A stretch of 63,465 nucleotides of DNA, counting the filler, from Basidioascus undulatus (taxonomy: Eukaryota): NCBI GenBank assembly GCA_000826855.1. It is 12 parts of 12 records of this genome, joined end to end, with 100 filler letters (N's around TTAATTAATTAA, not from the genome) between each part and the next. Parts side by side here need not be neighbours in the genome. Positions count along the whole stretch, not along the records: positions 25,655 to 30,680 come from JTLS01002025.1; 11 more parts are not named here. One strand, written 5' to 3'. The notes beneath the pieces are model-generated. The model was not told the DNA's origin. It saw only the letters and a list, made by a program, of their open reading frames with translations, and did not search any database. Positions within the stretch are counted from its first letter, which is position 1. Every line of letters starts with the position of its first letter. Both the position numbers and the translations under genes were made by a program. Below, one piece after another: positions 1 to 63,465 of the stretch.

Positions 1-1551
1 TGGATTGGGGGGCAGGAGGTGGCGGTAGATGCGTGGAGAGGAAACAGGAAGGGAGGAGTGGGGGACGTTATATTGTACTTTTGCTTGATTGAGGTGCAGA
101 CATTGATCGTTGATATCCTTGCTCAACAATTCATCGAACCACGCTTGGCTGGTTCGGTGGCTGCATGCGGAGACTGAGGTTGTGTCGAGCCAGGGAGGTC
201 TTTCGTCCAGTCTTCCAAAAGGACCTAGCACGCACCGCCCTGTTTCCTGGTTGAGGTAAATTGCGCGTGATGCAACATCATCTTCGGTGTCCGTGTGAGA
301 GACTGCGGGTCCAGTCGGGTCGAGGCTGCATTCGCCAGGGCTGCTCCGACAATACAAGCGAAAGTTGCAGAGCTGTAGAGAAATGCTCTCGGCGGAACGT
401 AAGCCTTGTGAATGTCAATGTGAATTTAAATTATCTATATGGCCACTCAAATCGCGGCGTGCGACGGAGGCAGCCGGGCGTGGTGACGCTCAACGGGGCA
501 ACATGGTCTGCCCGAGTCGCTTGCCCACCATCCACCACCATCGCCGTCGCCCAACCGCACCCTAATTCATCGCCCTCCGTACCGCCGACCCAGTTTGAAA
601 GCATACACCATGTCCTCCCCCACGAACACCACCCCCAAGGAGTGCACCCTCCCGCTTCGCGTGTGCCACATCGCCACAGCTTGGCCTGGCCGCTGAAGGA
701 TTCGAGCTGGACTAAGGACTCGCCAGGAGAGGGCCGCCACGGGAGTCGGGGATGCTTCAGCCCTCGGTGAGTCCTCCTTAGCTGTTCTTCCGGGAATAAA
801 GAACCTGCAGAGGCGTTCGCTGACACCAGGTGGGCTGGGCCTGTCCGTAGGGTCGAAGGACGCTGGATCGGCGGGACGGCGACGGTACGCCTGAGGTCAT
901 TTTCCTGAAAGGGTAGAAACAGTACTGAGAGTGTTTAATCCTCTTGATTGGGGGCCCTCGAAAACAAGGAGCAGCCGCAGACCGCGGCTGCGACAGGCAG
1001 TGTGAGTCCACCGACCTTGTCGTCCGATGGTGGTCTGTCTTCCAGATATCGAACATACATCTAAGGTCCTCTTCCACATCCTTCCCCAGGCTCAGAACCA
1101 GGCGGACGCCTGGCTCCTCCAGCACGTCAATGAGCTGCCTCCGCACGCCTCTGAGCTCGTCCGCGGTTGGGCTAGCATACTGCAGAACGAGGAGGAAGAC
1201 TGAAAGTCTCCGAGAAGTACAACATCCAAAAAGAGAGGGAATCTGTGGGTGGAAGACTTCGAAAGCGAAATGAAATGGTTCTGTGGGCTGCTGTTTCGTG
1301 GATCGAACTCGGTGTCTGCGCTGTCAATTGTTCTCAGCATCCGAATATGCTCAGAGCGGACCAGAAAACTACGGTTCCGTAACCTTCTTTAGAAGAGAGC
1401 GGTTTTCCGACGCACCGTCCGCGGTCGGGCCGAAAACAACGCTCGAACAAACGCTTGCCCACCCACCACCCATCACACACCACCACCACCACCACCGCTG
1501 GCGCCTTCGATGACCGATCGCATCCTACCACGCACAAAAATCCATTCTAGC

Positions 1552-2224
1552 ATGGCCTCCTCCAACATCAACAAGTAAGTACGCGCTCTCCGGCTCTACT
1601 GCTGTGACTGGTTTCTGAACCGTAGTGGCGGCGACAGGACGCCATCAGGTACGCAGACCGCTCGGCCTCGGTCGGTGCGTCTGGCTCCCGAATCCCCCAT
1701 AGCCTTCCCGGTATGTTCCAAGGGAAGATAAAGTGTTCACCCTAAGGCTGCCCTTTGTCGCCCAGGTTCTGAGGACGCCGGGCAGCTCGGAGCGTCGGTG
1801 CGTCCGGGCTGCGACCTGCCGGGTAGACGGAGGGCGGAGAGTGGGCCTCAGAAGATCTGACCCAACTGAGCCGCTCTTTGTGTATTCAACAGACCGAAAA
1901 CGTCCAGCGGAGAGCATCGGCACCCAGATGGGAGGGGTGGCGACTGCCAAGGTGCGTGGACTCGTCCACCTCGTTCCCGTCCTCTCCTCCCCTCTCCCTT
2001 TCTCTTTCCACCGATTTCTTCTCCATACGTAAACATAATTGACGGAAACCTGCTCTTTTCAGACCAAGGACGAGGCCGCGGACGACAAGCTCCACCAGAT
2101 GGGCCTCGAGGTCGACGCGCTCCACCGCGCGAACCGCGACTTCATGCGCTTCATCAAGGGCAAGTTCAACGACGCGGACCAGGACGACGAGGGCGACGAG
2201 GGCGACGAGAAGAAGGGCAACTGA
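1552..2224 (+). CDS. Small spliced hypothetical protein (~85 aa) with acidic C-terminus; internal exon structure uncertain
   Basis: ATG 1552, donor GTAAGT after MASSNIN; last exon TKDEAADDKLHQMGLEVDALHRANRDFMRFIKGKFNDADQDDEGDEGDEKKGN* has strong GC3 codon bias; an 11-nt exon (1638-1648) plus exon 1893-1951 keeps frame. Confidence 0.5.
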
Positions 2225-5047
2225 GCTGACTGGATTTGGGGGGGTCCTGAGCTGTTGTGATGAAATATGACGAGTTACATTTTGCCACTATGGCATTGCT
2301 CCTACGGAACGCGACGTCGGAAACTTTACCCCCCTGATGGACAGTGGAAAGACTGAGAGAATGCGTGGCCGTGGGGCTTGTCGGTACAAAGGAGGGATGC
2401 TATGGACCCGTCCTTCTGTCTGTGCACGTGGGCACGTGAAGTTCTCGAAAAGGCAGCATTGTCAAGATCGCCCCCATTTCCCTCCAGTTAATTAGTAGGG
2501 TAAGTGAAATCGCTAAACTGAACAGACCTGCACTGCTTTGCAGAGGGACGGGGTCAAACACGAGCCCAGGAAGATCTTCGGGGCTGGTGTCCCGTTACAG
2601 AAAAGTCGGACTGACGACGGTGGAAGCTGACATTTCCGCCTGGTGTAAACGGGGTCCGAACTTGTGATATTAGAAGAAACAGCTTATTATCTCTAGGTAG
2701 TTGACCTGCAAAGAGTAGACAGCGCAGCTGTGCATTACACCGCGGTAGTGAACTGAGATTAGCTTCGATCCCGTTTCTGACCCTGTTCATGGACAGGATA
2801 TTGCTCATAGGCGATCTGGCAAGGTCTTTCTACACTTACTGAAACGCAAACGGACACCTCGTCAGGCATTGGGCGCAGGTTGCGATTGGGGGTATCGTTG
2901 CAGTTTAAAACCAAGCTTGTCAGAGGGCGTCAAGGTTGTGCAGGCTTCGGAATCATTGAACGCAGAGGAGATAAAGCGAAGTCAATTATTACAAAGGGTC
3001 CTGCTGTTACACTAAGGGTAACCATTGCTGCGCGTCTCCTGGGACGCTTGTGAAAGAACCTGAAATCTTAAGAGCAGTACTTCTGGTCTCCGCCGGGGCC
3101 AGTGGCCCACATGGAAGCATCGAAGTACTACCGTCGGTGATGTACACCGCTGTCAGCACCTTGCATGAGCTGGGAAGATGTTAGCAGTGGCGCACCTGGC
3201 GCACCTGGCCGCCGCCGTGGCCGTCTGCTTGGAGGGTCGAGGGCGAGATGTGGCAGCCGAAGAGGGGCTAGTGGACGAGAGGATAATCAAGACGAGCAAC
3301 GAGGGGAACCCAGTGTGAACTATCGCGGGCTGCATGTTTAAAGGCCCACCTGGATCCCCGGCAGCAGCTTGCCCTGGATGTACGTCTCGGCTTCGGACGC
3401 GTACTCCACGGTAAATCCGAGAAGGGAAGCAGAAAATGCAAAGGCGTACCTATTAACACACTACACCAGCCGTCAGCCGTCACATCCGAACACGAACGAT
3501 CAGCTTGAGATCCAGCGCTCGCCTCAGTGGTTTTGCAACTTGGGGCTGCCGAAATCAGCGGAGATCTGGGGGGTATGTCCTGCAGCCGTGCTGTCTGTGC
3601 GTGCATCTGAGTGTGTGCACATACGAGTGTGTATGTAGGCGTCCGTGGCACGGTATATGAACAGACTCGTTGATGGGTGTGTGTTGGCAGGTTTTTTGGA
3701 GAGGTTCATCACCCGGATGCATAAATTTGCGGCAGCGTGCAACATTTCCACTTTCAGCAACTCAGTAATGTTTGTTCACCGAGTCAACTCGAAGTGGTCC
3801 TTTTACATGTACCAGCCAAGATACAAACTTGCAAGAAATTAAAGCCTTACAGGCAGACGTGTCCCCAGCGTCAACACTAGCTATACCCGTTGATCGCGGC
3901 CGTCAAGCTCTGCAATGCTGTGCTTATGTCTCACCAAGACAGTGGGTGTCAGAAGGATTTTCATAAGTAAGTCTGTTCATAAAAAGTTCCCATTGATGGG
4001 CGGGACCCGGGACTTGCGCCTACCAATCCTTTAGACCACCGACATTCGCGTATGGACGGACTCAACGCAGGCCGCTGTAACATGCATTACATCAGCAATG
4101 GTTCGGAACCTTACATCCAAGACCAATTTGGCATCTATACTTTCTCCTATCCATTCGACCCATACAGTGATGCAGCTTGAGAGATTGTTCAACACTTCCC
4201 ATTTCTCCACACCTGGAGATAACACGTCGCTTGGCTGGGGTAGTGGCAACCTGGGTCGTTGCCATTAGATATCGACCCGCCCCGTGTTCGATTCACGGGT
4301 CAAGCACAGCTTTTTGCAAGTTTTTGTACTTAACCATGCCAAACCAAGTCTTGAACGAACGTTCCATGCGACGAGGCGGGGAGTGCAGACTGGCTGTCGC
4401 GTCCAGGAGCAAATCAGGGCTGCGTTGCGATCCGGACCTTTCCTTTCCCTGGATATCGATCGATTCTATCGATTCAACACATCCGTGCCTGCAGTATATT
4501 TTGGGCGGGCGCTGCAAACATGGACCTTGACTGATCAGCGTCGAAAGCGAAAAGCAGCCCAAGTTCCCCTGTTTTCATTCCCATCCGGGCGTCCCACCGC
4601 TCACACACAGTCATCCGAGCAATCTGATCTTTCTTATCTGGAAACCAGACAGGTAAACCCATAAGATGAAAATGACACTGCCTGCCCGAACCCGGGACTG
4701 CGTCTGCACTGTACCGCCTTCTGTTGCTCGTTACAAGGATGGTTTCTGACCCTTTGACAGTGCCCAGGTAATCTTCTTTTCCCAGACTGCCGTCCATTGC
4801 TCCATGGCAGTCCCATCCTTCCCTTCGCAACCAGTTCCAGTGGTCCATTCATCCCAAAGAAAAGAACACTGCCCCTCCCCTCGCCCTCCCACCCAACCTA
4901 ATCCTCCTTCTCCTTTCTCCTCTTCCTTCTTCCGTCCTTCAGCGCATCCACAACACATTCCGCGCTCGCCACGCACCCCTCCAGCAGGGGTATGCCCCCC
5001 CAGCACCAGCTCCCGACGAACCACACGCCCTCCCCACCGCGCCTCTC

Positions 5048-5147
5048 NNNNNNNNNNNNNNNNNNNNNNNNNNNNNNNNNNNNNNNNNNNNTTAATTAAT
5101 TAANNNNNNNNNNNNNNNNNNNNNNNNNNNNNNNNNNNNNNNNNNNN
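5048..5147. other. Artificial contig linker (N44-TTAATTAATTAA-N44); recurs starting near 10192, 15296, 20428, 25555, 30681, 35805, 40918, 46031, 51139, 58370
   Basis: Identical six-frame-stop 12-mer flanked by N runs, 11 times; contigs mostly 5.0-5.05 kb in roughly descending size. Confidence 0.98.
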
Positions 5148-5625
5148 CTGCATTCTGATGCGAAGAGGAGAGGTACGGCAGGGGGGGGTAGGAGGAAGAT
5201 GAAGAGGGAGGAAGAGGAAGAAGTAGGAAGAGGAAGAAGAGAAAGACGCACTAGTAATCCCGTCCTCTGTACAGCTCTTAACCTTCCCAACCAGCACCTC
5301 CCCCACAAACGGGCGGAACACGACCATCCTGAACTTGACTGCCCCCCTTCCCCCTTCCTCCATCAGTCTTCCTCCTCCCCCCTTCGCCCAAGCCCAAACA
5401 AAGCACAGAAGATAGAAAGGGAGAGGGAGGGGAGACCGCACCTTTATAATACACCGCCCCATTCCCGTACCGCACTGTGCCCTCGCTGGCATCGAGCAGG
5501 TCGTGCAGGCACAGGCAGAGCCCGACGTCCTGGAGGATGCGGTTCGCGTACTTGCGGTTGATCGCGTCGCGGAGGGCGATGTACGGCGGCAAGGAGAGAA
5601 GGTGCGGGAGGACGGCAATGGTGTC
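5148..5625 (-). CDS. RPC25: RNA polymerase III subunit RPC25/RPC8 exons (5625-5442, 5338-5252); no own start codon; 3' end lost at contig edge
   Basis: DTIAVLPHLLSLPPYIALRDAINRKYANRILQDVGLCLCLHDLLDASEGTVRYGNGAVYYK/VKFRMVVFRPFVGEVLVGKVKSCTEDGIT matches the Rpc25 pattern (NKKxANKVxxxVGLCI...FRxVVFxPFxGExxxGKIxxC). Confidence 0.93.
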
Positions 5626-5729
5626 CTGCGGGAAGGGGTGGGGTTGGTTGGAGTGGGGGAAGAGGGAAGGAGGGAGGAGTTAGATGAGAGGGAGGAGGGG
5701 AGGGGGAGGAGGGGGAGGAGAAAACGCAC

Positions 5730-7098
5730 CTTGAACTGCGTGTTAACCTCATTAATTGTCTCCCGCATCCCCTCCAGCTTCGCAAATATATCTTCCTGCG
5801 CATTCGCCCCGCCGCCCATCATGCCTTCCCGTATGCCCCAAACCCCCATCAGCTCCTGCTGCTCCCGGCAAACAAAAGAGAGAGAAAGGGAAGAGAGGGA
5901 ATGGGAAGGAGAGCGAGAGAGAGAGCGGGGGAGGGAGGCGCGACGGACCGGTGATGTTGTTGAGCAGCCCGCCAAAGCGGCTCGAGAGCCCGCTGAGCTT
6001 CTCGAGGGCCTTGGAGAGCACGGTTGGGAAGGAGAGGAAGCGGAGGGTGTGCCCTGTCGGGGCGGTGTCGAACACGATTACGGAGTATTGTTGCGAGCGG
6101 ACGTATCTGTTACAGAGGGCATCGCAGTCAGGGAGAGGCTCCATGCAAGGCTCGGGTGGGTGAAGAAGGGAGAGGGAGAGAGGGCAGTTGGGGAGGGGCG
6201 AGAGGGTGAGGGGAAGCAGGGAGAGAGGCGAGGTGAAAGGCGAGAGAGGGAGGAAGGACGCACTTCATGATCTCCGCGAACCCCATCGCCTCGTCCACAC
6301 CCGGGATCGCGAACGCCAGATCCTGCATCATGCTCCCCACCGCGCCCCCTCCGCCCAGCTGCTCCGCTGTTGTCACCCAACCCACACCCGCTCATCAGCC
6401 CCCAGCCACCCTCTCAGCCAGCGGAAGGACGGACACTGCTCGACCATCTCGTTGATCGCCGCGGCGGGGTCGATCTCCATCGCGCTGAGGTTGTCGAACC
6501 CGTGGACCTTGGTCGCCTCCTTGCTGAACTTTTGGCCGAAGGCGTCGGAGAGGTTGTGTGCCGGGTCGGTGGACTATCACCACCCGCCCAAAAGGTCAGA
6601 GCGCAGGGAGGAGGGAGAGGAGTGGGGACGGACGATAAGGAGGACGGATTCGCGGTGGTAGGAAAGCTCGATGGCGAGCGAGCAGGAGGTGGTGGTCTTA
6701 CCTGGAGAGGAGGGGTGGGGTTTCAATAATGCCAAGCTCGCAGGAAAAAGGAAGGAAGGAGGAGAGGGAAGACGCACCGACACCGCCCTTCCCACCTGGT
6801 CCCTCACGCATATCAGCCCCCGCCCGCGCCATCGCCGCCCCCTCGGAAGCTCCGCCGCTCACCGCAAAAGATCCATTTCAACGTCTGTACATTCCTTCCA
6901 TCAGCACCCATCCACGCTCCCCTTCCTACTCCGGGGATACAGTTCCAGGCGCACCTATCCCGCAGAGACGTCATTTCAGTGCCGGGCAGCTGAGCGACGG
7001 GGAGAGCGCAGACGGACCTTGTTCTTGATGATGTTCTCGAGGGAGGGGTCCAGCTCGCCCTCGGCGTACTCGTCCGGGTCTACGTGCGCGACAGACAT
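5730..7098 (-). CDS. GET3: GET3/ArsA-family ATPase, N-terminal ~228 aa in 8 exons; C-terminal third absent from contig
   Basis: Spliced product contains [73 protein letters not shown] and ends [17 protein letters not shown] at donor 5729. Confidence 0.96.
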
Positions 7099-7285
7099 GA
7101 TGTGCTGCTGGAAATGGGATGGTGCGTTGGAGGGAAGGCAGCGAGACGTGGATGCGCCGAGTGCGGGGTTATCGCCGACACACCGTGCCTGGAAGTGAAC
7201 TCAAAATTCCGATATTGGGTGCCCCTTCGCGGTGCCCAGCTCAGCGCCCTCGTGCCTTCATCTCTGGCCCACCCCAAGAACAGCC
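7099..7285. promoter_or_regulatory. Probable bidirectional promoter between GET3 and SRP68
   Basis: 187 bp between divergent ATGs at 7098 (-) and 7286 (+). Confidence 0.65.
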
Positions 7286-9184
7286 ATGTCCGCCCCGCCA
7301 ACCTCCAAAACGCAGTGGGAGCTGCCTGTACTCTCTTTGCTCACGGCCGAGCGCAATGCGTTCGGCCTCCGCACGCGGGACTACAAGCGCTACCGGTGGG
7401 TCTCCTTCCCTGCTCACCCACTCACAGCGCAGCGAGCTCATGCCCTCAGGCAACCGACAGCACGCACTGCGCCAATAAGGTCCACCGCCTGCGGCAGGTC
7501 CTCAAGCTCACCCACGGCAAGGTCAAGGGCTACAAGCCCGCTCCTCCCATCACGCCCGAGACGCTCACCGACGTCCGGTGCGCACCGTCCCTCCCTTCCC
7601 CTTCCCTCCCCCACTCACTCTCCCCCTTCCCTCCACCCAGCGCACTGCACCTCCTCCTCTTCCAGTCCGACAGACTGTACGCGCACTCGCGCGAGCTGCA
7701 ACCCACCCTCCCGCGCGTCGCGCACACGCGCCTGCGCCGGGCCCTCCAGTCCTCCTCGCTCCTCCTCTCCCTCGCGCTCTCCCTGCCCCCCGCACACGCC
7801 CTCCCCGCCTCGCACCTCGCCCAAATTGCAGTGCAGCACCTCGTCCTCCTTGGGACGATCCACCTAGACGCCTCGTCTTACACGCCCGCTTTGCACGCGT
7901 TCTCCCTCGCGCACGCGCTGCTCGCGCGGATCGCGCGCCTCGAGGCGTCCGACGACCGCGCGCGCGCGCTCGCGCAGGCCGCGGCGGACGAGGTCGCCCC
8001 TCAGGTGCGGTACTGCGCGTACCAGCTCGGCGAGCGTGGAACAGCGCACGAGGTGGAGCGCGTGGTGGAGGAGCACCTCCCAGCCGCGCGCGAGAGCGGT
8101 GCGCTGAAGGAGTTTGATGTGCTTGTTGAGCGGCTGGAGGAGGCGACCGCCGCGCGCGAGGCGCAGGGCGGGAAGGCCCAGCTCGAGCCACTTACCTGGC
8201 GCGGGGAGGTCGTCGACGTACGGAACGCGGAGCTCGTGGACGTCCTCCTCCGCGTGCAGCGTACGCGCGGGGCACTGGCCAACTCAAAGAAGCCTCCCAG
8301 ATCAAAGTACGACGGTGTCCTCCTCGCGTACACGGACGCAGTGGGCGTTGCGGCCGGCCTCCTTTCCTCCGCGGGCGGCGCGTCGTCCAGCAGCCTTCAG
8401 ACGCTGCACGACACGCTCGCCTTCCGCCTCCTCGATACCCGCCTCGAGCGGGACCTCGCGCTCGCGGGCGGCCTCGGCGACTCGCCCGCGGACGAGCGCG
8501 CGCGCGTCAAGCTTCTCGATGGCGTCCTCCAGACGCTCGGGCAGATGAAGGAGCTCGGCGTGGTAGAGGAGGATGATGAGCTGTCGGGATCGCTCGAGGC
8601 CAAGGTGGAGTACTACAAAGCTCTGCGGTGCGCCTCCCTCCTCCCTATCCTCTTTCCCTTTCCTCACTCACCCCCCGCCCCCACAAACAAATAGGAACCA
8701 CCACCTCGCGCGCTCGCACCACTTCGCCTCGCAGCCCGCCGAAGCGCTCACGCTCCTCTCCGCCGCGCACCTCTACCTGCGCTCCGCACGCACGCTCCTC
8801 CCCCCCCCCCCCTCGGCGGAGGACCGCACGCCGCTTTCCCCCGAACGCGACCTCGACGCGCACGACGCGCGCGTGAGCAAGGCAGAGGAGGAGGCCAAGC
8901 GCGCGTGGTTCGCCGCCCGCACGGCGCGCAGGCCGCTGTTCTTTGATCTTGCCGGCGCGGGCGTGGGAGTGCCGATGCAGGCGCTTTTGGAGCGTGCTGG
9001 GAGGGAGACGGGGGAGGTGCAGGAGGAGGTGAGGGAGGTGCAGGAGAAGGTCAAGGAGGTTAGGCTGGAGGAGAAGCCGGTGGTGGAGGATGTGGGGATG
9101 AGGGAGCAGGAGCGGGGGCAGGAGCAGGAGCAGGAACAGAAGGGGCGTGGGTCGTGGCTGGGCAGTTTGTGGGGGAGGAAGTAG
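7286..9184 (+). CDS. SRP68: Signal recognition particle subunit SRP68 (4 exons)
   Basis: ERNAFGLRTRDYKRYR/THCANKVHRLRQVLKL N-terminal motif, EVAPQVRYCAYQLG, LTWRGEVV, RRPLFFDLA, C-terminal GSWLGSLWGRK. Confidence 0.92.
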
Positions 9185-11158
9185 AGCAGGGGAGGTGGGG
9201 GGTTTGTGGACCGAAGGAGACCGAAGACGCTTGCTTTTCCCCTGGGGCGAGGCGGCATCCGCTGGAGCGTGGTATGAAGTGCAATATCTTTGCGGGTATC
9301 GCTGCTTCTTTATTCCGCATTTTCTCGAGAATGTTAGTGTGAAGCGATTGATATCAGGCCTTTCGAGTGCCATGCGCAGCCCTTGTGAGCAGCGACATCA
9401 TGTGCGCAAGGAAGACGACCAAGTAAGAGGGGTATCGTGTGTAGGATCGGCGATGAAATTATGAGAGGAAGGGCTTGCGGCAGCAGTCGGCTTCAGCCTT
9501 GCCCAAATCGCTGGCAACATTCTCCCATTCCTGCCCCTGGTATGTCTGTTGTGCCCCTTTTCTTTCCTCTCGTTATGTCTATCCGGGTGCTCATTTGACT
9601 ATGTCAGCTGAGAACATCACGGAGGCTTGGAAGGTGAATGGTGGCTGCGCTACGTCAACCTCAATATATTAATGTAGTACTTCCTTGCACATATGTAGTT
9701 TTGCGACTTTTCGACAGTCTTCTCAATGGAGCGCAATTTCTATGGTGGTGCACTTCATTTGGGTACTGGCCATGAGAAATTGTGCCAATTTACGCAGATG
9801 TCCTCAATCTTCTGCTCACCTTGGCTAACCGCATACAAACCTCATAGTATACCGCAGGTCCGTTGGAGAGAGCGGAGGGAGAGGAAGGGGAAGAAGAGAG
9901 GGAGAGGGAATGCTGATGCGGGACGGGGATGGGTAGTATGCCATTGCGACGACGCTGGCACTGTTCACAAGCTGCAGGGACAGATCTTGATCGCTCAGGT
10001 GGGCGCCCTTCCTCCCCCAACTCCACCTTCCTTCCCCTGCCTTCCCCCGGGGCTAATCCCCTCCTCCCCAGAACGAACACCGCTGCGCGATGCGCGAAGA
10101 GATCGCGGGCGACGGACCGCCGCTGTTCATCCGCGAGCTGCGCGGTCGGACGTTTGGGGTGCTCGTGTGTCTTCCCCAATCCCCCCCCCTCNNNNNNNNN
10201 NNNNNNNNNNNNNNNNNNNNNNNNNNNNNNNNNNNTTAATTAATTAANNNNNNNNNNNNNNNNNNNNNNNNNNNNNNNNNNNNNNNNNNNNGTTGCTGTG
10301 ATGTCGGGCGTGTGGTCGCTGCGCGGCGGTAGGGGGCGAACTTCGATTGCGCTGGTTGGTGTTGTCATGTGGATGAAGCAACAAAATCCCGTCCGGCGGA
10401 GAGGGAAACGGCTTTGAAGGTTCCTGCAGGGCGACCGGCAAGCGTCCACGTCTTCATTGCTTGCGGTACATACTGCAGCACAGCGTAAAGTCTCCATCCA
10501 CCACTCTTCGAAAAATGTCGTTCGTACACTGCACACCGATGCTTGCCGTTCTTCCGCGGGCTATGCCACGGCGCACGGCCCAGAAACCCAACAGCCTCAT
10601 TCCCACGGCGGCTCGAGCACTCTTTTTGGCCCCTCCTCAACCTCAACTTCCTCCTCGTCATTCTCGTCATTCTCCCTCTCCCCTTTGCGCACCCCACGCA
10701 TCATCTCAAAATAGCCCAAGTCAGTCCCTTGTCATACCTCTAGCACTAGCGTCCGGTCCGTTCTTCGCCCAGCGCAGGACACATGCTCGCGCGGAGGGCA
10801 GGCGCGGCGCGTTTGCGTTTGCGTTTGCGACACTTCAATTTGCACAGCGCCGCCTTCGCCATTGCTTCTTGCCTGCAGACACGCACCTTGTTGTGCATTG
10901 GAGAAAGTCCCGCGGGCTCAGGGCCCGGAGAAAACAGAAGCATTGCGGCTGATCGAAGGTCTATCTATCGAATCATAAACTCCACCTGCCTGGCCTTCGA
11001 TGGATGTTGTGTCTGCAGGCAGGGGGAAGGAGCCGATAACAAGCTGTGCTTGCAAGCCTCTTCTTCTTTTCCCGCACACTTTCCGCCACTGGCGTGCGCG
11101 AAATTCCCCTCTCATAATCTCCTTCTTGACGCTACGTATGAGACGATACGACACTCTA

Positions 11159-14115
11159 ATGAGATCCACACGAGTCGCGCTCGTGCTGAGCGCCGCTTTT
11201 GCTGCCGCCGTGTCTGCAGTGCCGACGAGGATGATGGCGAGGCAGGAGTCCGACGGTGAGTGAGGGAAGCTGGTGGACAATGTATAAGAGCTGACGCTGA
11301 TGGAGTTGCGACGCAAAGGCGATGCGATGGCCTTCATCTTCAGCGAGAACGGGACGGACTTCTCCGGAGACTTCAGGTCGATCTTGCCCGGCGACCTCCT
11401 CCCTGGCCCGCCTGGCGCGCTCAAGAGACGAGCCCCTTTGGCGAACAAGGTCATTACTGCGCATTACATGTGAGTGTCCCAGTCTGGCAACTGCATTTGT
11501 TGCGCCAGTCAGCTAATGCAGCCTTGGCTGCTTCTGCAGGGGCGGTAACAGTGCGTCGATGTGGCTCGTCATTGCACACGGATGTTCGATACTGACTAGG
11601 CTTTGTCTGTGCTCGGCAGCGTACTCCCATACAGCCGCCATCTGGCAGTCCGATATCAGCCAGGCTGCAGCAGCTTCGATGTACGTCGTCGGGTTTTCAG
11701 CGACCATTTTCTCACCTCGTCTGCTTATTCGGGCTTTCATTGCGGCAGTGATGCATTTGCATACAACCTTGGCTCCGAGTCATGGCAACAGGACCGGCGA
11801 GTTAATTTTAAACGATCAGGTGGCCGGCGCATTTTCTGACCACACGGACTCTGCAGTCTGACAGACGCGTACGCCGCAAAGTTGCTTCTTCGTTCCCCGC
11901 GACACTGATGTCTTCTTGAATGCAGGTTAAACCAAGCCCAAGCATTGGGTAACGGGTTCAAGTTCTGTGAGTTTTGCAAATGCTCGTGTTGCGACTGATC
12001 ACTGAACCCATCGTTGTATCTCAGTCCTCTCGCTCGACATGTCGTACGTATCGTCCTCGGCAGCTCTACCCACAATTCACTTATCCTTCTCCGTTTGCCC
12101 ACAGTGTCCTACGGAGCGCCACTGCCTCCAACGCGGTGAACTTGCAGAACATCGTCAAGAAGGTGCATACCACTCACTCCTTTCGATTCGCCGAAGCTCC
12201 GCTTATCTTCTGATACATTTTCCCACTGCAGTTTGTGCGGCATCCGAACTACCTGCAATACCGCGGCCTCCCGCTCGTCTCCACGTTCGCTGGCGAAAAC
12301 GCGCGATTCGGGCAGGCGAACGCTCAGCTGGGCTGTGCGTCGCTGCATCACCATCCATACTTTACTAACCTACGAACTGACAACCGACCGTGATGCAGGG
12401 TTGAATGCCTTCAAGAACCCCTTGGCCGCCGCGGGCTACCCTATTTTCTTCATGCCTGTGCGTCCGCGCTGTGCTACGCTACAAGTTAGTTGCGGGTTGG
12501 CTGAGGACTCTTTTGATCCCAGTCGTTCTTTATCGACCCTTCAACTTTCCCTTCATATACCGCCGTCGACGGCTGGTTCGGCTTCAACTCGGGCTGGTCC
12601 CTTGATGCGAACCAGGTCACGACCGGCCCCGACCAGGCGTACATCCACAATTCGGGCGGGAAGCCGTACATGCCTGCTATTAGCCCGTTCTTCTTTACGG
12701 TACGTCGTCACCCGCTTGAAGCTCTCCCTGGATCGATGGCTGACTTGGAGGTTCGTCGTGCGTGCAGCACTACGGGCGCAACAGGTGAGACTGCAAGGTT
12801 CTTTGCTACGCTCATGAGACTGACGACCCTGAGCAGCTTTAACAAGAACTGGATCTACCAGGTGCCTTGAGCTATCCACATGAAGTCTGAAATGGAACTG
12901 AAAGAGAGAGTTGTACGCGTACAGTCTAAGAACTGTAAGATCTCTCTGTCATCGTCGACCTCGCTTCGTCAACTTACATTTTGACACATGCCCTCAGTCC
13001 ACTTCCTTTACCGCTGGGCGTTCATTGTCACTTTGCGGAACCAGCTGGACATCGTTCAGGTTCGCTTCATCGACCAGTCCGACATTGCGTTCATGAAGCT
13101 GATTTTTCGTCACGACGCAGATGGTCTCGTGGAACGACTTCGGCGAGAGGTGAGTAATAGCCATCGTACGTTGTCTACCTGTTCTTCGTACTAATGTTCT
13201 TGTTTCCTCTTCAGCCACTGTCCGTTGTTTCGCCCACTCTAAGCCCTGGCTCTTTATTAATCTGTTGAAACCGAATCCAGACCTTGGACCGGTGCAAGGT
13301 GCACAGCCGAAGTATGTTTCGCATTCTTGACCGATTGAGGTGTTCGACAGTCCTAACGAGTCCAAATCATCACCTGCCAGCTCGCAGGCATGGACGACGG
13401 GCTTCCCGCACACGCTCTACCTGGAGATCGCTTCCTTCTATGGGCGCTGGTTCAAGACGGGCGCTTACCCCGCGATCACGGTTTGTTCAAAGGCCGAGAA
13501 GAATGATGCGTGGCTATACTCTGAACCAAGTCTCTAAATCACAGAGGAATGCTGTAGTCTGGTGGGCTAAGCCTCACCCCGTCGCTGCAGCTGCCACGAA
13601 CGACTCGGTGGGCAGGCCGACCAACGCGGACTGGGAGTCGGATACCGTCTACGCCACGTTCTTCATTGCCGTATGTCCTGTTCACCTGCCCCAACCTTGA
13701 AGACCGCCGCGCAAGTGAGCTTATAAGGCTCATAATTTTCCATGCTTGCAGAACGACAACACGAACATCGCGCTACGAACCACGGGCGGCGCCTATGCCC
13801 AGCGGACCGTCAACCGCGGCATCTACAACATTCAGTTGCCTACGACTGGCATGGGCGAGGGAGGGCAGGTTGCCTACGGAATGGTTGGGCCTGGTATCAG
13901 CTACGCCGTGGTGAGTTGCGCTATCTCCTGGCCGAGTCGGCAGGCGTCTAGACACTGAGCATCGGTTCTGTACACAGTACGACCCGGGCTTCCGTTACAC
14001 CATGCGCCCTGCGCAGTACAACTTTAAGTACGTTGCGCCTCGGTCCTTCTTCATTGAGCAACTGCTCATCAGAGATCACGTTGACAGCTACTATGTTGGA
14101 GGGCGCACGTTCTGA
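11159..14115 (+). CDS. Secreted GH71 endo-alpha-1,3-glucanase (mutanase-like), about 24 exons
   Basis: Signal peptide MRSTRVALVLSAAFAAAVSA, KR Kex2-type site, then KVITAHYMGGNT, WQSDI...IDAFAYN, FKFFLSLD, GLPLVSTFAG, PYMPAISPFFFTHY, KNWIY, VSWNDFGESHYLGP, YNFNYYVG - the GH71 motif series. Confidence 0.9.
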
Positions 14116-15395
14116 GACTCGGAATCTTCGGACTACTAGACTGCTGGCTGCTTGCTTGCCATAAATGCGCGGATGACTTTGTATACGCCACGACTCGGCC
14201 CTTTGTGTATTTATTATTCGTTATGACCCATGCATTTACCACGATGCTTCTTGCGACGAAGTGAATGCTTGGCTGGCAGACCACACTCCATGCATCTCAG
14301 ATAAATGCTTGCAATCTTACACCTCTTATATATGGACATGAATATTGCATGCTTTACCCTTTCCACCAACCGTCCTTCGACATCACGATCTCACCCCATT
14401 ACAGATCGTACACCCCGATTTTTGCGCACCCCTTCTGCAACCGCATCGACCAGCCGGACCCCTACGAGCTCGAGCTGAATACTCATCTGAAGGGCTCAGC
14501 CCACGAATTGAGCGTCTGGCCACTGCTCCCAAGCGAACATCGTGGGTCTCTCGCCAGCCTGATCGTCGGAAGGTCATCGGGGCGCACTGTTGTAATCCAA
14601 GTCAAAAAGGTTTAGAGCATGTCGAATCGCAAGAGTGGTATCAAGCAATTCCAATGTAATGACTTGTTGTCCTTTGGGGAACGCGTTCACGAAAGCAAGC
14701 TCCGAAGCTTGCCAGCGCACTGTGAGATGGAGCTCTTCCAGAGTCGAGCAAAGGGAGAGCACGTCAAACAGTCAGTCGACGTGCGACGCTGTCTCCACCC
14801 CGTGCTGACGCAGTCCTTTCTGCAGCTACGTGCTCGTCACCCTTCTCTCCCATGTAGACCTTCGCACCGTCCTTGCCTGCGCAGGTGCACAGTCCGGGTG
14901 AACTCCGCCTCGTGGGAACGGGATCGCTCGCGCTCCAAGCCGCACGGCTGCAAAACTGTGCGTTCCCCGTTCTCGTAGCGGCAATGTTGTCCCCAGGCCC
15001 AGCTGATGTATGTGATGCAGATCCGGGACTAGATTCAACTTGTCTCGGGCGGCCGTTCAGGTCCATACCGTCCACGACGTCTATGTGGAGAGCGGACGGG
15101 AGAGTGTCGACGACCAAGCCCTCGGCAGTCCTCACGGAGCGCAACGAGATCCGTCGCCGGATGGGCGTGGCCGTCTCCAACTCGTTCTCCGTCTCCCCGG
15201 CGCGGCTGGCACAAGAGCCCGCACGACAGGGTGGGCGACGGGCGTCGCAGCAGGCGCTACTGAGCACCCCTTCCCCATCCCCCCTTCCCCGAAAANNNNN
15301 NNNNNNNNNNNNNNNNNNNNNNNNNNNNNNNNNNNNNNNTTAATTAATTAANNNNNNNNNNNNNNNNNNNNNNNNNNNNNNNNNNNNNNNNNNNN

Positions 15396-15718
15396 AGAGC
15401 GGGGGAGGGCATGGACGCGAGCGACTTACAACGACGGCTCGGAGTTACCGGCGAAGCTGCAGGGTGTGAAAAGGTGTGTGAGTATGCATGGACGGGGGAT
15501 CTGGTCCAGATTGGGAGATTGAAGCACCCCATCTTGGTGTAGCTGCGGAGGTTGGACGGTCGGGTCAGCGCCGGTCGCCCGCCTGCCCACATCAAGCAGC
15601 TGGAACACACCCCGTGCCATTGTCGATAACGAGCGGTGCAAGACGAGACACTATATATTCCCCAGTCCGTCGATCAGCAACGTCGGTTCCAACTCCCAAG
15701 CTGTGGGGACAGCGCACT
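15396..15718 (-). CDS. ARP3: Actin-related protein 3, 5' exons (truncated by gap)
   Basis: MSRLAPLVIDNGTG/YTKMG/FAGNSEPS; the A of ATG is at 15718 and TG at 15650-15649 after a 67-nt intron. Confidence 0.85.
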
Positions 15719-16451
15719 GCTGGGCTATCGGCGGCAGGGGAAGGCGCGGGAGAAGGGAGGTGGGTACGCCGGAGGGAACGAGAGTACGCCGCAGCGGTTT
15801 TTATTGTGTAACAATCTGGGTGTGAGCGGTCGAATATAGGGGAATGGAGGGCCACGTCGAGGAGGGCGGCGAGAAGGCGGTGATGGATGAAGGTCGACCG
15901 AGCGGGGGCGGCAAGGGGCGGTGACGCTGCGAGCGAGCTGACTGCCCTACTATATTTATAGTAGGAGGCCTCCGGGCTGCTTCCGTGACTGCAAGGACTG
16001 GTTGGCTCAAGGCAGCTTTTTGACCTGGGAAGATACGGCGAAATACCAAAATGATTTTATGTCAGAAGTACAGCGGCAGCAGGGTGCCGAACCTCTCCAT
16101 CACGCAACAGGCCGGCTCGCACTGCCAGGCAGCGAGCTGTCAGAGTGCTGTCGGCGCCGTTCTCAGCCAGTTTGCAGCACATCATTCAACTACCCACCCT
16201 CGCCCATCCCAGACGTCGAAGGAGCGTAGCAACAAGAAGCGTCCATTTTCGGCCAAACGACGTTCTTCCCTTGCCCACACCCGTACAGCAGAAGCTGCAC
16301 ACTGGCAGCATCGAAAGCGTGCGAGACGTGAAACACTCTATGAAATCTATCCCAACCGTTTCCTTCCAATCCCCGGTTCCACCAGCTACAGAATACCAAA
16401 AACAAAGTGCAAACGAACTAAGAATTCCGCGCCTAGCGACCAACGGTCGCC

Positions 16452-19249
16452 TCAGTGCGTCCTCCCCACGCTCTCCGGCTCCCGCTCCACAACCGCCGCC
16501 TTCTTCCCATCCTCCTGCTCCTCCTCCGCGCTGCTCCTCCGCTCCTCATCTTCCGGGAGCGTAATCGCCGCACGAACAGCCTCGTCCGCAAAGTTGCGGG
16601 TATCAATGACCTTGCGCTCAAACACTGTGTAGGGGCGGCCCGTGCGCCGCGCGTAGAGGTACGTCGCGCCCGCGCGGAGCGCGAAGAAGCCGAACGTCCA
16701 GAGGAGGCCGCCAATAGGCCTGTCGTAGGGAGAGGGGAAGGAGAGAACTGAGTGGGGGTGGGGTGGAATGGGATGGGGAGGGAGAGGGACGCACGCGACC
16801 AGGAACGCCCCGAAGGTCGACCAGTCGTTCGAGTAGAGCCCGTTTTGAAGGATGAGGACGCCCGCGCCTTTCGCTGCGTCGTTATCTGCCGCAAACAATC
16901 CGCGAGTCAGCCCAAGGCACCCAGCCAGGGGACGAATGAGGGCTGAGAGAGTGGGGAAAACGCACAGTAGATGCTCCCAAAGATGAAAACGGTGAAGAAC
17001 CCGCCGAGGCCGCCGACGATGATGTCGATCCCGCTGAGGAAGTAGAGCTGCGGGACGAGGCCGAGGAAGATGGGGGGGATGAGGGCCGCGGAGACGAGGT
17101 CGGAGATGAGGTAGAGGACGAGGATGTTGATTTTCTTGGTCGCGCTGCGGGAACCCAACGACCAGCATTCATACTTAGCCGGTCTGCGTCTCGAAAGAGT
17201 GAACAAGAAGCTAGGCAACGAGGAACTTACACGACGATAGCCGGGACGTTGACGACGAGGATAAGGCGGACCCACCAGATGCTGTTCCCCGACCCATCAT
17301 CAGCCGACTTCAAAAATCGAATTTCAGGTATCAAATTACTTGATACGGTTGCGGAAAACGTCGTTCGAGAGCGTAACAACGATCGCAGCCTGGAGCGTGT
17401 CGTACGCCGCGCACGACAGCGACAGTGCAAAGACGATGACGAAGCCGACGACCCAGGTCGGGAGCGTCTCGAGGATCTGGAAGAACGTGAACGAGCCGTC
17501 ATCGCCCTCGTACGCCGGGTAGAGCCCCGCCCAGGCCGCCAGGAGACCGCCTACAGGGAGGAGGAGCCGGCAGGGGGAGGGATGGAAAGGTCAGGGAAGG
17601 AGGAAGGTAGATGGATGGAAGGGAAGAAGCACGCACTGAACCCGACGAGCGTGAGGATGACAAAAACGATTGAGGACGCCGCCCCGCACCCCCACCGCAG
17701 GTCCTTGTCCGTCTTGGACGAGAACGCGCGCTGCCAGTAACCGCCTGCCCATCCGAAGACGTCAGCATGCACGGCCGGCCAGATTGTAAAGCAGAGAAAC
17801 AACACACTCAGGAAGAAGTTGTTGGTGACGATCGCGACGGGCAGGATGTAGAGGAGCTGCCAGCCGAGGAGGCTCGCGTTGAGGTAGCCAGACTCCCAGA
17901 TCGTGGAGGTGTCGATGCGGATGTTCACGCCCATGGCGACGGAGCAGCTGCGGCGTTCCACAACACATGAGCTGAGGGAAATTGGAATATAAATTTGCGA
18001 AAAGAAGAGCACCCACATGACGAGAAGAAGGAGGATCATCACGCCCTGCACGTTGTCGGTGATGAGCGACGTGCGGAAGCCGCCCCAGGCTGCGCATCGC
18101 CGCCATGATCAGCTGTCTGGTGGCTCGCAAAGAGTGTCAGGCGCAGCTTACCCGTGTACAAAAGTGTAACGACGACCTCCACGACCGTAGCCGGAATGGC
18201 GTTCAAGTCCGTCAGCGAGTTGATAACGCCCGTCACAGATGTAAGCTCCGAGACCTGTTCCCTCCACATCCACCATCAAGCCTCATCCTCCGCTCAGCCG
18301 CACGCTGCGCGGGCACACGCACCATGTAAATAAACATAGTCACGACCGAGAAGAAGCTCAAGAAGAGCGCGGCGGGCGTGCCGAAGCGCTCCCGCACGAA
18401 CTCGGTGAGGATGAAGCCGTGCGGGCAGAGCTTGCGGATCTTGGGCGCCAGGACGGGGAAGGTCAGGAGCGGGAGGGAGGACGAGAACTGCTCGCGTCGA
18501 CCTCAGGTCAGCGGGCGAGCGAGCGCTTTTCGAGGGAAGGGGAGACCCACGGCGTAGGTCAGGACGCCTTGGACGCCGGCGATGGTCGCGATCTGTTGGG
18601 GTTGGGCAGAAGGTGAGACGGCGGGGGTAGTGGGTAATGGAAGGGAGAACAACACACTTGAGGGTACGTGAACAGGATGCCGGAGCCCATAGCTTCAGAA
18701 CACCCCACAATCAGCACCTCCGCCCTCGCGGGGAGAGCAAAGAAGAAAAAAGGGAGAGAGTAAAACGCTTGCGTTCGCCAGCATTGCCTGGGGCACGTAA
18801 AGACGGTTCCTCCCGGGGGAGATCTCAGCCGGGCCGCAAGCGGCCACCAGCACCCGTAGCGTTTATACATTCCCTAAGACATACCTCCAGGCAGGTACGC
18901 TTTCGACGTTCTTCTCTCTCCCTCCATCATGCGGGGCACGCACCGGACGCGGCAAAGTTGAGCGCCAGGTAGGGCCCTGGGATGTGGGGAGTCGTTGGCC
19001 ACTCAGCCACTTACCATCCCAACAGAAGGGGGAGAGGAAAGAGCGAACATGTTTGCGTGCGAAGGGAGGACATGAAGTCGCCCTTGGACTTGGAGTATCG
19101 CCAGGAGACGACTGGGGTCGGCCGGATTAGTACTGGGGAGTTGAAGGGTGGGGGATGAGGGACACACAGAGCCCGAAGATGAGGAACACGCTGTAGGTCG
19201 TGTACATGATTGCGTTGGACGCCTCTGTATGCAGCACCGCCATCGCCAT
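16452..19249 (-). CDS. Solute:sodium symporter family transporter (DUR3/DUR31-like urea/polyamine permease), multi-exon
   Basis: MGSGILFTYPQIATIAGVQG, FILTEFVRERFG, LYTAWGGFRTSLITDNVQG, ILPVAIVTNNFFLS, YWQRAFSSKT, many hydrophobic segments; stop at 16452. Confidence 0.88.
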
Positions 19250-20073
19250 GACAACCAAGTCAACGTCGCGCTCACTAAACCACCTTCCCAGTACACGACG
19301 TACGCTCAGATGGGTACCCCATGGTGACTGTAGGATATGGAGATGAGAATGGAAGGAAAAGGGTTGAAGGAGGCCTAGGTGAAGAGGGACAAGAAGGTGG
19401 TGCGAAGCCAAGTCGTGCAAAGGCTCCCGAAAAAGATGAGTCGAGATGAGGAGCATGAGCACGCGCGAAGCCTGCCGAATGCCTGCCGTTGCCCGATTGT
19501 CGATCAGCCGTGCCTGAAAGTTGACACGTGCGTACTGTATGAGTATGAGTACTGTGTGCTGCTCACTTGAGCCAAGCGTGAGCGTTGCTCAACTTGCCCA
19601 AACATTTCTGGCTTGGTCTGCGCAACAGACGAGAACGAACTTCTGCAGAAATGTTTTCAAAGATACAGCAGATTTCTTGAGTAGCAAAAGTGTAGATACC
19701 GTAAGAATGAGAGGGTAGGGGCCGGTCCGTGCAGGCTCCAATTTCTGGAAAGCTGCCTGCAGTGGGTCTCGTCAGTGCTACCTTTCGCTGTTCACTCTAT
19801 TTTGATGTACCAAAGAAAAGAATCAAGGATTAAAAGAGGTAGTATGTATTTAAAGAGGTACTACTACCCAGGAATCCTTCTGTAAAGTGGGATGATGATC
19901 TTTCAGATTATTGTTTGCCGCACTCTCAACGCGCCAGCATCTCACCCAGGAAAGACGCCACCTCCGGAGGCTTCGCCGGAGATGCGATACTCGTTGCGTC
20001 GTCCCCTCTCCCTCTTGCCCTCACCTCACAATACTTTGATGCTTCCCCACCGCCAGCAGTCCACCCAGTTACC

Positions 20074-20427
20074 ATGGCGCCGATAGCACACTTACAACCA
20101 CAACCAAGCGGGTTTCCCTTTCTGCGCCTGCCTCTGGAGCTGCAGTCCTCCGTCCTGGAGTACCTCGAGTGGCTCGACATCCTCCTCCTCCGACGAGCCC
20201 GCCGTTCCGTCTTTCTTGAACGCCCTAAGCATCTGCAGCACCTCCCTGCCCGGCTGCCCGTCGGGCTCGACCCGTCTTCGCTTTGTCTCGGGCGGTGGGG
20301 GCGCCGTCCCGGCCCGGAGGGCCCACGACGCGCCGGAAGTGTTGAGCTGCATCTGGACGGGCTTGGCCTTGGGTGCGGGCGCGGTGGCAGGCGTGGGGGG
20401 AGGGGAGGGGGACGGACAGGGCGCGGT
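20074..20427 (+). CDS. F-box protein, 5' fragment (possibly disrupted)
   Basis: GFPFLRLPLELQSSVLEYLEWLDILLLRR is an F-box motif; downstream frame unclear and truncated by gap. Confidence 0.6.
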
Positions 20428-20527
20428 NNNNNNNNNNNNNNNNNNNNNNNNNNNNNNNNNNNNNNNNNNNNTTAATTAATTAANNNNNNNNNNNNNNNNN
20501 NNNNNNNNNNNNNNNNNNNNNNNNNNN

Positions 20528-20544
20528 CGACGCTCTTCCGATCT
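20528..20544 (+). other. Illumina adapter remnant at contig start
   Basis: CGACGCTCTTCCGATCT equals the 3' end of the TruSeq read-1 adapter. Confidence 0.9.
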
Positions 20545-21279
20545 CTCCACCCCTTCCATCCACGGTATAATCCGCTGTAAAAAGTGCCGGTCCGTCCATC
20601 CCCTCCTCCCTACCTCCTCATCCCGTTCCCCATCCACCCACCTCTTCCCCACCTCAGCTCCTCTCACCTCCCCCACACGTGCAGGATCAACCTCGCCCCC
20701 GCCTCCTCACTCATCATAGCGCACCACCCGCGCGTCCCGTTCTACCTCGCCGAGCCGCTCCCGTGGATGGCCCTCCCCGAGGGGGAGGTCGCGGGCAAGC
20801 TTTACTGCCCGAATGGGAAGTGTAGGGCCAAGTTGGGGGCGTTTGACTGGGCGGGGAGCAGGGATGGGGTGACGGGGCGGTTTGTACGTCTGCGTCCCTC
20901 TTTCCTTCCCCTCATCACCACCCTACTATCTCGTTTGGCTCTTCCTGGGAAACTAATCCCCCCATCGGATCAGGTAACACCCGCCTTCCTCCTCCACCCA
21001 ACCAAAGCCGAACTCGCCCCCTCCGCCGCTGCTCCCTCTCCCTCTTTCTCTCTCCAACGCACATCCCCCACCTCCAAGCCATCCCCCTTCCCGAACCCGC
21101 TCGACGCGCTCCGTCGACACCCTCCGCCCGCCGCTGCGCCCAGGCTCGCAAGCCCGCTTGATGCGCTGCGAAGGCCGCCGCCACCCGCTGAGGCGCAGAT
21201 GGTTGCGAGCCCGCTTGATATGCTGCGGAGAGCCCCGCCGGGACAGGGGGCGCAGGGAGGAGGGGGAGCCGGATTGTGA
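20545..21279 (+). CDS. YVH1: YVH1/DUSP12-type C-terminal zinc-binding domain (3' part of gene)
   Basis: IRCKKCR/INLA...YLAEPLPWM...EVAGKLYCPNGKCRAKLGAFDWAG...F/VTPAFLLH follows the Yvh1 ZBD pattern. Confidence 0.85.
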
Positions 21280-23964
21280 TTGTGATTGGGATGCATGGGG
21301 TTTTGTTGAGCTGCGTGTGTGTGGATCGCGTGGATGGGCGCACCTGGGGTTCGTTCGCGTTTTGGCACTTGAAGGCAGAGCTCAGAGCTGGATTGGCATG
21401 CTGCGCGCTCGGCTGGGATGAGCCCACCCACGCTCAATTAGGTGCCGGGATGGAATAGTGTGTGTCGGGCTTCGGATGGACTGGGGTTGCGCGAGGCAGA
21501 GCCGCGCTGAACTCCACTTCGGGCCCTCGCACAGTTGGGCGGGCTCTCCTCTGTGAAACCTCGTTGTTGAGTGGTTTACGCTTCAAACTGAAAAAATAAA
21601 ACAAGGGAGTCACTTGGCCGCACTGATGACATGCATGGCGTTCGGGTTTCGCGATGCAGCACGGTAGCGCGTGTCGGTGAGGGAAGAGGGAAATCAGCTC
21701 AGGGTCCTCCAACCCACTTTGAGTTGATCTTTCGAAAGATTGAGAGCAAGTCTGTCCTGTACGTTAGGCCTCATATCACGAGGACTTATGGCTTACAGCG
21801 ACGTCAGCTGCCGTTGCGCCATCACCGTGTTCAGCTCAGGTACTTTCCGAGCCCCCGCCAGAGCCACAATCCCAGCGATAAGCATAGCGGACTCCTTGAA
21901 ATGAACCTGGATTCCTGTGAATGGGTTTGAAGACGTGACGCTATATGTATTTGCGGAGAGGGGGAAGTCGGGAAGGCCGGGTGGAGTCCTCTGCTAAGCT
22001 GCTCATACATTCACCAAGCTCTTCTCACCTGAGACGACAGTCAAGATGGGTTGGGAAGGTTTCCACAAGTCGTATGTGCAAGATGGAGCAGGATCATGAA
22101 AGTGCTGTGGCTGGCGCTGGATGCCAAGTGATGCCATTTCGCACTCGTTGCGGATGTTTCAAAAAAAAAAAGGTCCACCGGATCGTCCCTGGACCTTTAT
22201 TTAAAACATGAGATCACATCGGTAGGGCATTCCATGGCCAGTGCTATGAAGGGAAGCGGGACGAAGTGCAACTTCGAATGGGGTAAAGAGTGGAGAGGAT
22301 GGTGGCACGCTGCAAATGCCCCGCTTGAACTGCCAGAACCTGCGACGGCGACTCACATGTGCTCCTTCCTGCCGACGCAGACCACGCGCTGGCGGGAGGG
22401 ATCTTGCTGAACGTCTCCTCCCGCACAAACCAACCCGCAGACCGCAAATTCATCTGCGCATCAAACAAACACAAGCCTTGCTCGCTGCCCCACAACCTCA
22501 CGCTGACTTGCCTGGCGTCGGAGCCTGGCCACTGTCTACCACGGACTCTTGTCAATTGAGAGTCTGTCTCTCCCTAGAATTTATGGAATAGGGAGTTGTG
22601 CAGGTTCTTTCCAAGCCACCGAAGCGCTTCTGCGCGCTGTATGATATACGAGCTTGACGCTGAGAGTTGAGTTAGTTATAAGGGCCTGCTGCAACCTGCT
22701 GCTGAGCCTGCGATCTACCCACCGATGACGTACAGGTGCTATCTTGAAATGAGAAATGATCAGATTATTGCCGATGCAATGTGGCAAGCAAGCGACAAGC
22801 CTTAAACGCCACGATGCAGAAATTCCATTGGCATTATGGATCGGTAAGCTAAGAAGCTGCTGCTTGAGCCGGTTGTCTCTAGAGGCTCCTCGAACATGGG
22901 GCAGTAATACGAGCAAATGGGCTTGTACAGGCTGAGTCCTGACCACAATTCAGCTACCCCTTTGCGCTGTGCATCGAAGTTCTGCTCGGGATCTGATAGC
23001 ATTTTCAACACTTCGGGCACATAGCTCCAAATCTACCTATCAGCATTACTATTTGGCAAACAGTCTGCCAGCAGCCCACTTCAACGCCTTCAAGCTTGAC
23101 CTGGAGATCACCGCTGCTGCCACCCCCTCAAATGCGGCGACCTCAAAGGATCTCGCCCCACCGCCGCTCCAGCGGCACGTATCGGAAAGGGTTGCTGGCC
23201 ATGATATGCACTTTTAGGCACACAGTTGAGCACACGGCTTCATGCGGATCTGCAAAGGTCAGGGGGCAGGTCATGCAGCGAAGTTGGGTGAGGGCTCAGC
23301 GCTTATCGGTGCAGGCCCACGGAGTCCCTCGTGGGTGTTGTTTGGCAGCTTGGCCTGCCTGTTCCTTCGTTTCATCTCCGGAAAGCGGAAAGTACGTTCG
23401 TTCGCTTTTCAAAAAGTAAAGAAGTAGGTATTGCAGTCCACAGTTCCCTGCGGCCGATGGATTCGACAATATGGCCCGAGAGGACCGCTGCGATAAGGCG
23501 TGATCGACGCTCACGCGATGCGCGGGTGACTCATGCTCACGCCTCCGCTCGTTCCCGCCGTCTGGCGCCCTCGAGTCTCTTGTTCTCCTTCCACCACCAT
23601 CTCCATTCCACGCACCACACGTTGCCACGTCCACCATGTCGTGCTAGGCTCCCAATCCTCCGCTCCTCCTGAACGTTCGACGAACGTTTGAAGAATATCC
23701 CCCGAACGCCACTTTGCACGCAGCGAACGTAGAATCAAGATCAGCGCATCCCATCGCAATCCATCTCCCCGGTCCATCATCCGCCCATCCACTACGTCGG
23801 TCCACGACCTCACCCGCAGCAATCATGCTTCCCTCGATGCCCCCGCCCCCTACGCGCGCCCGCGCACCCGCGTCGCACACCCACACCCACATTCACACGC
23901 CCCCGCACCCACACCCCCGCCGACCGACGCGCTGAGCCGCCCCACATCCCCATCCGCATTCGCT

Positions 23965-24780
23965 ATGCCTTCCCAGACTGTGACTATGCATCCCATCTCC
24001 GTCATCCCCGCCCGGCCCCCCATGTCGCACACCACCCATCTCGCCTTCCACCCCCGCCCCACGATGCCGCGCCCGCACAAGCTCTTCCACGCGCAGTCCC
24101 TCGCGGGCGACGTCCCCGACTTCCTTCGCCGGCGCGTCCTCCTCGAGGCCGCGTTCGCCCGCGCCCAGAAGGAGGTGCTCGACGACGTTCGCAGGCGCCG
24201 CGAGGCCGCGTGGCTCGAGCGTCTGTGGAAAGACCTTGAAGAGGAGGGAGATGGCGTGGAGGTAACTCGGATGCGGATGCGAAGTCTGTTGAGGGAGATG
24301 CGGGGTGCTCATGAGATCTTCCTCGGGCAGGTCACCGTGCAAGATGTCGACCCTTCAATGCTGCGCGACGAGGAGGATGACGACGATGACGACCCATCGC
24401 CGGATCTGTATCTCTCTTCGCCCGCGTCGGACTTCTCCACCGCCACCTCAGCACCGCCTCCTCTCGTCCACTCTTCCTCTCCTTACCCACCAACTCATTA
24501 CCCCTCTTCGGACTGCTCCTCCTGCTCCGACCTCTCTTCCGACTGCGACTCCGACTCGGACTCAGACGACGACATGCCCGTGACCCCCCCGCCGCTGCAG
24601 ATGCCCGACACATTCCCGTCCGCCGACTCGGGCGCGGAGGACGATGACGACAACGACCCGACTTGCGCGGCGGACCCGCCATTGTTCGCACCCCGCAAGG
24701 CAAGCTGCCCGCGCACGACGGCGCGCAGCTATGCGCCACTTGGGCATGACGAGTTCGACGCGTTCGCGGGGGCGTGGTGA
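23965..24780 (+). CDS. Intronless hypothetical protein with helical core and acidic/Ser-rich tail
   Basis: 271-aa ORF with strong GC3 bias; core DFLRRRVLLEAAFARAQKEVL...AAWLERLWKDLEEE. Confidence 0.7.
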   Translation: MPSQTVTMHPISVIPARPPMSHTTHLAFHPRPTMPRPHKLFHAQSLAGDVPDFLRRRVLLEAAFARAQKEVLDDVRRRREAAWLERLWKDLEEEGDGVEVTRMRMRSLLREMRGAHEIFLGQVTVQDVDPSMLRDEEDDDDDDPSPDLYLSSPASDFSTATSAPPPLVHSSSPYPPTHYPSSDCSSCSDLSSDCDSDSDSDDDMPVTPPPLQMPDTFPSADSGAEDDDDNDPTCAADPPLFAPRKASCPRTTARSYAPLGHDEFDAFAGAW

Positions 24781-25295
24781 TTCTCCATTTGCTCGTTATT
24801 TTTTTCTCCGTCTGGTCTGTTAGACTTTCGCTTTCGTAGCTCTACTGTCGCTATGTTTTTTTTATTCTCACTCTGGCGGTTAGAGCTCGTTATCCTGCGT
24901 TCTTCTTTTCCTGTTCTCTCGCATCCCGCGTTCCCACTTTCAGTCACAGTTCCCGAGCCGCCCACCGTATCGAGCTTCACGCCACCCCAACCCCATTCCC
25001 GCTGCTGAGTCTCTTCCAAGCTGCCCGTCTATCCATTTCGTTCTGTTGTGTTATCTCATATTGTGTGCATGACTGAATCGTCGGAAGTGGAGCTTGGAAG
25101 TAGGTTGAAGGGTAAGTAGTTTGCAGTGGTCGTGTGCCAATTCGTCCGCGGAAGCGAGGCGGAAGTCCGTCTCTGCCCCTTCCTCCGCGCCTTTCCGCCC
25201 TGTCGGTCTTCTCTCCTCGCCTTCTCCTCTCACTCACATCCTTGCTCATCGTTACCCTCTCCCTTTTGAACTTCTCCTCCCGCGCTTCGCCCACC

Positions 25296-25520
25296 ATGGC
25301 GCCCCTCCTCGCCTCCTCCCTGCTCAGCTCCTTCCTCACTCCCGTCCTCCGCCGCACTCTCGCAACCGCCGCAGCCTCCTCCTCCGCCTCCCCCGCCGCC
25401 GCAGCCGCTGCGCCCTCATGGACTCCCCAATCTAGGCGGACGGGGCTTATTGCTCGAAAGCAGGGCATGACGAACATCTGGGATGAGAACGGCGTGAAGG
25501 TGCCCGTTACTGTTCTTCAG
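25296..25520 (+). CDS. MRPL9: Mitochondrial ribosomal protein uL3m, first exon
   Basis: Arg/Ser/Ala-rich presequence then WTPQSRRTGLIARKQGMTNIWDENGVKVPVTVLQ, donor GTGCGT. Confidence 0.9.
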
Positions 25521-27764
25521 GTGCGTCCGTTCACCGCATGCCTCTCCTTCCCTCNNNNNNNNNNNNNNNNNNNNNNNNNNNNNNNNNNNNNNNNNNNNTT
25601 AATTAATTAANNNNNNNNNNNNNNNNNNNNNNNNNNNNNNNNNNNNNNNNNNNNGAGAGGGGAGAGTGGTGGGGGTGGCGCTGGTGCATGCTCGGTTGGG
25701 GAAGGGGGAAGGGGGACGCTGTATTTACTGTTGTACAAGAAGGCGGTGTGCAGGGGCGGGGGGTTCGAGGTGTCGCTGTGTATGTACGCTGTAATGTATT
25801 TCAGACAATCTAAAGACTGTTGTCCTATCCTTTGTCTACAATCTAAAGGCTGTTGTCCTGTCATTTGTGTAATTAGTTAGTGGATGATCAATGGTAACGG
25901 GGAACGTCGACTTTCTGACGCGCTGTGAATGAGAAACACCAAGGCGACGCAAACGTGCTGGGTAAGCCCGGCACAGCCACAGGTGACAGTTACAAAGCGA
26001 AAGGCTCGAGATCTGTTGGTAGCTCTTGGGCTCTTTCAATTGTGTGTGTGTGTCAGGTAACAGAATGAGTGAGACATGGACGGGTGAACAGCGATGGTGG
26101 CGCTCGCGATACACTCGGCTGTCGGCCCTCACACTGACGTTACATACCCGGGCGGCTTGTAAAGACTACTCACAAACTTTCCGGCCATGTTACAGAAGAA
26201 CTAGCGTACTGTGCAAGGCACCATAGCGAACTCCGTTGCAGAGCTCAGCACCTCCTCGCTTGTGGCATACGCGCCGTGAGGTCAGTCGACCGACAGCTTC
26301 TTAGAGAGGTACTGGGTTCCGCAGGAGCATGTTAGTGGGGCCCAGCATCACGGTCGACTGTTTGAGCTTTGAATGCTCAAAACAATCGGCCGTGGCGGCG
26401 AGTTCCACAACGACAACCCTGCGCAACCTCAATTCCTCCCGAAGAAGCTGTCGATCAACTGGCTGAAGGGCACGTGGTTCAGCCGGGAGCAGGAGGATCA
26501 CGAGCGAGGGCCACGAGCGAGGATCCCGAGCAAGGAAGGGGGGTTATATTCTGGAGAGGGTTCCGAAGGCTGGCTTGAGTGCGGGAGAGAAAGAGGGCCC
26601 GCCCATGGGGACGTGCTTTTATGTGTCCGCCAGGGTTAGGGCTGCTGGCCGGGCCCGGCTTGTCGGCGAAAGATCTTCAGGCCCCGAATCGGATCGTTGT
26701 GTCATATCAAGATGGGACATCCAGATCGGATGATTGAATGGAGTGCCGTCCGTTTGAGGGCAGAGCCGCACCGAGACCGGCCTTTGCGAACAGCGAAGTG
26801 TACAACCGCGCTCTCAGACACTCACCCCCCCAGCCCTCTGGACCCCACGAGCGAATAAATAACCATTCGGTTTGACACCGGTACTCTCAAAATGAATCTC
26901 GCATAGATCCGTGGGCGTTGCGAAAGGTGGATGGGCCGGAGCGTACAGGGCTGCACGCTACCGCGGTTTCGACCCGGGTCAGTAGCACGATCTTACAGAG
27001 CCAACAGCCTGACGAGTATCAACTCTATAAAACGATTACATTGATCTTGATGAGCAAAGGCCTCTTGGCGTGTCACAAGTGTGTGTAGGCCAGCGGAGCG
27101 ATGCGGGGATCGTCAGCTGCAAAACGCATGCGAGCTTGAGTCAGGATCGGTGTAGCAGCTTGTTAAGAGACTTTTGGTAAACTTTTATAAACCCCGAAGG
27201 GCAAGCTGTCAAACAAAGCTCGTGAACGAGAGGGAATTAGTGCTTGCGATTCTGAGCGTACCGATAATGGCCTCCGCCTTCAAATTTTCGTCAGAGGTGA
27301 AATATGGACTGCAAGCGGGCAACCATGTCCAGCCAGTTACTCAATCTTAATTTCCTTGATGTAGGACGTGTGTGCCGTAGAGGATGGAAGCTCGCATAAT
27401 CATCTGCGACCAGACTTACGACGGAAAGACGCTCCCGCATCTGGCACAGCTACAATGAAAGGCTGGCCCGTCCCGTTAGTGCCCATCCACTATCTCAGCA
27501 TAGATTAATTGAATGTGTGCAAATTTCCCGGCATGCACAGATTTGCCACAGATGGGCGAGCTACACTAGTGCTGCACTGCTGCCTGCAGTTTGACCTCGT
27601 TCCTGACTTTCTGAAGCGCTGGCCCCCCTAAAAGCGTGGTTTTATATAACGCTATCATTGGATAAGATAATTTGAGAGTGTTAAGTACCGTGCTGTTGCT
27701 GAATGAGAAGCATTGTGATACTTGAAAAGAGTAAAGAGTAATCCTTTCACACAAGGAATCTTAA

Positions 27765-27848
27765 GGGCGTATGGTGTAGTGGCTTATCACGCCTTCTTAG
27801 CATTTCGCTGAGTGGAGGAGGTCTCCGGTTCAATTCCGGATATGTCCA
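27765..27848 (+). tRNA. tRNA-Ala(AGC) with 10-nt intron after position 37
   Basis: Acceptor GGGCGTA/TATGTCC with G3:U70; anticodon arm CCTTC-TTAGCA[TTTCGCTGAG]T-GGAGG; T arm CCGGTTCAATTCCGG; T-runs downstream. Confidence 0.93.
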
Positions 27849-29184
27849 TAGCTTTTGCTTTTCTTCCTTGCCATCTTTGCTCATCATTGGTGCGTGTTCT
27901 TACTCGAACTGTCCCTTTATCCTTAGCCCCTCCCCCTTGATTTTCGCTCGGCTGAAGAAACACGCTTCCTCGCAGGTGGGCGAGGTTTGGGGTTTGAAGG
28001 TGGGCAAAGGCTGGGCCGAGGTTCAGATGGTCACGATGGTAGGAAGGGGATTTCACTAGAGCTCTTTCTACTTCTGTGTCTCTGACTTGGGGAGTTATGC
28101 TGGGACGGGACAGAACCAAGCTTCGAGTCCAGTTTACGAAAGACGGCTACGCGCCACACTCCATCTCTATGCGGTTCTGAATTGGTATCTGAGCAGAGCT
28201 TAGGGAATATTCCATTCCTAGCCATTTCAAGGAGATCTAGTAAACGTGCTGCCCTGCCAAAGGTGCTGAAGACATACCTACTGCACCCGATCCGAACTCA
28301 CCCTTACGCTGCCGCTCAAACCTGTTCTGAGGGAAAAAACCCACACAGGACTACCTAGTACAAGATTGGATAAATAGCTCCTGATGTCGGCTGTGGGCTT
28401 CATTTGCGGCTTTTCAGTCAGTGAAACAGGCGCGGGACAAAGTTTCAACCTACCCGACACAGACGGTTGAGAAGGTCCGCTGAATTAACCTCGATGCACC
28501 GCATGTTCACCTAACGTATGTATCCGCAACCGTGCAAATTGTATATATGAAGAGACTTCCTTGTGCGCATGGATTTTGTTCAGTCGGAGTCAGAACGGCA
28601 GAAGAAGGCGCACGCACAAAATTTTCACACCTCCGCCTGGCACCCCTCCACTAGCTCCTCCTCTTCAAACTATTTCCTCTTCATTCTTTTTCACTCCCAG
28701 TCTTCCTTCCAAACAAACAAACCAATTTCAACATTCCCACAACCCTCCTCCCACCGACCCCTCCCTCCCGCTTCAACCGACCACCACCGAACCCGATCAC
28801 AATCAGCGCCGGCCCATCAGCGCGCATCAAGATAGCAGCGTCATGTTCACCCCCCGCCTACCCCTGTGCCATCCGGCTCGCGTTGCACCACCCGGTCCAC
28901 CCCCTGGGACTGACGATATTGCCGATGTTGTCGATGTCTTGGACCGGTATATGAGGAGGTTTTTTTTTGGGAGGAGGGTGGTCTCTCTTAGTCCATCTCA
29001 TCGCTCGCGGCTCGTTGTCCTCTCTCGCCTACAGGGGTTCCGCTCTCTCTCGGGTTGAAGTGCTGGGAGCATGTTGGCGTATAGTTAGGTGAGTGGTGCA
29101 TATCTGTTAGCAAATCGGGGGGTGAACAGCTTGTCTTCTTCCGGATGAGAAGATAGAGGTGGGGGAGCGAGCACCAGCTGAAAA

Positions 29185-29287
29185 GTTGCAATGATGGACA
29201 ACTCAATTTTGCCTATGAAGTCTTCGGGCCTGAATGAACTCATATGTTCTTCCCTTCTACATTTTCTTTTGCCTGATCTTTTGCAAC
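29185..29287 (+). ncRNA. Intronic box C/D snoRNA candidate, copy 1
   Basis: C-like ATGATGG 29191, D box CTGA 29273, terminal stem GTTGCAA/TTGCAAC; inside intron 29089(GTGAGT)-29361(CAG) with CTGAC branch point. Confidence 0.7.
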
Positions 29288-29430
29288 CTCTCCTCTCTCA
29301 CCCACCCAAGCACTCGAGTTTCTCATGCTGACGATCTCGTGCTTGACTGGCGTTCATCCAGGTTCCGACCGCTTGTGGTCGAGGAATGGTAGATGGTGAG
29401 TTCTAGTCTTTTAAAGGCGGATAGAAGCGT

Positions 29431-29549
29431 GTGCGCACGGCTGTGATGGACAAAGAATTTTTGCCGAATATGACGAGGGCCGAGTGTCCAGATCGTGAAA
29501 TGGCAAACTTCCTTCCCTTCTACATTTACTCCTGAAGCTTCGCCCGCAC
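29431..29549 (+). ncRNA. Intronic box C/D snoRNA candidate, copy 2
   Basis: C-like GTGATGG 29443, D box CTGA 29532, flanks GTGCG/CGCAC; shares TGATGGACAA, TTTTGCC and CTTCCCTTCTACATTT with copy 1; inside intron 29396(GTGAGT) to ~29620. Confidence 0.7.
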
Positions 29550-30780
29550 TTCATCGTTTTTTAAGTGGGAGGTTTGGGGGATAAAATGCTGACGCAGAGC
29601 GTGGGGTGATTGATGGGCAGACAGGTAGGCGGGCTTGTCGGAAGCCGAGAGAAGGTAAGACGGTCTTTAATATTTTCTGTTGGGGCGATGGGGAGTAGGC
29701 CGATGGACGGAAGGGCGGAAGGAAGAATACAGTAATTGTAGTATTGCGAGGAAGGATGGGATTCGTCTTTGCTTAGAACCACTCTTGTGTGGAAAATAGC
29801 TTTGAGGTAGCGATAGCACTTCGATAGCCTATGGAGATGATCATTGGGACCAAGTGAACGTCGTCTCGACTGAAAAGCTCGGCTGGGCGGAGCTGCTGTG
29901 TCCCCGCATCGCATAGAGAAGTTATACTTGCTATTCCTCAACTGCGACCAACAAAACAGCCACAAGCGTTCCATTCGGCCTCAAACGCCCCTCTTATAGC
30001 TCCCATAGCGTCCCGTCGACGGTGCGATCAACGAAACATTCATACTGGGTAGTCTCCACGACGGCTACTTTGGGACGGAACACCCTAGGTACCCCCTTCG
30101 GCGCCATGACCGGTCGCGGAGTCTCTGGTGTAAGCCAGCGGGTGCGAAGGCACGCCGACCTGTTCTATGATGAGGACGTGGATCTCAAGGAAGAGATGCG
30201 GGACGATCATTTGCGTCCAAGTATGAGGGTAGAGCGAGGTCGATCGGGCGAGCAGAAGCAGCTTTCCTGGAAAAAGAACGCGAGCGATGGTGATACGCGG
30301 CAGAGAAGCGGAAGATTGTTTCTGTTTCCATAGACATGGGGTGCAATACGTGCAGGAAACCCTTCGCCTCTTTCGAACTTCTTTCGCCGATAGTTGTTGT
30401 AGCGTAAAGATGCTGAGATGCTCGCAAAGTCACGAGCGGGCACTGCTTGTTTGCCAACTCTCTTGCCCGCTCACTTATCGTCGAGGAGCAAATGAATTCC
30501 CACAGGTGTAACCCTAAGCCAAACACGAGGAGATGAGGGAGGGAAGGGAGCGAGCTGCCCCGCCCACCGGCAACCGGCCTTGCTCATCCCACAAACGTCT
30601 TCGAATCTACCCGCGATAGCGTCCGTGAGTCTCCCATCCGTCCCCAGCCTCTCTTTTACACCGCCGCCCTCGCAGCGCTCNNNNNNNNNNNNNNNNNNNN
30701 NNNNNNNNNNNNNNNNNNNNNNNNTTAATTAATTAANNNNNNNNNNNNNNNNNNNNNNNNNNNNNNNNNNNNNNNNNNNN

Positions 30781-31800
30781 AGGCAGGGAGGGGGAAGGCA
30801 GGGATGGGGAGGAAGGGAGAGGGAGGGACACACGAGCTCGGCGAGCTTGCGCATTGTGAGCGCGATGGATGGGGAGGTCGCTACGTGCTGGATAATCAGG
30901 TCGTCTTCTTCTTGCGAGTATGGGATGCGGCTGCACGGTCGGTGGTCTGAGCCGAAAGACAAGGGTCGAGGTGGAAGAAAAAGGGAAGAGGTAGGACGGG
31001 AGGGCAGCGGGAACGGTGAAGAGCACTCACACGCCGCCCACCGTCCGCTTCGGACTCGTTGAGCTCGAGGCACTCCCCGCGAGCGACACGCGCTTCCCCT
31101 TCTGCGTCCCGGGCGGGGCCGCACCGACCCTCCAGTCCTTCGTGGGCACCCTCCGTCCCTGGCTCACGCACTCGGCGACATACCCAAACGCCACGCACGG
31201 CACGCCAAGCCCCTGCGCCTGTGCGGCGATCTCCTCAGCCGCGGGCGCGTGGTGGCGACGGTCGAGGAGCGCGAGCTCCGCCTGCGCGAGGTCGGGCGTC
31301 AGCGCGCCGCCGTGCGCGCGCAGGGTCCGCACCAGGTCCATCCGGTTCCGCCCGTCCAGCTGCACGTAGAGCTTCTGCGCTACGCCGGGCGAGGACTGAA
31401 AGAGCAGCCACGGGGGGGCAGCGGGGGGCACGAGCGTCACGGAGTCGGAGCCTGATTTGGGGGGGTGGGAGGAACGGGAGTGGAGGATGTGGTAGCGGTG
31501 GAGGAATGCCGCAGGAATGCTGGTGAGGTGGAAATGGAATGTGGAATACGGTGTCAGTGCGCGAGACAAAGGAGAGAGAGAAGACCGGGCTGTTTGCACG
31601 CACGCAGGGCTTTTCGGGGCCTGAGCTCCCTGGCCAGCGAGCGCGAGCACCACATCGACGCCATCGGACCTTTCCTCTAGACTATACGCGATTCCGGACG
31701 GGCGAGCGGGGCGCAGGAGGGAGACACTCCTCGGACAGAGCGAGAGCGAGAAGACGCAGCAGCAGAGGCCAAGGGGCAAAACGGCTGTCGCGCGAGCCAT
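30781..31800 (-). CDS. BRCT + Myb-like protein (Rap1-like), 5' part; start uncertain
   Basis: LVRTLRAHGG...VPCVAFGYVAECVSQGRRV (BRCT-like) followed by RIPYSQEEDDLIIQHV (Myb helix 1). Confidence 0.6.
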
Positions 31801-31959
31801 CTACTCTTTTCCCGAAAGGCATTTCCAAGGACAATCCTTGGTTCTACCTTAATCATCCGCGGTTCAGCCTCGTCCACCACCTAGACTCACTTCCCGACCT
31901 GCCTCTTGCTCGCGACCGTACTTTATTGTCCTCTCCGACTTCGTTAGACAGCACAGCGA

Positions 31960-34034
31960 ATGGCACAGTACCATAAACAGCACGCGCCCGCGCCCGCGCC
32001 GCCCGCGACACCTCAGCTCGCGCCCCAGCAGGCCCAGCAGGAGGCTCTCAGCGTCGTACTCGCGACCGCAGGGTACGACCACACCGTGCGCTTCTGGGAG
32101 GCGTGGAGCGGGATATGTTCGAGAACTATTCAGCATCCTGATTCGGTGCGTGCAAGGTCCTCTGATGATCCGAAGCTACGGGGCAGGGGATGGAGAGGAC
32201 AGCTCGAAGTTGCTCCCCTCTGTGCGGAGAACCCTACCCTCCATTCGATCGATCATACGACTTTCGATTTCACTTTCAAACATCAAACTTGGAACTCGTC
32301 AAGTTCATCACTTACTGACGCTACTGAGCCTGGCATTTTTCGTACGCGCTCACAGCAAGTAAACCGCCTATGCATCTCACCCGACAAGCGCTACCTCGCC
32401 GCGGCGGGCAACAACTCTGTAAAGCTGTACGACATCAACAGCATGAACCCCAATCCTGTACGTCTCCTCCAAATCCCCCAACCCAACCCCCACTACCCCT
32501 TCCTCCTCTCCTCTCCTCTCTCCCTTCCCCCTTCGCCCTCTCTCCGTTCCCGCTCCCGTCCCATCCCCCTGCCTCAACAACCTACATTCCTACTTCCATT
32601 CTGCTACCACGTCCCCGCCCGCCTACGGCGTTCTAACTGACCCCTTCTCCCTTAGATCCAAACCTTCTCATCCCACACCGCAAATGTCACCGCCGTCGTA
32701 TTCCAAACCGAGGGAAAGTGGGTCGCGACCGGCTCTGAAGACGGGACGGTCAAGATCTGGGATACGCGGTTCGTCCTCTCTCCTCCCTCCTCCCCCTCCC
32801 CTGTACCCCTTCGCCTATCTCCATCCTCCATCCTCCTTCCCCCTCCTCATTTTCCCTCCTGCCTTTCTCTTTCTGGGGTTCAGCTGAACGCTAACTGAAC
32901 GGCACGCGGTTCAGGTCATCGACCGTCCAGCGCGCATACGACCACACCTCGCCCGTGAATGATGTGATCATCCACCCGAACCAGGGCGAGATCGTCTCGT
33001 GCGACCAGGCGGGTAGTGTGAAGGTGTGGGACCTGGGGGAGAACACGTGCAGCCATGAACTGGTGCGTCCCCTTTCCCTGTCCCCTTCCTTCCCGAGTGA
33101 GAGGGACTTGAGCTGAAGCTGGTTGTGGGGGGGTGCGCGGTGCGGGGATGAAGGTTCCGGAGGAGGACACGCCGATTCGGAGCGTGACGATCGCGAGTGA
33201 TGGGAGCAGCTTGGTTGCGGGGAACAACAAGGCGCGTCTTACTCTCCTCTTCCGGTCCCTCGTCCTCCGCCTGCTGATTCTCTGGAGAGGCTGATTATTG
33301 TGGATGGCGGGACCAGGGCAACTGCTTCGTGTGGAAGATCCGCGCAGAGGCGGACACGTCCGAGTTCACGCCGATCACGAAGCTGCCCGCGCACGGGAAG
33401 TACATCACGCGCTGCGTGCTGTCGCCTGATACGAAGTGCATGCTTTCTCCTCCCTTCTCCTCCCTTTCCCCCTTCTCCGTCTCCCCTCTCTTCTACCTAC
33501 ATCTTCCTTTCTCCCTTTCTTCCCCTCAGCCCTGTAAAACGAAACGGAGAGAGGAGGTAGCTGACCTGATGATGCGCAGGTACCTCGCGACCTGCTCGGC
33601 AGACACGACGGTCAAGATCTGGTCTACGCACAACTACGAGTTCCGGCTCGAGAAGATCCTCGCGGGGCACCAGCGCTGGGTGTGGGACGCCGCGTTCTCG
33701 GCAGACTCGGCGTACTTGGTTACTGGTGTGTCCTCCCTCCCCTCTTCTTGTTTCGCTCCTCTTCGACGCTTGGCGGTTTGAAGAGGGAGAAGCTGATGTG
33801 TCGGGGTGGTGCAACAGCCTCCTCAGACCACTCTGCAAGACTCTGGGAGCTCAGCTCAGGCGAGACGGTGCGGCAGTACAACGGCCATCACAAGGCTGCG
33901 GTGTGCGTCGCGCTGAACGATATCGTCCGTGATCTCCCTCACCTCTCCCTCTTCCTCTTCTTCTTTCTCTTGTGTTCTCTTTTCCGTTCGGACGCTGAGT
34001 GCGGTGGGCGGGGCGATAGAACTTCGCTTCTTGA
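31960..34034 (+). CDS. LST8: TOR complex subunit LST8 (WD40), 9 exons, one GC-AG intron (donor 33232)
   Basis: [107 protein letters not shown]. Confidence 0.97.
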
Positions 34035-35189
34035 TGAGGAACGCGACATTTGTAGAATGAGATTGATGTACTTGTATGACATGCAGGATACCCCCATCAC
34101 CCCACCTATTTTGATATGTGCGCTTGATGGTCGATGGTTCGCGGGTTCGGTCCGTCGGCACTTGACCTGGGCCTGGGCACGGTTGCCACGTTCTTGATAT
34201 GGAGAGTGTTTATCGTGCGCTGCGCAGTGGTGGAGTGGCCGGGTGGGGGAGATTGAGGGACGGAGCGGTTGCCGTTCGCTGTGGCGGGCTGGCGGCCGAG
34301 AACGACGATGAGGAGGCTGTGATGCCGCGTTTGGTGTGATGTGTTCAAACCAAGGAGAGCGCGGTTTTTTTCGGGTAATGTAGCGTGTTCGGCAGTTGGC
34401 TATGAATAATTGAAGGTCAGAGGAGGTTCGGGGGAACTGCGCACACTGCATGCTTGCTGCATTGCACGCTCGCGGCGCGCGGCTAGCGGCCTGGGTTCAT
34501 CCTAGCCAGTCGGTGTTTTTGGTACCTCGCTCTCACTTTCGCCGTCTTTCGGCGCATAGGACATTCAGGTTCAGAGAGGGTCGGATCCTCGGAGCAGTGC
34601 GCAGTCCAACGTAGCCCACTTGCTTGGTAGGCCCAGGAAGGCCGAGGCCCGTAATGAGTAGGCTGTGCTGTTAATTCTTGGTAATCTTCTGGGTATCCAC
34701 CATGAAGCTCTGCTCATCGAGCAGTGCAGCACGTTCGGCATCGAAGAGAGGAGGTGTGACGCCGCAGCTGGGTTCTGGCAGATATCTAGACTGCCATGTA
34801 TTGTCAAGCTGCACCAAGCCAAAGAGAGCAATAGCCTTCATTTTACTGTTCGGTAGTATGCGCATTTGTTTGAGGAGGCCTGAACGCGACTTGAAAAAAA
34901 AGGCGAGTGCCAACCGTCGACGCGCTTGCGTGATTCTTGTGTTTCATCTTGACGCTACACCTCCGCGTCTCCGCCTTCGCTCGCTTGTCCGTCTGCAGCA
35001 GGCCGACGGCTGGCGTGGCTGGCGACACGCGTACCTTACACTAATACCAGTCCACTAGAACTTGCACATCGACCTCTGCTTCTGCTCCACCGTCGCCCAC
35101 GAGCTCCTTTCCACCACCGCGAGCAGCGAGAACAAGAACAAAGAAGACGGACGATAGACGACCGACGACGACGATACGCGCATGACGAG

Positions 35190-35804
35190 ATGAACGTGCC
35201 GACGATGATGGACTATGCTCCTGCGCCTGATCGACGGGGCGCAGGCGCACAGGGGAACGCAGAGGGAGAAGAGGACGAGATGATGGAGGACCTCACGTTT
35301 ACCGCGGGGAGCTTGACGAGGGGCGGGAGTGTCGGAGGGAGGAAGAGTCCGGCAAAGAGTCGGAGGAGGGACAGAGGTGAGTGCGCTGGCTGCTTTAGCG
35401 GGACGAGGGAGAGTGGCAGGGCGGACGGGGCATCCGGGAGAGTGCGCAGTGATGGTGCTTGAGGACGAGCTCTGACGGTGAGATGCTGGGCTGGGGTGGA
35501 TGCGGGTTGTGCAGGCGGCCGGACGTCGGACGAGCGAGAACACTGGGTGCGTCCTTTCTCCCCTCTTCCCCTCTTCCACACTCGCTCACACGAATGCCCA
35601 CAGGACGACTTCTTCGAATGGCAAGACGACTCTCCCCCTCCCTCTCCGCCCCTGCACGCGCGCCCCACCGCCTCGGGCGCAGCCATCCGCGCCCGCCGCT
35701 CCGCGACGCCCTCAAGCTTCTCGGACGCGACGTCCAACTGGGACGACGGCGTTGAGTGGATGGACTCCCCCGTCAACGGCAGCGGCGGCGGCGGGGGCGG
35801 CGCG
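35190..35804 (+). CDS. Hypothetical acidic/disordered protein, 5' exons (EHWDDFF and NWDD motifs, weakly Byr4/Bfa1-like)
   Basis: Three in-frame exons with canonical splice signals; truncated by gap; family resemblance weak. Confidence 0.45.
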
Positions 35805-38800
35805 NNNNNNNNNNNNNNNNNNNNNNNNNNNNNNNNNNNNNNNNNNNNTTAATTAATTAANNNNNNNNNNNNNNNNNNNNNNNNNNNNNNNNNNNNNNNN
35901 NNNNGGTCGACTCGGCGGTGGGGGAGGGGCAGGGCGGCTTGGGATTCGGGTTCGGGGGTGGGGCAGGGGCAGGGACGGGTTGCTTGGTGGCCATCGGTGG
36001 ATATTATGATCGTGTGCGGCGCGTGGGTCTTCTATGAGCGCGACATAGGATGAGGACGGGGATGGGGAGGTGGATGGATGGATGGAAATGATGCGATGCC
36101 GGATGGTCAGGAGTCTCGAGCCTGGCCTCGCCAGCGATGAGTGAGGCGCCCAGCGGAGGATGAGGTTGAGGCGGGGCAAGGCGGGGGAGATGTGTGGGGC
36201 GCCGTGCAAGGAAGACCTCCCGGCTCGGCGAGTCGGCAGGTCATGCTCCGCGGCGGGGGACCTCCACTTGCCGGTTACTTTGCGACTTTCACTGCAGACT
36301 GCGAGGAGTTGATGGATTGCTGTTGAGGAGATTCATAGACTGCTAGTGACAGAGGAGCGGCAGGATCTTGAATGTCTGCTCAGGATGATAAGTAACCCCC
36401 TTTGCCAGGAGGACCGCTAGCGACTTCCGTCCGGAGCGAGCAGTACCTTTACCCCAGCCCGGCAGCATAAAATTCCAGCCCCCTCCAGTCCCAAGACTCC
36501 GCTCATGTTCCTCTTCCTCTTCCTCTTCCTCTTCCCCAATTTCCCAAGAGTCAAGACTACCTCTGGATACTCCGACTTCCAACTAGACCTCAACTTGCAA
36601 GATGTTTGAAAGTCTTCCACCACCCAACTGCGTCCCAGTTCCGGATCGACCCGATACGGCACAGCCTGTGCTTCAGACTTGTTTAGACGAACGTTCTAGC
36701 TCTATTTGGGAGAGTAATTCACCTGCCCCACAGGATGCTCCTGGCGCTCCTGCTTCTACCGAAGTCATGTTGGTACCCCCGTGCAGCGCGTGCAGTTTTA
36801 AAAAGGGTTCTCTCATGAGAAAACGCAGGTGTTCGGGCTGCTGTAGGGCGAGCGACGATGGCAGTCCGCGTAGAATGGGTCTGTCCTTTATCAAACACAT
36901 TCTGTGATCGCCTATGCTGCTGTTTGCGACCAGCCCAAACGAGGAGGAACAAGGCCGACGGGCGCGAGCTAAGCACTTCCTGCGGCAACATCGAAGCCTG
37001 CCGAACTGAGTACGAGAAAGCTTCGCCTTGAACAAGACGTAAGATCTCCGACTGACCCCGCTAGATAGCATAGCTTCATACAAGCAACGTGCAGCTGTAG
37101 GTATCTAGATTGCCAGCTGTTAGCCCCTGTGCTGCCCCAAGCCTGCCAACAATCAACATACCACTGTTTTCTCGCAGGTGTTGTTCCCATAGTCGTTGGG
37201 CATCGCAAACGCTGCGGGAGTATGAAAAGCGGTGGACCGTATTTTCAATTCCCTACGGGGACAGAATCGAAGGTTGTTGAAGGGGAAGGCGAGGGAGGAT
37301 CGCGTAAGGCAGGGGAGAGGGGGTGATGGCGTGCCAGTTGGTACTCCTTAGACAGCGGGCCTAAATGCTTGGAAAACACCAACCCACCTACCCCACAGAC
37401 AGGCAGTGAGGCGGGAGGGAGGAGCCCGAGCGGGAGAAAGCTAAACAGGGGATCTTCAGGCACCTACGGTGGACGTGGACGTAGGCGTGCTTAGAGGGGA
37501 ACACTGTGTGCGTGGAAAGACGTTTTGAGAGGTGAAAGTGGCAGCAGGTCAGCGTACTGGAATGTAGACCTGACCCAACAGCGCAGTGTGCAACCTAGCT
37601 GCAAGCAGCGCCGATTTCGCGTGACTTCGGTGAGCCATGGGATACCTACACATCCGAGCTCCAAATGCGGGATTTTTGATTCGTATTCTGGTACCACAAG
37701 TCAGAGGCTGGCTTGTGCTCATGTGTGGAACATCAATACTGTGTCGGTGCAGGCGGGAACGACACTCGACCAATTCATAGTCTTGCAATTCAATGTCGCA
37801 CGTCTAGATGAAGAGAGAAGACCGCTACTAGTTCAGGAAGCGCGGAGCCGATCTTTCACACCTCGACCGCCGGAGTACCCTGATAGTGATGGTTGCTGAG
37901 AGGAGTTGAGAGGACACAGAACTCAGCTTGCAGCGGCTACTGCTCGTCCGGATCCGACGAACGTCCGATCATCTTCTTAGAAAGATCTACCCATCGTTGT
38001 TCATCAATTTCGTGGGAGGTCTGGACTTTGACTTTTCGCCTTTGTTGCATCCCGATGCTTCTTCCAGAAAGAACATCTTGAAAGTGGCGACAGCTGCAGG
38101 CTGTCCACAGGTCCAGCATGTCAAGCGAGGGCACTACGCGGTCCACATCTCCCGACCTTGACTTCTTATTTTCAACGCTCACGTTTGTTGTCCAACTCAC
38201 AAGTGGCCGATGTTTATACGGGACTAATTGGCGCACTTCAGCGAATTGCCCCCAGCAAGCGCCGACGGAAGGCCCTGCACTTTGAAATTGCTGCCTACCA
38301 GCCCAGCTGACAGTTGCCTGCCCCGGATACCCTGGCGCCTGGCAGGGTGATTAACACATCTCAGCACCCGACGACCCTGTTCGCATTCTGTCTCGCCTCA
38401 CCACCTTCACCATCACCATCGTCCCGCTGCTCATCGTCCCCATCCGCGCCGGCGATCACGCCTATCCATACCAGCAGCAGGTCCACCTACGCCGACACCG
38501 CTCCGTATCGCGCAGCTCCTCTCGGGTGCGGCAGGGCGATAATTGCGGCGACCCGACGACTCGGAAACGCTGCCCCGCTCTCCTCCCACTCCAACCCGAA
38601 GCTGTGAGTAGAGTAGATCCGCGCTCGTCCTGCCTGCGCACGGCTGTTTGGATTTTGGGTGATGGAAGGATGGAACCCAAGCTGTGAACGCGTGTGCGCG
38701 GATGCCCAGCTATACCGGTCCGTCTGGTACGTGTTCGACTCGAGCAGAACGCTGGTCTGGCTGCCGTGTGTCTTCGGAAGCCGCTCCTTGCTCGACGCGC

Positions 38801-38946
38801 TCGTCTTCATCGCTTGCCCTTCCCGCCATAACGTTTGATCGCCCTCTCTTTCCCAGCGACCACACTCTATGAATTGAGCCCGCCTATGGCCACTCATAGA
38901 CCGTGATCGATCTGCCCGCCCGCCCCTCCCTTCCGCCCCCGGCGCG

Positions 38947-40917
38947 ATGGACCCGTCACAGCCCCCTCTGCACCATCAAAACCCGCACCAGCAGCGTGTA
39001 TCGCCGTACGCGGACCTTCTGACGCCGTCCCAGTACTGTCAGTTTCCCTTCCTGGAGGCGCTGCGAGATTCTTTTCCCTGTGCATACCACTCACTTCGCA
39101 CCCCCAGACCCGTCTTCCCTCCTCCCCTCGACCACCTGTGCGCCCTCCGCTGCCGCTCCCGCGAGCAGGACGACGGCGCCCACGACGTCCTCGTGGTTCG
39201 CGGACGAAGTCAAGAACCTCTTCCCGCCCGAGAACCCCGCGCCGGACGTCTGGTCCCCGTACGGCTTCGAGCCGAACCCCTTCTCGCTCTTTCATGCCTC
39301 CTCGGGGCGCTTCGCGTCCCTGCTCGAGACCAAGTTCGGCGCGGGCACGACACCCGCGCACTCGGCCTCGGAGGACCCCGTTGACGGCATATGGGGCGGC
39401 GCCGCCACTGCCGCTGGGGCTGGGGCGGGCGCACCGACAGCGGGCGGCCCGGACGACTGGCCCCAGGACTGGATGAGCGTCGACACGGCCGCGGTCGCGG
39501 CAGTCGCGGCGGCGGGCGTGCCGGCTGTCGCAGCGGGTCAGAGCGCATGGCCCTCGCAGATGCCTGCTGCCGTCGCCCAGCTGGGCAATGGCGCCCATGG
39601 CGGCTCGAGCAGGATGACGAGCCGGTTTCTGGCCCTGCTCCAGGCGAAGCTCACGGCGGATGAGCAAGCGAAGAACGCTCGCGTGGGGTATTCGGCTCTC
39701 TCAGGTGCGCACTCCTTTGCTGTTTCCCTGGTATAGCGGTGCGTGTGAACTTGTGTATCCGTGCAGACGCCCCATCTCCCCCGACCACCTCCTTCTACAA
39801 CTCCGGACTCCCGACGCTCCCGACCTCGGCGCAACCTCGTGCGACCCTTCTCCGATACCTTCCTACTGCTTATCCCTCATTGATTCTTCTCTTCCAACAG
39901 CTGAACATCAGCCCCCTCCGCCCATCAACTACCCCTACCCCTCATCAGGCCTCGGCATTTGGGACTCGCTCTCGCCGTTCACCACGCCGAGCGACTCCCA
40001 GCCGCAGCATGCGCACCAGCACCAACAGCACCAGCAGCAGCACCAGTCCACGACTCCCCAAATGTCGACTCAAACACCGGCGCTGTACATGGTGCGCTCG
40101 TATCAGCCCCTTTGGCCGGCGGGCCTTTCCACTTATTCGACCTACTTCGTTCTCTATAGCCACAGCAACCTCCGCCTCCACCTCTACCTCCCTCTCAACC
40201 CAAACCCCAACATCAACACCAACACCAACCTCAGCCGCAGCCGCAGCCGCAGCCTGAGCGCACCTCGCCCACCCTCTCCCCCTTTCCCTCCTCGCTCAAC
40301 GCCCCGCGCTTCGCATCCTCCTACCCCGTCGGCGCCCCCTACGCGCCTCCCGCCTCCCAACAGTCCGCTCCGGCAAACCCCGGCCTCGTCCCTCCATCTC
40401 GCCCGCTGCCCCAGCAGGCGGTCGCCGGCCCCTCCGCCAGCCCCGCCGCGGCATCGACATCTGCCCTTCCTTCTTCACCCTCGCCTGCTTCCGCTCCCGC
40501 TCCTACACCTGCCACGCCTGCGCCTGCGCCGACGCAGAAAACCGGCAAGGGCAAGGCGAAAGCCGCCCCGGCGCCAAACGCCGACGCCACCCCGTCCATC
40601 TCCGCGCCCGCCGCGGCTATGGCCGCAACGGATTCGCAGCAGTCTGCGGGCACTCCTGAAAAGCCTCGGATAGCGTGCCACTTTTGCCGCGGTTCGTGCC
40701 ACTGCCCATCTTCTCCTCATTTACTCGGCGGCTGATCCAGTTTCTCACCCTACACAGGTCGCAAGCTGAAGTGCGACGGCCAAACGCCCACATGCGGGCA
40801 CTGCGCGCGCCGGCAGCTCGTCTGCACGTACGATGCGGTCCTACGGCGGCGGGGGCCCGGCAAAAAGACGAAGGAGAAGGCGGCAGCCGCCGCCGCCGCC
40901 GCCGCGGACGCTGTGGC
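38947..40917 (+). CDS. Zn(II)2Cys6 transcription factor with cluster after a long low-complexity region (truncated by gap)
   Basis: RIACHFCR/GRKLKCDGQTPTCGHCARRQLVCTYDAVLRRRGPGK across an intron near 40692-40757; upstream Q/P/A-rich exons. Confidence 0.88.
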
Positions 40918-41017
40918 NNNNNNNNNNNNNNNNNNNNNNNNNNNNNNNNNNNNNNNNNNNNTTAATTAATTAANNNNNNNNNNNNNNNNNNNNNNNNNNN
41001 NNNNNNNNNNNNNNNNN

Positions 41018-42640
41018 CCACCCGATCCGGCTGCCATCGACCCAGCCTTCGGCAACGGGGGGCGGGCGCTGGGGGAGGAGGAGGAGGAGGTGGGGGAGCA
41101 GCCGAGGACGGTGGAGGACTTCTTTGGGGCCGGGACCCGGGACGCGCGCGGGCAAGGCTAGGGAGGTGGGGATGAGGGTGGGAGGAAGTGCAAATAAGGA
41201 AGTGAGGTGGAGCCCGATAGAGACGCGGGAGATCACGCTCCGTCCTTCCGCGGGCCTTCCTCCGCCGCATTGCGATGTGCCAGTACAACATGACACCGAC
41301 TGGGAGACGCTCTTCCGCCAAGTCCAGGCGCTCAGCCCTCGAGCCCCCGCCCCGGCCGCCTCGCAGCTGCCGGCGTGCGTCAATTCTGCCGCCTTGTCGG
41401 GGGCTGTCGAGCCCGCACCGGCTCCACCGCCTGCGCAGCTTCTCCCCCCGTCGAAGCACCAGCAGACCTCGTCTCGGCCCCGGCGCACAATGCAGGGCCG
41501 TCCGCCCAGCCGGAAGCGCGCGCTGCGAACGCTGATCTGAAGGTCGCTCGCCCTCAGCCGAGCAGCGAGGCCTCCCCTTCCAGATGCAGAAGAGCTTTGA
41601 CCCAGCTGCCGAAGCGGGCGCGCTGCTGCATTCGATGCGCTTGGGGGAGGACGACCGCGGCGCTGGCGCTTCGGATGGCGGCCGTCGTAGTCGCAGCGCC
41701 CAAGTCTGCGCGGATGACGAGACCATCGAGCAGCACGACGGCCCGCCGCCGTGCAGGCTCACAGGCGGGCCCGTCGCGTTCCGCCCTGGGGCGTCAAGCG
41801 GCGCGAGGTCGTCTTGCCCAAGCTCGTCAAGGGGCCGCTGGTGGATGGGGTGGGGTGCCGCAAGGTGCGCGATCCTCCTCCCTTTCCCCTCTCCCACTTT
41901 ACCATGTAACAGGGGGAGCTGACGCAGTCTTGCGACACGTGGATCAGGCGGAGTCATCGCCGTCCTCCCGTCTGTGATCCTCCACGCGCCCGACGCCTTC
42001 CTTGCCGTCCTGGACGCGCTCGAGGCCCACCCGCACTGGCAGGTGACCATACACCCACAGACGCCTCTACGTCTGCCGCGCCATCCTCTTCAAAGCCGTC
42101 GCGTCCAAGTCGAGGCAGGACAAGCCTCTCCTCCGGGCTGCGTGCGTCCCCTCCTTCCCTCTCTCTCTCCTTCTCCCCCTCTTTTCCGTCTAACCACCTC
42201 ACCCCACTCCCCTGCAGGGCTCCAAGTCCACTCTCGAAATATCCCTCCTCCTCTCCTCCCTCTTCAAGCAGCTCAGCCTCCCCCCTCCCCTCCTCCCGGC
42301 AGAACACCCGCCGCAGCATGCCTGGCTCTCGCGCCAAACACACGACATCGCGCCCTCCCGCGCGCGCGCGGACATGGCCCAGCTGCTTGATTCCGACGCC
42401 CCCCCATGGGGAGGGGTCAAGGACAAGTACGACGAGCGCGCGCCGTGCCCTGCGGTGCGGGAGACGGTGCGCCGCCTGCGCGAGCGCGGCGGAGGAAGGT
42501 GGAGGAGGTGGGGCGTGCTGGGACTGGAGAGGGACAAGGAAAAGTGGGGGGAGGCGCAGGGGGTACGTGAATGGTATTTGCTAGCCGTGACGGTACGCTG
42601 CTTATGGAAGATGGAATTGCGATGGGGTAGATGGAGGTTT
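41018..42640 (+). CDS. 3' part of a hypothetical spliced gene, apparently frameshifted
   Basis: Protein-like segments (HDTDWETLFRQVQAL; GGVIAVLPSVILHAPDAFLAVLDALEAHPHWQVTIHP; RWRRWGVLG) in different frames with splice signals. Confidence 0.35.
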
Positions 42641-43160
42641 GGACGCCGGAGATGCTGCTGGAGGTGTTGAATGGGGAGGAGGCATCTTGGAGATGAGGAC
42701 GCTGAGAGCGCTTGTTTATGCATCGCTTGGTTTCTTGGTTGCTTGATTGTATATCCACGTTTGTAAGACTTGCTCGGCTTTATTTCTGGTGTACGAACAC
42801 TGCCAGTTGTTGTTTACCCTCCATGCCCTTTCTGCTGCCATGCAACCTCCGAAGCTGATTGCTAGAACGTTCCAATGTATCATGAATCTCGTCTGCAGTT
42901 TAAAATGTTTGACGTGTCCTGGCTCTGAGTGTGGAAGACGAAAGTTGATCGCTCTACAGGTTGGACAGGTGAGACTGGCGCGTCGTCGACAACCCCGACA
43001 TGTGCGTACTTGCCAGCCCGGGCCATTTGCCTGGTTTGATGTGTCAGACTGCCAGGCGGTGCGAGGATTCAACTCGAAAGGGGTCACGCCATGCCCGCCT
43101 GAGTACTGGCACACCGGAATGAGCACGCAGCCCGCATCGGCATAAATAAGTTCATGTCCC

Positions 43161-46030
43161 TCAAACGCTGTTCAAAGCCATCGGCAAGTCGAGCTGCGAT
43201 AGATCGAACGGCCCGACGCTGACCTCCTCGACAAAGTGGGACGAGAGGAGCGCGTCGAGTGGCCACGAGTCTTCCACCACACAACTAAGTCAGCATTCCG
43301 CATTTCAGGTGGGCGAACAGGGAAGAAAAGGGAAGCACTGAGTTCTTCGGTCGTCATTGTTGCGGGGTTGGTATTCTGTAGGACGCGGAGCGTGTTGGAT
43401 GTCGGGCTTTGCGTGGTCGGCGGGGGAAAGATGGGATGGAGACCGCGGGATTTGGGGCTCATTCCTGTGCGGGCTCGATTCGATTAGCCATCTCCAGAAA
43501 GAAAGGGACGCGGCAGAGACAGCAGCGCAGCGCACCGCCTTGAGAGAACCGGCGGAGGATGCCGCGGTCCGGCAAGGAGATGAACGTCTCGACCTTATCG
43601 GACGTGATGGAGAAGTCGACGTCGAGTCCTTGTGCGCGCTGCTCGAGCACCTGTAACCCACGCCACCACCTAGTTCAGCTCCCTCCCCTCCCTTCCCCAT
43701 ATTGCAAGGACAGACCACGCACGCTAACGATGTACCCCAGCCCGGCCCAGTACTCCTCCATGCGCTTGAGCGCCTTGAGCAGCACGCCGAGGTTCTGCTG
43801 CGCGAGCGTGGACAGCATGCGCGCGTCCGACCCGGAGTCCTTGCTCGAGTGCGTGCGCGCCTCGTGGATGAACGCGCAGCCGGCGACGAAGATCGGCTGG
43901 GAGAGGAAGGGCGTTGCGGTGTAGGATTCGGCGCTGAAGAGGTCGGCTGGAGGGGCGTGGAGGGAGGTGAGCGACGCCGTCCGGGATAATGCCGGCAGGA
44001 CGATAGCTGTGAGGGAGGGAGAGTAGGAAGCGAGAAGGAAACGTACCGAAGACGAGGCACTCGCAGATAGCCCGCGAGGACGCAAGTGATAGAGAAACGG
44101 AGCGGTTGGCGTGCAGCTGGACGGGCATGTCGCCACCATCCGGGGTGTTGAGGAGCGTTGGGTGTTGGACGAGGGCGAGAACGGCGTTGGCTGCCGTAGT
44201 TGTGAGCGTCAGCAGCAATCTCGTACAAGAAGATGCTAGGGAAAGGGATTTACGCCAGAGATGCAAGAACAAGAACAAGCCCTGCACATTCCCCGTTCAG
44301 CTTTGTCCATCGCCCACTTTCCCCCAGCGTACCAATCAACTCACAGCCTGGTCCGCCGCCGCATAAGCCTTCAAATTATCCACGGTCCACCTCAAGCCCG
44401 CCGGCAATCCCCCATAAAACTCGATCAGCTGCGCCTGCAGTAGCTGCAGGCCCTCCGCGCCGACGCCGACGTGCGCGGAGAGCGGGGGGGCGCGGCGGCG
44501 CTGGCCGTTGAGCGTATCGGCGATGCGGCCGCAGAGGACCATGAGGCGTACGACGGAGGGGAAGGCCGAGGGCGGGGAGAGGAGGTTCGGCGGAGGGGGA
44601 AGGTCAGTGTCTTCGGGGAGCGGGAGCTCGATCAGGTCTTCGCTTATTGTGACGGGCCGGCCGGTCCCGAAGGCGAGGACGCGGTCCTGGGAGAGGGAAA
44701 GGGAGTGAGAAGGGGTGGGATGGTGGGAAGTGGGATAGACGGAGACAGACCATAATGAAGAGCGACCAGAAGAGGAGCCGCGCCCGGCGCGCTTCTTCGG
44801 GGGTCTCGAACAGAGAGTCGTCTCGGCACTGCCGCAGACGTGTTATCAAACACAACGAGTTGTTTTTAGAAGACACAAGAACTACCTTGTGCAAGCCCAA
44901 GTCAAGCGCCACTGCACGAAAGAGAGATCTCAGCTTCGGAGCCGTTGCGAGAAAGACAGTCGCGAGGAAGACGCACTGCGTATCGCCATGCCTGCCCGAT
45001 CAAGCGATGCATCCTCACAGATCAGCGGTAACCTTAACAGCTAGTCGAACATTCACGACATACCGCTAAATTGCTATTCCCACCCCCAACCCTTCACGTC
45101 AGCACCCCACACTCTTTCTCCTTTCACCTCCCGCCCTCCCATGCCCCCTGCCGTTCGCAGACTCACCCACAGTCCGCTCTCCGAATTCTGCACGCGCCCA
45201 CAACCAAACCAGGAATAAGCCTCCTGCACCTGAGGTCGGGGCAGAAAGAAGACGCAGCCGCACCTGCCCAAACTCGCACCAGCTTAAAAGCAGCAAGCCG
45301 ACGACGACGTCCGTGGATGGGAGGCGCAGGAGGGAGACGACGAGCTCGTTGGCTTTTTCGACGAAGACTTGGCCGGCGTCCACTGCGTGCAGGGAGGGCG
45401 GGAAATGGATGTTAGTGGGCGCGTGGGTGGTGGAAGGGGGGTGAGGCAGAGGGAGGGGGCAGGCGCACCGGATTTGATTTTCGGTGGGGTGGGGGCGAAG
45501 CTGCAGTGTACGGGAACGCGTGAGGGGAAATGAGGTGGGAGGTGGAATAGGCAAGCGTCGAATTGGACGGACCGAGCGGAGACGGCACATATTGCTATGT
45601 AATTTGAAAGGAAGACGCATAAAAGCCAGTCAGCGTTTCAGTCCGCGCCTCACCTTAAGCCTCGCCCAAGCTAAGCGCGCCTTACCCGACAACAAAAAAG
45701 CGGACATCGTCCCGTCCGCCAGTCGTCCCTCCATGCTCCCCCTCTCAAGGAACGGCCAGTGCTGCCCGAAGTACTTGAAGAACCTGTCGAGCAGCGGGCG
45801 GTACACGGAGGGCAGGGGGAGGTCCGAGATGGGGTCGAAGACGACGGGCGGGAGCGGCCCGCCCGGCGAGGATGCGGGCGAGCGCGCGCCGCTGCTGCGC
45901 CTGTTGCGGAGCTTGAGGCAAATCCGGTTCAGGCCTGGGTGGATCGCGGAGGGGCCGGACTGCAGGAGCGGGGGGATGAGAAGGGGTGAGATGGAGGAGG
46001 GAGAGGAGGGGGAAGGGATCACGGTCATGC
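43161..46030 (-). CDS. Fungal-specific transcription factor (Fungal_trans middle homology region), 5' end missing
   Basis: LLDRFFKYFGQHWPFL, GLLLLSWCEFG, GMAIR/ALDLGLH, EEARRARLLFWSLFIM/DRVLAFGTGRPVTI, LKRMEEYWAGLGYI; last exons uncertain. Confidence 0.88.
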
Positions 46031-46176
46031 NNNNNNNNNNNNNNNNNNNNNNNNNNNNNNNNNNNNNNNNNNNNTTAATTAATTAANNNNNNNNNNNNNN
46101 NNNNNNNNNNNNNNNNNNNNNNNNNNNNNNCCTCGCCCGCTCTCCAGATCCCCCTCCCCCCTCCTCCCCACCACAG

Positions 46177-46901
46177 AACCTCGTCCAGCTCGCCGCGCAC
46201 TCCACGCTCTCGACCTTCCTCGCGCTCAACCTCCTGCCCACGCTCACCGCGCTCCAGTCGCGCAAGTGGGGCGACGACGACCTCGTCGAGGACCTGTCCT
46301 TCCTCGTCGACCAGCTTAAGGAGCGCTTCGCGAGCGCAAGCAACTGGGACGCGTACAAGAGCGAGCTCGACAGCGGGCTCCTCCACTGGAGCCCCGTGCA
46401 CCGCGATGAGGGGTTCTGGAAGGAGGAGGGCGGGAAGCTAGCGGAGAGGGATGCGGAGGGGCTGAAGTGAGTGCGGCGGTGTGAGAAGGGGCGGAGACGA
46501 GGGGGGGAGAGACTGATGAGGTTGGGGTGCGTGGTAGGAAACTCGTCCATCTCCTCAAGACCAGCAACGACCCCACCGTCCTCGCCGTAGCAGCGCATGA
46601 CGTGGGGCAGTTCGTGAAGCACGTCGAGCGGGGGAAGCAGTGTGTCCCCGTCTCCCCTCCCCTTCCCTGCCTTTCCCTTCCCTTCCCTTCCCTTCCCTTC
46701 CTTTCCGTTTCCTCCCCCCTCCCGTGTTTATCTGTTCGGTCCCATGCTGATGGCCTCGTACGATGTGAACGCGACAGGCTCGTCACCGATCTGAGCGCCA
46801 AAACGCGCGTGATGGAGCTCATGCAGCACGAGTCTCCAGAGGTCCGGTACGAGGCGCTCGTCACCACCCAACGCCTCGTCTCGCACAGCTGGCAGAGCTG
46901 A
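46177..46901 (+). CDS. VMA13: V-ATPase V1 subunit H, 3' exons
   Basis: RKWGDDDLVEDL, WDAYKSELDSGLLHWSPVHRDEGFWKE, DPTVLAVAAHDVGQFVK, KTRVMELMQHESPEVRYEAL. Confidence 0.95.
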
Positions 46902-47399
46902 GGAACTCACCCGCCCTTTGTGCGTCCCTCGCCGTCTCTAGTGCGTGTCTCGCAGCTGACCTGAAGTACGGCAGTGATCGCTGGATCTCTTTTCGTCGCA
47001 CAGCCATCGTTTCTCGCACTACCTTTTCATTATGCATCGCCATCGCTAGTTCTCGATCGCTAGTCGTCTTTACTCTCTCTCGCGCGCCTGCGCTATATAC
47101 CTGATTTCTCTTGGCCACTGCGTGCGCTTGGAACTTGGAAAACTGTTGTTTCAGAGCCTTTGCCGCGGCGGCGGCTGGCGGGCAGGGAAGAAGTCGCTTG
47201 AAAGCGTACGCATCCCTCCGTGCTCGCGCCATACATGTGCGTTCGGGACTCGTAGACCTTCGGAATGTATCACACAGTAAAACCTGCCTCTTTCGGCTTT
47301 CAGAGACCGCAAAAAAATACCAAAAAAAAAGGCACGAATGCAAGGGTATTTCTTTTCATGTACGAACAGAGCCACTCTCGAATCATAATTCCCTATTAC

Positions 47400-48384
47400 C
47401 TTCCTATTCCCCGCTACGGCGCAGACTCCCCAGCCGCTACGAGCCCGTCCCCGCGCAGATCAAAGGCCACGAAGCCCCTTTCCGCCAGTTTCGCGAGCAG
47501 ACCGTTCTACAGTCCCACAAAATTCCGGCTGGTTTTCCCTGGTTTGTCTCGCGGGCGCGGTGTCGGAGCAACGTCGTCGTCGATTTCGATCGATGACTTC
47601 ACGCCGCAATCGAGGCGAGGCAAAATCATGTGCGCGATGGGCTTCCAGTGAGATTCGTCCTCAGAAGCGCCGATGATATACTTCAGCTGCTCCAGGTGCC
47701 CAAAAAGTGAAGCGAGCTTGTTGATTGGATTCCTCGCAGGTATTGTAGATCGTGAAAGAGCGCAGGCGACCCAGCGTGGATAGAAGAGGGAGGATCTCCG
47801 AGGGTGGGTGTCGGGCGGTACGCCCAGGCACAGGGTGACCCGGGTTGACTAGCAGAGGAGGGAAAGTTGCTTAAGACGTGAATACAAATCTCGCAGATAT
47901 CGCCGTCCGTTTCAAGGACGCGCAGGGTGCGCAGCTGTGTGAAGAAAGTCAGCACGGCGGGCTGCGCGATCCTGTCGAGCACGACGTAGTCCGAACGCGG
48001 AGGACGCTCGATGGAGATCAAGACTGTTTGAACGAGAGATCCGAGATGATCCCCGCCGAAATGCTGAACGGTAAGAAGGCGCAGCAGAGTGTCCATCCGT
48101 TTAGGCGATTCGAACAGAACCGTGCGCCACAGCAACGGGCGAGCGAGTCTCTGGAAGCGCCTGTCATCAATCCGTCGTGAGCGAAAGTCCGGAGACAAAA
48201 GCAGAAGATGACGAAAGTTCCAGCGCATGCACACCTTGAAAATGCAGCTCTTCGTGTACGAAATGTGGGGTAAGCGCCAGAGCTCCTCCTCGGTGTGGAC
48301 GCGGCAGGAAAGCGAGACAATGTCGGCGTTGTCATCCTTCGCCAGCTCGAAGATGCGCAGCCAGATCTCGTCAGGAAGGTACAT
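47400..48384 (-). pseudogene. F-box gene, disrupted downstream
   Basis: MYLPDEIWLRIF...RRFQRLARPLLWRTVLF; ORF stops at 47683 while protein-like text continues in another frame with further stops. Confidence 0.6.
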
Positions 48385-49076
48385 TATAAAAATACAGAAA
48401 ACGTTTTACGATTTGATGGATGGGTGAGCTGAAGGTTGCCAAGGACGATGGTGGTGGTCGGATGTCAAGGGGCGGATGGCGAGAATGCTGTCGGAGAGTC
48501 CGGGGATCTGGGCAGACCCAAACGGGCGGACTCCGACCTGTGGTAGGCACGAGCTCTGTCCCCTTTTCTGTGCCGCTGGCTCTTAGCAGAGCGAGGCTAG
48601 ATCTGCTTGGAAACTTCGAATGGCCAAAGACTCTACCGACAATATGTGTTTTCGCTTTATTCTGATGACTCCATTTGTTGAGTAGGGACCTGGAGCAATG
48701 AGGCTGTGTGTGCAGTAATAGAAACTTGACCCAATTAAGGCCGGGAGGAAAACCAGGAAGGTGATCTATTGGGCAGCTTACTGGCAGCAATGCAGTGTTT
48801 CCCTTCGAAGGTCCACCGGTGCAGGTGCCACAGGAGACTGTGCCAGGTTTGGGTGTTTAATACAAGAGTATGTCAGCACACACTATGCCTTTGCAGTTCT
48901 TCTTTTTCTCTGGGGCCTATAATGCGGCACACAAATGTCATATCATCAATACAGATGTTGACATGTCATCAACACAGCAGCCTGGAAGGCACATAGGTAA
49001 TGTGGGTACCAATTGCAGTTCTGCTGTCATTCCTTCACTCGACTAAGGTATCTCTAGAGTAAAAAGAAAGTAAAAA

Positions 49077-49148
49077 TAGCTTGATCTGGTTTCGATCCAG
49101 AGACCTGTGGGTTATGAGCCCACCGCGCTTCCCCTGCGCCATCAAGCT
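49077..49148 (-). tRNA. Initiator tRNA-Met(CAT)
   Basis: A1:U72 pair, GGG/CCC at the base of the anticodon stem, T-loop ATCGAAA (A54/A60) diagnostic of eukaryotic tRNAiMet; T5 terminator downstream. Confidence 0.96.
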
Positions 49149-49702
49149 GAGGATGGAATACATGTGATTATATATTACAAGTTCCCAGAATATCGGGGGG
49201 CGGGTCTGGCAGAAGCCTTTCCGCATCCAAACATTGCTGCAGAATATACGGGATGTGTTATACGAGGAAAGCAAATTTGCACGAGGCGTGACCAGGGTCA
49301 AAAGTCAAGCTCGAAAGCCTGATGCCTTCCAGGGCCTTTCTTCTTACATTGACAGACAGATTGTTTGTGGGCGTAATAGGCTCAGACAAGGGAATCAAAG
49401 TGATAAGGATCAAGGTTTATGTAGACCAAAGCATGGTCCACTAGGTGGGGATGCGTGCGCCACTCGCTGGGGCTGCACAGTCGCTCTGCACGGGCATCTC
49501 CCATTGCAAGCGTGCTTGTGAGGACATGAAATGCAAGTCTCTTTCTCTAATGCGAAAAGTTACGATCGTGATCTGCACGGCACATCAATCTGTCATGAGC
49601 GAAAGTCTGGAGACACCAAAAGCCTGAGACCACAAGATGACAAAGATTCCAGTTTTTGCACACCAGGAAGATGCTGGTCTTCACGTAGCGCGTGGAGTGA
49701 AC

Positions 49703-51138
49703 ATGGCGGAGCTCCTTGTCCGTGTCGACACGGCCCGAGAGCGGGACAATGTCGGTGTGGTCATCGTGGTCAGGAGGGCGACCTGGGACTTGCCCCGCCC
49801 GAACCGAAGCGATTGGTTTTGGGGGAACTTGAAGGAGGGTTTCGCAAGTTGTGGGGAGGGTTGAGGTGCTCTGGCGCAGAGAGAAAGATGAAGCTGATAA
49901 GGGTGGGTGGGGACTCGCAGCGCTGAGCCCAGCGAGCAGCAGTCGAAGTGTATTGACGAGCTGGGGGGCACGTATACGTATGATGTGAGTTCACACCACC
50001 CACCCGTCCTTCCGTACTTTCATCTCCCTATTGGTATCCCGTTCGCTAATGCTTCCCGCACCCAGACCCTCCTCGGCGGGTCACAGCTCGTGACGACCGA
50101 CCCGAAGGCCCTCTCGCACATCCTTGTCGTGGAGGCGTACCACTACGTCAAGCCGGACTCCATCCGGGACGCGCTCTCGGGGATGATGGGCGACGGCCTC
50201 GTCGTCGGCGATCGCCTCGTCGTCGTCGAGGGCCCGACCCACAAACGACAGCGCAAGGTCATGACCCCCGCACGTCCGGGTACTCACGCCGCTCTTCCTC
50301 GAGAAGGCTCGGAACGTGCGTCCATCTCCTGTTCAAGTGTACCGATTTGCACATGCCCCACTGATTTCGGGATGGACTGGGATCGCAGCTCCGCGACGTC
50401 TGGAGTGCGCTCTTGCACGAGGAGGGTCCAAGGAGCAGATGCTCAACGTGATGCCGTTTTTAAACGATCTGGCGCTCGAAATCATTGGTCTCGCTGGTCC
50501 GCTTCTACTGGCTTTTGCTCACGAGCGAGACATTCCGAGCTGAAGGATGCGATGCTTTTGTAGGCTTCGACTGCGACTTTACCGCTTTGGCCGATCTCGC
50601 AAACCGGCGCGCAAGCCGCATGAACTCGCTCTCCCGCAAGCTAGCAAGCATGATCGCTGGCAGCTACCAACGTAGGTCTTGCCCTACCGTCGCCCCTCTC
50701 CCAGGCGCTCCCTTTCCTCCATTCTCCCCGCCTACCCTCACCCATCGCGTCTGGATCTCCCAGCCCAACGTTCTCGAGATCCTCTCCATTTTCATCCCTC
50801 TCTTCAGAGCGGTCCCGACCAAAGCGCGGCGCATTCAGCGCGAGAGCATGGACACGATGGAGCGCGTCGGGCGCGAGTTGATCGAGGCAAAGAAGGAGGC
50901 GCGTGAGTTGGGCGAGGTGATCAAGAGCCGGGATTTGATCGGCTGACTTGGTATGTCGACCTTGCTTCTGAAAAGGGCGAAGCTGCTACTGTGTCATACT
51001 CACATCGAAGGACGCCTGGCGTGGGGGATCTGCAGTTCGCGCGAAAATGGATACGGACGTCAAGGAGTCGCGCTTGTGGGACGACGAGGTTTTCGCCCAG
51101 ATTACTACCATTATCGTGTCCACCTTGCTCCCAGTATT
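49703..51138 (+). pseudogene. Cytochrome P450 pseudogene (5' two-thirds)
   Basis: WFWGNL, DPKALSHIL, EGPTHKRQRKVMTPA, LALEIIGLA/GFD, RDLIG; frameshift near 50270 and in-frame TGA at 50944-50946. Confidence 0.82.
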
Positions 51139-52062
51139 NNNNNNNNNNNNNNNNNNNNNNNNNNNNNNNNNNNNNNNNNNNNTTAATTAATTAANNNNNN
51201 NNNNNNNNNNNNNNNNNNNNNNNNNNNNNNNNNNNNNNGCTATAGGGCCTTGCTGAGAGCGTCTATCGGTCTGGTTTTTTTATGCCAACACGATATTGAA
51301 CTCTTTTTGAAGTTACAATGGTCAGGGAATTATTCTATGGATAGGGGAATTGAATTGGAGGCCTGCGAGTGCTGGAGAGAGGGCAGATCTTGTCATCACA
51401 AACAGTCTACCATTGTTTGGCCTGCTGTGATTTGACGTTGCCAAAGTCGACAGACCTTCGGTTGTGTTTGAACTTCTAATAAGTCTATGGGGCGCAGTCT
51501 GGATTGCCCGACAGATTGATGGGGCAGCTTCAACCTTCAGATGCTACCTTTATCCCGAAAGAGATGCAGTGACAATCGGTCGGTCAGACCCTCATCGACG
51601 CTGATCGTAAGACTGTGGTGTGATAACCTTATCGGCTGGCTCCCAGCAAACTCTTTCAAGGCTAACAAGCACGGCCTGTCGCAAAACCGTATTAGGCCGT
51701 AGGTGGTGCGCACAGTGCAGGTTGCATAGCAAGCACCTCAGAGCGAAGCGAAGTAAGTCGACATGTCTCTGTCGCCTTTCGACTATACAGAGTGGGTACG
51801 ATGCGTAGACAATGTCCAACTCTCAAACTCCTGAACCAATCCCAAAGGACAGCGGGAGAGCCTGAAGGTTGAATTGGTGAGTAGGTTGCATTGTTGAGGA
51901 GGAGCTGAAAGCTTCCTCTTTCCCCCATGGCAGTGTAGCTTAAAAAGACCAACATGTTCAAACCAGAGACCACGATCGTGTAACTATCACGGTACAATTG
52001 AGACTGTCGACCTGTTTCCGCTCTTAGTGGCTATCTCTATCGGTTTATTTGAGCAGCAAAAC

Positions 52063-53065
52063 ATGAGGTGACGTCCGCTGTTCCTGCGCTCCTTACTCGT
52101 CCCGGCGGGTGACGACGACCTTGCCTTCCGTCCGCCACCGTCCACCCGCCCGAACACCCAAACTAGCACTTTCGCCTCGAGCACCCCCACGCTCATCATT
52201 CCCACGGTCCTTGAGCTGCCTACAGAAATTCTTTCCGAGATACTTTCGCTCGCGTACACGCCCGACTTGGGGTCTGTGGGAGTCTTCACGTCCCATCACC
52301 GCCCGAGGCAGGACTTTTGGCCGTACCCGGTCAGCCGCGTCGAAAGACTTCTCATCTGCAAGGATTTCAAGACGCTCGTCGAGCCCATTCTCTACGGCTC
52401 GATCGATCTCCTGGGGTTCTATCCCCGACACTCGCTTCTCGGGTACGCTATTGGTGCGGAGGGCTTTGTCCAATGCCAGTAACTCGTAATCAGCACCCGC
52501 ATGACTAGCAAAGAGAGGGTTGGTATTATACGCTCATGTCCGAATGTCCGTCGCCTCGAGCTCTATTTGAAAGTCCCGGATGGCACAAATACGGTCTGGC
52601 CGGAGTTCATCGAGGCGCTGAAGATCCTGCATCCCATTGAAGTGGCTTTCACCCTAAGCGGCGCATTTGGGGCAACTTCCGGCGACAACTCCATCTGCCT
52701 CATCGTCACCCTCAATGAAACTCCTTCCGTGGTCGCGTACGACACCCCTGCGCGAGCTTGCATTCGCTGAAGGCTATCATGATGGAACCATTTGGCCTAT
52801 CAGTCTCGCGGACGTTCCAGTTCACACTGTGCGAGTCTACATATCCCCCATCTCCCGCCCAGGTCTGTTTAACTCTCTCATTCAAGATCCGCACGTTCGT
52901 CGAATCGAGGTGTGCAGGGGCCCGAGAGAGAGACTCAGCTTCCTCGATCCCTCGAACATCAAAAGCGCGGCGTGGAGGGCTTTGCAGCCTTGTGTGGAGA
53001 TCGTCGAGTTCGACTTAGCTTTCAGGCGCCCTGCTCCGAGTGTGGGGGTTGATATTGAGGGATAA
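52063..53065 (+). pseudogene. F-box/RNI-like pseudogene
   Basis: VLELPTEILSEILSLA...LLICKDFKTLVEPILYGSI; in-frame TAA at 52480-52482, frameshift near 52665; IIRSCPNVRRLEL downstream. Confidence 0.7.
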
Positions 53066-53623
53066 AGGCGCCGGGGTCTATTTAAGGGATTGTAAGGCGT
53101 AGGACACGTTCTCCTTGTAACTCATCTGGTCGGCGCAATGATCAAGCAACGAACGCATGTGTGCGACGTTGTCAGCTCTGCGAATGGGAGTTCGTAGATT
53201 TGATGCGATTACTTCTGACTTTGCGCTTGTAACCCTGCTGAATGGAGCGAAGCATGGCGGGCGAGCTACGGTCATCTAGAGTTGGGCAGCAAGAGGCGAA
53301 CGTCGAACACCGCACGGTTACTCCTTCCGGCGCCTTGCGCTTAGACTCAGACCGTCGTTGACCTGATGTATCATGATCCATACATGGAAGAAGCAGATAT
53401 CCAACCTCCAGCAGCCCAGCAACAACAGCCGCCAGACAAAGACAAACAGCATACGTCCCATGTACTGCAACAAAACCATACATCATCGCACTGCGTGCGG
53501 CAACATTCAAAGTCAACCGATTGTCCAGCGACACATCGCACATCATGGGCGCCCTCGCTGCCCCCCCTCTTTTCCTATCTCGTCCTCCCCCGCACCCAAC
53601 CCTAAGAACCGAACCGAAACCGC

Positions 53624-56600
53624 TCAGTACTCGAGCACGAGCTCATCGTCATCCCCTCCGGCAACCCCATCCAAGTCTTCGTAGTTCCTCCTTGCCTCGG
53701 CGCCGCGTGCGGCGCGGGGGTCCTCCTTCGCGCCGGGCGGGGGCGGGGGCGGAGGCAAGTTGGCGGCGGTGGCAGCTGCGGCTGTCTCGTCGTCCCTTGG
53801 CTGGGGCGGGCCGTTCCTGCGCTGACGCTTGGGCTCGCGGTCCGAGAGGGGTTGGTCGAGCCCGGACGGGACGGGGCGGTCCGAGAGGCGGCGGGTGAGG
53901 CGCCCGCCCGGCGGCGAGGGTGGCGGCGCAAAGCCCGGCGGCCCGCGGCCGGATGCGGCGATGTTGGCTACCAGCGCGGCGGGGAAAGTCGACATCTCCG
54001 GCAGACGGCCGTTCACTGCTGCGGGCGCGTTCGCGGGCGGCGAGAGGTGCTGCGTGTCGATGACGTAGCGGTTGAACATTTGCACGTCGTCGAGGTACTT
54101 GGTGTCGAGGACCTCGGCTGCATGCCCACGTCCAGTCAGCGTCAACGGATCGAGATACGCGAGATGGTCTTCGTAGACACACGATGCTTATTCAGAATGT
54201 GCTTCTCCACGAACTGTAGAGCCTTGAACAGCTTCTGGCAGACGATGCAGCGGTACTTGTTCTCGTCTTCCTTCTTGACGTGCGGCGACGCGAGCTTGCC
54301 CAGTTCCCTGCAGCCGCGACGTCCAGTCAGCCAGCGAACGAAAACGGGACAATCGCGATCGACGCACTCCTCATAGCTTAAGCCACCATACGCCCGCGGG
54401 TCCGGCTTCTGCTCCAGCAGCAACGCGATCTTCTCGTCGAGCGTCTTGGCCCAGTGCTCGTCTAAAACAGCGCAGCCCCTCGTCAGCTTTCCTCCTCTCC
54501 TCAAAGACCGTAGAAAAGCCACGCACCAGGCGGGATCTTGCGACCCTTCTTCTGGTCCTCAGGCGGCGGGGGCGGAGGCGGAGGCGGTGCCTCGCCCGGC
54601 GCGCGGGCCGGCTGGCGCAGATAGCGGACGCTCTTGCGCAGGAGCTCCTCCTCGTAGTCGTGGACGGAGGCGGAGTAGTAGCAGGTGTGGAAGCCCTTGC
54701 GGAGGTAGGTAATGTAGAGGTCGAGCGCGCGCTTTGTCTGTTTCTCAGCGTCAGGCGTCCAAATCAGTACGCCTCTCGTCGATCCGCCAAGGCGAAAAGC
54801 ACCCATCAACGTACCCTGACGATCGTCTGCCGCTCCTCCTCGTCCTCGTCCCCCTTCCCCTGCTCCTTGGCCGCCTCGTCGTCCTGCTCGTCGAGGAAGC
54901 GTATGCGCTCCTCAACACGCGCGACGCCCTGGACCCTGTCGCCCTCCTCGCCAATCACGTCCGTGTTGTACCGCTCCTCGAGCACGCGCGCGAGCTTGCG
55001 CGCCTGGTCCAGGTCCTTCTCGAGCCGGTCGAGCGTGCTCGCGAGTTCAGGCGCAATCCGCGAGCGCGCCGTGTACGGCGTCGCGGCGCGGATCATGTGC
55101 AGCGTGAAGTTGTCCACCTGGATCCGGTTGGGCTGTCAGTCGGCGCGATAACTGGCCAGTGTGAGGAAGGAAGGGACAGGCCTTCGCCTCGGAGAGGTGC
55201 TCAGACAGCGCCTTGTCGATGTCTGCGCTGTCCTCGAACGCGATCCAGCCGACGCGGTGGAACTTCTTGTTAATGACCGGCTCGCCGAGCGCGAGGTACT
55301 TGAAGCCGTCGATCTTCGTGCAAAGCTGCAGGCCCACCTAGAGTGAGCCACAAGGGCGAAACAGGCTCGACAGTAAGGCTGAAGTCCGACGCACCTCCTC
55401 CAGCTTGACGCGCCCAATGTCCGGAGGAATCGTCTTGATGAAGACCTGGTTCTCCGGCGCGGGCACGGAGATGAGCTCGTCCCTGCCGTCCCTGCGCGGC
55501 GGAGATGCGCCGCCCTCGCCGCCGTCAGCCTCCTCCATCTTGACATCTTCTCCCTCGCGTCCTGTTCGCCCCCGTCCGCGTCAGCGCTGCCGTCGAACCC
55601 TGCAATGCCACGGCAAAGGAAACTCACGCTGCTTGTCCGAGTTCACGTCGTCCCACTCCCCCTTCTCCAACCCCTCCAGGAACGCCTCCGGCCGGCCTTT
55701 CCAGCCCTTGCGGCGCTGCTCCTTCCGGAGTTCCTGCATCTCGGCCGCGGGCGAGTACTTCTCCGCGAACCAAGGCGAGAAGCGATGGGTGAGGAAGAAC
55801 GCGTAAAGCTGGCAAAGAGAGGCAGAGTATCAGCTCTGGCCGCAGTTGAGTTTTCAGCAGAGACGCACTTGGCGGGAGTTGAAGTCTGCGCGGTACTTGC
55901 AGTACGCCTCGTACAGCTTGTCCGAGTCCTCGGCGAGCTCAAAGTTGCCCTTGTAGCGCGTCCAATCTGCAAAGTGACGGAAGGATACCTGGTGCTCGAG
56001 CGTCTCGGGATCGGGCACAAACGCGCTGCAACATCCACCAGGTCAGTTGCGCGGCTGAAGCGCGCAGGTGCACGAACTACGCACCGAGCGGGGGGCGCGT
56101 AGGACGGAATGGGAGCAGGCCGTGGAGGCAGTTCATCGTAGCGGTAGTCCGGCGGCGGACGCTCGGGGGGATAGGGGCGCTCGGGCGGGTATTCGTCGTA
56201 CGCGCGCGGCGGGGGTGGGAGACGGTCGTACGGCGGGCCGCCGCGGAAGCGCTCGGGTGAGTAGCGCGGCTCGCGGTACTCGCGTGGCGGAGGCGGAGGG
56301 CCGCGGTAGTAATCGTACAGGGGCGATGGAGAGCGAGGACGCTTGCGGCGGTCTGCATGCGGCCGAGGAGCGCGTCAGTCACGACGCGCTGAACAGAGGA
56401 AGATATCGGCAATTCTCAACACGCGTCGACGCCTTCCTTCCGCCCGGCGTGTCCATGCAACCAGAGAAGCAGTACTGACCGTCATCGCGTCCAGCCCATC
56501 CTGGTGGGGGGGGACCGCGGTGGAAGTCCCGGTCGCGGTCGTCCGGGAAGCGCATAGGCTCGCCGCCGCCGTAGTAGTCGCGCTCCCTGGAGCGGCTGCG

Positions 56601-56678
56601 CGAGCGGCCAGGAGGCGGCATCGGCGGATAGTTGGTGAGGTGCGGCGGGGCCGGAAGAGGGTGCCGTTCGGACGCCAT
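53624..56678 (-). CDS. ARS2: ARS2/SERRATE RNA effector (cap-binding complex partner), multi-exon
   Basis: RS/RD-rich N-terminus, SPWFAEKYSP, NQVFIKTIPPDIGRVKLE, FHRVGWI (RRM), LDLYITYLR, C2H2 finger KYRCIVCQKLFKALQFVEKHILNKH, YEDLD...LEY terminus. Confidence 0.92.
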
Positions 56679-57424
56679 GGGGTCTGGTGAGCGACGGAGG
56701 GTCAGTCAGACGCGCTTGTCCTAGAGGCGGACGATGGCGGACTGCGACGCACCGCAGCCAGAAAGCTCAAATCTCGTGGGGGAGATTATGGCGCTAAAAC
56801 TAGGGCGGCTCTTGCTGGAGTGACCGGGCAGAGAGGACAAGGGGAATGAGGGGAGGAGAGAGAGAGGGGGGATAAGCATGGGCAGGTCAGAGCGGGGAAA
56901 GCAAGCGCGGAGAGAGTAAAAGAGCAGGCATGGCGGGTAGACGCGGGCGGGGTGCGTATATGCGTGGGTGTGTGTCGGTATGGCGGTATGTATGCGTGGG
57001 TCTGCGAGTGCGTAGAGAGCAAGCTGCCGACTCACCAAGCGAGGACGGACGCAGCTGGAGAACCGAGCCACGCGGGCAGCGCGCGCTCTAACTCAACCCC
57101 GGCCTCGCCGGCCTCAACCGTAACTTGGGTCACTGGCAGGCTGCATGCAGTTTACACCTCGATCAAAATAATCGACTGAAAAAAAAAGTACAGTGATGTG
57201 CGATACAATTCGAACATGAAGGTCTCTTGTAGGCATTAGTTTCATGCAGCATTCCGCCGTCGACTGCAGAGCCAGGGAACACAAGACCTTTTCGCCCTTC
57301 TGAATTTTGGAAAACTTTCAAGACGGAGAGTGGGTGGAAGAACAGAGCAGCCCGCTGGAGTCTGTGATGTTCTGGTCACTTTCTGGACACACAACTTAAA
57401 AGTCAACTGTGAAAGCGTATCAAC

Positions 57425-57496
57425 TCCTCGTTGGTGTAGTGGCTAACATCGGGTGTTCTCACCGCCCAGCCCCGGGTTCGATTCCCGGACGGGGAA
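57425..57496 (+). tRNA. tRNA-Glu(CTC)
   Basis: Acceptor TCCTCGT/ACGGGGA; anticodon arm GGGTG-TTCTCAC-CGCCC; T arm CCGGGTTCGATTCCCGG. Confidence 0.95.
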
Positions 57497-58551
57497 ATTT
57501 TGATCAACATCATGTTGATGGCTTTCTTCCTAATGCTCTTTGTAGGTCCATATTTTGTCTCAGAAAAATCTCCTTCTTTTTGCCCCATTCATAGTACAGT
57601 GTTATCCCTCAAAGTTTTCCTGGCTATCGCTTTGCATCATGCACCGCCGCCGGCAGGTGTCGATGGAAAGCTGGACTACTACACGGGCACTCGACCACAC
57701 GGGCACTGTAGTTCTGTGAGCGCCTGGCCCTGAACTCGACGCTTGACTGTATGGGAACTCTCGACAGCGAGGATTGAAGTGGACATTGAGTTTGGATAGC
57801 AGGGTGGGCCAGTGGAAGGCATGTATCGGTCTTCGACGTCTTATGAAATGAGAGCAGCCAGGCAAAGACCACTTCCAAAACGGTGTCAAGGAAGCCCTAA
57901 AAGAGCGAGAGGATTGTAATCTTCAAATATTGGAAGTAGAGTCCCCGGGAATCCTATGTCGGGAGCATTCGGAACAGCCCTCGAGGAAGGGCTCAGAAAG
58001 AGGGTGGTTTTTCTTTGCGTTGAATGCGTATGCCGCTGCAGCAGCAAGAATCCGACCGTGTCCGCCTTGAGAGCCTTCAAGATGCCAAGAGCGGCTCCGA
58101 TGATGCAGAAGCGAATCTCAGAGCCCCCTGTACAGTGGACGCTGAGAGCGACTTTCAGCACTTCACAGCCTGGACATCCATCAGGGTACGAATGTGCCCT
58201 CTCAACTTAAAACAAGACTTATAAAGCAGTTGAAGCCTTGTATCATGCAAAGTATAAGGGCTTTCCAGGCCGTGCAAATTCACGGCGGTAGAAGGTGGAC
58301 GCGCAACGTGCAAACAAACCTCCCGGTGAACCGAGCCTGCGGGACAACGCCTGCCGGCCGTCGCTCCGCNNNNNNNNNNNNNNNNNNNNNNNNNNNNNNN
58401 NNNNNNNNNNNNNTTAATTAATTAANNNNNNNNNNNNNNNNNNNNNNNNNNNNNNNNNNNNNNNNNNNNGTGGGGAGGGAGGGCGGGGAGCAGGTAAGGA
58501 GGGAGAGTCGGTGCTCACGCTGAGGGTGCGACGTGGGGGCGTTGGGTATAT

Positions 58552-59367
58552 AGATCTCTTCACTGTCGAGGGGAGAATGGAGCGTCGAACTCCTGCACGG
58601 CTAACCGGAGCTCAAGTATAGGTGCGTCTATCGCGTCTCCACACTTTCATTCTCTCTCCGCACGCCGGCCACCTCTGCGATTCACCCAGGATATCCTTCC
58701 CACCCAGACTTTAACTGGTTTTTCAATTGCGCCAGCGCAGCGTCCACCGCAAAGTCCTGCGAAACAATATCTGTAGTACGGAGGAATTATGCAGGCGCCG
58801 CTGGACCGTTCGACTCGCTCGTCCTTCCCGTCGGCGGCGGCACGCCGCACGTGAACACCGCGGCGGCGTCGCTCTCGAGCGCGCTCGACGTCGAGCTCGC
58901 GCTGGAGGCGGGGACCCAATGGGCGATGGCGATTCTCGATAGCGGGAAGTCTGGCGTCGGGGGACCGTCGAGCGGGGTCATGACCGTTGCCGAGGGCGGG
59001 TCGACGGCGTGTTTGCCCGAGAAGAAGACGGCCGACTCGGGGGATCAAGAGGAACAGTGAGTGTGCGGGGTCATGCGTCTCTTGCTTCATTCGTATGCTC
59101 AAAATGGCCATTTCCCTCTCCTCAGGCTCCAAACTTTCCACCGGTGCAATAATCGGTATCGCCCTCGGGTCGTTCGCGGGCCTCCTCGCGTTCGCATTGC
59201 TCCTCTCCCGGCGCTGTATCGCCCACCACCGCCGGCGCTCCCCCCTCGACCCCGACAACACCGCCGCGGGCCGACCGGACCCTTTCCCAATCTGGCCGTT
59301 CAGCTCCGGCGTGCACTCCTCGGCTACCTCACCGCCGCCGCTGAGCAAGCGCAGCAGGGCCGCGTAA
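58552..59367 (+). CDS. Single-pass cell-surface membrane protein, 3' part (possibly degraded)
   Basis: LEAGTQWAMAILDSGKSGVGGPS...STACL ectodomain, then KLSTGAIIGIALGSFAGLLAFALLL TM helix with basic stop-transfer RRCIAHHRRR. Confidence 0.6.
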
Positions 59368-60433
59368 ACGTCCCTCGACCGAGCGCCCGACCCGCCCCTC
59401 TATATGCCGAGTTTGGCCGGGCACCTGCGAAACACGTTCTGCCAGATATTACTGGTGTTCCGTCAGACATCGGAGTTCCGCCAGATACCAGTGTTCCGAC
59501 GAAACCACGAACCTGAACCCCACCTCCCCTCCCTTGTCCCCTTCTGTTCCCCTCCCAACCCCTCTGCTGTACTACCCTCCCCCTCCCCGCAGGACGTTTT
59601 ATTATCGCATCCTATCCACCCGTATACCCCCACGCTCGTGTACTCGCTCAGTACCGTTCGCATTGCATTGATTTATCTGCTTTCCACTCTTGCGTGCATT
59701 TTCTCAGACTCGGCCGGGCTTTTCATCGTCCCGACGTTCAAGAATTCTCAGTCTGCCCACCTCCTCTGAGCCAGCACCGATTCTGCTTGACGTCGTCTTC
59801 TATCTGTCTCTGGCTATACGGAAGAATAAACAGATGGTTGAGAAGCACTGGGCAAAGTTATGGCGACGTGTGCTGGCAGACGCGACTGCGCCAGCCTCAT
59901 CACATCAGACGTACTGCCCGCGAAGTAAGCCAGCCGAGAAATCAAGTCATCGGCGATACCAAATAAACAATAATCTGAGGGCAGCGCGGCGGTGCAGAAC
60001 AGACTGCGCACTGTTCGACCGATTCAGACAGCTCTGTATGATGAACAGGTCAAGGGGCAAGTTTGAAGAACTCTGTTGAGGCTGATACGTCACCAAGATT
60101 CTTTGGTTTGTGGGTTTGGAGCTTCTCGTGCACGCCGAAGCCCTTTTCGAATCAGCGGCAGGACTCATTCGTCTGCAGCATACGGCAAGGGAGGCGAGGG
60201 TCGCATAGGGAACGAGCTTCGATGGCCGTTCGCCTCGCGCTCACCCTCCCATCCGCCTCGACTGCCTGAGCGCCTGGGCATATCATTGCACCAAGCACAC
60301 ATCCTCATTTCCTTTAATTACCTAATGATGGCCAACAGCCCACTGAAAGCTCAGGATCAGTGATAGTCGTGTGAAATTCTGACCTCCACTGTCCACTCCG
60401 CGCGTCTTCCGCGCGTCTTCCTCTCTCTGAAAT

Positions 60434-60449
60434 CGGTACGCGCGTACCG
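60434..60449. promoter_or_regulatory. Perfect 16-bp palindrome CGG-N10-CCG upstream of PQ-loop gene
   Basis: CGGTACGCGCGTACCG about 92 bp before ATG 60542. Confidence 0.4.
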
Positions 60450-60541
60450 CCTACAATAAAGGTGTTCTAGAACCCGGGCAACATCATGCTTCTTCCTCAA
60501 CAACCATCTTATCGTTCCTCCCGTCGCACAACCTAGGGATC

Positions 60542-61935
60542 ATGGCCGGCAACGCAGCGGTGGAGAACGCGCTAGGGACGGTCGGGACGGTGCTCTGGGT
60601 GCGTTGATGTCTTCTCCGTCCAGCGATGCGCGGGGTACTGAGCTGGGAGGGGAGGACAGTGCATCCAATTGATCCCTCAGGTTTGGCTGAATTGGTAAGA
60701 GGAGAATTGGGGGGGAGGTGGGAAGCGGAAGCTGAGAGCGGGTGCGTGGCAGGCGGACGAAGAAGACGGAGGGACTGTCGCCATGGTTGATGTGAGTGCA
60801 CTTGGTTCGTGTGACGCTTTGTGCTGAGAGGGAGGGAGCGACAGGTTCCTTTGGGTTGTCTCGGGGATATTCTTTGGAGCGTATAATATTGCCGCTGAGG
60901 TGAATATACCCCTCAGTAAGTCCCCTCCCGTCACACCGCTGGCAGAGGCGGGAGCAAGTCCTGACCTGACGGTCTGCTGTGCGTCTTCTTTCGGGTGGCA
61001 GTCGTCCAGCCTCAATGTTATGCCACCTTGTGCGCCGTTAGCTGGTGCCAGGTGAGTCCTGACCCGCGTTTCTACTGATCTCCCCCAGTAACCACTACCA
61101 TCTCATACACACCTCATGTGCACACAGACCTTGTATTACGATCACGGATACTCTCGCAATCAGGCCATCGCCGTGTTCACTTCCTACATGTTCATTGGGG
61201 GGGGGCTGGAAGTCGCCTTCGTCTATGCTCAGCGGGTGAGTCCTACGTTCGAATCGTCTCGTCGTACCCACGGGAAACTAGCTGACGCACGGACCTGCGT
61301 TTTCTTCAGGCGGGACTGGATCATGGGACAAACGCTCCGCTCTTGCTGTTCGGGATTATCGCTTGCTTGCTTTTGATCGTCGGGTTCTTGTGCGTAGCCC
61401 TTTCGTGACACCCGCCCCAGCCCTTCCGCCTCCCGCGACAAGAACTGACCACTGCGCTGACCTGCAGCCCGCAGCTGTATGAGATCTACCGGCTCAAGCG
61501 CGTGCAGGGCATCTCGTACCTCTTCCTTTTGATGGACGGCGCCGGGGCGATCTTCTCGGTCGTCTCGCTGGCGTTTGCGAAGGGCGAGCTTGACCGGCTA
61601 GCAGTGTGCGTCTTCTCTGTTCCCATGCCAGTGTAGGCCGCTGACGCTTACTCCGTTCAACCCGTAGAGCATGCTATGTGGGGGTTTTGTTCTTCGAGAT
61701 CCTCATCCTGGTCCTCGCGCTCGTCCTCAACCCCATTGCCCGCCGACGTCGTCTTGCGGAGGGAACGGAGGACGGAGAGCGGGACACGGAGACGGTCGTA
61801 GAGACGGAAACTTCCTTTGATGCGCATGCGAAGGGGCAGGAGGGTGAGGAGGGCCAATTGTCTGGGTCGGGGCAGGGAAGCGTGGACGCAGAGGAGACGG
61901 ACAGGAGAACGAGGCGGAGGGGACCGTCCGTGTAG
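60542..61935 (+). CDS. PQ-loop repeat membrane transporter (YDR090C/ILT1-like), multi-exon
   Basis: ENALGTVGTVLW/CIQLIPQVWLNW/RRRKTEGL, VNIPL/VQPQ, PQLYEIYRLKRVQGISYLFLLMDGAGAIFS. Confidence 0.9.
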
Positions 61936-62493
61936 GGTTGGGTGGAGACGGCGGACTGGATACTAGAGTATAGAGCTGATTCAGAGAATGCTCGTTGAAG
62001 AAACGGAGCCCTTGCGGTAAAACCAATCAAGTCCTGCGACTACCTGAAGGGGCAGTGTCGCGGCCCACTGGAGGACGACGTTGCTGCAGTGCGACCCAGG
62101 ACTTTCGCATCGGGTTGCGCATTCCTGATTGTAACTTTGAAGATCATTGCGACGCCAGGATCTTTCTTGAAGTATTACTTTTGATCGCTTCACCTACCCT
62201 CGGGTCGAATCCCAAGGACGCAGAAGAGAGGAGGAAAGGAAGACGCTGGGGCGTGGGAATTTGATCATGACCTCGATTCGAGATTCGAAGTTGCCGCCGC
62301 CTGCCTTCTCTCTATACCTTCATCACCCTCCTTTGTGTTTCTCCCGGACGCTGCGCAGGACTTTAAAAAGTAGATCTTTAGGTAGGCTGGTTTGTACTTT
62401 CCAATAGCAAGAGGAAGCGCAGGAGCTGATTGGAAGGCGCTGTGCAAGTCTTCTCTCTTCGCCTCCGCCGCCCTTCCCGTTCACCTCTGCACG

Positions 62494-63465
62494 ATGCGGC
62501 CCTCAGCCGTCTTGCCGAGCAAGGTCGCACCCTCTATCGCCCGCGCGCTTTCCACTTCCAGGCCGCTCGATTTCCGGCAGCGCGATGCCCCTAGGCGCGC
62601 CCCGGCGGATGCCCCGAGAGGCGCCTTCGCCGGGCATCTCAAAGTCGCGGAGTCGGTCGTCGACGCTGCGCTGGACGGCGATAGCTGGGCGTGGAAGCGC
62701 TCTCCGGACGCGCGCTATACGGCGCGGCGCGGCGTGAGCGGGCAGCGCTTCCCTGGCTTGAACCTGCCGCCGTCGCCGCGCCAGGCGAGGCGTGCCGGGA
62801 AGGTCGCTGAGAGCGAGCAGGACGAGGCGCCGCTGCTGCCTTGGGAGGAACCGTTTCAGGAGACGGAGCTGGAGCCGGGGCATTTCGTCGAGGCGCGAAG
62901 GTACGCTCTGCGGTTATTGGTTCGCATTGGTCTATGCGGTCGCTCATCCGGCGTGAGCTCTCAGAAACGAGACCGTCACCCATGGGCTTCTCATTCGGCT
63001 AGATGTAACGAACGGCAGACCGTCCGCCTGGCTCATCAACAATCTGGGCGACATCACCTTCGTCTCTGTCTCCGACGTCCTATTCTCCTTCCCTCTCGTA
63101 CCTCCCTCTCAAGTTCACGGCGATCTGCTGAAGGCTGTCGACGATCTGCGGCTCGCGCCCGACCTCAGCGTCAGCTTCGCGGCCTCGTCTGCCGACCTGT
63201 ACGACCCAGAGTCCGATCCGTATCTGCATACGAAGCTCGCGCAAGCGCAGCCGCTGCGGGCGCTCGGGATCGCGCGTGAGGACGCGCTCAGGCGAGTGAC
63301 CAAGCTCGCGGGCGAGAAGGGCTTGTACGAGCGCGTGCGGGCGCGCGACGAGCGAGAGTGGGGCGAGACGACCATCGGCGACGTCGCACGCTTTCTCACG
63401 GGCGAGGAGATGCCGGACGCGATGACCATGCTCGCCACGCTGGACTACCTCCTCGGGCACCCCGC
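62494..63465 (+). CDS. Probable mitochondrial RNase II-family exoribonuclease (DSS1/cyt-4-like), 5' part
   Basis: Mitochondrial presequence MRPSAVLPSKVAPSIARALSTSRP; LEPGHFVEARR/N KOW-like segment; RNB domain not reached in window. Confidence 0.5.

Follow-up and report, generated by a model that had tools for sequence, protein, structure and literature searches.

Introduction

Most C/D snoRNAs, by a wide margin, guide methylation. In yeast, snR75 and others also make a second contact with the rRNA (PMC3116282). The element responsible is found in the second guide region at some distance from box D, is complementary to the rRNA directly flanking the methylation site and pairs over 4-11 bp. The same work reports that methylation goes down 2-5 fold when the extra pairing is mutated and that all snoRNAs with the shortest guides have it, and it counts snR62 among the yeast snoRNAs with flanking extra complementarity (PMC3116282). 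Another two-element snoRNA is snR190. The snR190 study (PMC8536666) describes a D'-linked antisense box A and a 15-nt box B, a predicted target, G2395, that is not methylated, diverged C' and D' boxes with C' interrupted in some species, and an internal stem that involves the guide; its authors propose a placeholder role. Bipartite pairing is also found in snR4 and snR45, which are presented as acetylation guides in a preprint (10.1101/2024.10.08.617225). Finally, two preprints report Cryptococcus C/D snoRNAs that reside in the introns of spliced non-coding host transcripts (bioRxiv 10.1101/2023.12.08.570810; 10.1101/2024.10.08.617225).

Here we describe a locus of Basidioascus undulatus, in a window that is the whole stretch of DNA analysed (63,465 nt, made of 12 parts), in which two consecutive introns each hold a candidate box C/D snoRNA, called snoRNA A and snoRNA B, with bipartite complementarity to one region of the LSU rRNA.

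A putative spliced host with one candidate snoRNA per intron

The features of the locus are collected in Table 1. Both introns run from GTGAGT to CAG, and the borders given in an initial annotation of this DNA (29089-29361 and 29396-29620) proved to be right. The two introns have in common the octamer TGCTGACG (29326-33 and 29587-94), which looks like a branch site. The 3' ends of snoRNAs A and B lie 74 and 80 nt, respectively, from the 3' splice site of their intron, and 44 and 52 nt from the putative branch A. Hirose and Steitz reportedly found, in 2001, that a spacing to the 3' splice site like these 74-80 nt is the optimum for intronic C/D snoRNAs.

In the spliced model, the longest ATG ORF has 71 codons and lies entirely inside exon 1 (28843-29058); the maximum of about 63 codons proposed before was an underestimate. 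A Pfam search of the frame holding this ORF found no family, and comparison with 1.84 billion representatives returned one weak, repetitive match (E 8.9e-05) and none at E of 1e-10 or below. Judged by these features, the sequence supports a host transcript without sign of coding that would be spliced and would carry one C/D snoRNA in each intron. Such an arrangement resembles that of the Cryptococcus/Tremellomycetes hosts, which contain multiple snoRNAs, one per intron, and have host exons that are not conserved (10.1101/2023.12.08.570810; 10.1101/2024.10.08.617225).

Table 1. Elements of the candidate host transcript and of the two intronic snoRNAs (positions in the window)
Feature	Position	Strand	Remarks
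Putative exon 1 of host transcript	28843..29088	+	contains the sole sizeable ORF
Intron 1	29089..29361	+	273 nt; GTGAGT...TGCTGACG...CAG; carries snoRNA A
snoRNA A	29185..29287	+	103 nt; box C/D anatomy, inside intron 1
snoRNA A terminal stem	29185-91/29281-87	+	GTTGCAA/TTGCAAC, 7 bp
snoRNA A C box	29191-97	+	ATGATGG
snoRNA A D' guide	29206-13	+	AUUUUGCC
snoRNA A D'-like box	29215-18	+	AUGA
snoRNA A hairpin	29220-29	+	UUCG hairpin
snoRNA A C'-like box	29231-37	+	UGAAUGA
snoRNA A accessory block	29249-64	+	16 nt
snoRNA A third UUUUGCC	29267-73	+	overlaps box D
snoRNA A D box	29273-76	+	CTGA
Putative exon 2	29362..29395	+	34 nt; bounded by consensus splice sites of both introns
Intron 2	29396..29620	+	225 nt; GTGAGT...TGCTGACG...CAG; carries snoRNA B
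snoRNA B	29439..29540	+	about 102 nt; box C/D anatomy, inside intron 2
snoRNA B terminal stem	29439-42/29536-39	+	GGCT/AGCT, 4 bp
snoRNA B C box	29443-49	+	GTGATGG
snoRNA B D' guide	29459-67	+	UUUUGCCGA
snoRNA B D'-like box	29470-73	+	AUGA
snoRNA B hairpin	29474-95	+
snoRNA B C'-like box	29496-503	+	UGAAAUGG
snoRNA B internal GGCAAA	29502-07	+	able to pair with the guide
snoRNA B accessory block	29512-27	+	16 nt
snoRNA B D box	29532-35	+	CTGA
Putative exon 3, beginning	29621..29654	+	5'-splice-like site GTAAGA next, at 29655

Anatomy and divergence of snoRNA A and snoRNA B

Each intron had been annotated with a C-like box, a D box and a terminal stem, and we located all three elements in both RNAs: the C box stands near the 5' end, CUGA near the 3' end, and a terminal stem closes the molecule, as in the box C/D class. 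The final position of the C box is a G in both snoRNAs, not the A of RUGAUGA. Between the two boxes, A and B both present a D'-like AUGA, a hairpin and a C'-like UGA element, an arrangement that is plausibly a D'/C' K-turn. The hairpins differ in sequence and both fold, with a stability not above that of shuffled sequences. Compared with UGAUGA, the C'-like boxes contain one (A) or two (B) inserted A residues, and D' begins with A. In snoRNA B, positions N5-N10 of the guide can pair internally with the GGCAAA that comes right after C'. This anatomy supports the assignment of A and B as paralogous intronic box C/D snoRNAs of about 100 nt each.

Outside the boxes, UUUUGCC and the 16-nt block, the two copies have diverged. 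Both shared blocks of the initial annotation were recovered at the positions it had listed. The short one is TTTTGCC in copy A (29207), with TTTTGCCGA as its counterpart in copy B (29459). The long one, given as 15 nt, extends by 1 nt to an identity of 16/16 nt between the copies, and its 15-mer occurs exactly twice in the 63-kb window (29249 and 29512) and not at all on the opposite strand. The distances from blocks to boxes are unequal, as had been noticed: the long block ends 8 nt upstream of box D in A and 4 nt in B, and the short block ends 1 nt upstream of AUGA in A and 2 nt in B.

A search of Rfam, which the initial annotation had proposed as a check, gave no clean match to a known methylation-guide family. 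At the gathering score no family matches A or B, SNORD34/snR62 and snoR126 included, and at E values up to 10 only sub-threshold generic C/D matches were returned; the best of them, snoR126, scores 21 bits where 39 would be needed and covers the 5' half of B only, and the matches of copy A all have E>1. Scanning metagenomes for both blocks separated by a gap of 25-55 nt yielded 8 loci, which we consider chance matches because all 8 lack both an upstream C box and a downstream D box.

Bipartite pairing with the LSU rRNA

The LSU target was taken from fragments of other eukaryotes (at least 31, L001 included) and from the Rfam consensus, and the rRNA of B. undulatus itself is deduced from these. 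The 26-nt LSU segment given in the initial annotation is genuine, since it is present in L001 and found as an exact 26-mer in at least 30 further eukaryotic LSU fragments, making at least 31 in all. Counting in Saccharomyces-like LSU loci places it at about 1886-1911 in yeast numbering, and for this reason we ruled out that A and B are orthologues of snR63/U46 or snR13, considered for a segment near 25S 2256-2281.

On two LSU sequences, the 16-mer forms its best duplex with this 26-nt segment (-19.0 and -18.9 kcal/mol), and shuffled 16-mers equal the energy of the long block in 2/300 and 7/300 trials, respectively. The duplex consists of 8+7 bp around a 2-nt bulge of the rRNA, as had been proposed. 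Taken alone, the short block is not significant, since shuffles do as well in 122/300 and 107/300 trials for A and in 54/300 and 40/300 for B. The site it pairs with best nevertheless adjoins that of the long block, which shuffled pairs do in 0/300 cases for A and 1/300 for B. The bipartite complementarity to adjacent LSU segments that had been put forward is supported. When the snoRNAs are cofolded with the rRNA, both arms are used together, with ddG values of -21.2 kcal/mol for A and -16.7 kcal/mol for B. Of the two arms, the long one is better conserved and contributes most of the binding energy. The Rfam LSU consensus structure shows the target as the 5' strand of a long-range helix and, after it, a single-stranded junction.

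D' guides and predicted methylation sites

The D' guide of copy A forms 8 Watson-Crick bp with the rRNA (N2-N9) and that of copy B forms 9 (N3-N11); N5 is paired in each, so that the duplex spans N5 without interruption, as in a methylation guide, though it is short. The nucleotide predicted to carry the Nm is, for copy A, the first A of GGCAAAA, about A1908 in yeast numbering, and, for copy B, the first G of GGCAAAA, after UC in UCGGC, about G1905. The predicted N5 nucleotide is shifted by 3 nt between the copies; therefore, selection is visible on the pairing and not on the register. Considered without the long arm, the D' duplexes do not surpass the matches that occur by chance at other places in the rRNA. 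For the D guides of A and B, we found no uninterrupted target spanning N5 in the rRNA searched, in which the 18S was represented without its 5' part.

The initial annotation had concluded that these RNAs do not fit the D+5 methylation rule. This is correct for the long block, which violates the rule in both copies, but for the RNAs overall it is not supported, as the short block is N5-paired directly upstream of AUGA. No Nm is recorded at either predicted position in yeast, where Um1888 is the sole Nm between Gm1450 and Cm2197 (PMC5199042), in the tables for Arabidopsis, tomato and tobacco (PMC11542601), in Dictyostelium with its yeast, human and Arabidopsis equivalents (PMC8817022), or among the predicted targets of N. 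crassa (PMC2780460).

Proposed accessory guides and the competing explanations

Our favoured explanation, which we would trust about as far as we would doubt it, is that A and B are two-armed accessory-guide C/D snoRNAs directing 2'-O-methylation of the LSU rRNA. Two old paralogous box C/D snoRNAs would be freed from neighbouring introns when the host transcript is spliced, presumably assembled into snoRNPs, and each would bind the long-range helix at its 5' strand as well as the single-stranded junction that follows this strand, 3' of the Um1888/U34 site (yeast numbering). One arm would be the short guide immediately upstream of the D'-like AUGA and the other the long conserved accessory guide, located in the second guide region, which has no other use. 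This second arm, with its 8+7 bp and 2-nt rRNA bulge, would give affinity and specificity, and the short D' guide would bring fibrillarin to the nucleotide that the N5 rule specifies for 2'-O-methylation. The long block has the properties of an accessory-guide element: it is identical in the paralogues (conservation being at the paralogue level only), it lies off box D, and its target abuts that of the D' guide.

Yeast snR75, snR76 and snR13 (van Nues et al. 2011, PMC3116282; van Nues and Watkins 2016, PMC5389607) likewise have an active guide beside D' and a second element away from box D, which pairs with rRNA flanking the guide target, and short guide and extra pairing go together (PMC3116282). 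A and B differ from these in that their accessory arm, 15 bp (8+7) with a 2-nt bulge in the target, exceeds the length of their own guide and is longer than the 4-11 bp given for yeast (PMC3116282); in addition, their target is not a known Nm site and the guide registers of the paralogues are 3 nt apart. The initial annotation had interpreted the RNAs as an atypical chaperone-type or non-methylating guide. Its snoRNAs and their bipartite pairing stand, but the word atypical is overstated because a short D' guide combined with a longer pairing in the second region is a published accessory-guide architecture (PMC3116282).

The main competitor of the accessory-guide explanation is a role without methylation. 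Since the surveyed species have no known Nm at the predicted positions (PMC5199042, PMC11542601, PMC8817022, PMC2780460) and the register differs between copies, it is a serious possibility, albeit an unlikely one, that A and B are non-methylating placeholders or chaperones like snR190: both arms would bind the nascent pre-rRNA and shield the 5' strand of the helix and the junction until the 3' partner is transcribed, and C'/D' would not position fibrillarin productively. Consistent with this, the pairing blocks have been kept and the N5 register has not, the conservation and energy are concentrated in the long arm, and the target in the Rfam consensus is a long-range helix strand followed by a junction. 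The precedent is snR190 itself (Jaafar et al. 2021, PMC8536666), which also has a D'-linked antisense element, a second element of about 15 nt, a 25S target and a diverged or interrupted C', and whose internal stem with the guide is comparable to that of copy B; C' is interrupted in both of our copies. However, the short block lies at the exact guide distance from the D'-like box in A and in B, and a pure tether needs no such distance. Methylation is also what most C/D snoRNAs guide. Moreover, the elements of snR190 bind domains V and I, far apart (PMC8536666), whereas the arms of A and B would bind abutting segments, like accessory guides. We detected no sequence similarity to snR190, for which the absence of methylation is demonstrated (PMC8536666).

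A more specific proposal, which we find rather doubtful, is that the two RNAs are a dedicated two-armed clamp at the start of LSU domain IV and not methylation guides, the strand being held open until its distant partner is made. Such a clamp would leave the conserved UA bulged and, with copy A, also the UC unpaired between the arms, and, on this view, paralogues with identical arms and shifted register would have been retained because only binding was selected. By analogy with the bipartite acetylation guides snR4 and snR45, a different enzyme might be offered the nucleotides left bulged or unpaired.

Two further explanations have to be weighed against the accessory-guide explanation. The target lies in the same rRNA neighbourhood as that of snR62/SNORD34 (25S Um1888 / 28S Um2824), and the long block spans the conserved U, which is index 2 of the 26-mer when counted in Saccharomyces-like LSU loci. 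This placement uses an offset of the mature 25S 5' end that we take to be 3 nt. It would be very surprising if A and B were the divergent snR62/U34 equivalents of this lineage, with the long block directing methylation of the conserved U (yeast Um1888) by a non-canonical spacing to box D. Four N. crassa sites, each with the expected nucleotide, back the placement of the U (PMC2780460), and this U carries a methyl group in organisms ranging from Dictyostelium through plants to human (PMC11542601, PMC8817022). However, guide N5 is opposite this U in neither copy, the facing residue being N8 (B) or N12 (A) from box D, with no D-like box 4 nt downstream. The 2-nt target bulge is 6 nt from the site, the isolated snoRNAs give no Rfam SNORD34/snR62 match at E up to 10, and the N. 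crassa homologue has a 14-bp D' guide (PMC2780460). We give just as little credit to the idea that A and B are decaying or unexpressed snoRNA-like relics, or that their complementarity to rRNA is fortuitous. The metagenome scan, with 8 loci and none with C/D boxes, produced no homologue, and the Rfam searches gave no family at the gathering score; both results would fit relics, but the 16/16 identical block and the intact boxes in otherwise diverged copies, the abutting target sites of both blocks (0/300 and 1/300 with shuffles) and the right intronic spacing of both snoRNAs argue against decay or chance.

Implications and further observations

If A and B do guide methylation, a pair of lineage-specific 2'-O-methyl sites spaced by 3 nt would be predicted in a junction of LSU domain IV that is universally conserved, and the two snoRNAs would represent an extreme of accessory pairing, with a bulge-interrupted arm longer than the guide, as well as a natural test of extra pairing replacing guide length. 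If the placeholder reading is true, snR190 would gain a second chaperone snoRNP of its type, this one with another rRNA domain as its substrate and from outside Saccharomycotina, and the pair would inform on how long-range rRNA helices stay open during transcription. With either reading, the gain is in the annotation of a poorly covered snoRNA repertoire and no new principle is involved.

Other C/D-like candidates were returned by the scanner (2251-2345+, 33191-33303+, 33814-33899- and two more), and none of them has a canonical target in the rRNA searched. In 2/6 of the LSU loci examined, the 12-mer adjacent to box D in copy A can form 12 bp, rich in G-U pairs, at a site 83 nt upstream; we rejected it as a target because the site lies in a variable stretch and the match is no better than shuffles (94/300). 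Finally, a third TTTTGCC is present in copy A (29267), where it directly overlaps box D.

Two putative introns hold a pair of box C/D snoRNAs

As read from the sequence, copy A (in intron 1) and copy B (in intron 2) are a real pair of intronic box C/D snoRNAs, and the two introns, the boxes and the shared blocks that the initial annotation had pointed out are present as described. Pairwise alignment of A and B gives long runs of identity at three places only: the C box with the next four bases, UUUUGCC (within the predicted D' guide, the short block), and the 16-nt CTTCCCTTCTACATTT (the long block), whose 15-mer core occurs twice in the 63,465-nt window, both times here, with no copy on the opposite strand. 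Of the six plus-strand copies of UUUUGCC in the window, three lie inside A and B, one of them overlapping box D of snoRNA A (29267-29273). Both copies show AUGA, then a hairpin, then UGA(A)AUG(A/G), arranged as in a D'/C' motif; the hairpin sequences are unrelated between copies, their stability is not above that of shuffled sequences, and both C'-like boxes contain inserted A residues. The Rfam search proposed in the initial annotation was run, and no known family was matched by A or B.

The putative introns, which have the branch-like octamer TGCTGACG in common, would be spliced from a host transcript. The snoRNA 3' end lies 74 nt (A) and 80 nt (B) from the 3' splice site, and 44 nt (A) and 52 nt (B) from the putative branch A. 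In 2001, Hirose and Steitz reportedly found such spacing to be optimal for C/D snoRNAs within introns. In the spliced model, the longest ATG ORF has 71 codons and is wholly within exon 1. Since this ORF has no Pfam family and gave, among 1.84 billion representatives searched, a single weak four-stretch match (E 8.9e-05) and none at 1e-10 or better, the host is without sign of coding. For Cryptococcus, two preprints describe non-coding host transcripts that are spliced and carry a single C/D snoRNA in each intron (bioRxiv 10.1101/2023.12.08.570810; 10.1101/2024.10.08.617225).

Features in the window, with their strands and signals
Feature	Position	Strand	Signals
Putative intron 1	29089 (GTGAGT) to 29361 (CAG end)	+	consensus splice signals; holds copy A
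Predicted snoRNA A	29185-29287	+	C box AUGAUGG, D box CUGA, terminal stem 7 bp
Putative intron 2	29396 (GTGAGT) to 29620 (CAG end)	+	consensus splice signals; holds copy B
Predicted snoRNA B	29439-29540	+	C box GUGAUGG, D box CUGA, terminal stem 4 bp
Third C/D-like element	2251-2345	+	GTGATGA, CTGA, 6-bp terminal stem with G-U ends
C/D-like scanner match	33814-33899	-	8-bp stem
C/D-like scanner match	33191-33303	+	6-bp stem
TPP riboswitch aptamer	18753-18867	-	58.9 bits (Rfam gathering score 54.3)
tRNA gene	49077-49148	-	Rfam 59.4 bits
526-aa ORF	7114-8694	+	SRP68 domain, Pfam PF16969, E 2.2e-41

Both blocks are complementary to one segment of LSU rRNA

LSU rRNA from loci of other eukaryotes was used as a proxy for the organism's own. 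A gapped pattern built from the reverse complements of both blocks picked out, in a set of viral contigs, one LSU gene of eukaryotic type (L001), and the 26-mer read from it was then matched exactly in at least 30 rDNA fragments within prokaryote assemblies. The LSU segment quoted in the initial annotation is thus real, being found as an exact 26-mer in L001 and at least 30 further loci. The 30 loci, being chosen by the exact 26-mer, are uninformative on variation inside it; among the matches listed, it is followed by T in 30 of the 31 loci and by C in L011, and the 30 genome loci have C or T just 5' of it. These records (L002-L031), at least 30 prokaryote genomes or MAGs carrying eukaryotic LSU rDNA fragments, several of them Saccharomyces-like, look like contaminated assemblies. 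In the Rfam eukaryotic LSU consensus the segment is in upper case, including the UA skipped by the long block; the consensus structure places the long-block target mostly on the 5' strand of a long-range helix and the short-block target in a single-stranded junction ahead of the next hairpin.

Two Saccharomyces-like loci (L021 and L029), identical over 1967 of 1967 overlapping bases, start the segment at position 1883 in the Rfam model alignment. We take the mature 25S 5' end to lie 3 nt further upstream, so that the segment would begin at about 1886, with U1888, the snR62/U34 site, as its third base. If Um1866 of N. crassa is that U, then Am1845, Am1859, Um1866 and Gm1907 (PMC2780460) all four fall on the right nucleotide, and the fit fails when Um1866 is shifted to the next U, which gives independent support for the placement.

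When the 16-mer was matched to two LSU sequences, its most stable duplex (-19.0 and -18.9 kcal/mol) fell on this segment in each, and shuffled 16-mers equalled that energy in 2/300 and 7/300 trials. The short block alone is not significant, as 122/300 and 107/300 shuffles for A and 54/300 and 40/300 for B were as good. Yet the best sites of the short blocks adjoin that of the long block, an adjacency that shuffled pairs reached in 0/300 (A) and 1/300 (B) trials. Cofolding with a 46-nt rRNA piece engages both arms together (ddG -21.2 kcal/mol for A, -16.7 for B).

Register of the predicted guides and possible function

Registers were counted upstream from the D'-like AUGA, N5 pairing with the nucleotide predicted to be methylated (Nm). 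Copy A forms 8 Watson-Crick bp (N2-N9) with N5 on the first A of GGCAAAA, and copy B, which has three more bases ahead of AUGA, forms 9 bp (N3-N11) with N5 on the first G of the run (the one following UC in UCGGC). Between the end of the long block and box D lie 8 nt (A) and 4 nt (B), and the residue opposite the conserved U is N12 in A and N8 in B, so that the D+5 rule fails for the long block, as the initial annotation had claimed. The D guides have no canonical target in the rRNA sequence searched, which left out the 18S 5' part; UUUUGCC at 29267-29273, read as a D guide, would pair with that rRNA run over just 6 bp and put N5 on its third A.

The two-armed pairing of A and B fits a published architecture, with some unusual quantitative features. 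According to van Nues et al. 2011 (PMC3116282), snoRNAs that use one guide have conserved elements in the second guide region, set apart from D/D', whose complement is the rRNA right beside the site; this extra pairing spans 4-11 bp, snR75 and snR76 need it to methylate efficiently, and all the shortest-guide snoRNAs have it. The follow-up study (PMC5389607) names the element accessory guide and shows an influence on site choice in snR13 as well. The arm of A and B, at 8+7 bp around a bulge in the target, is longer than the accessory guides described there and also longer than the guide it accompanies. We consider that A and B have roughly an even chance of being methylation guides with such an arm.

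A role as non-methylating placeholders has a smaller, though appreciable, probability. Neither predicted nucleotide is among the Nm sites of the yeast table (PMC5199042), where Um1888 is the sole Nm between Gm1450 and Cm2197, of Arabidopsis, tomato and tobacco (PMC11542601), with no Nm between the U34 site and Um2114, of Dictyostelium (PMC8817022), or of the N. crassa predicted targets (PMC2780460). The arms are identical between copies, yet the register differs. There is also a precedent in snR190 (PMC8536666), which has a D'-linked antisense element and a diverged, sometimes interrupted C', and binds without methylating, in a proposed placeholder role. In snoRNA B, GGCAAA directly after the C'-like box (29502-29507) imitates the rRNA target and, in the predicted fold, is paired to D' guide positions N5-N10, which recalls the internal stem described for snR190. 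The absent Nm listings, the register shift and the snR190 precedent underlie our weighting of the accessory-guide and placeholder readings; what little probability remains is shared by a non-canonical U34-type guide and a non-functional relic. One metagenome scan for homologues gave eight loci, none snoRNA-like.

Other elements in the window

Neither the third C/D-like element nor the two matches from a simple box-and-stem scanner has a canonical target in the rRNA sequence searched; the element has no Rfam match, and the scanner matches are probably false positives. The third element begins 27 nt past a stop codon (2222-2224), has TTTTGCC at 2280 within a local hairpin, and has the 11-mer AATATGACGAG (2264-74) in common with snoRNA B (29467-77).
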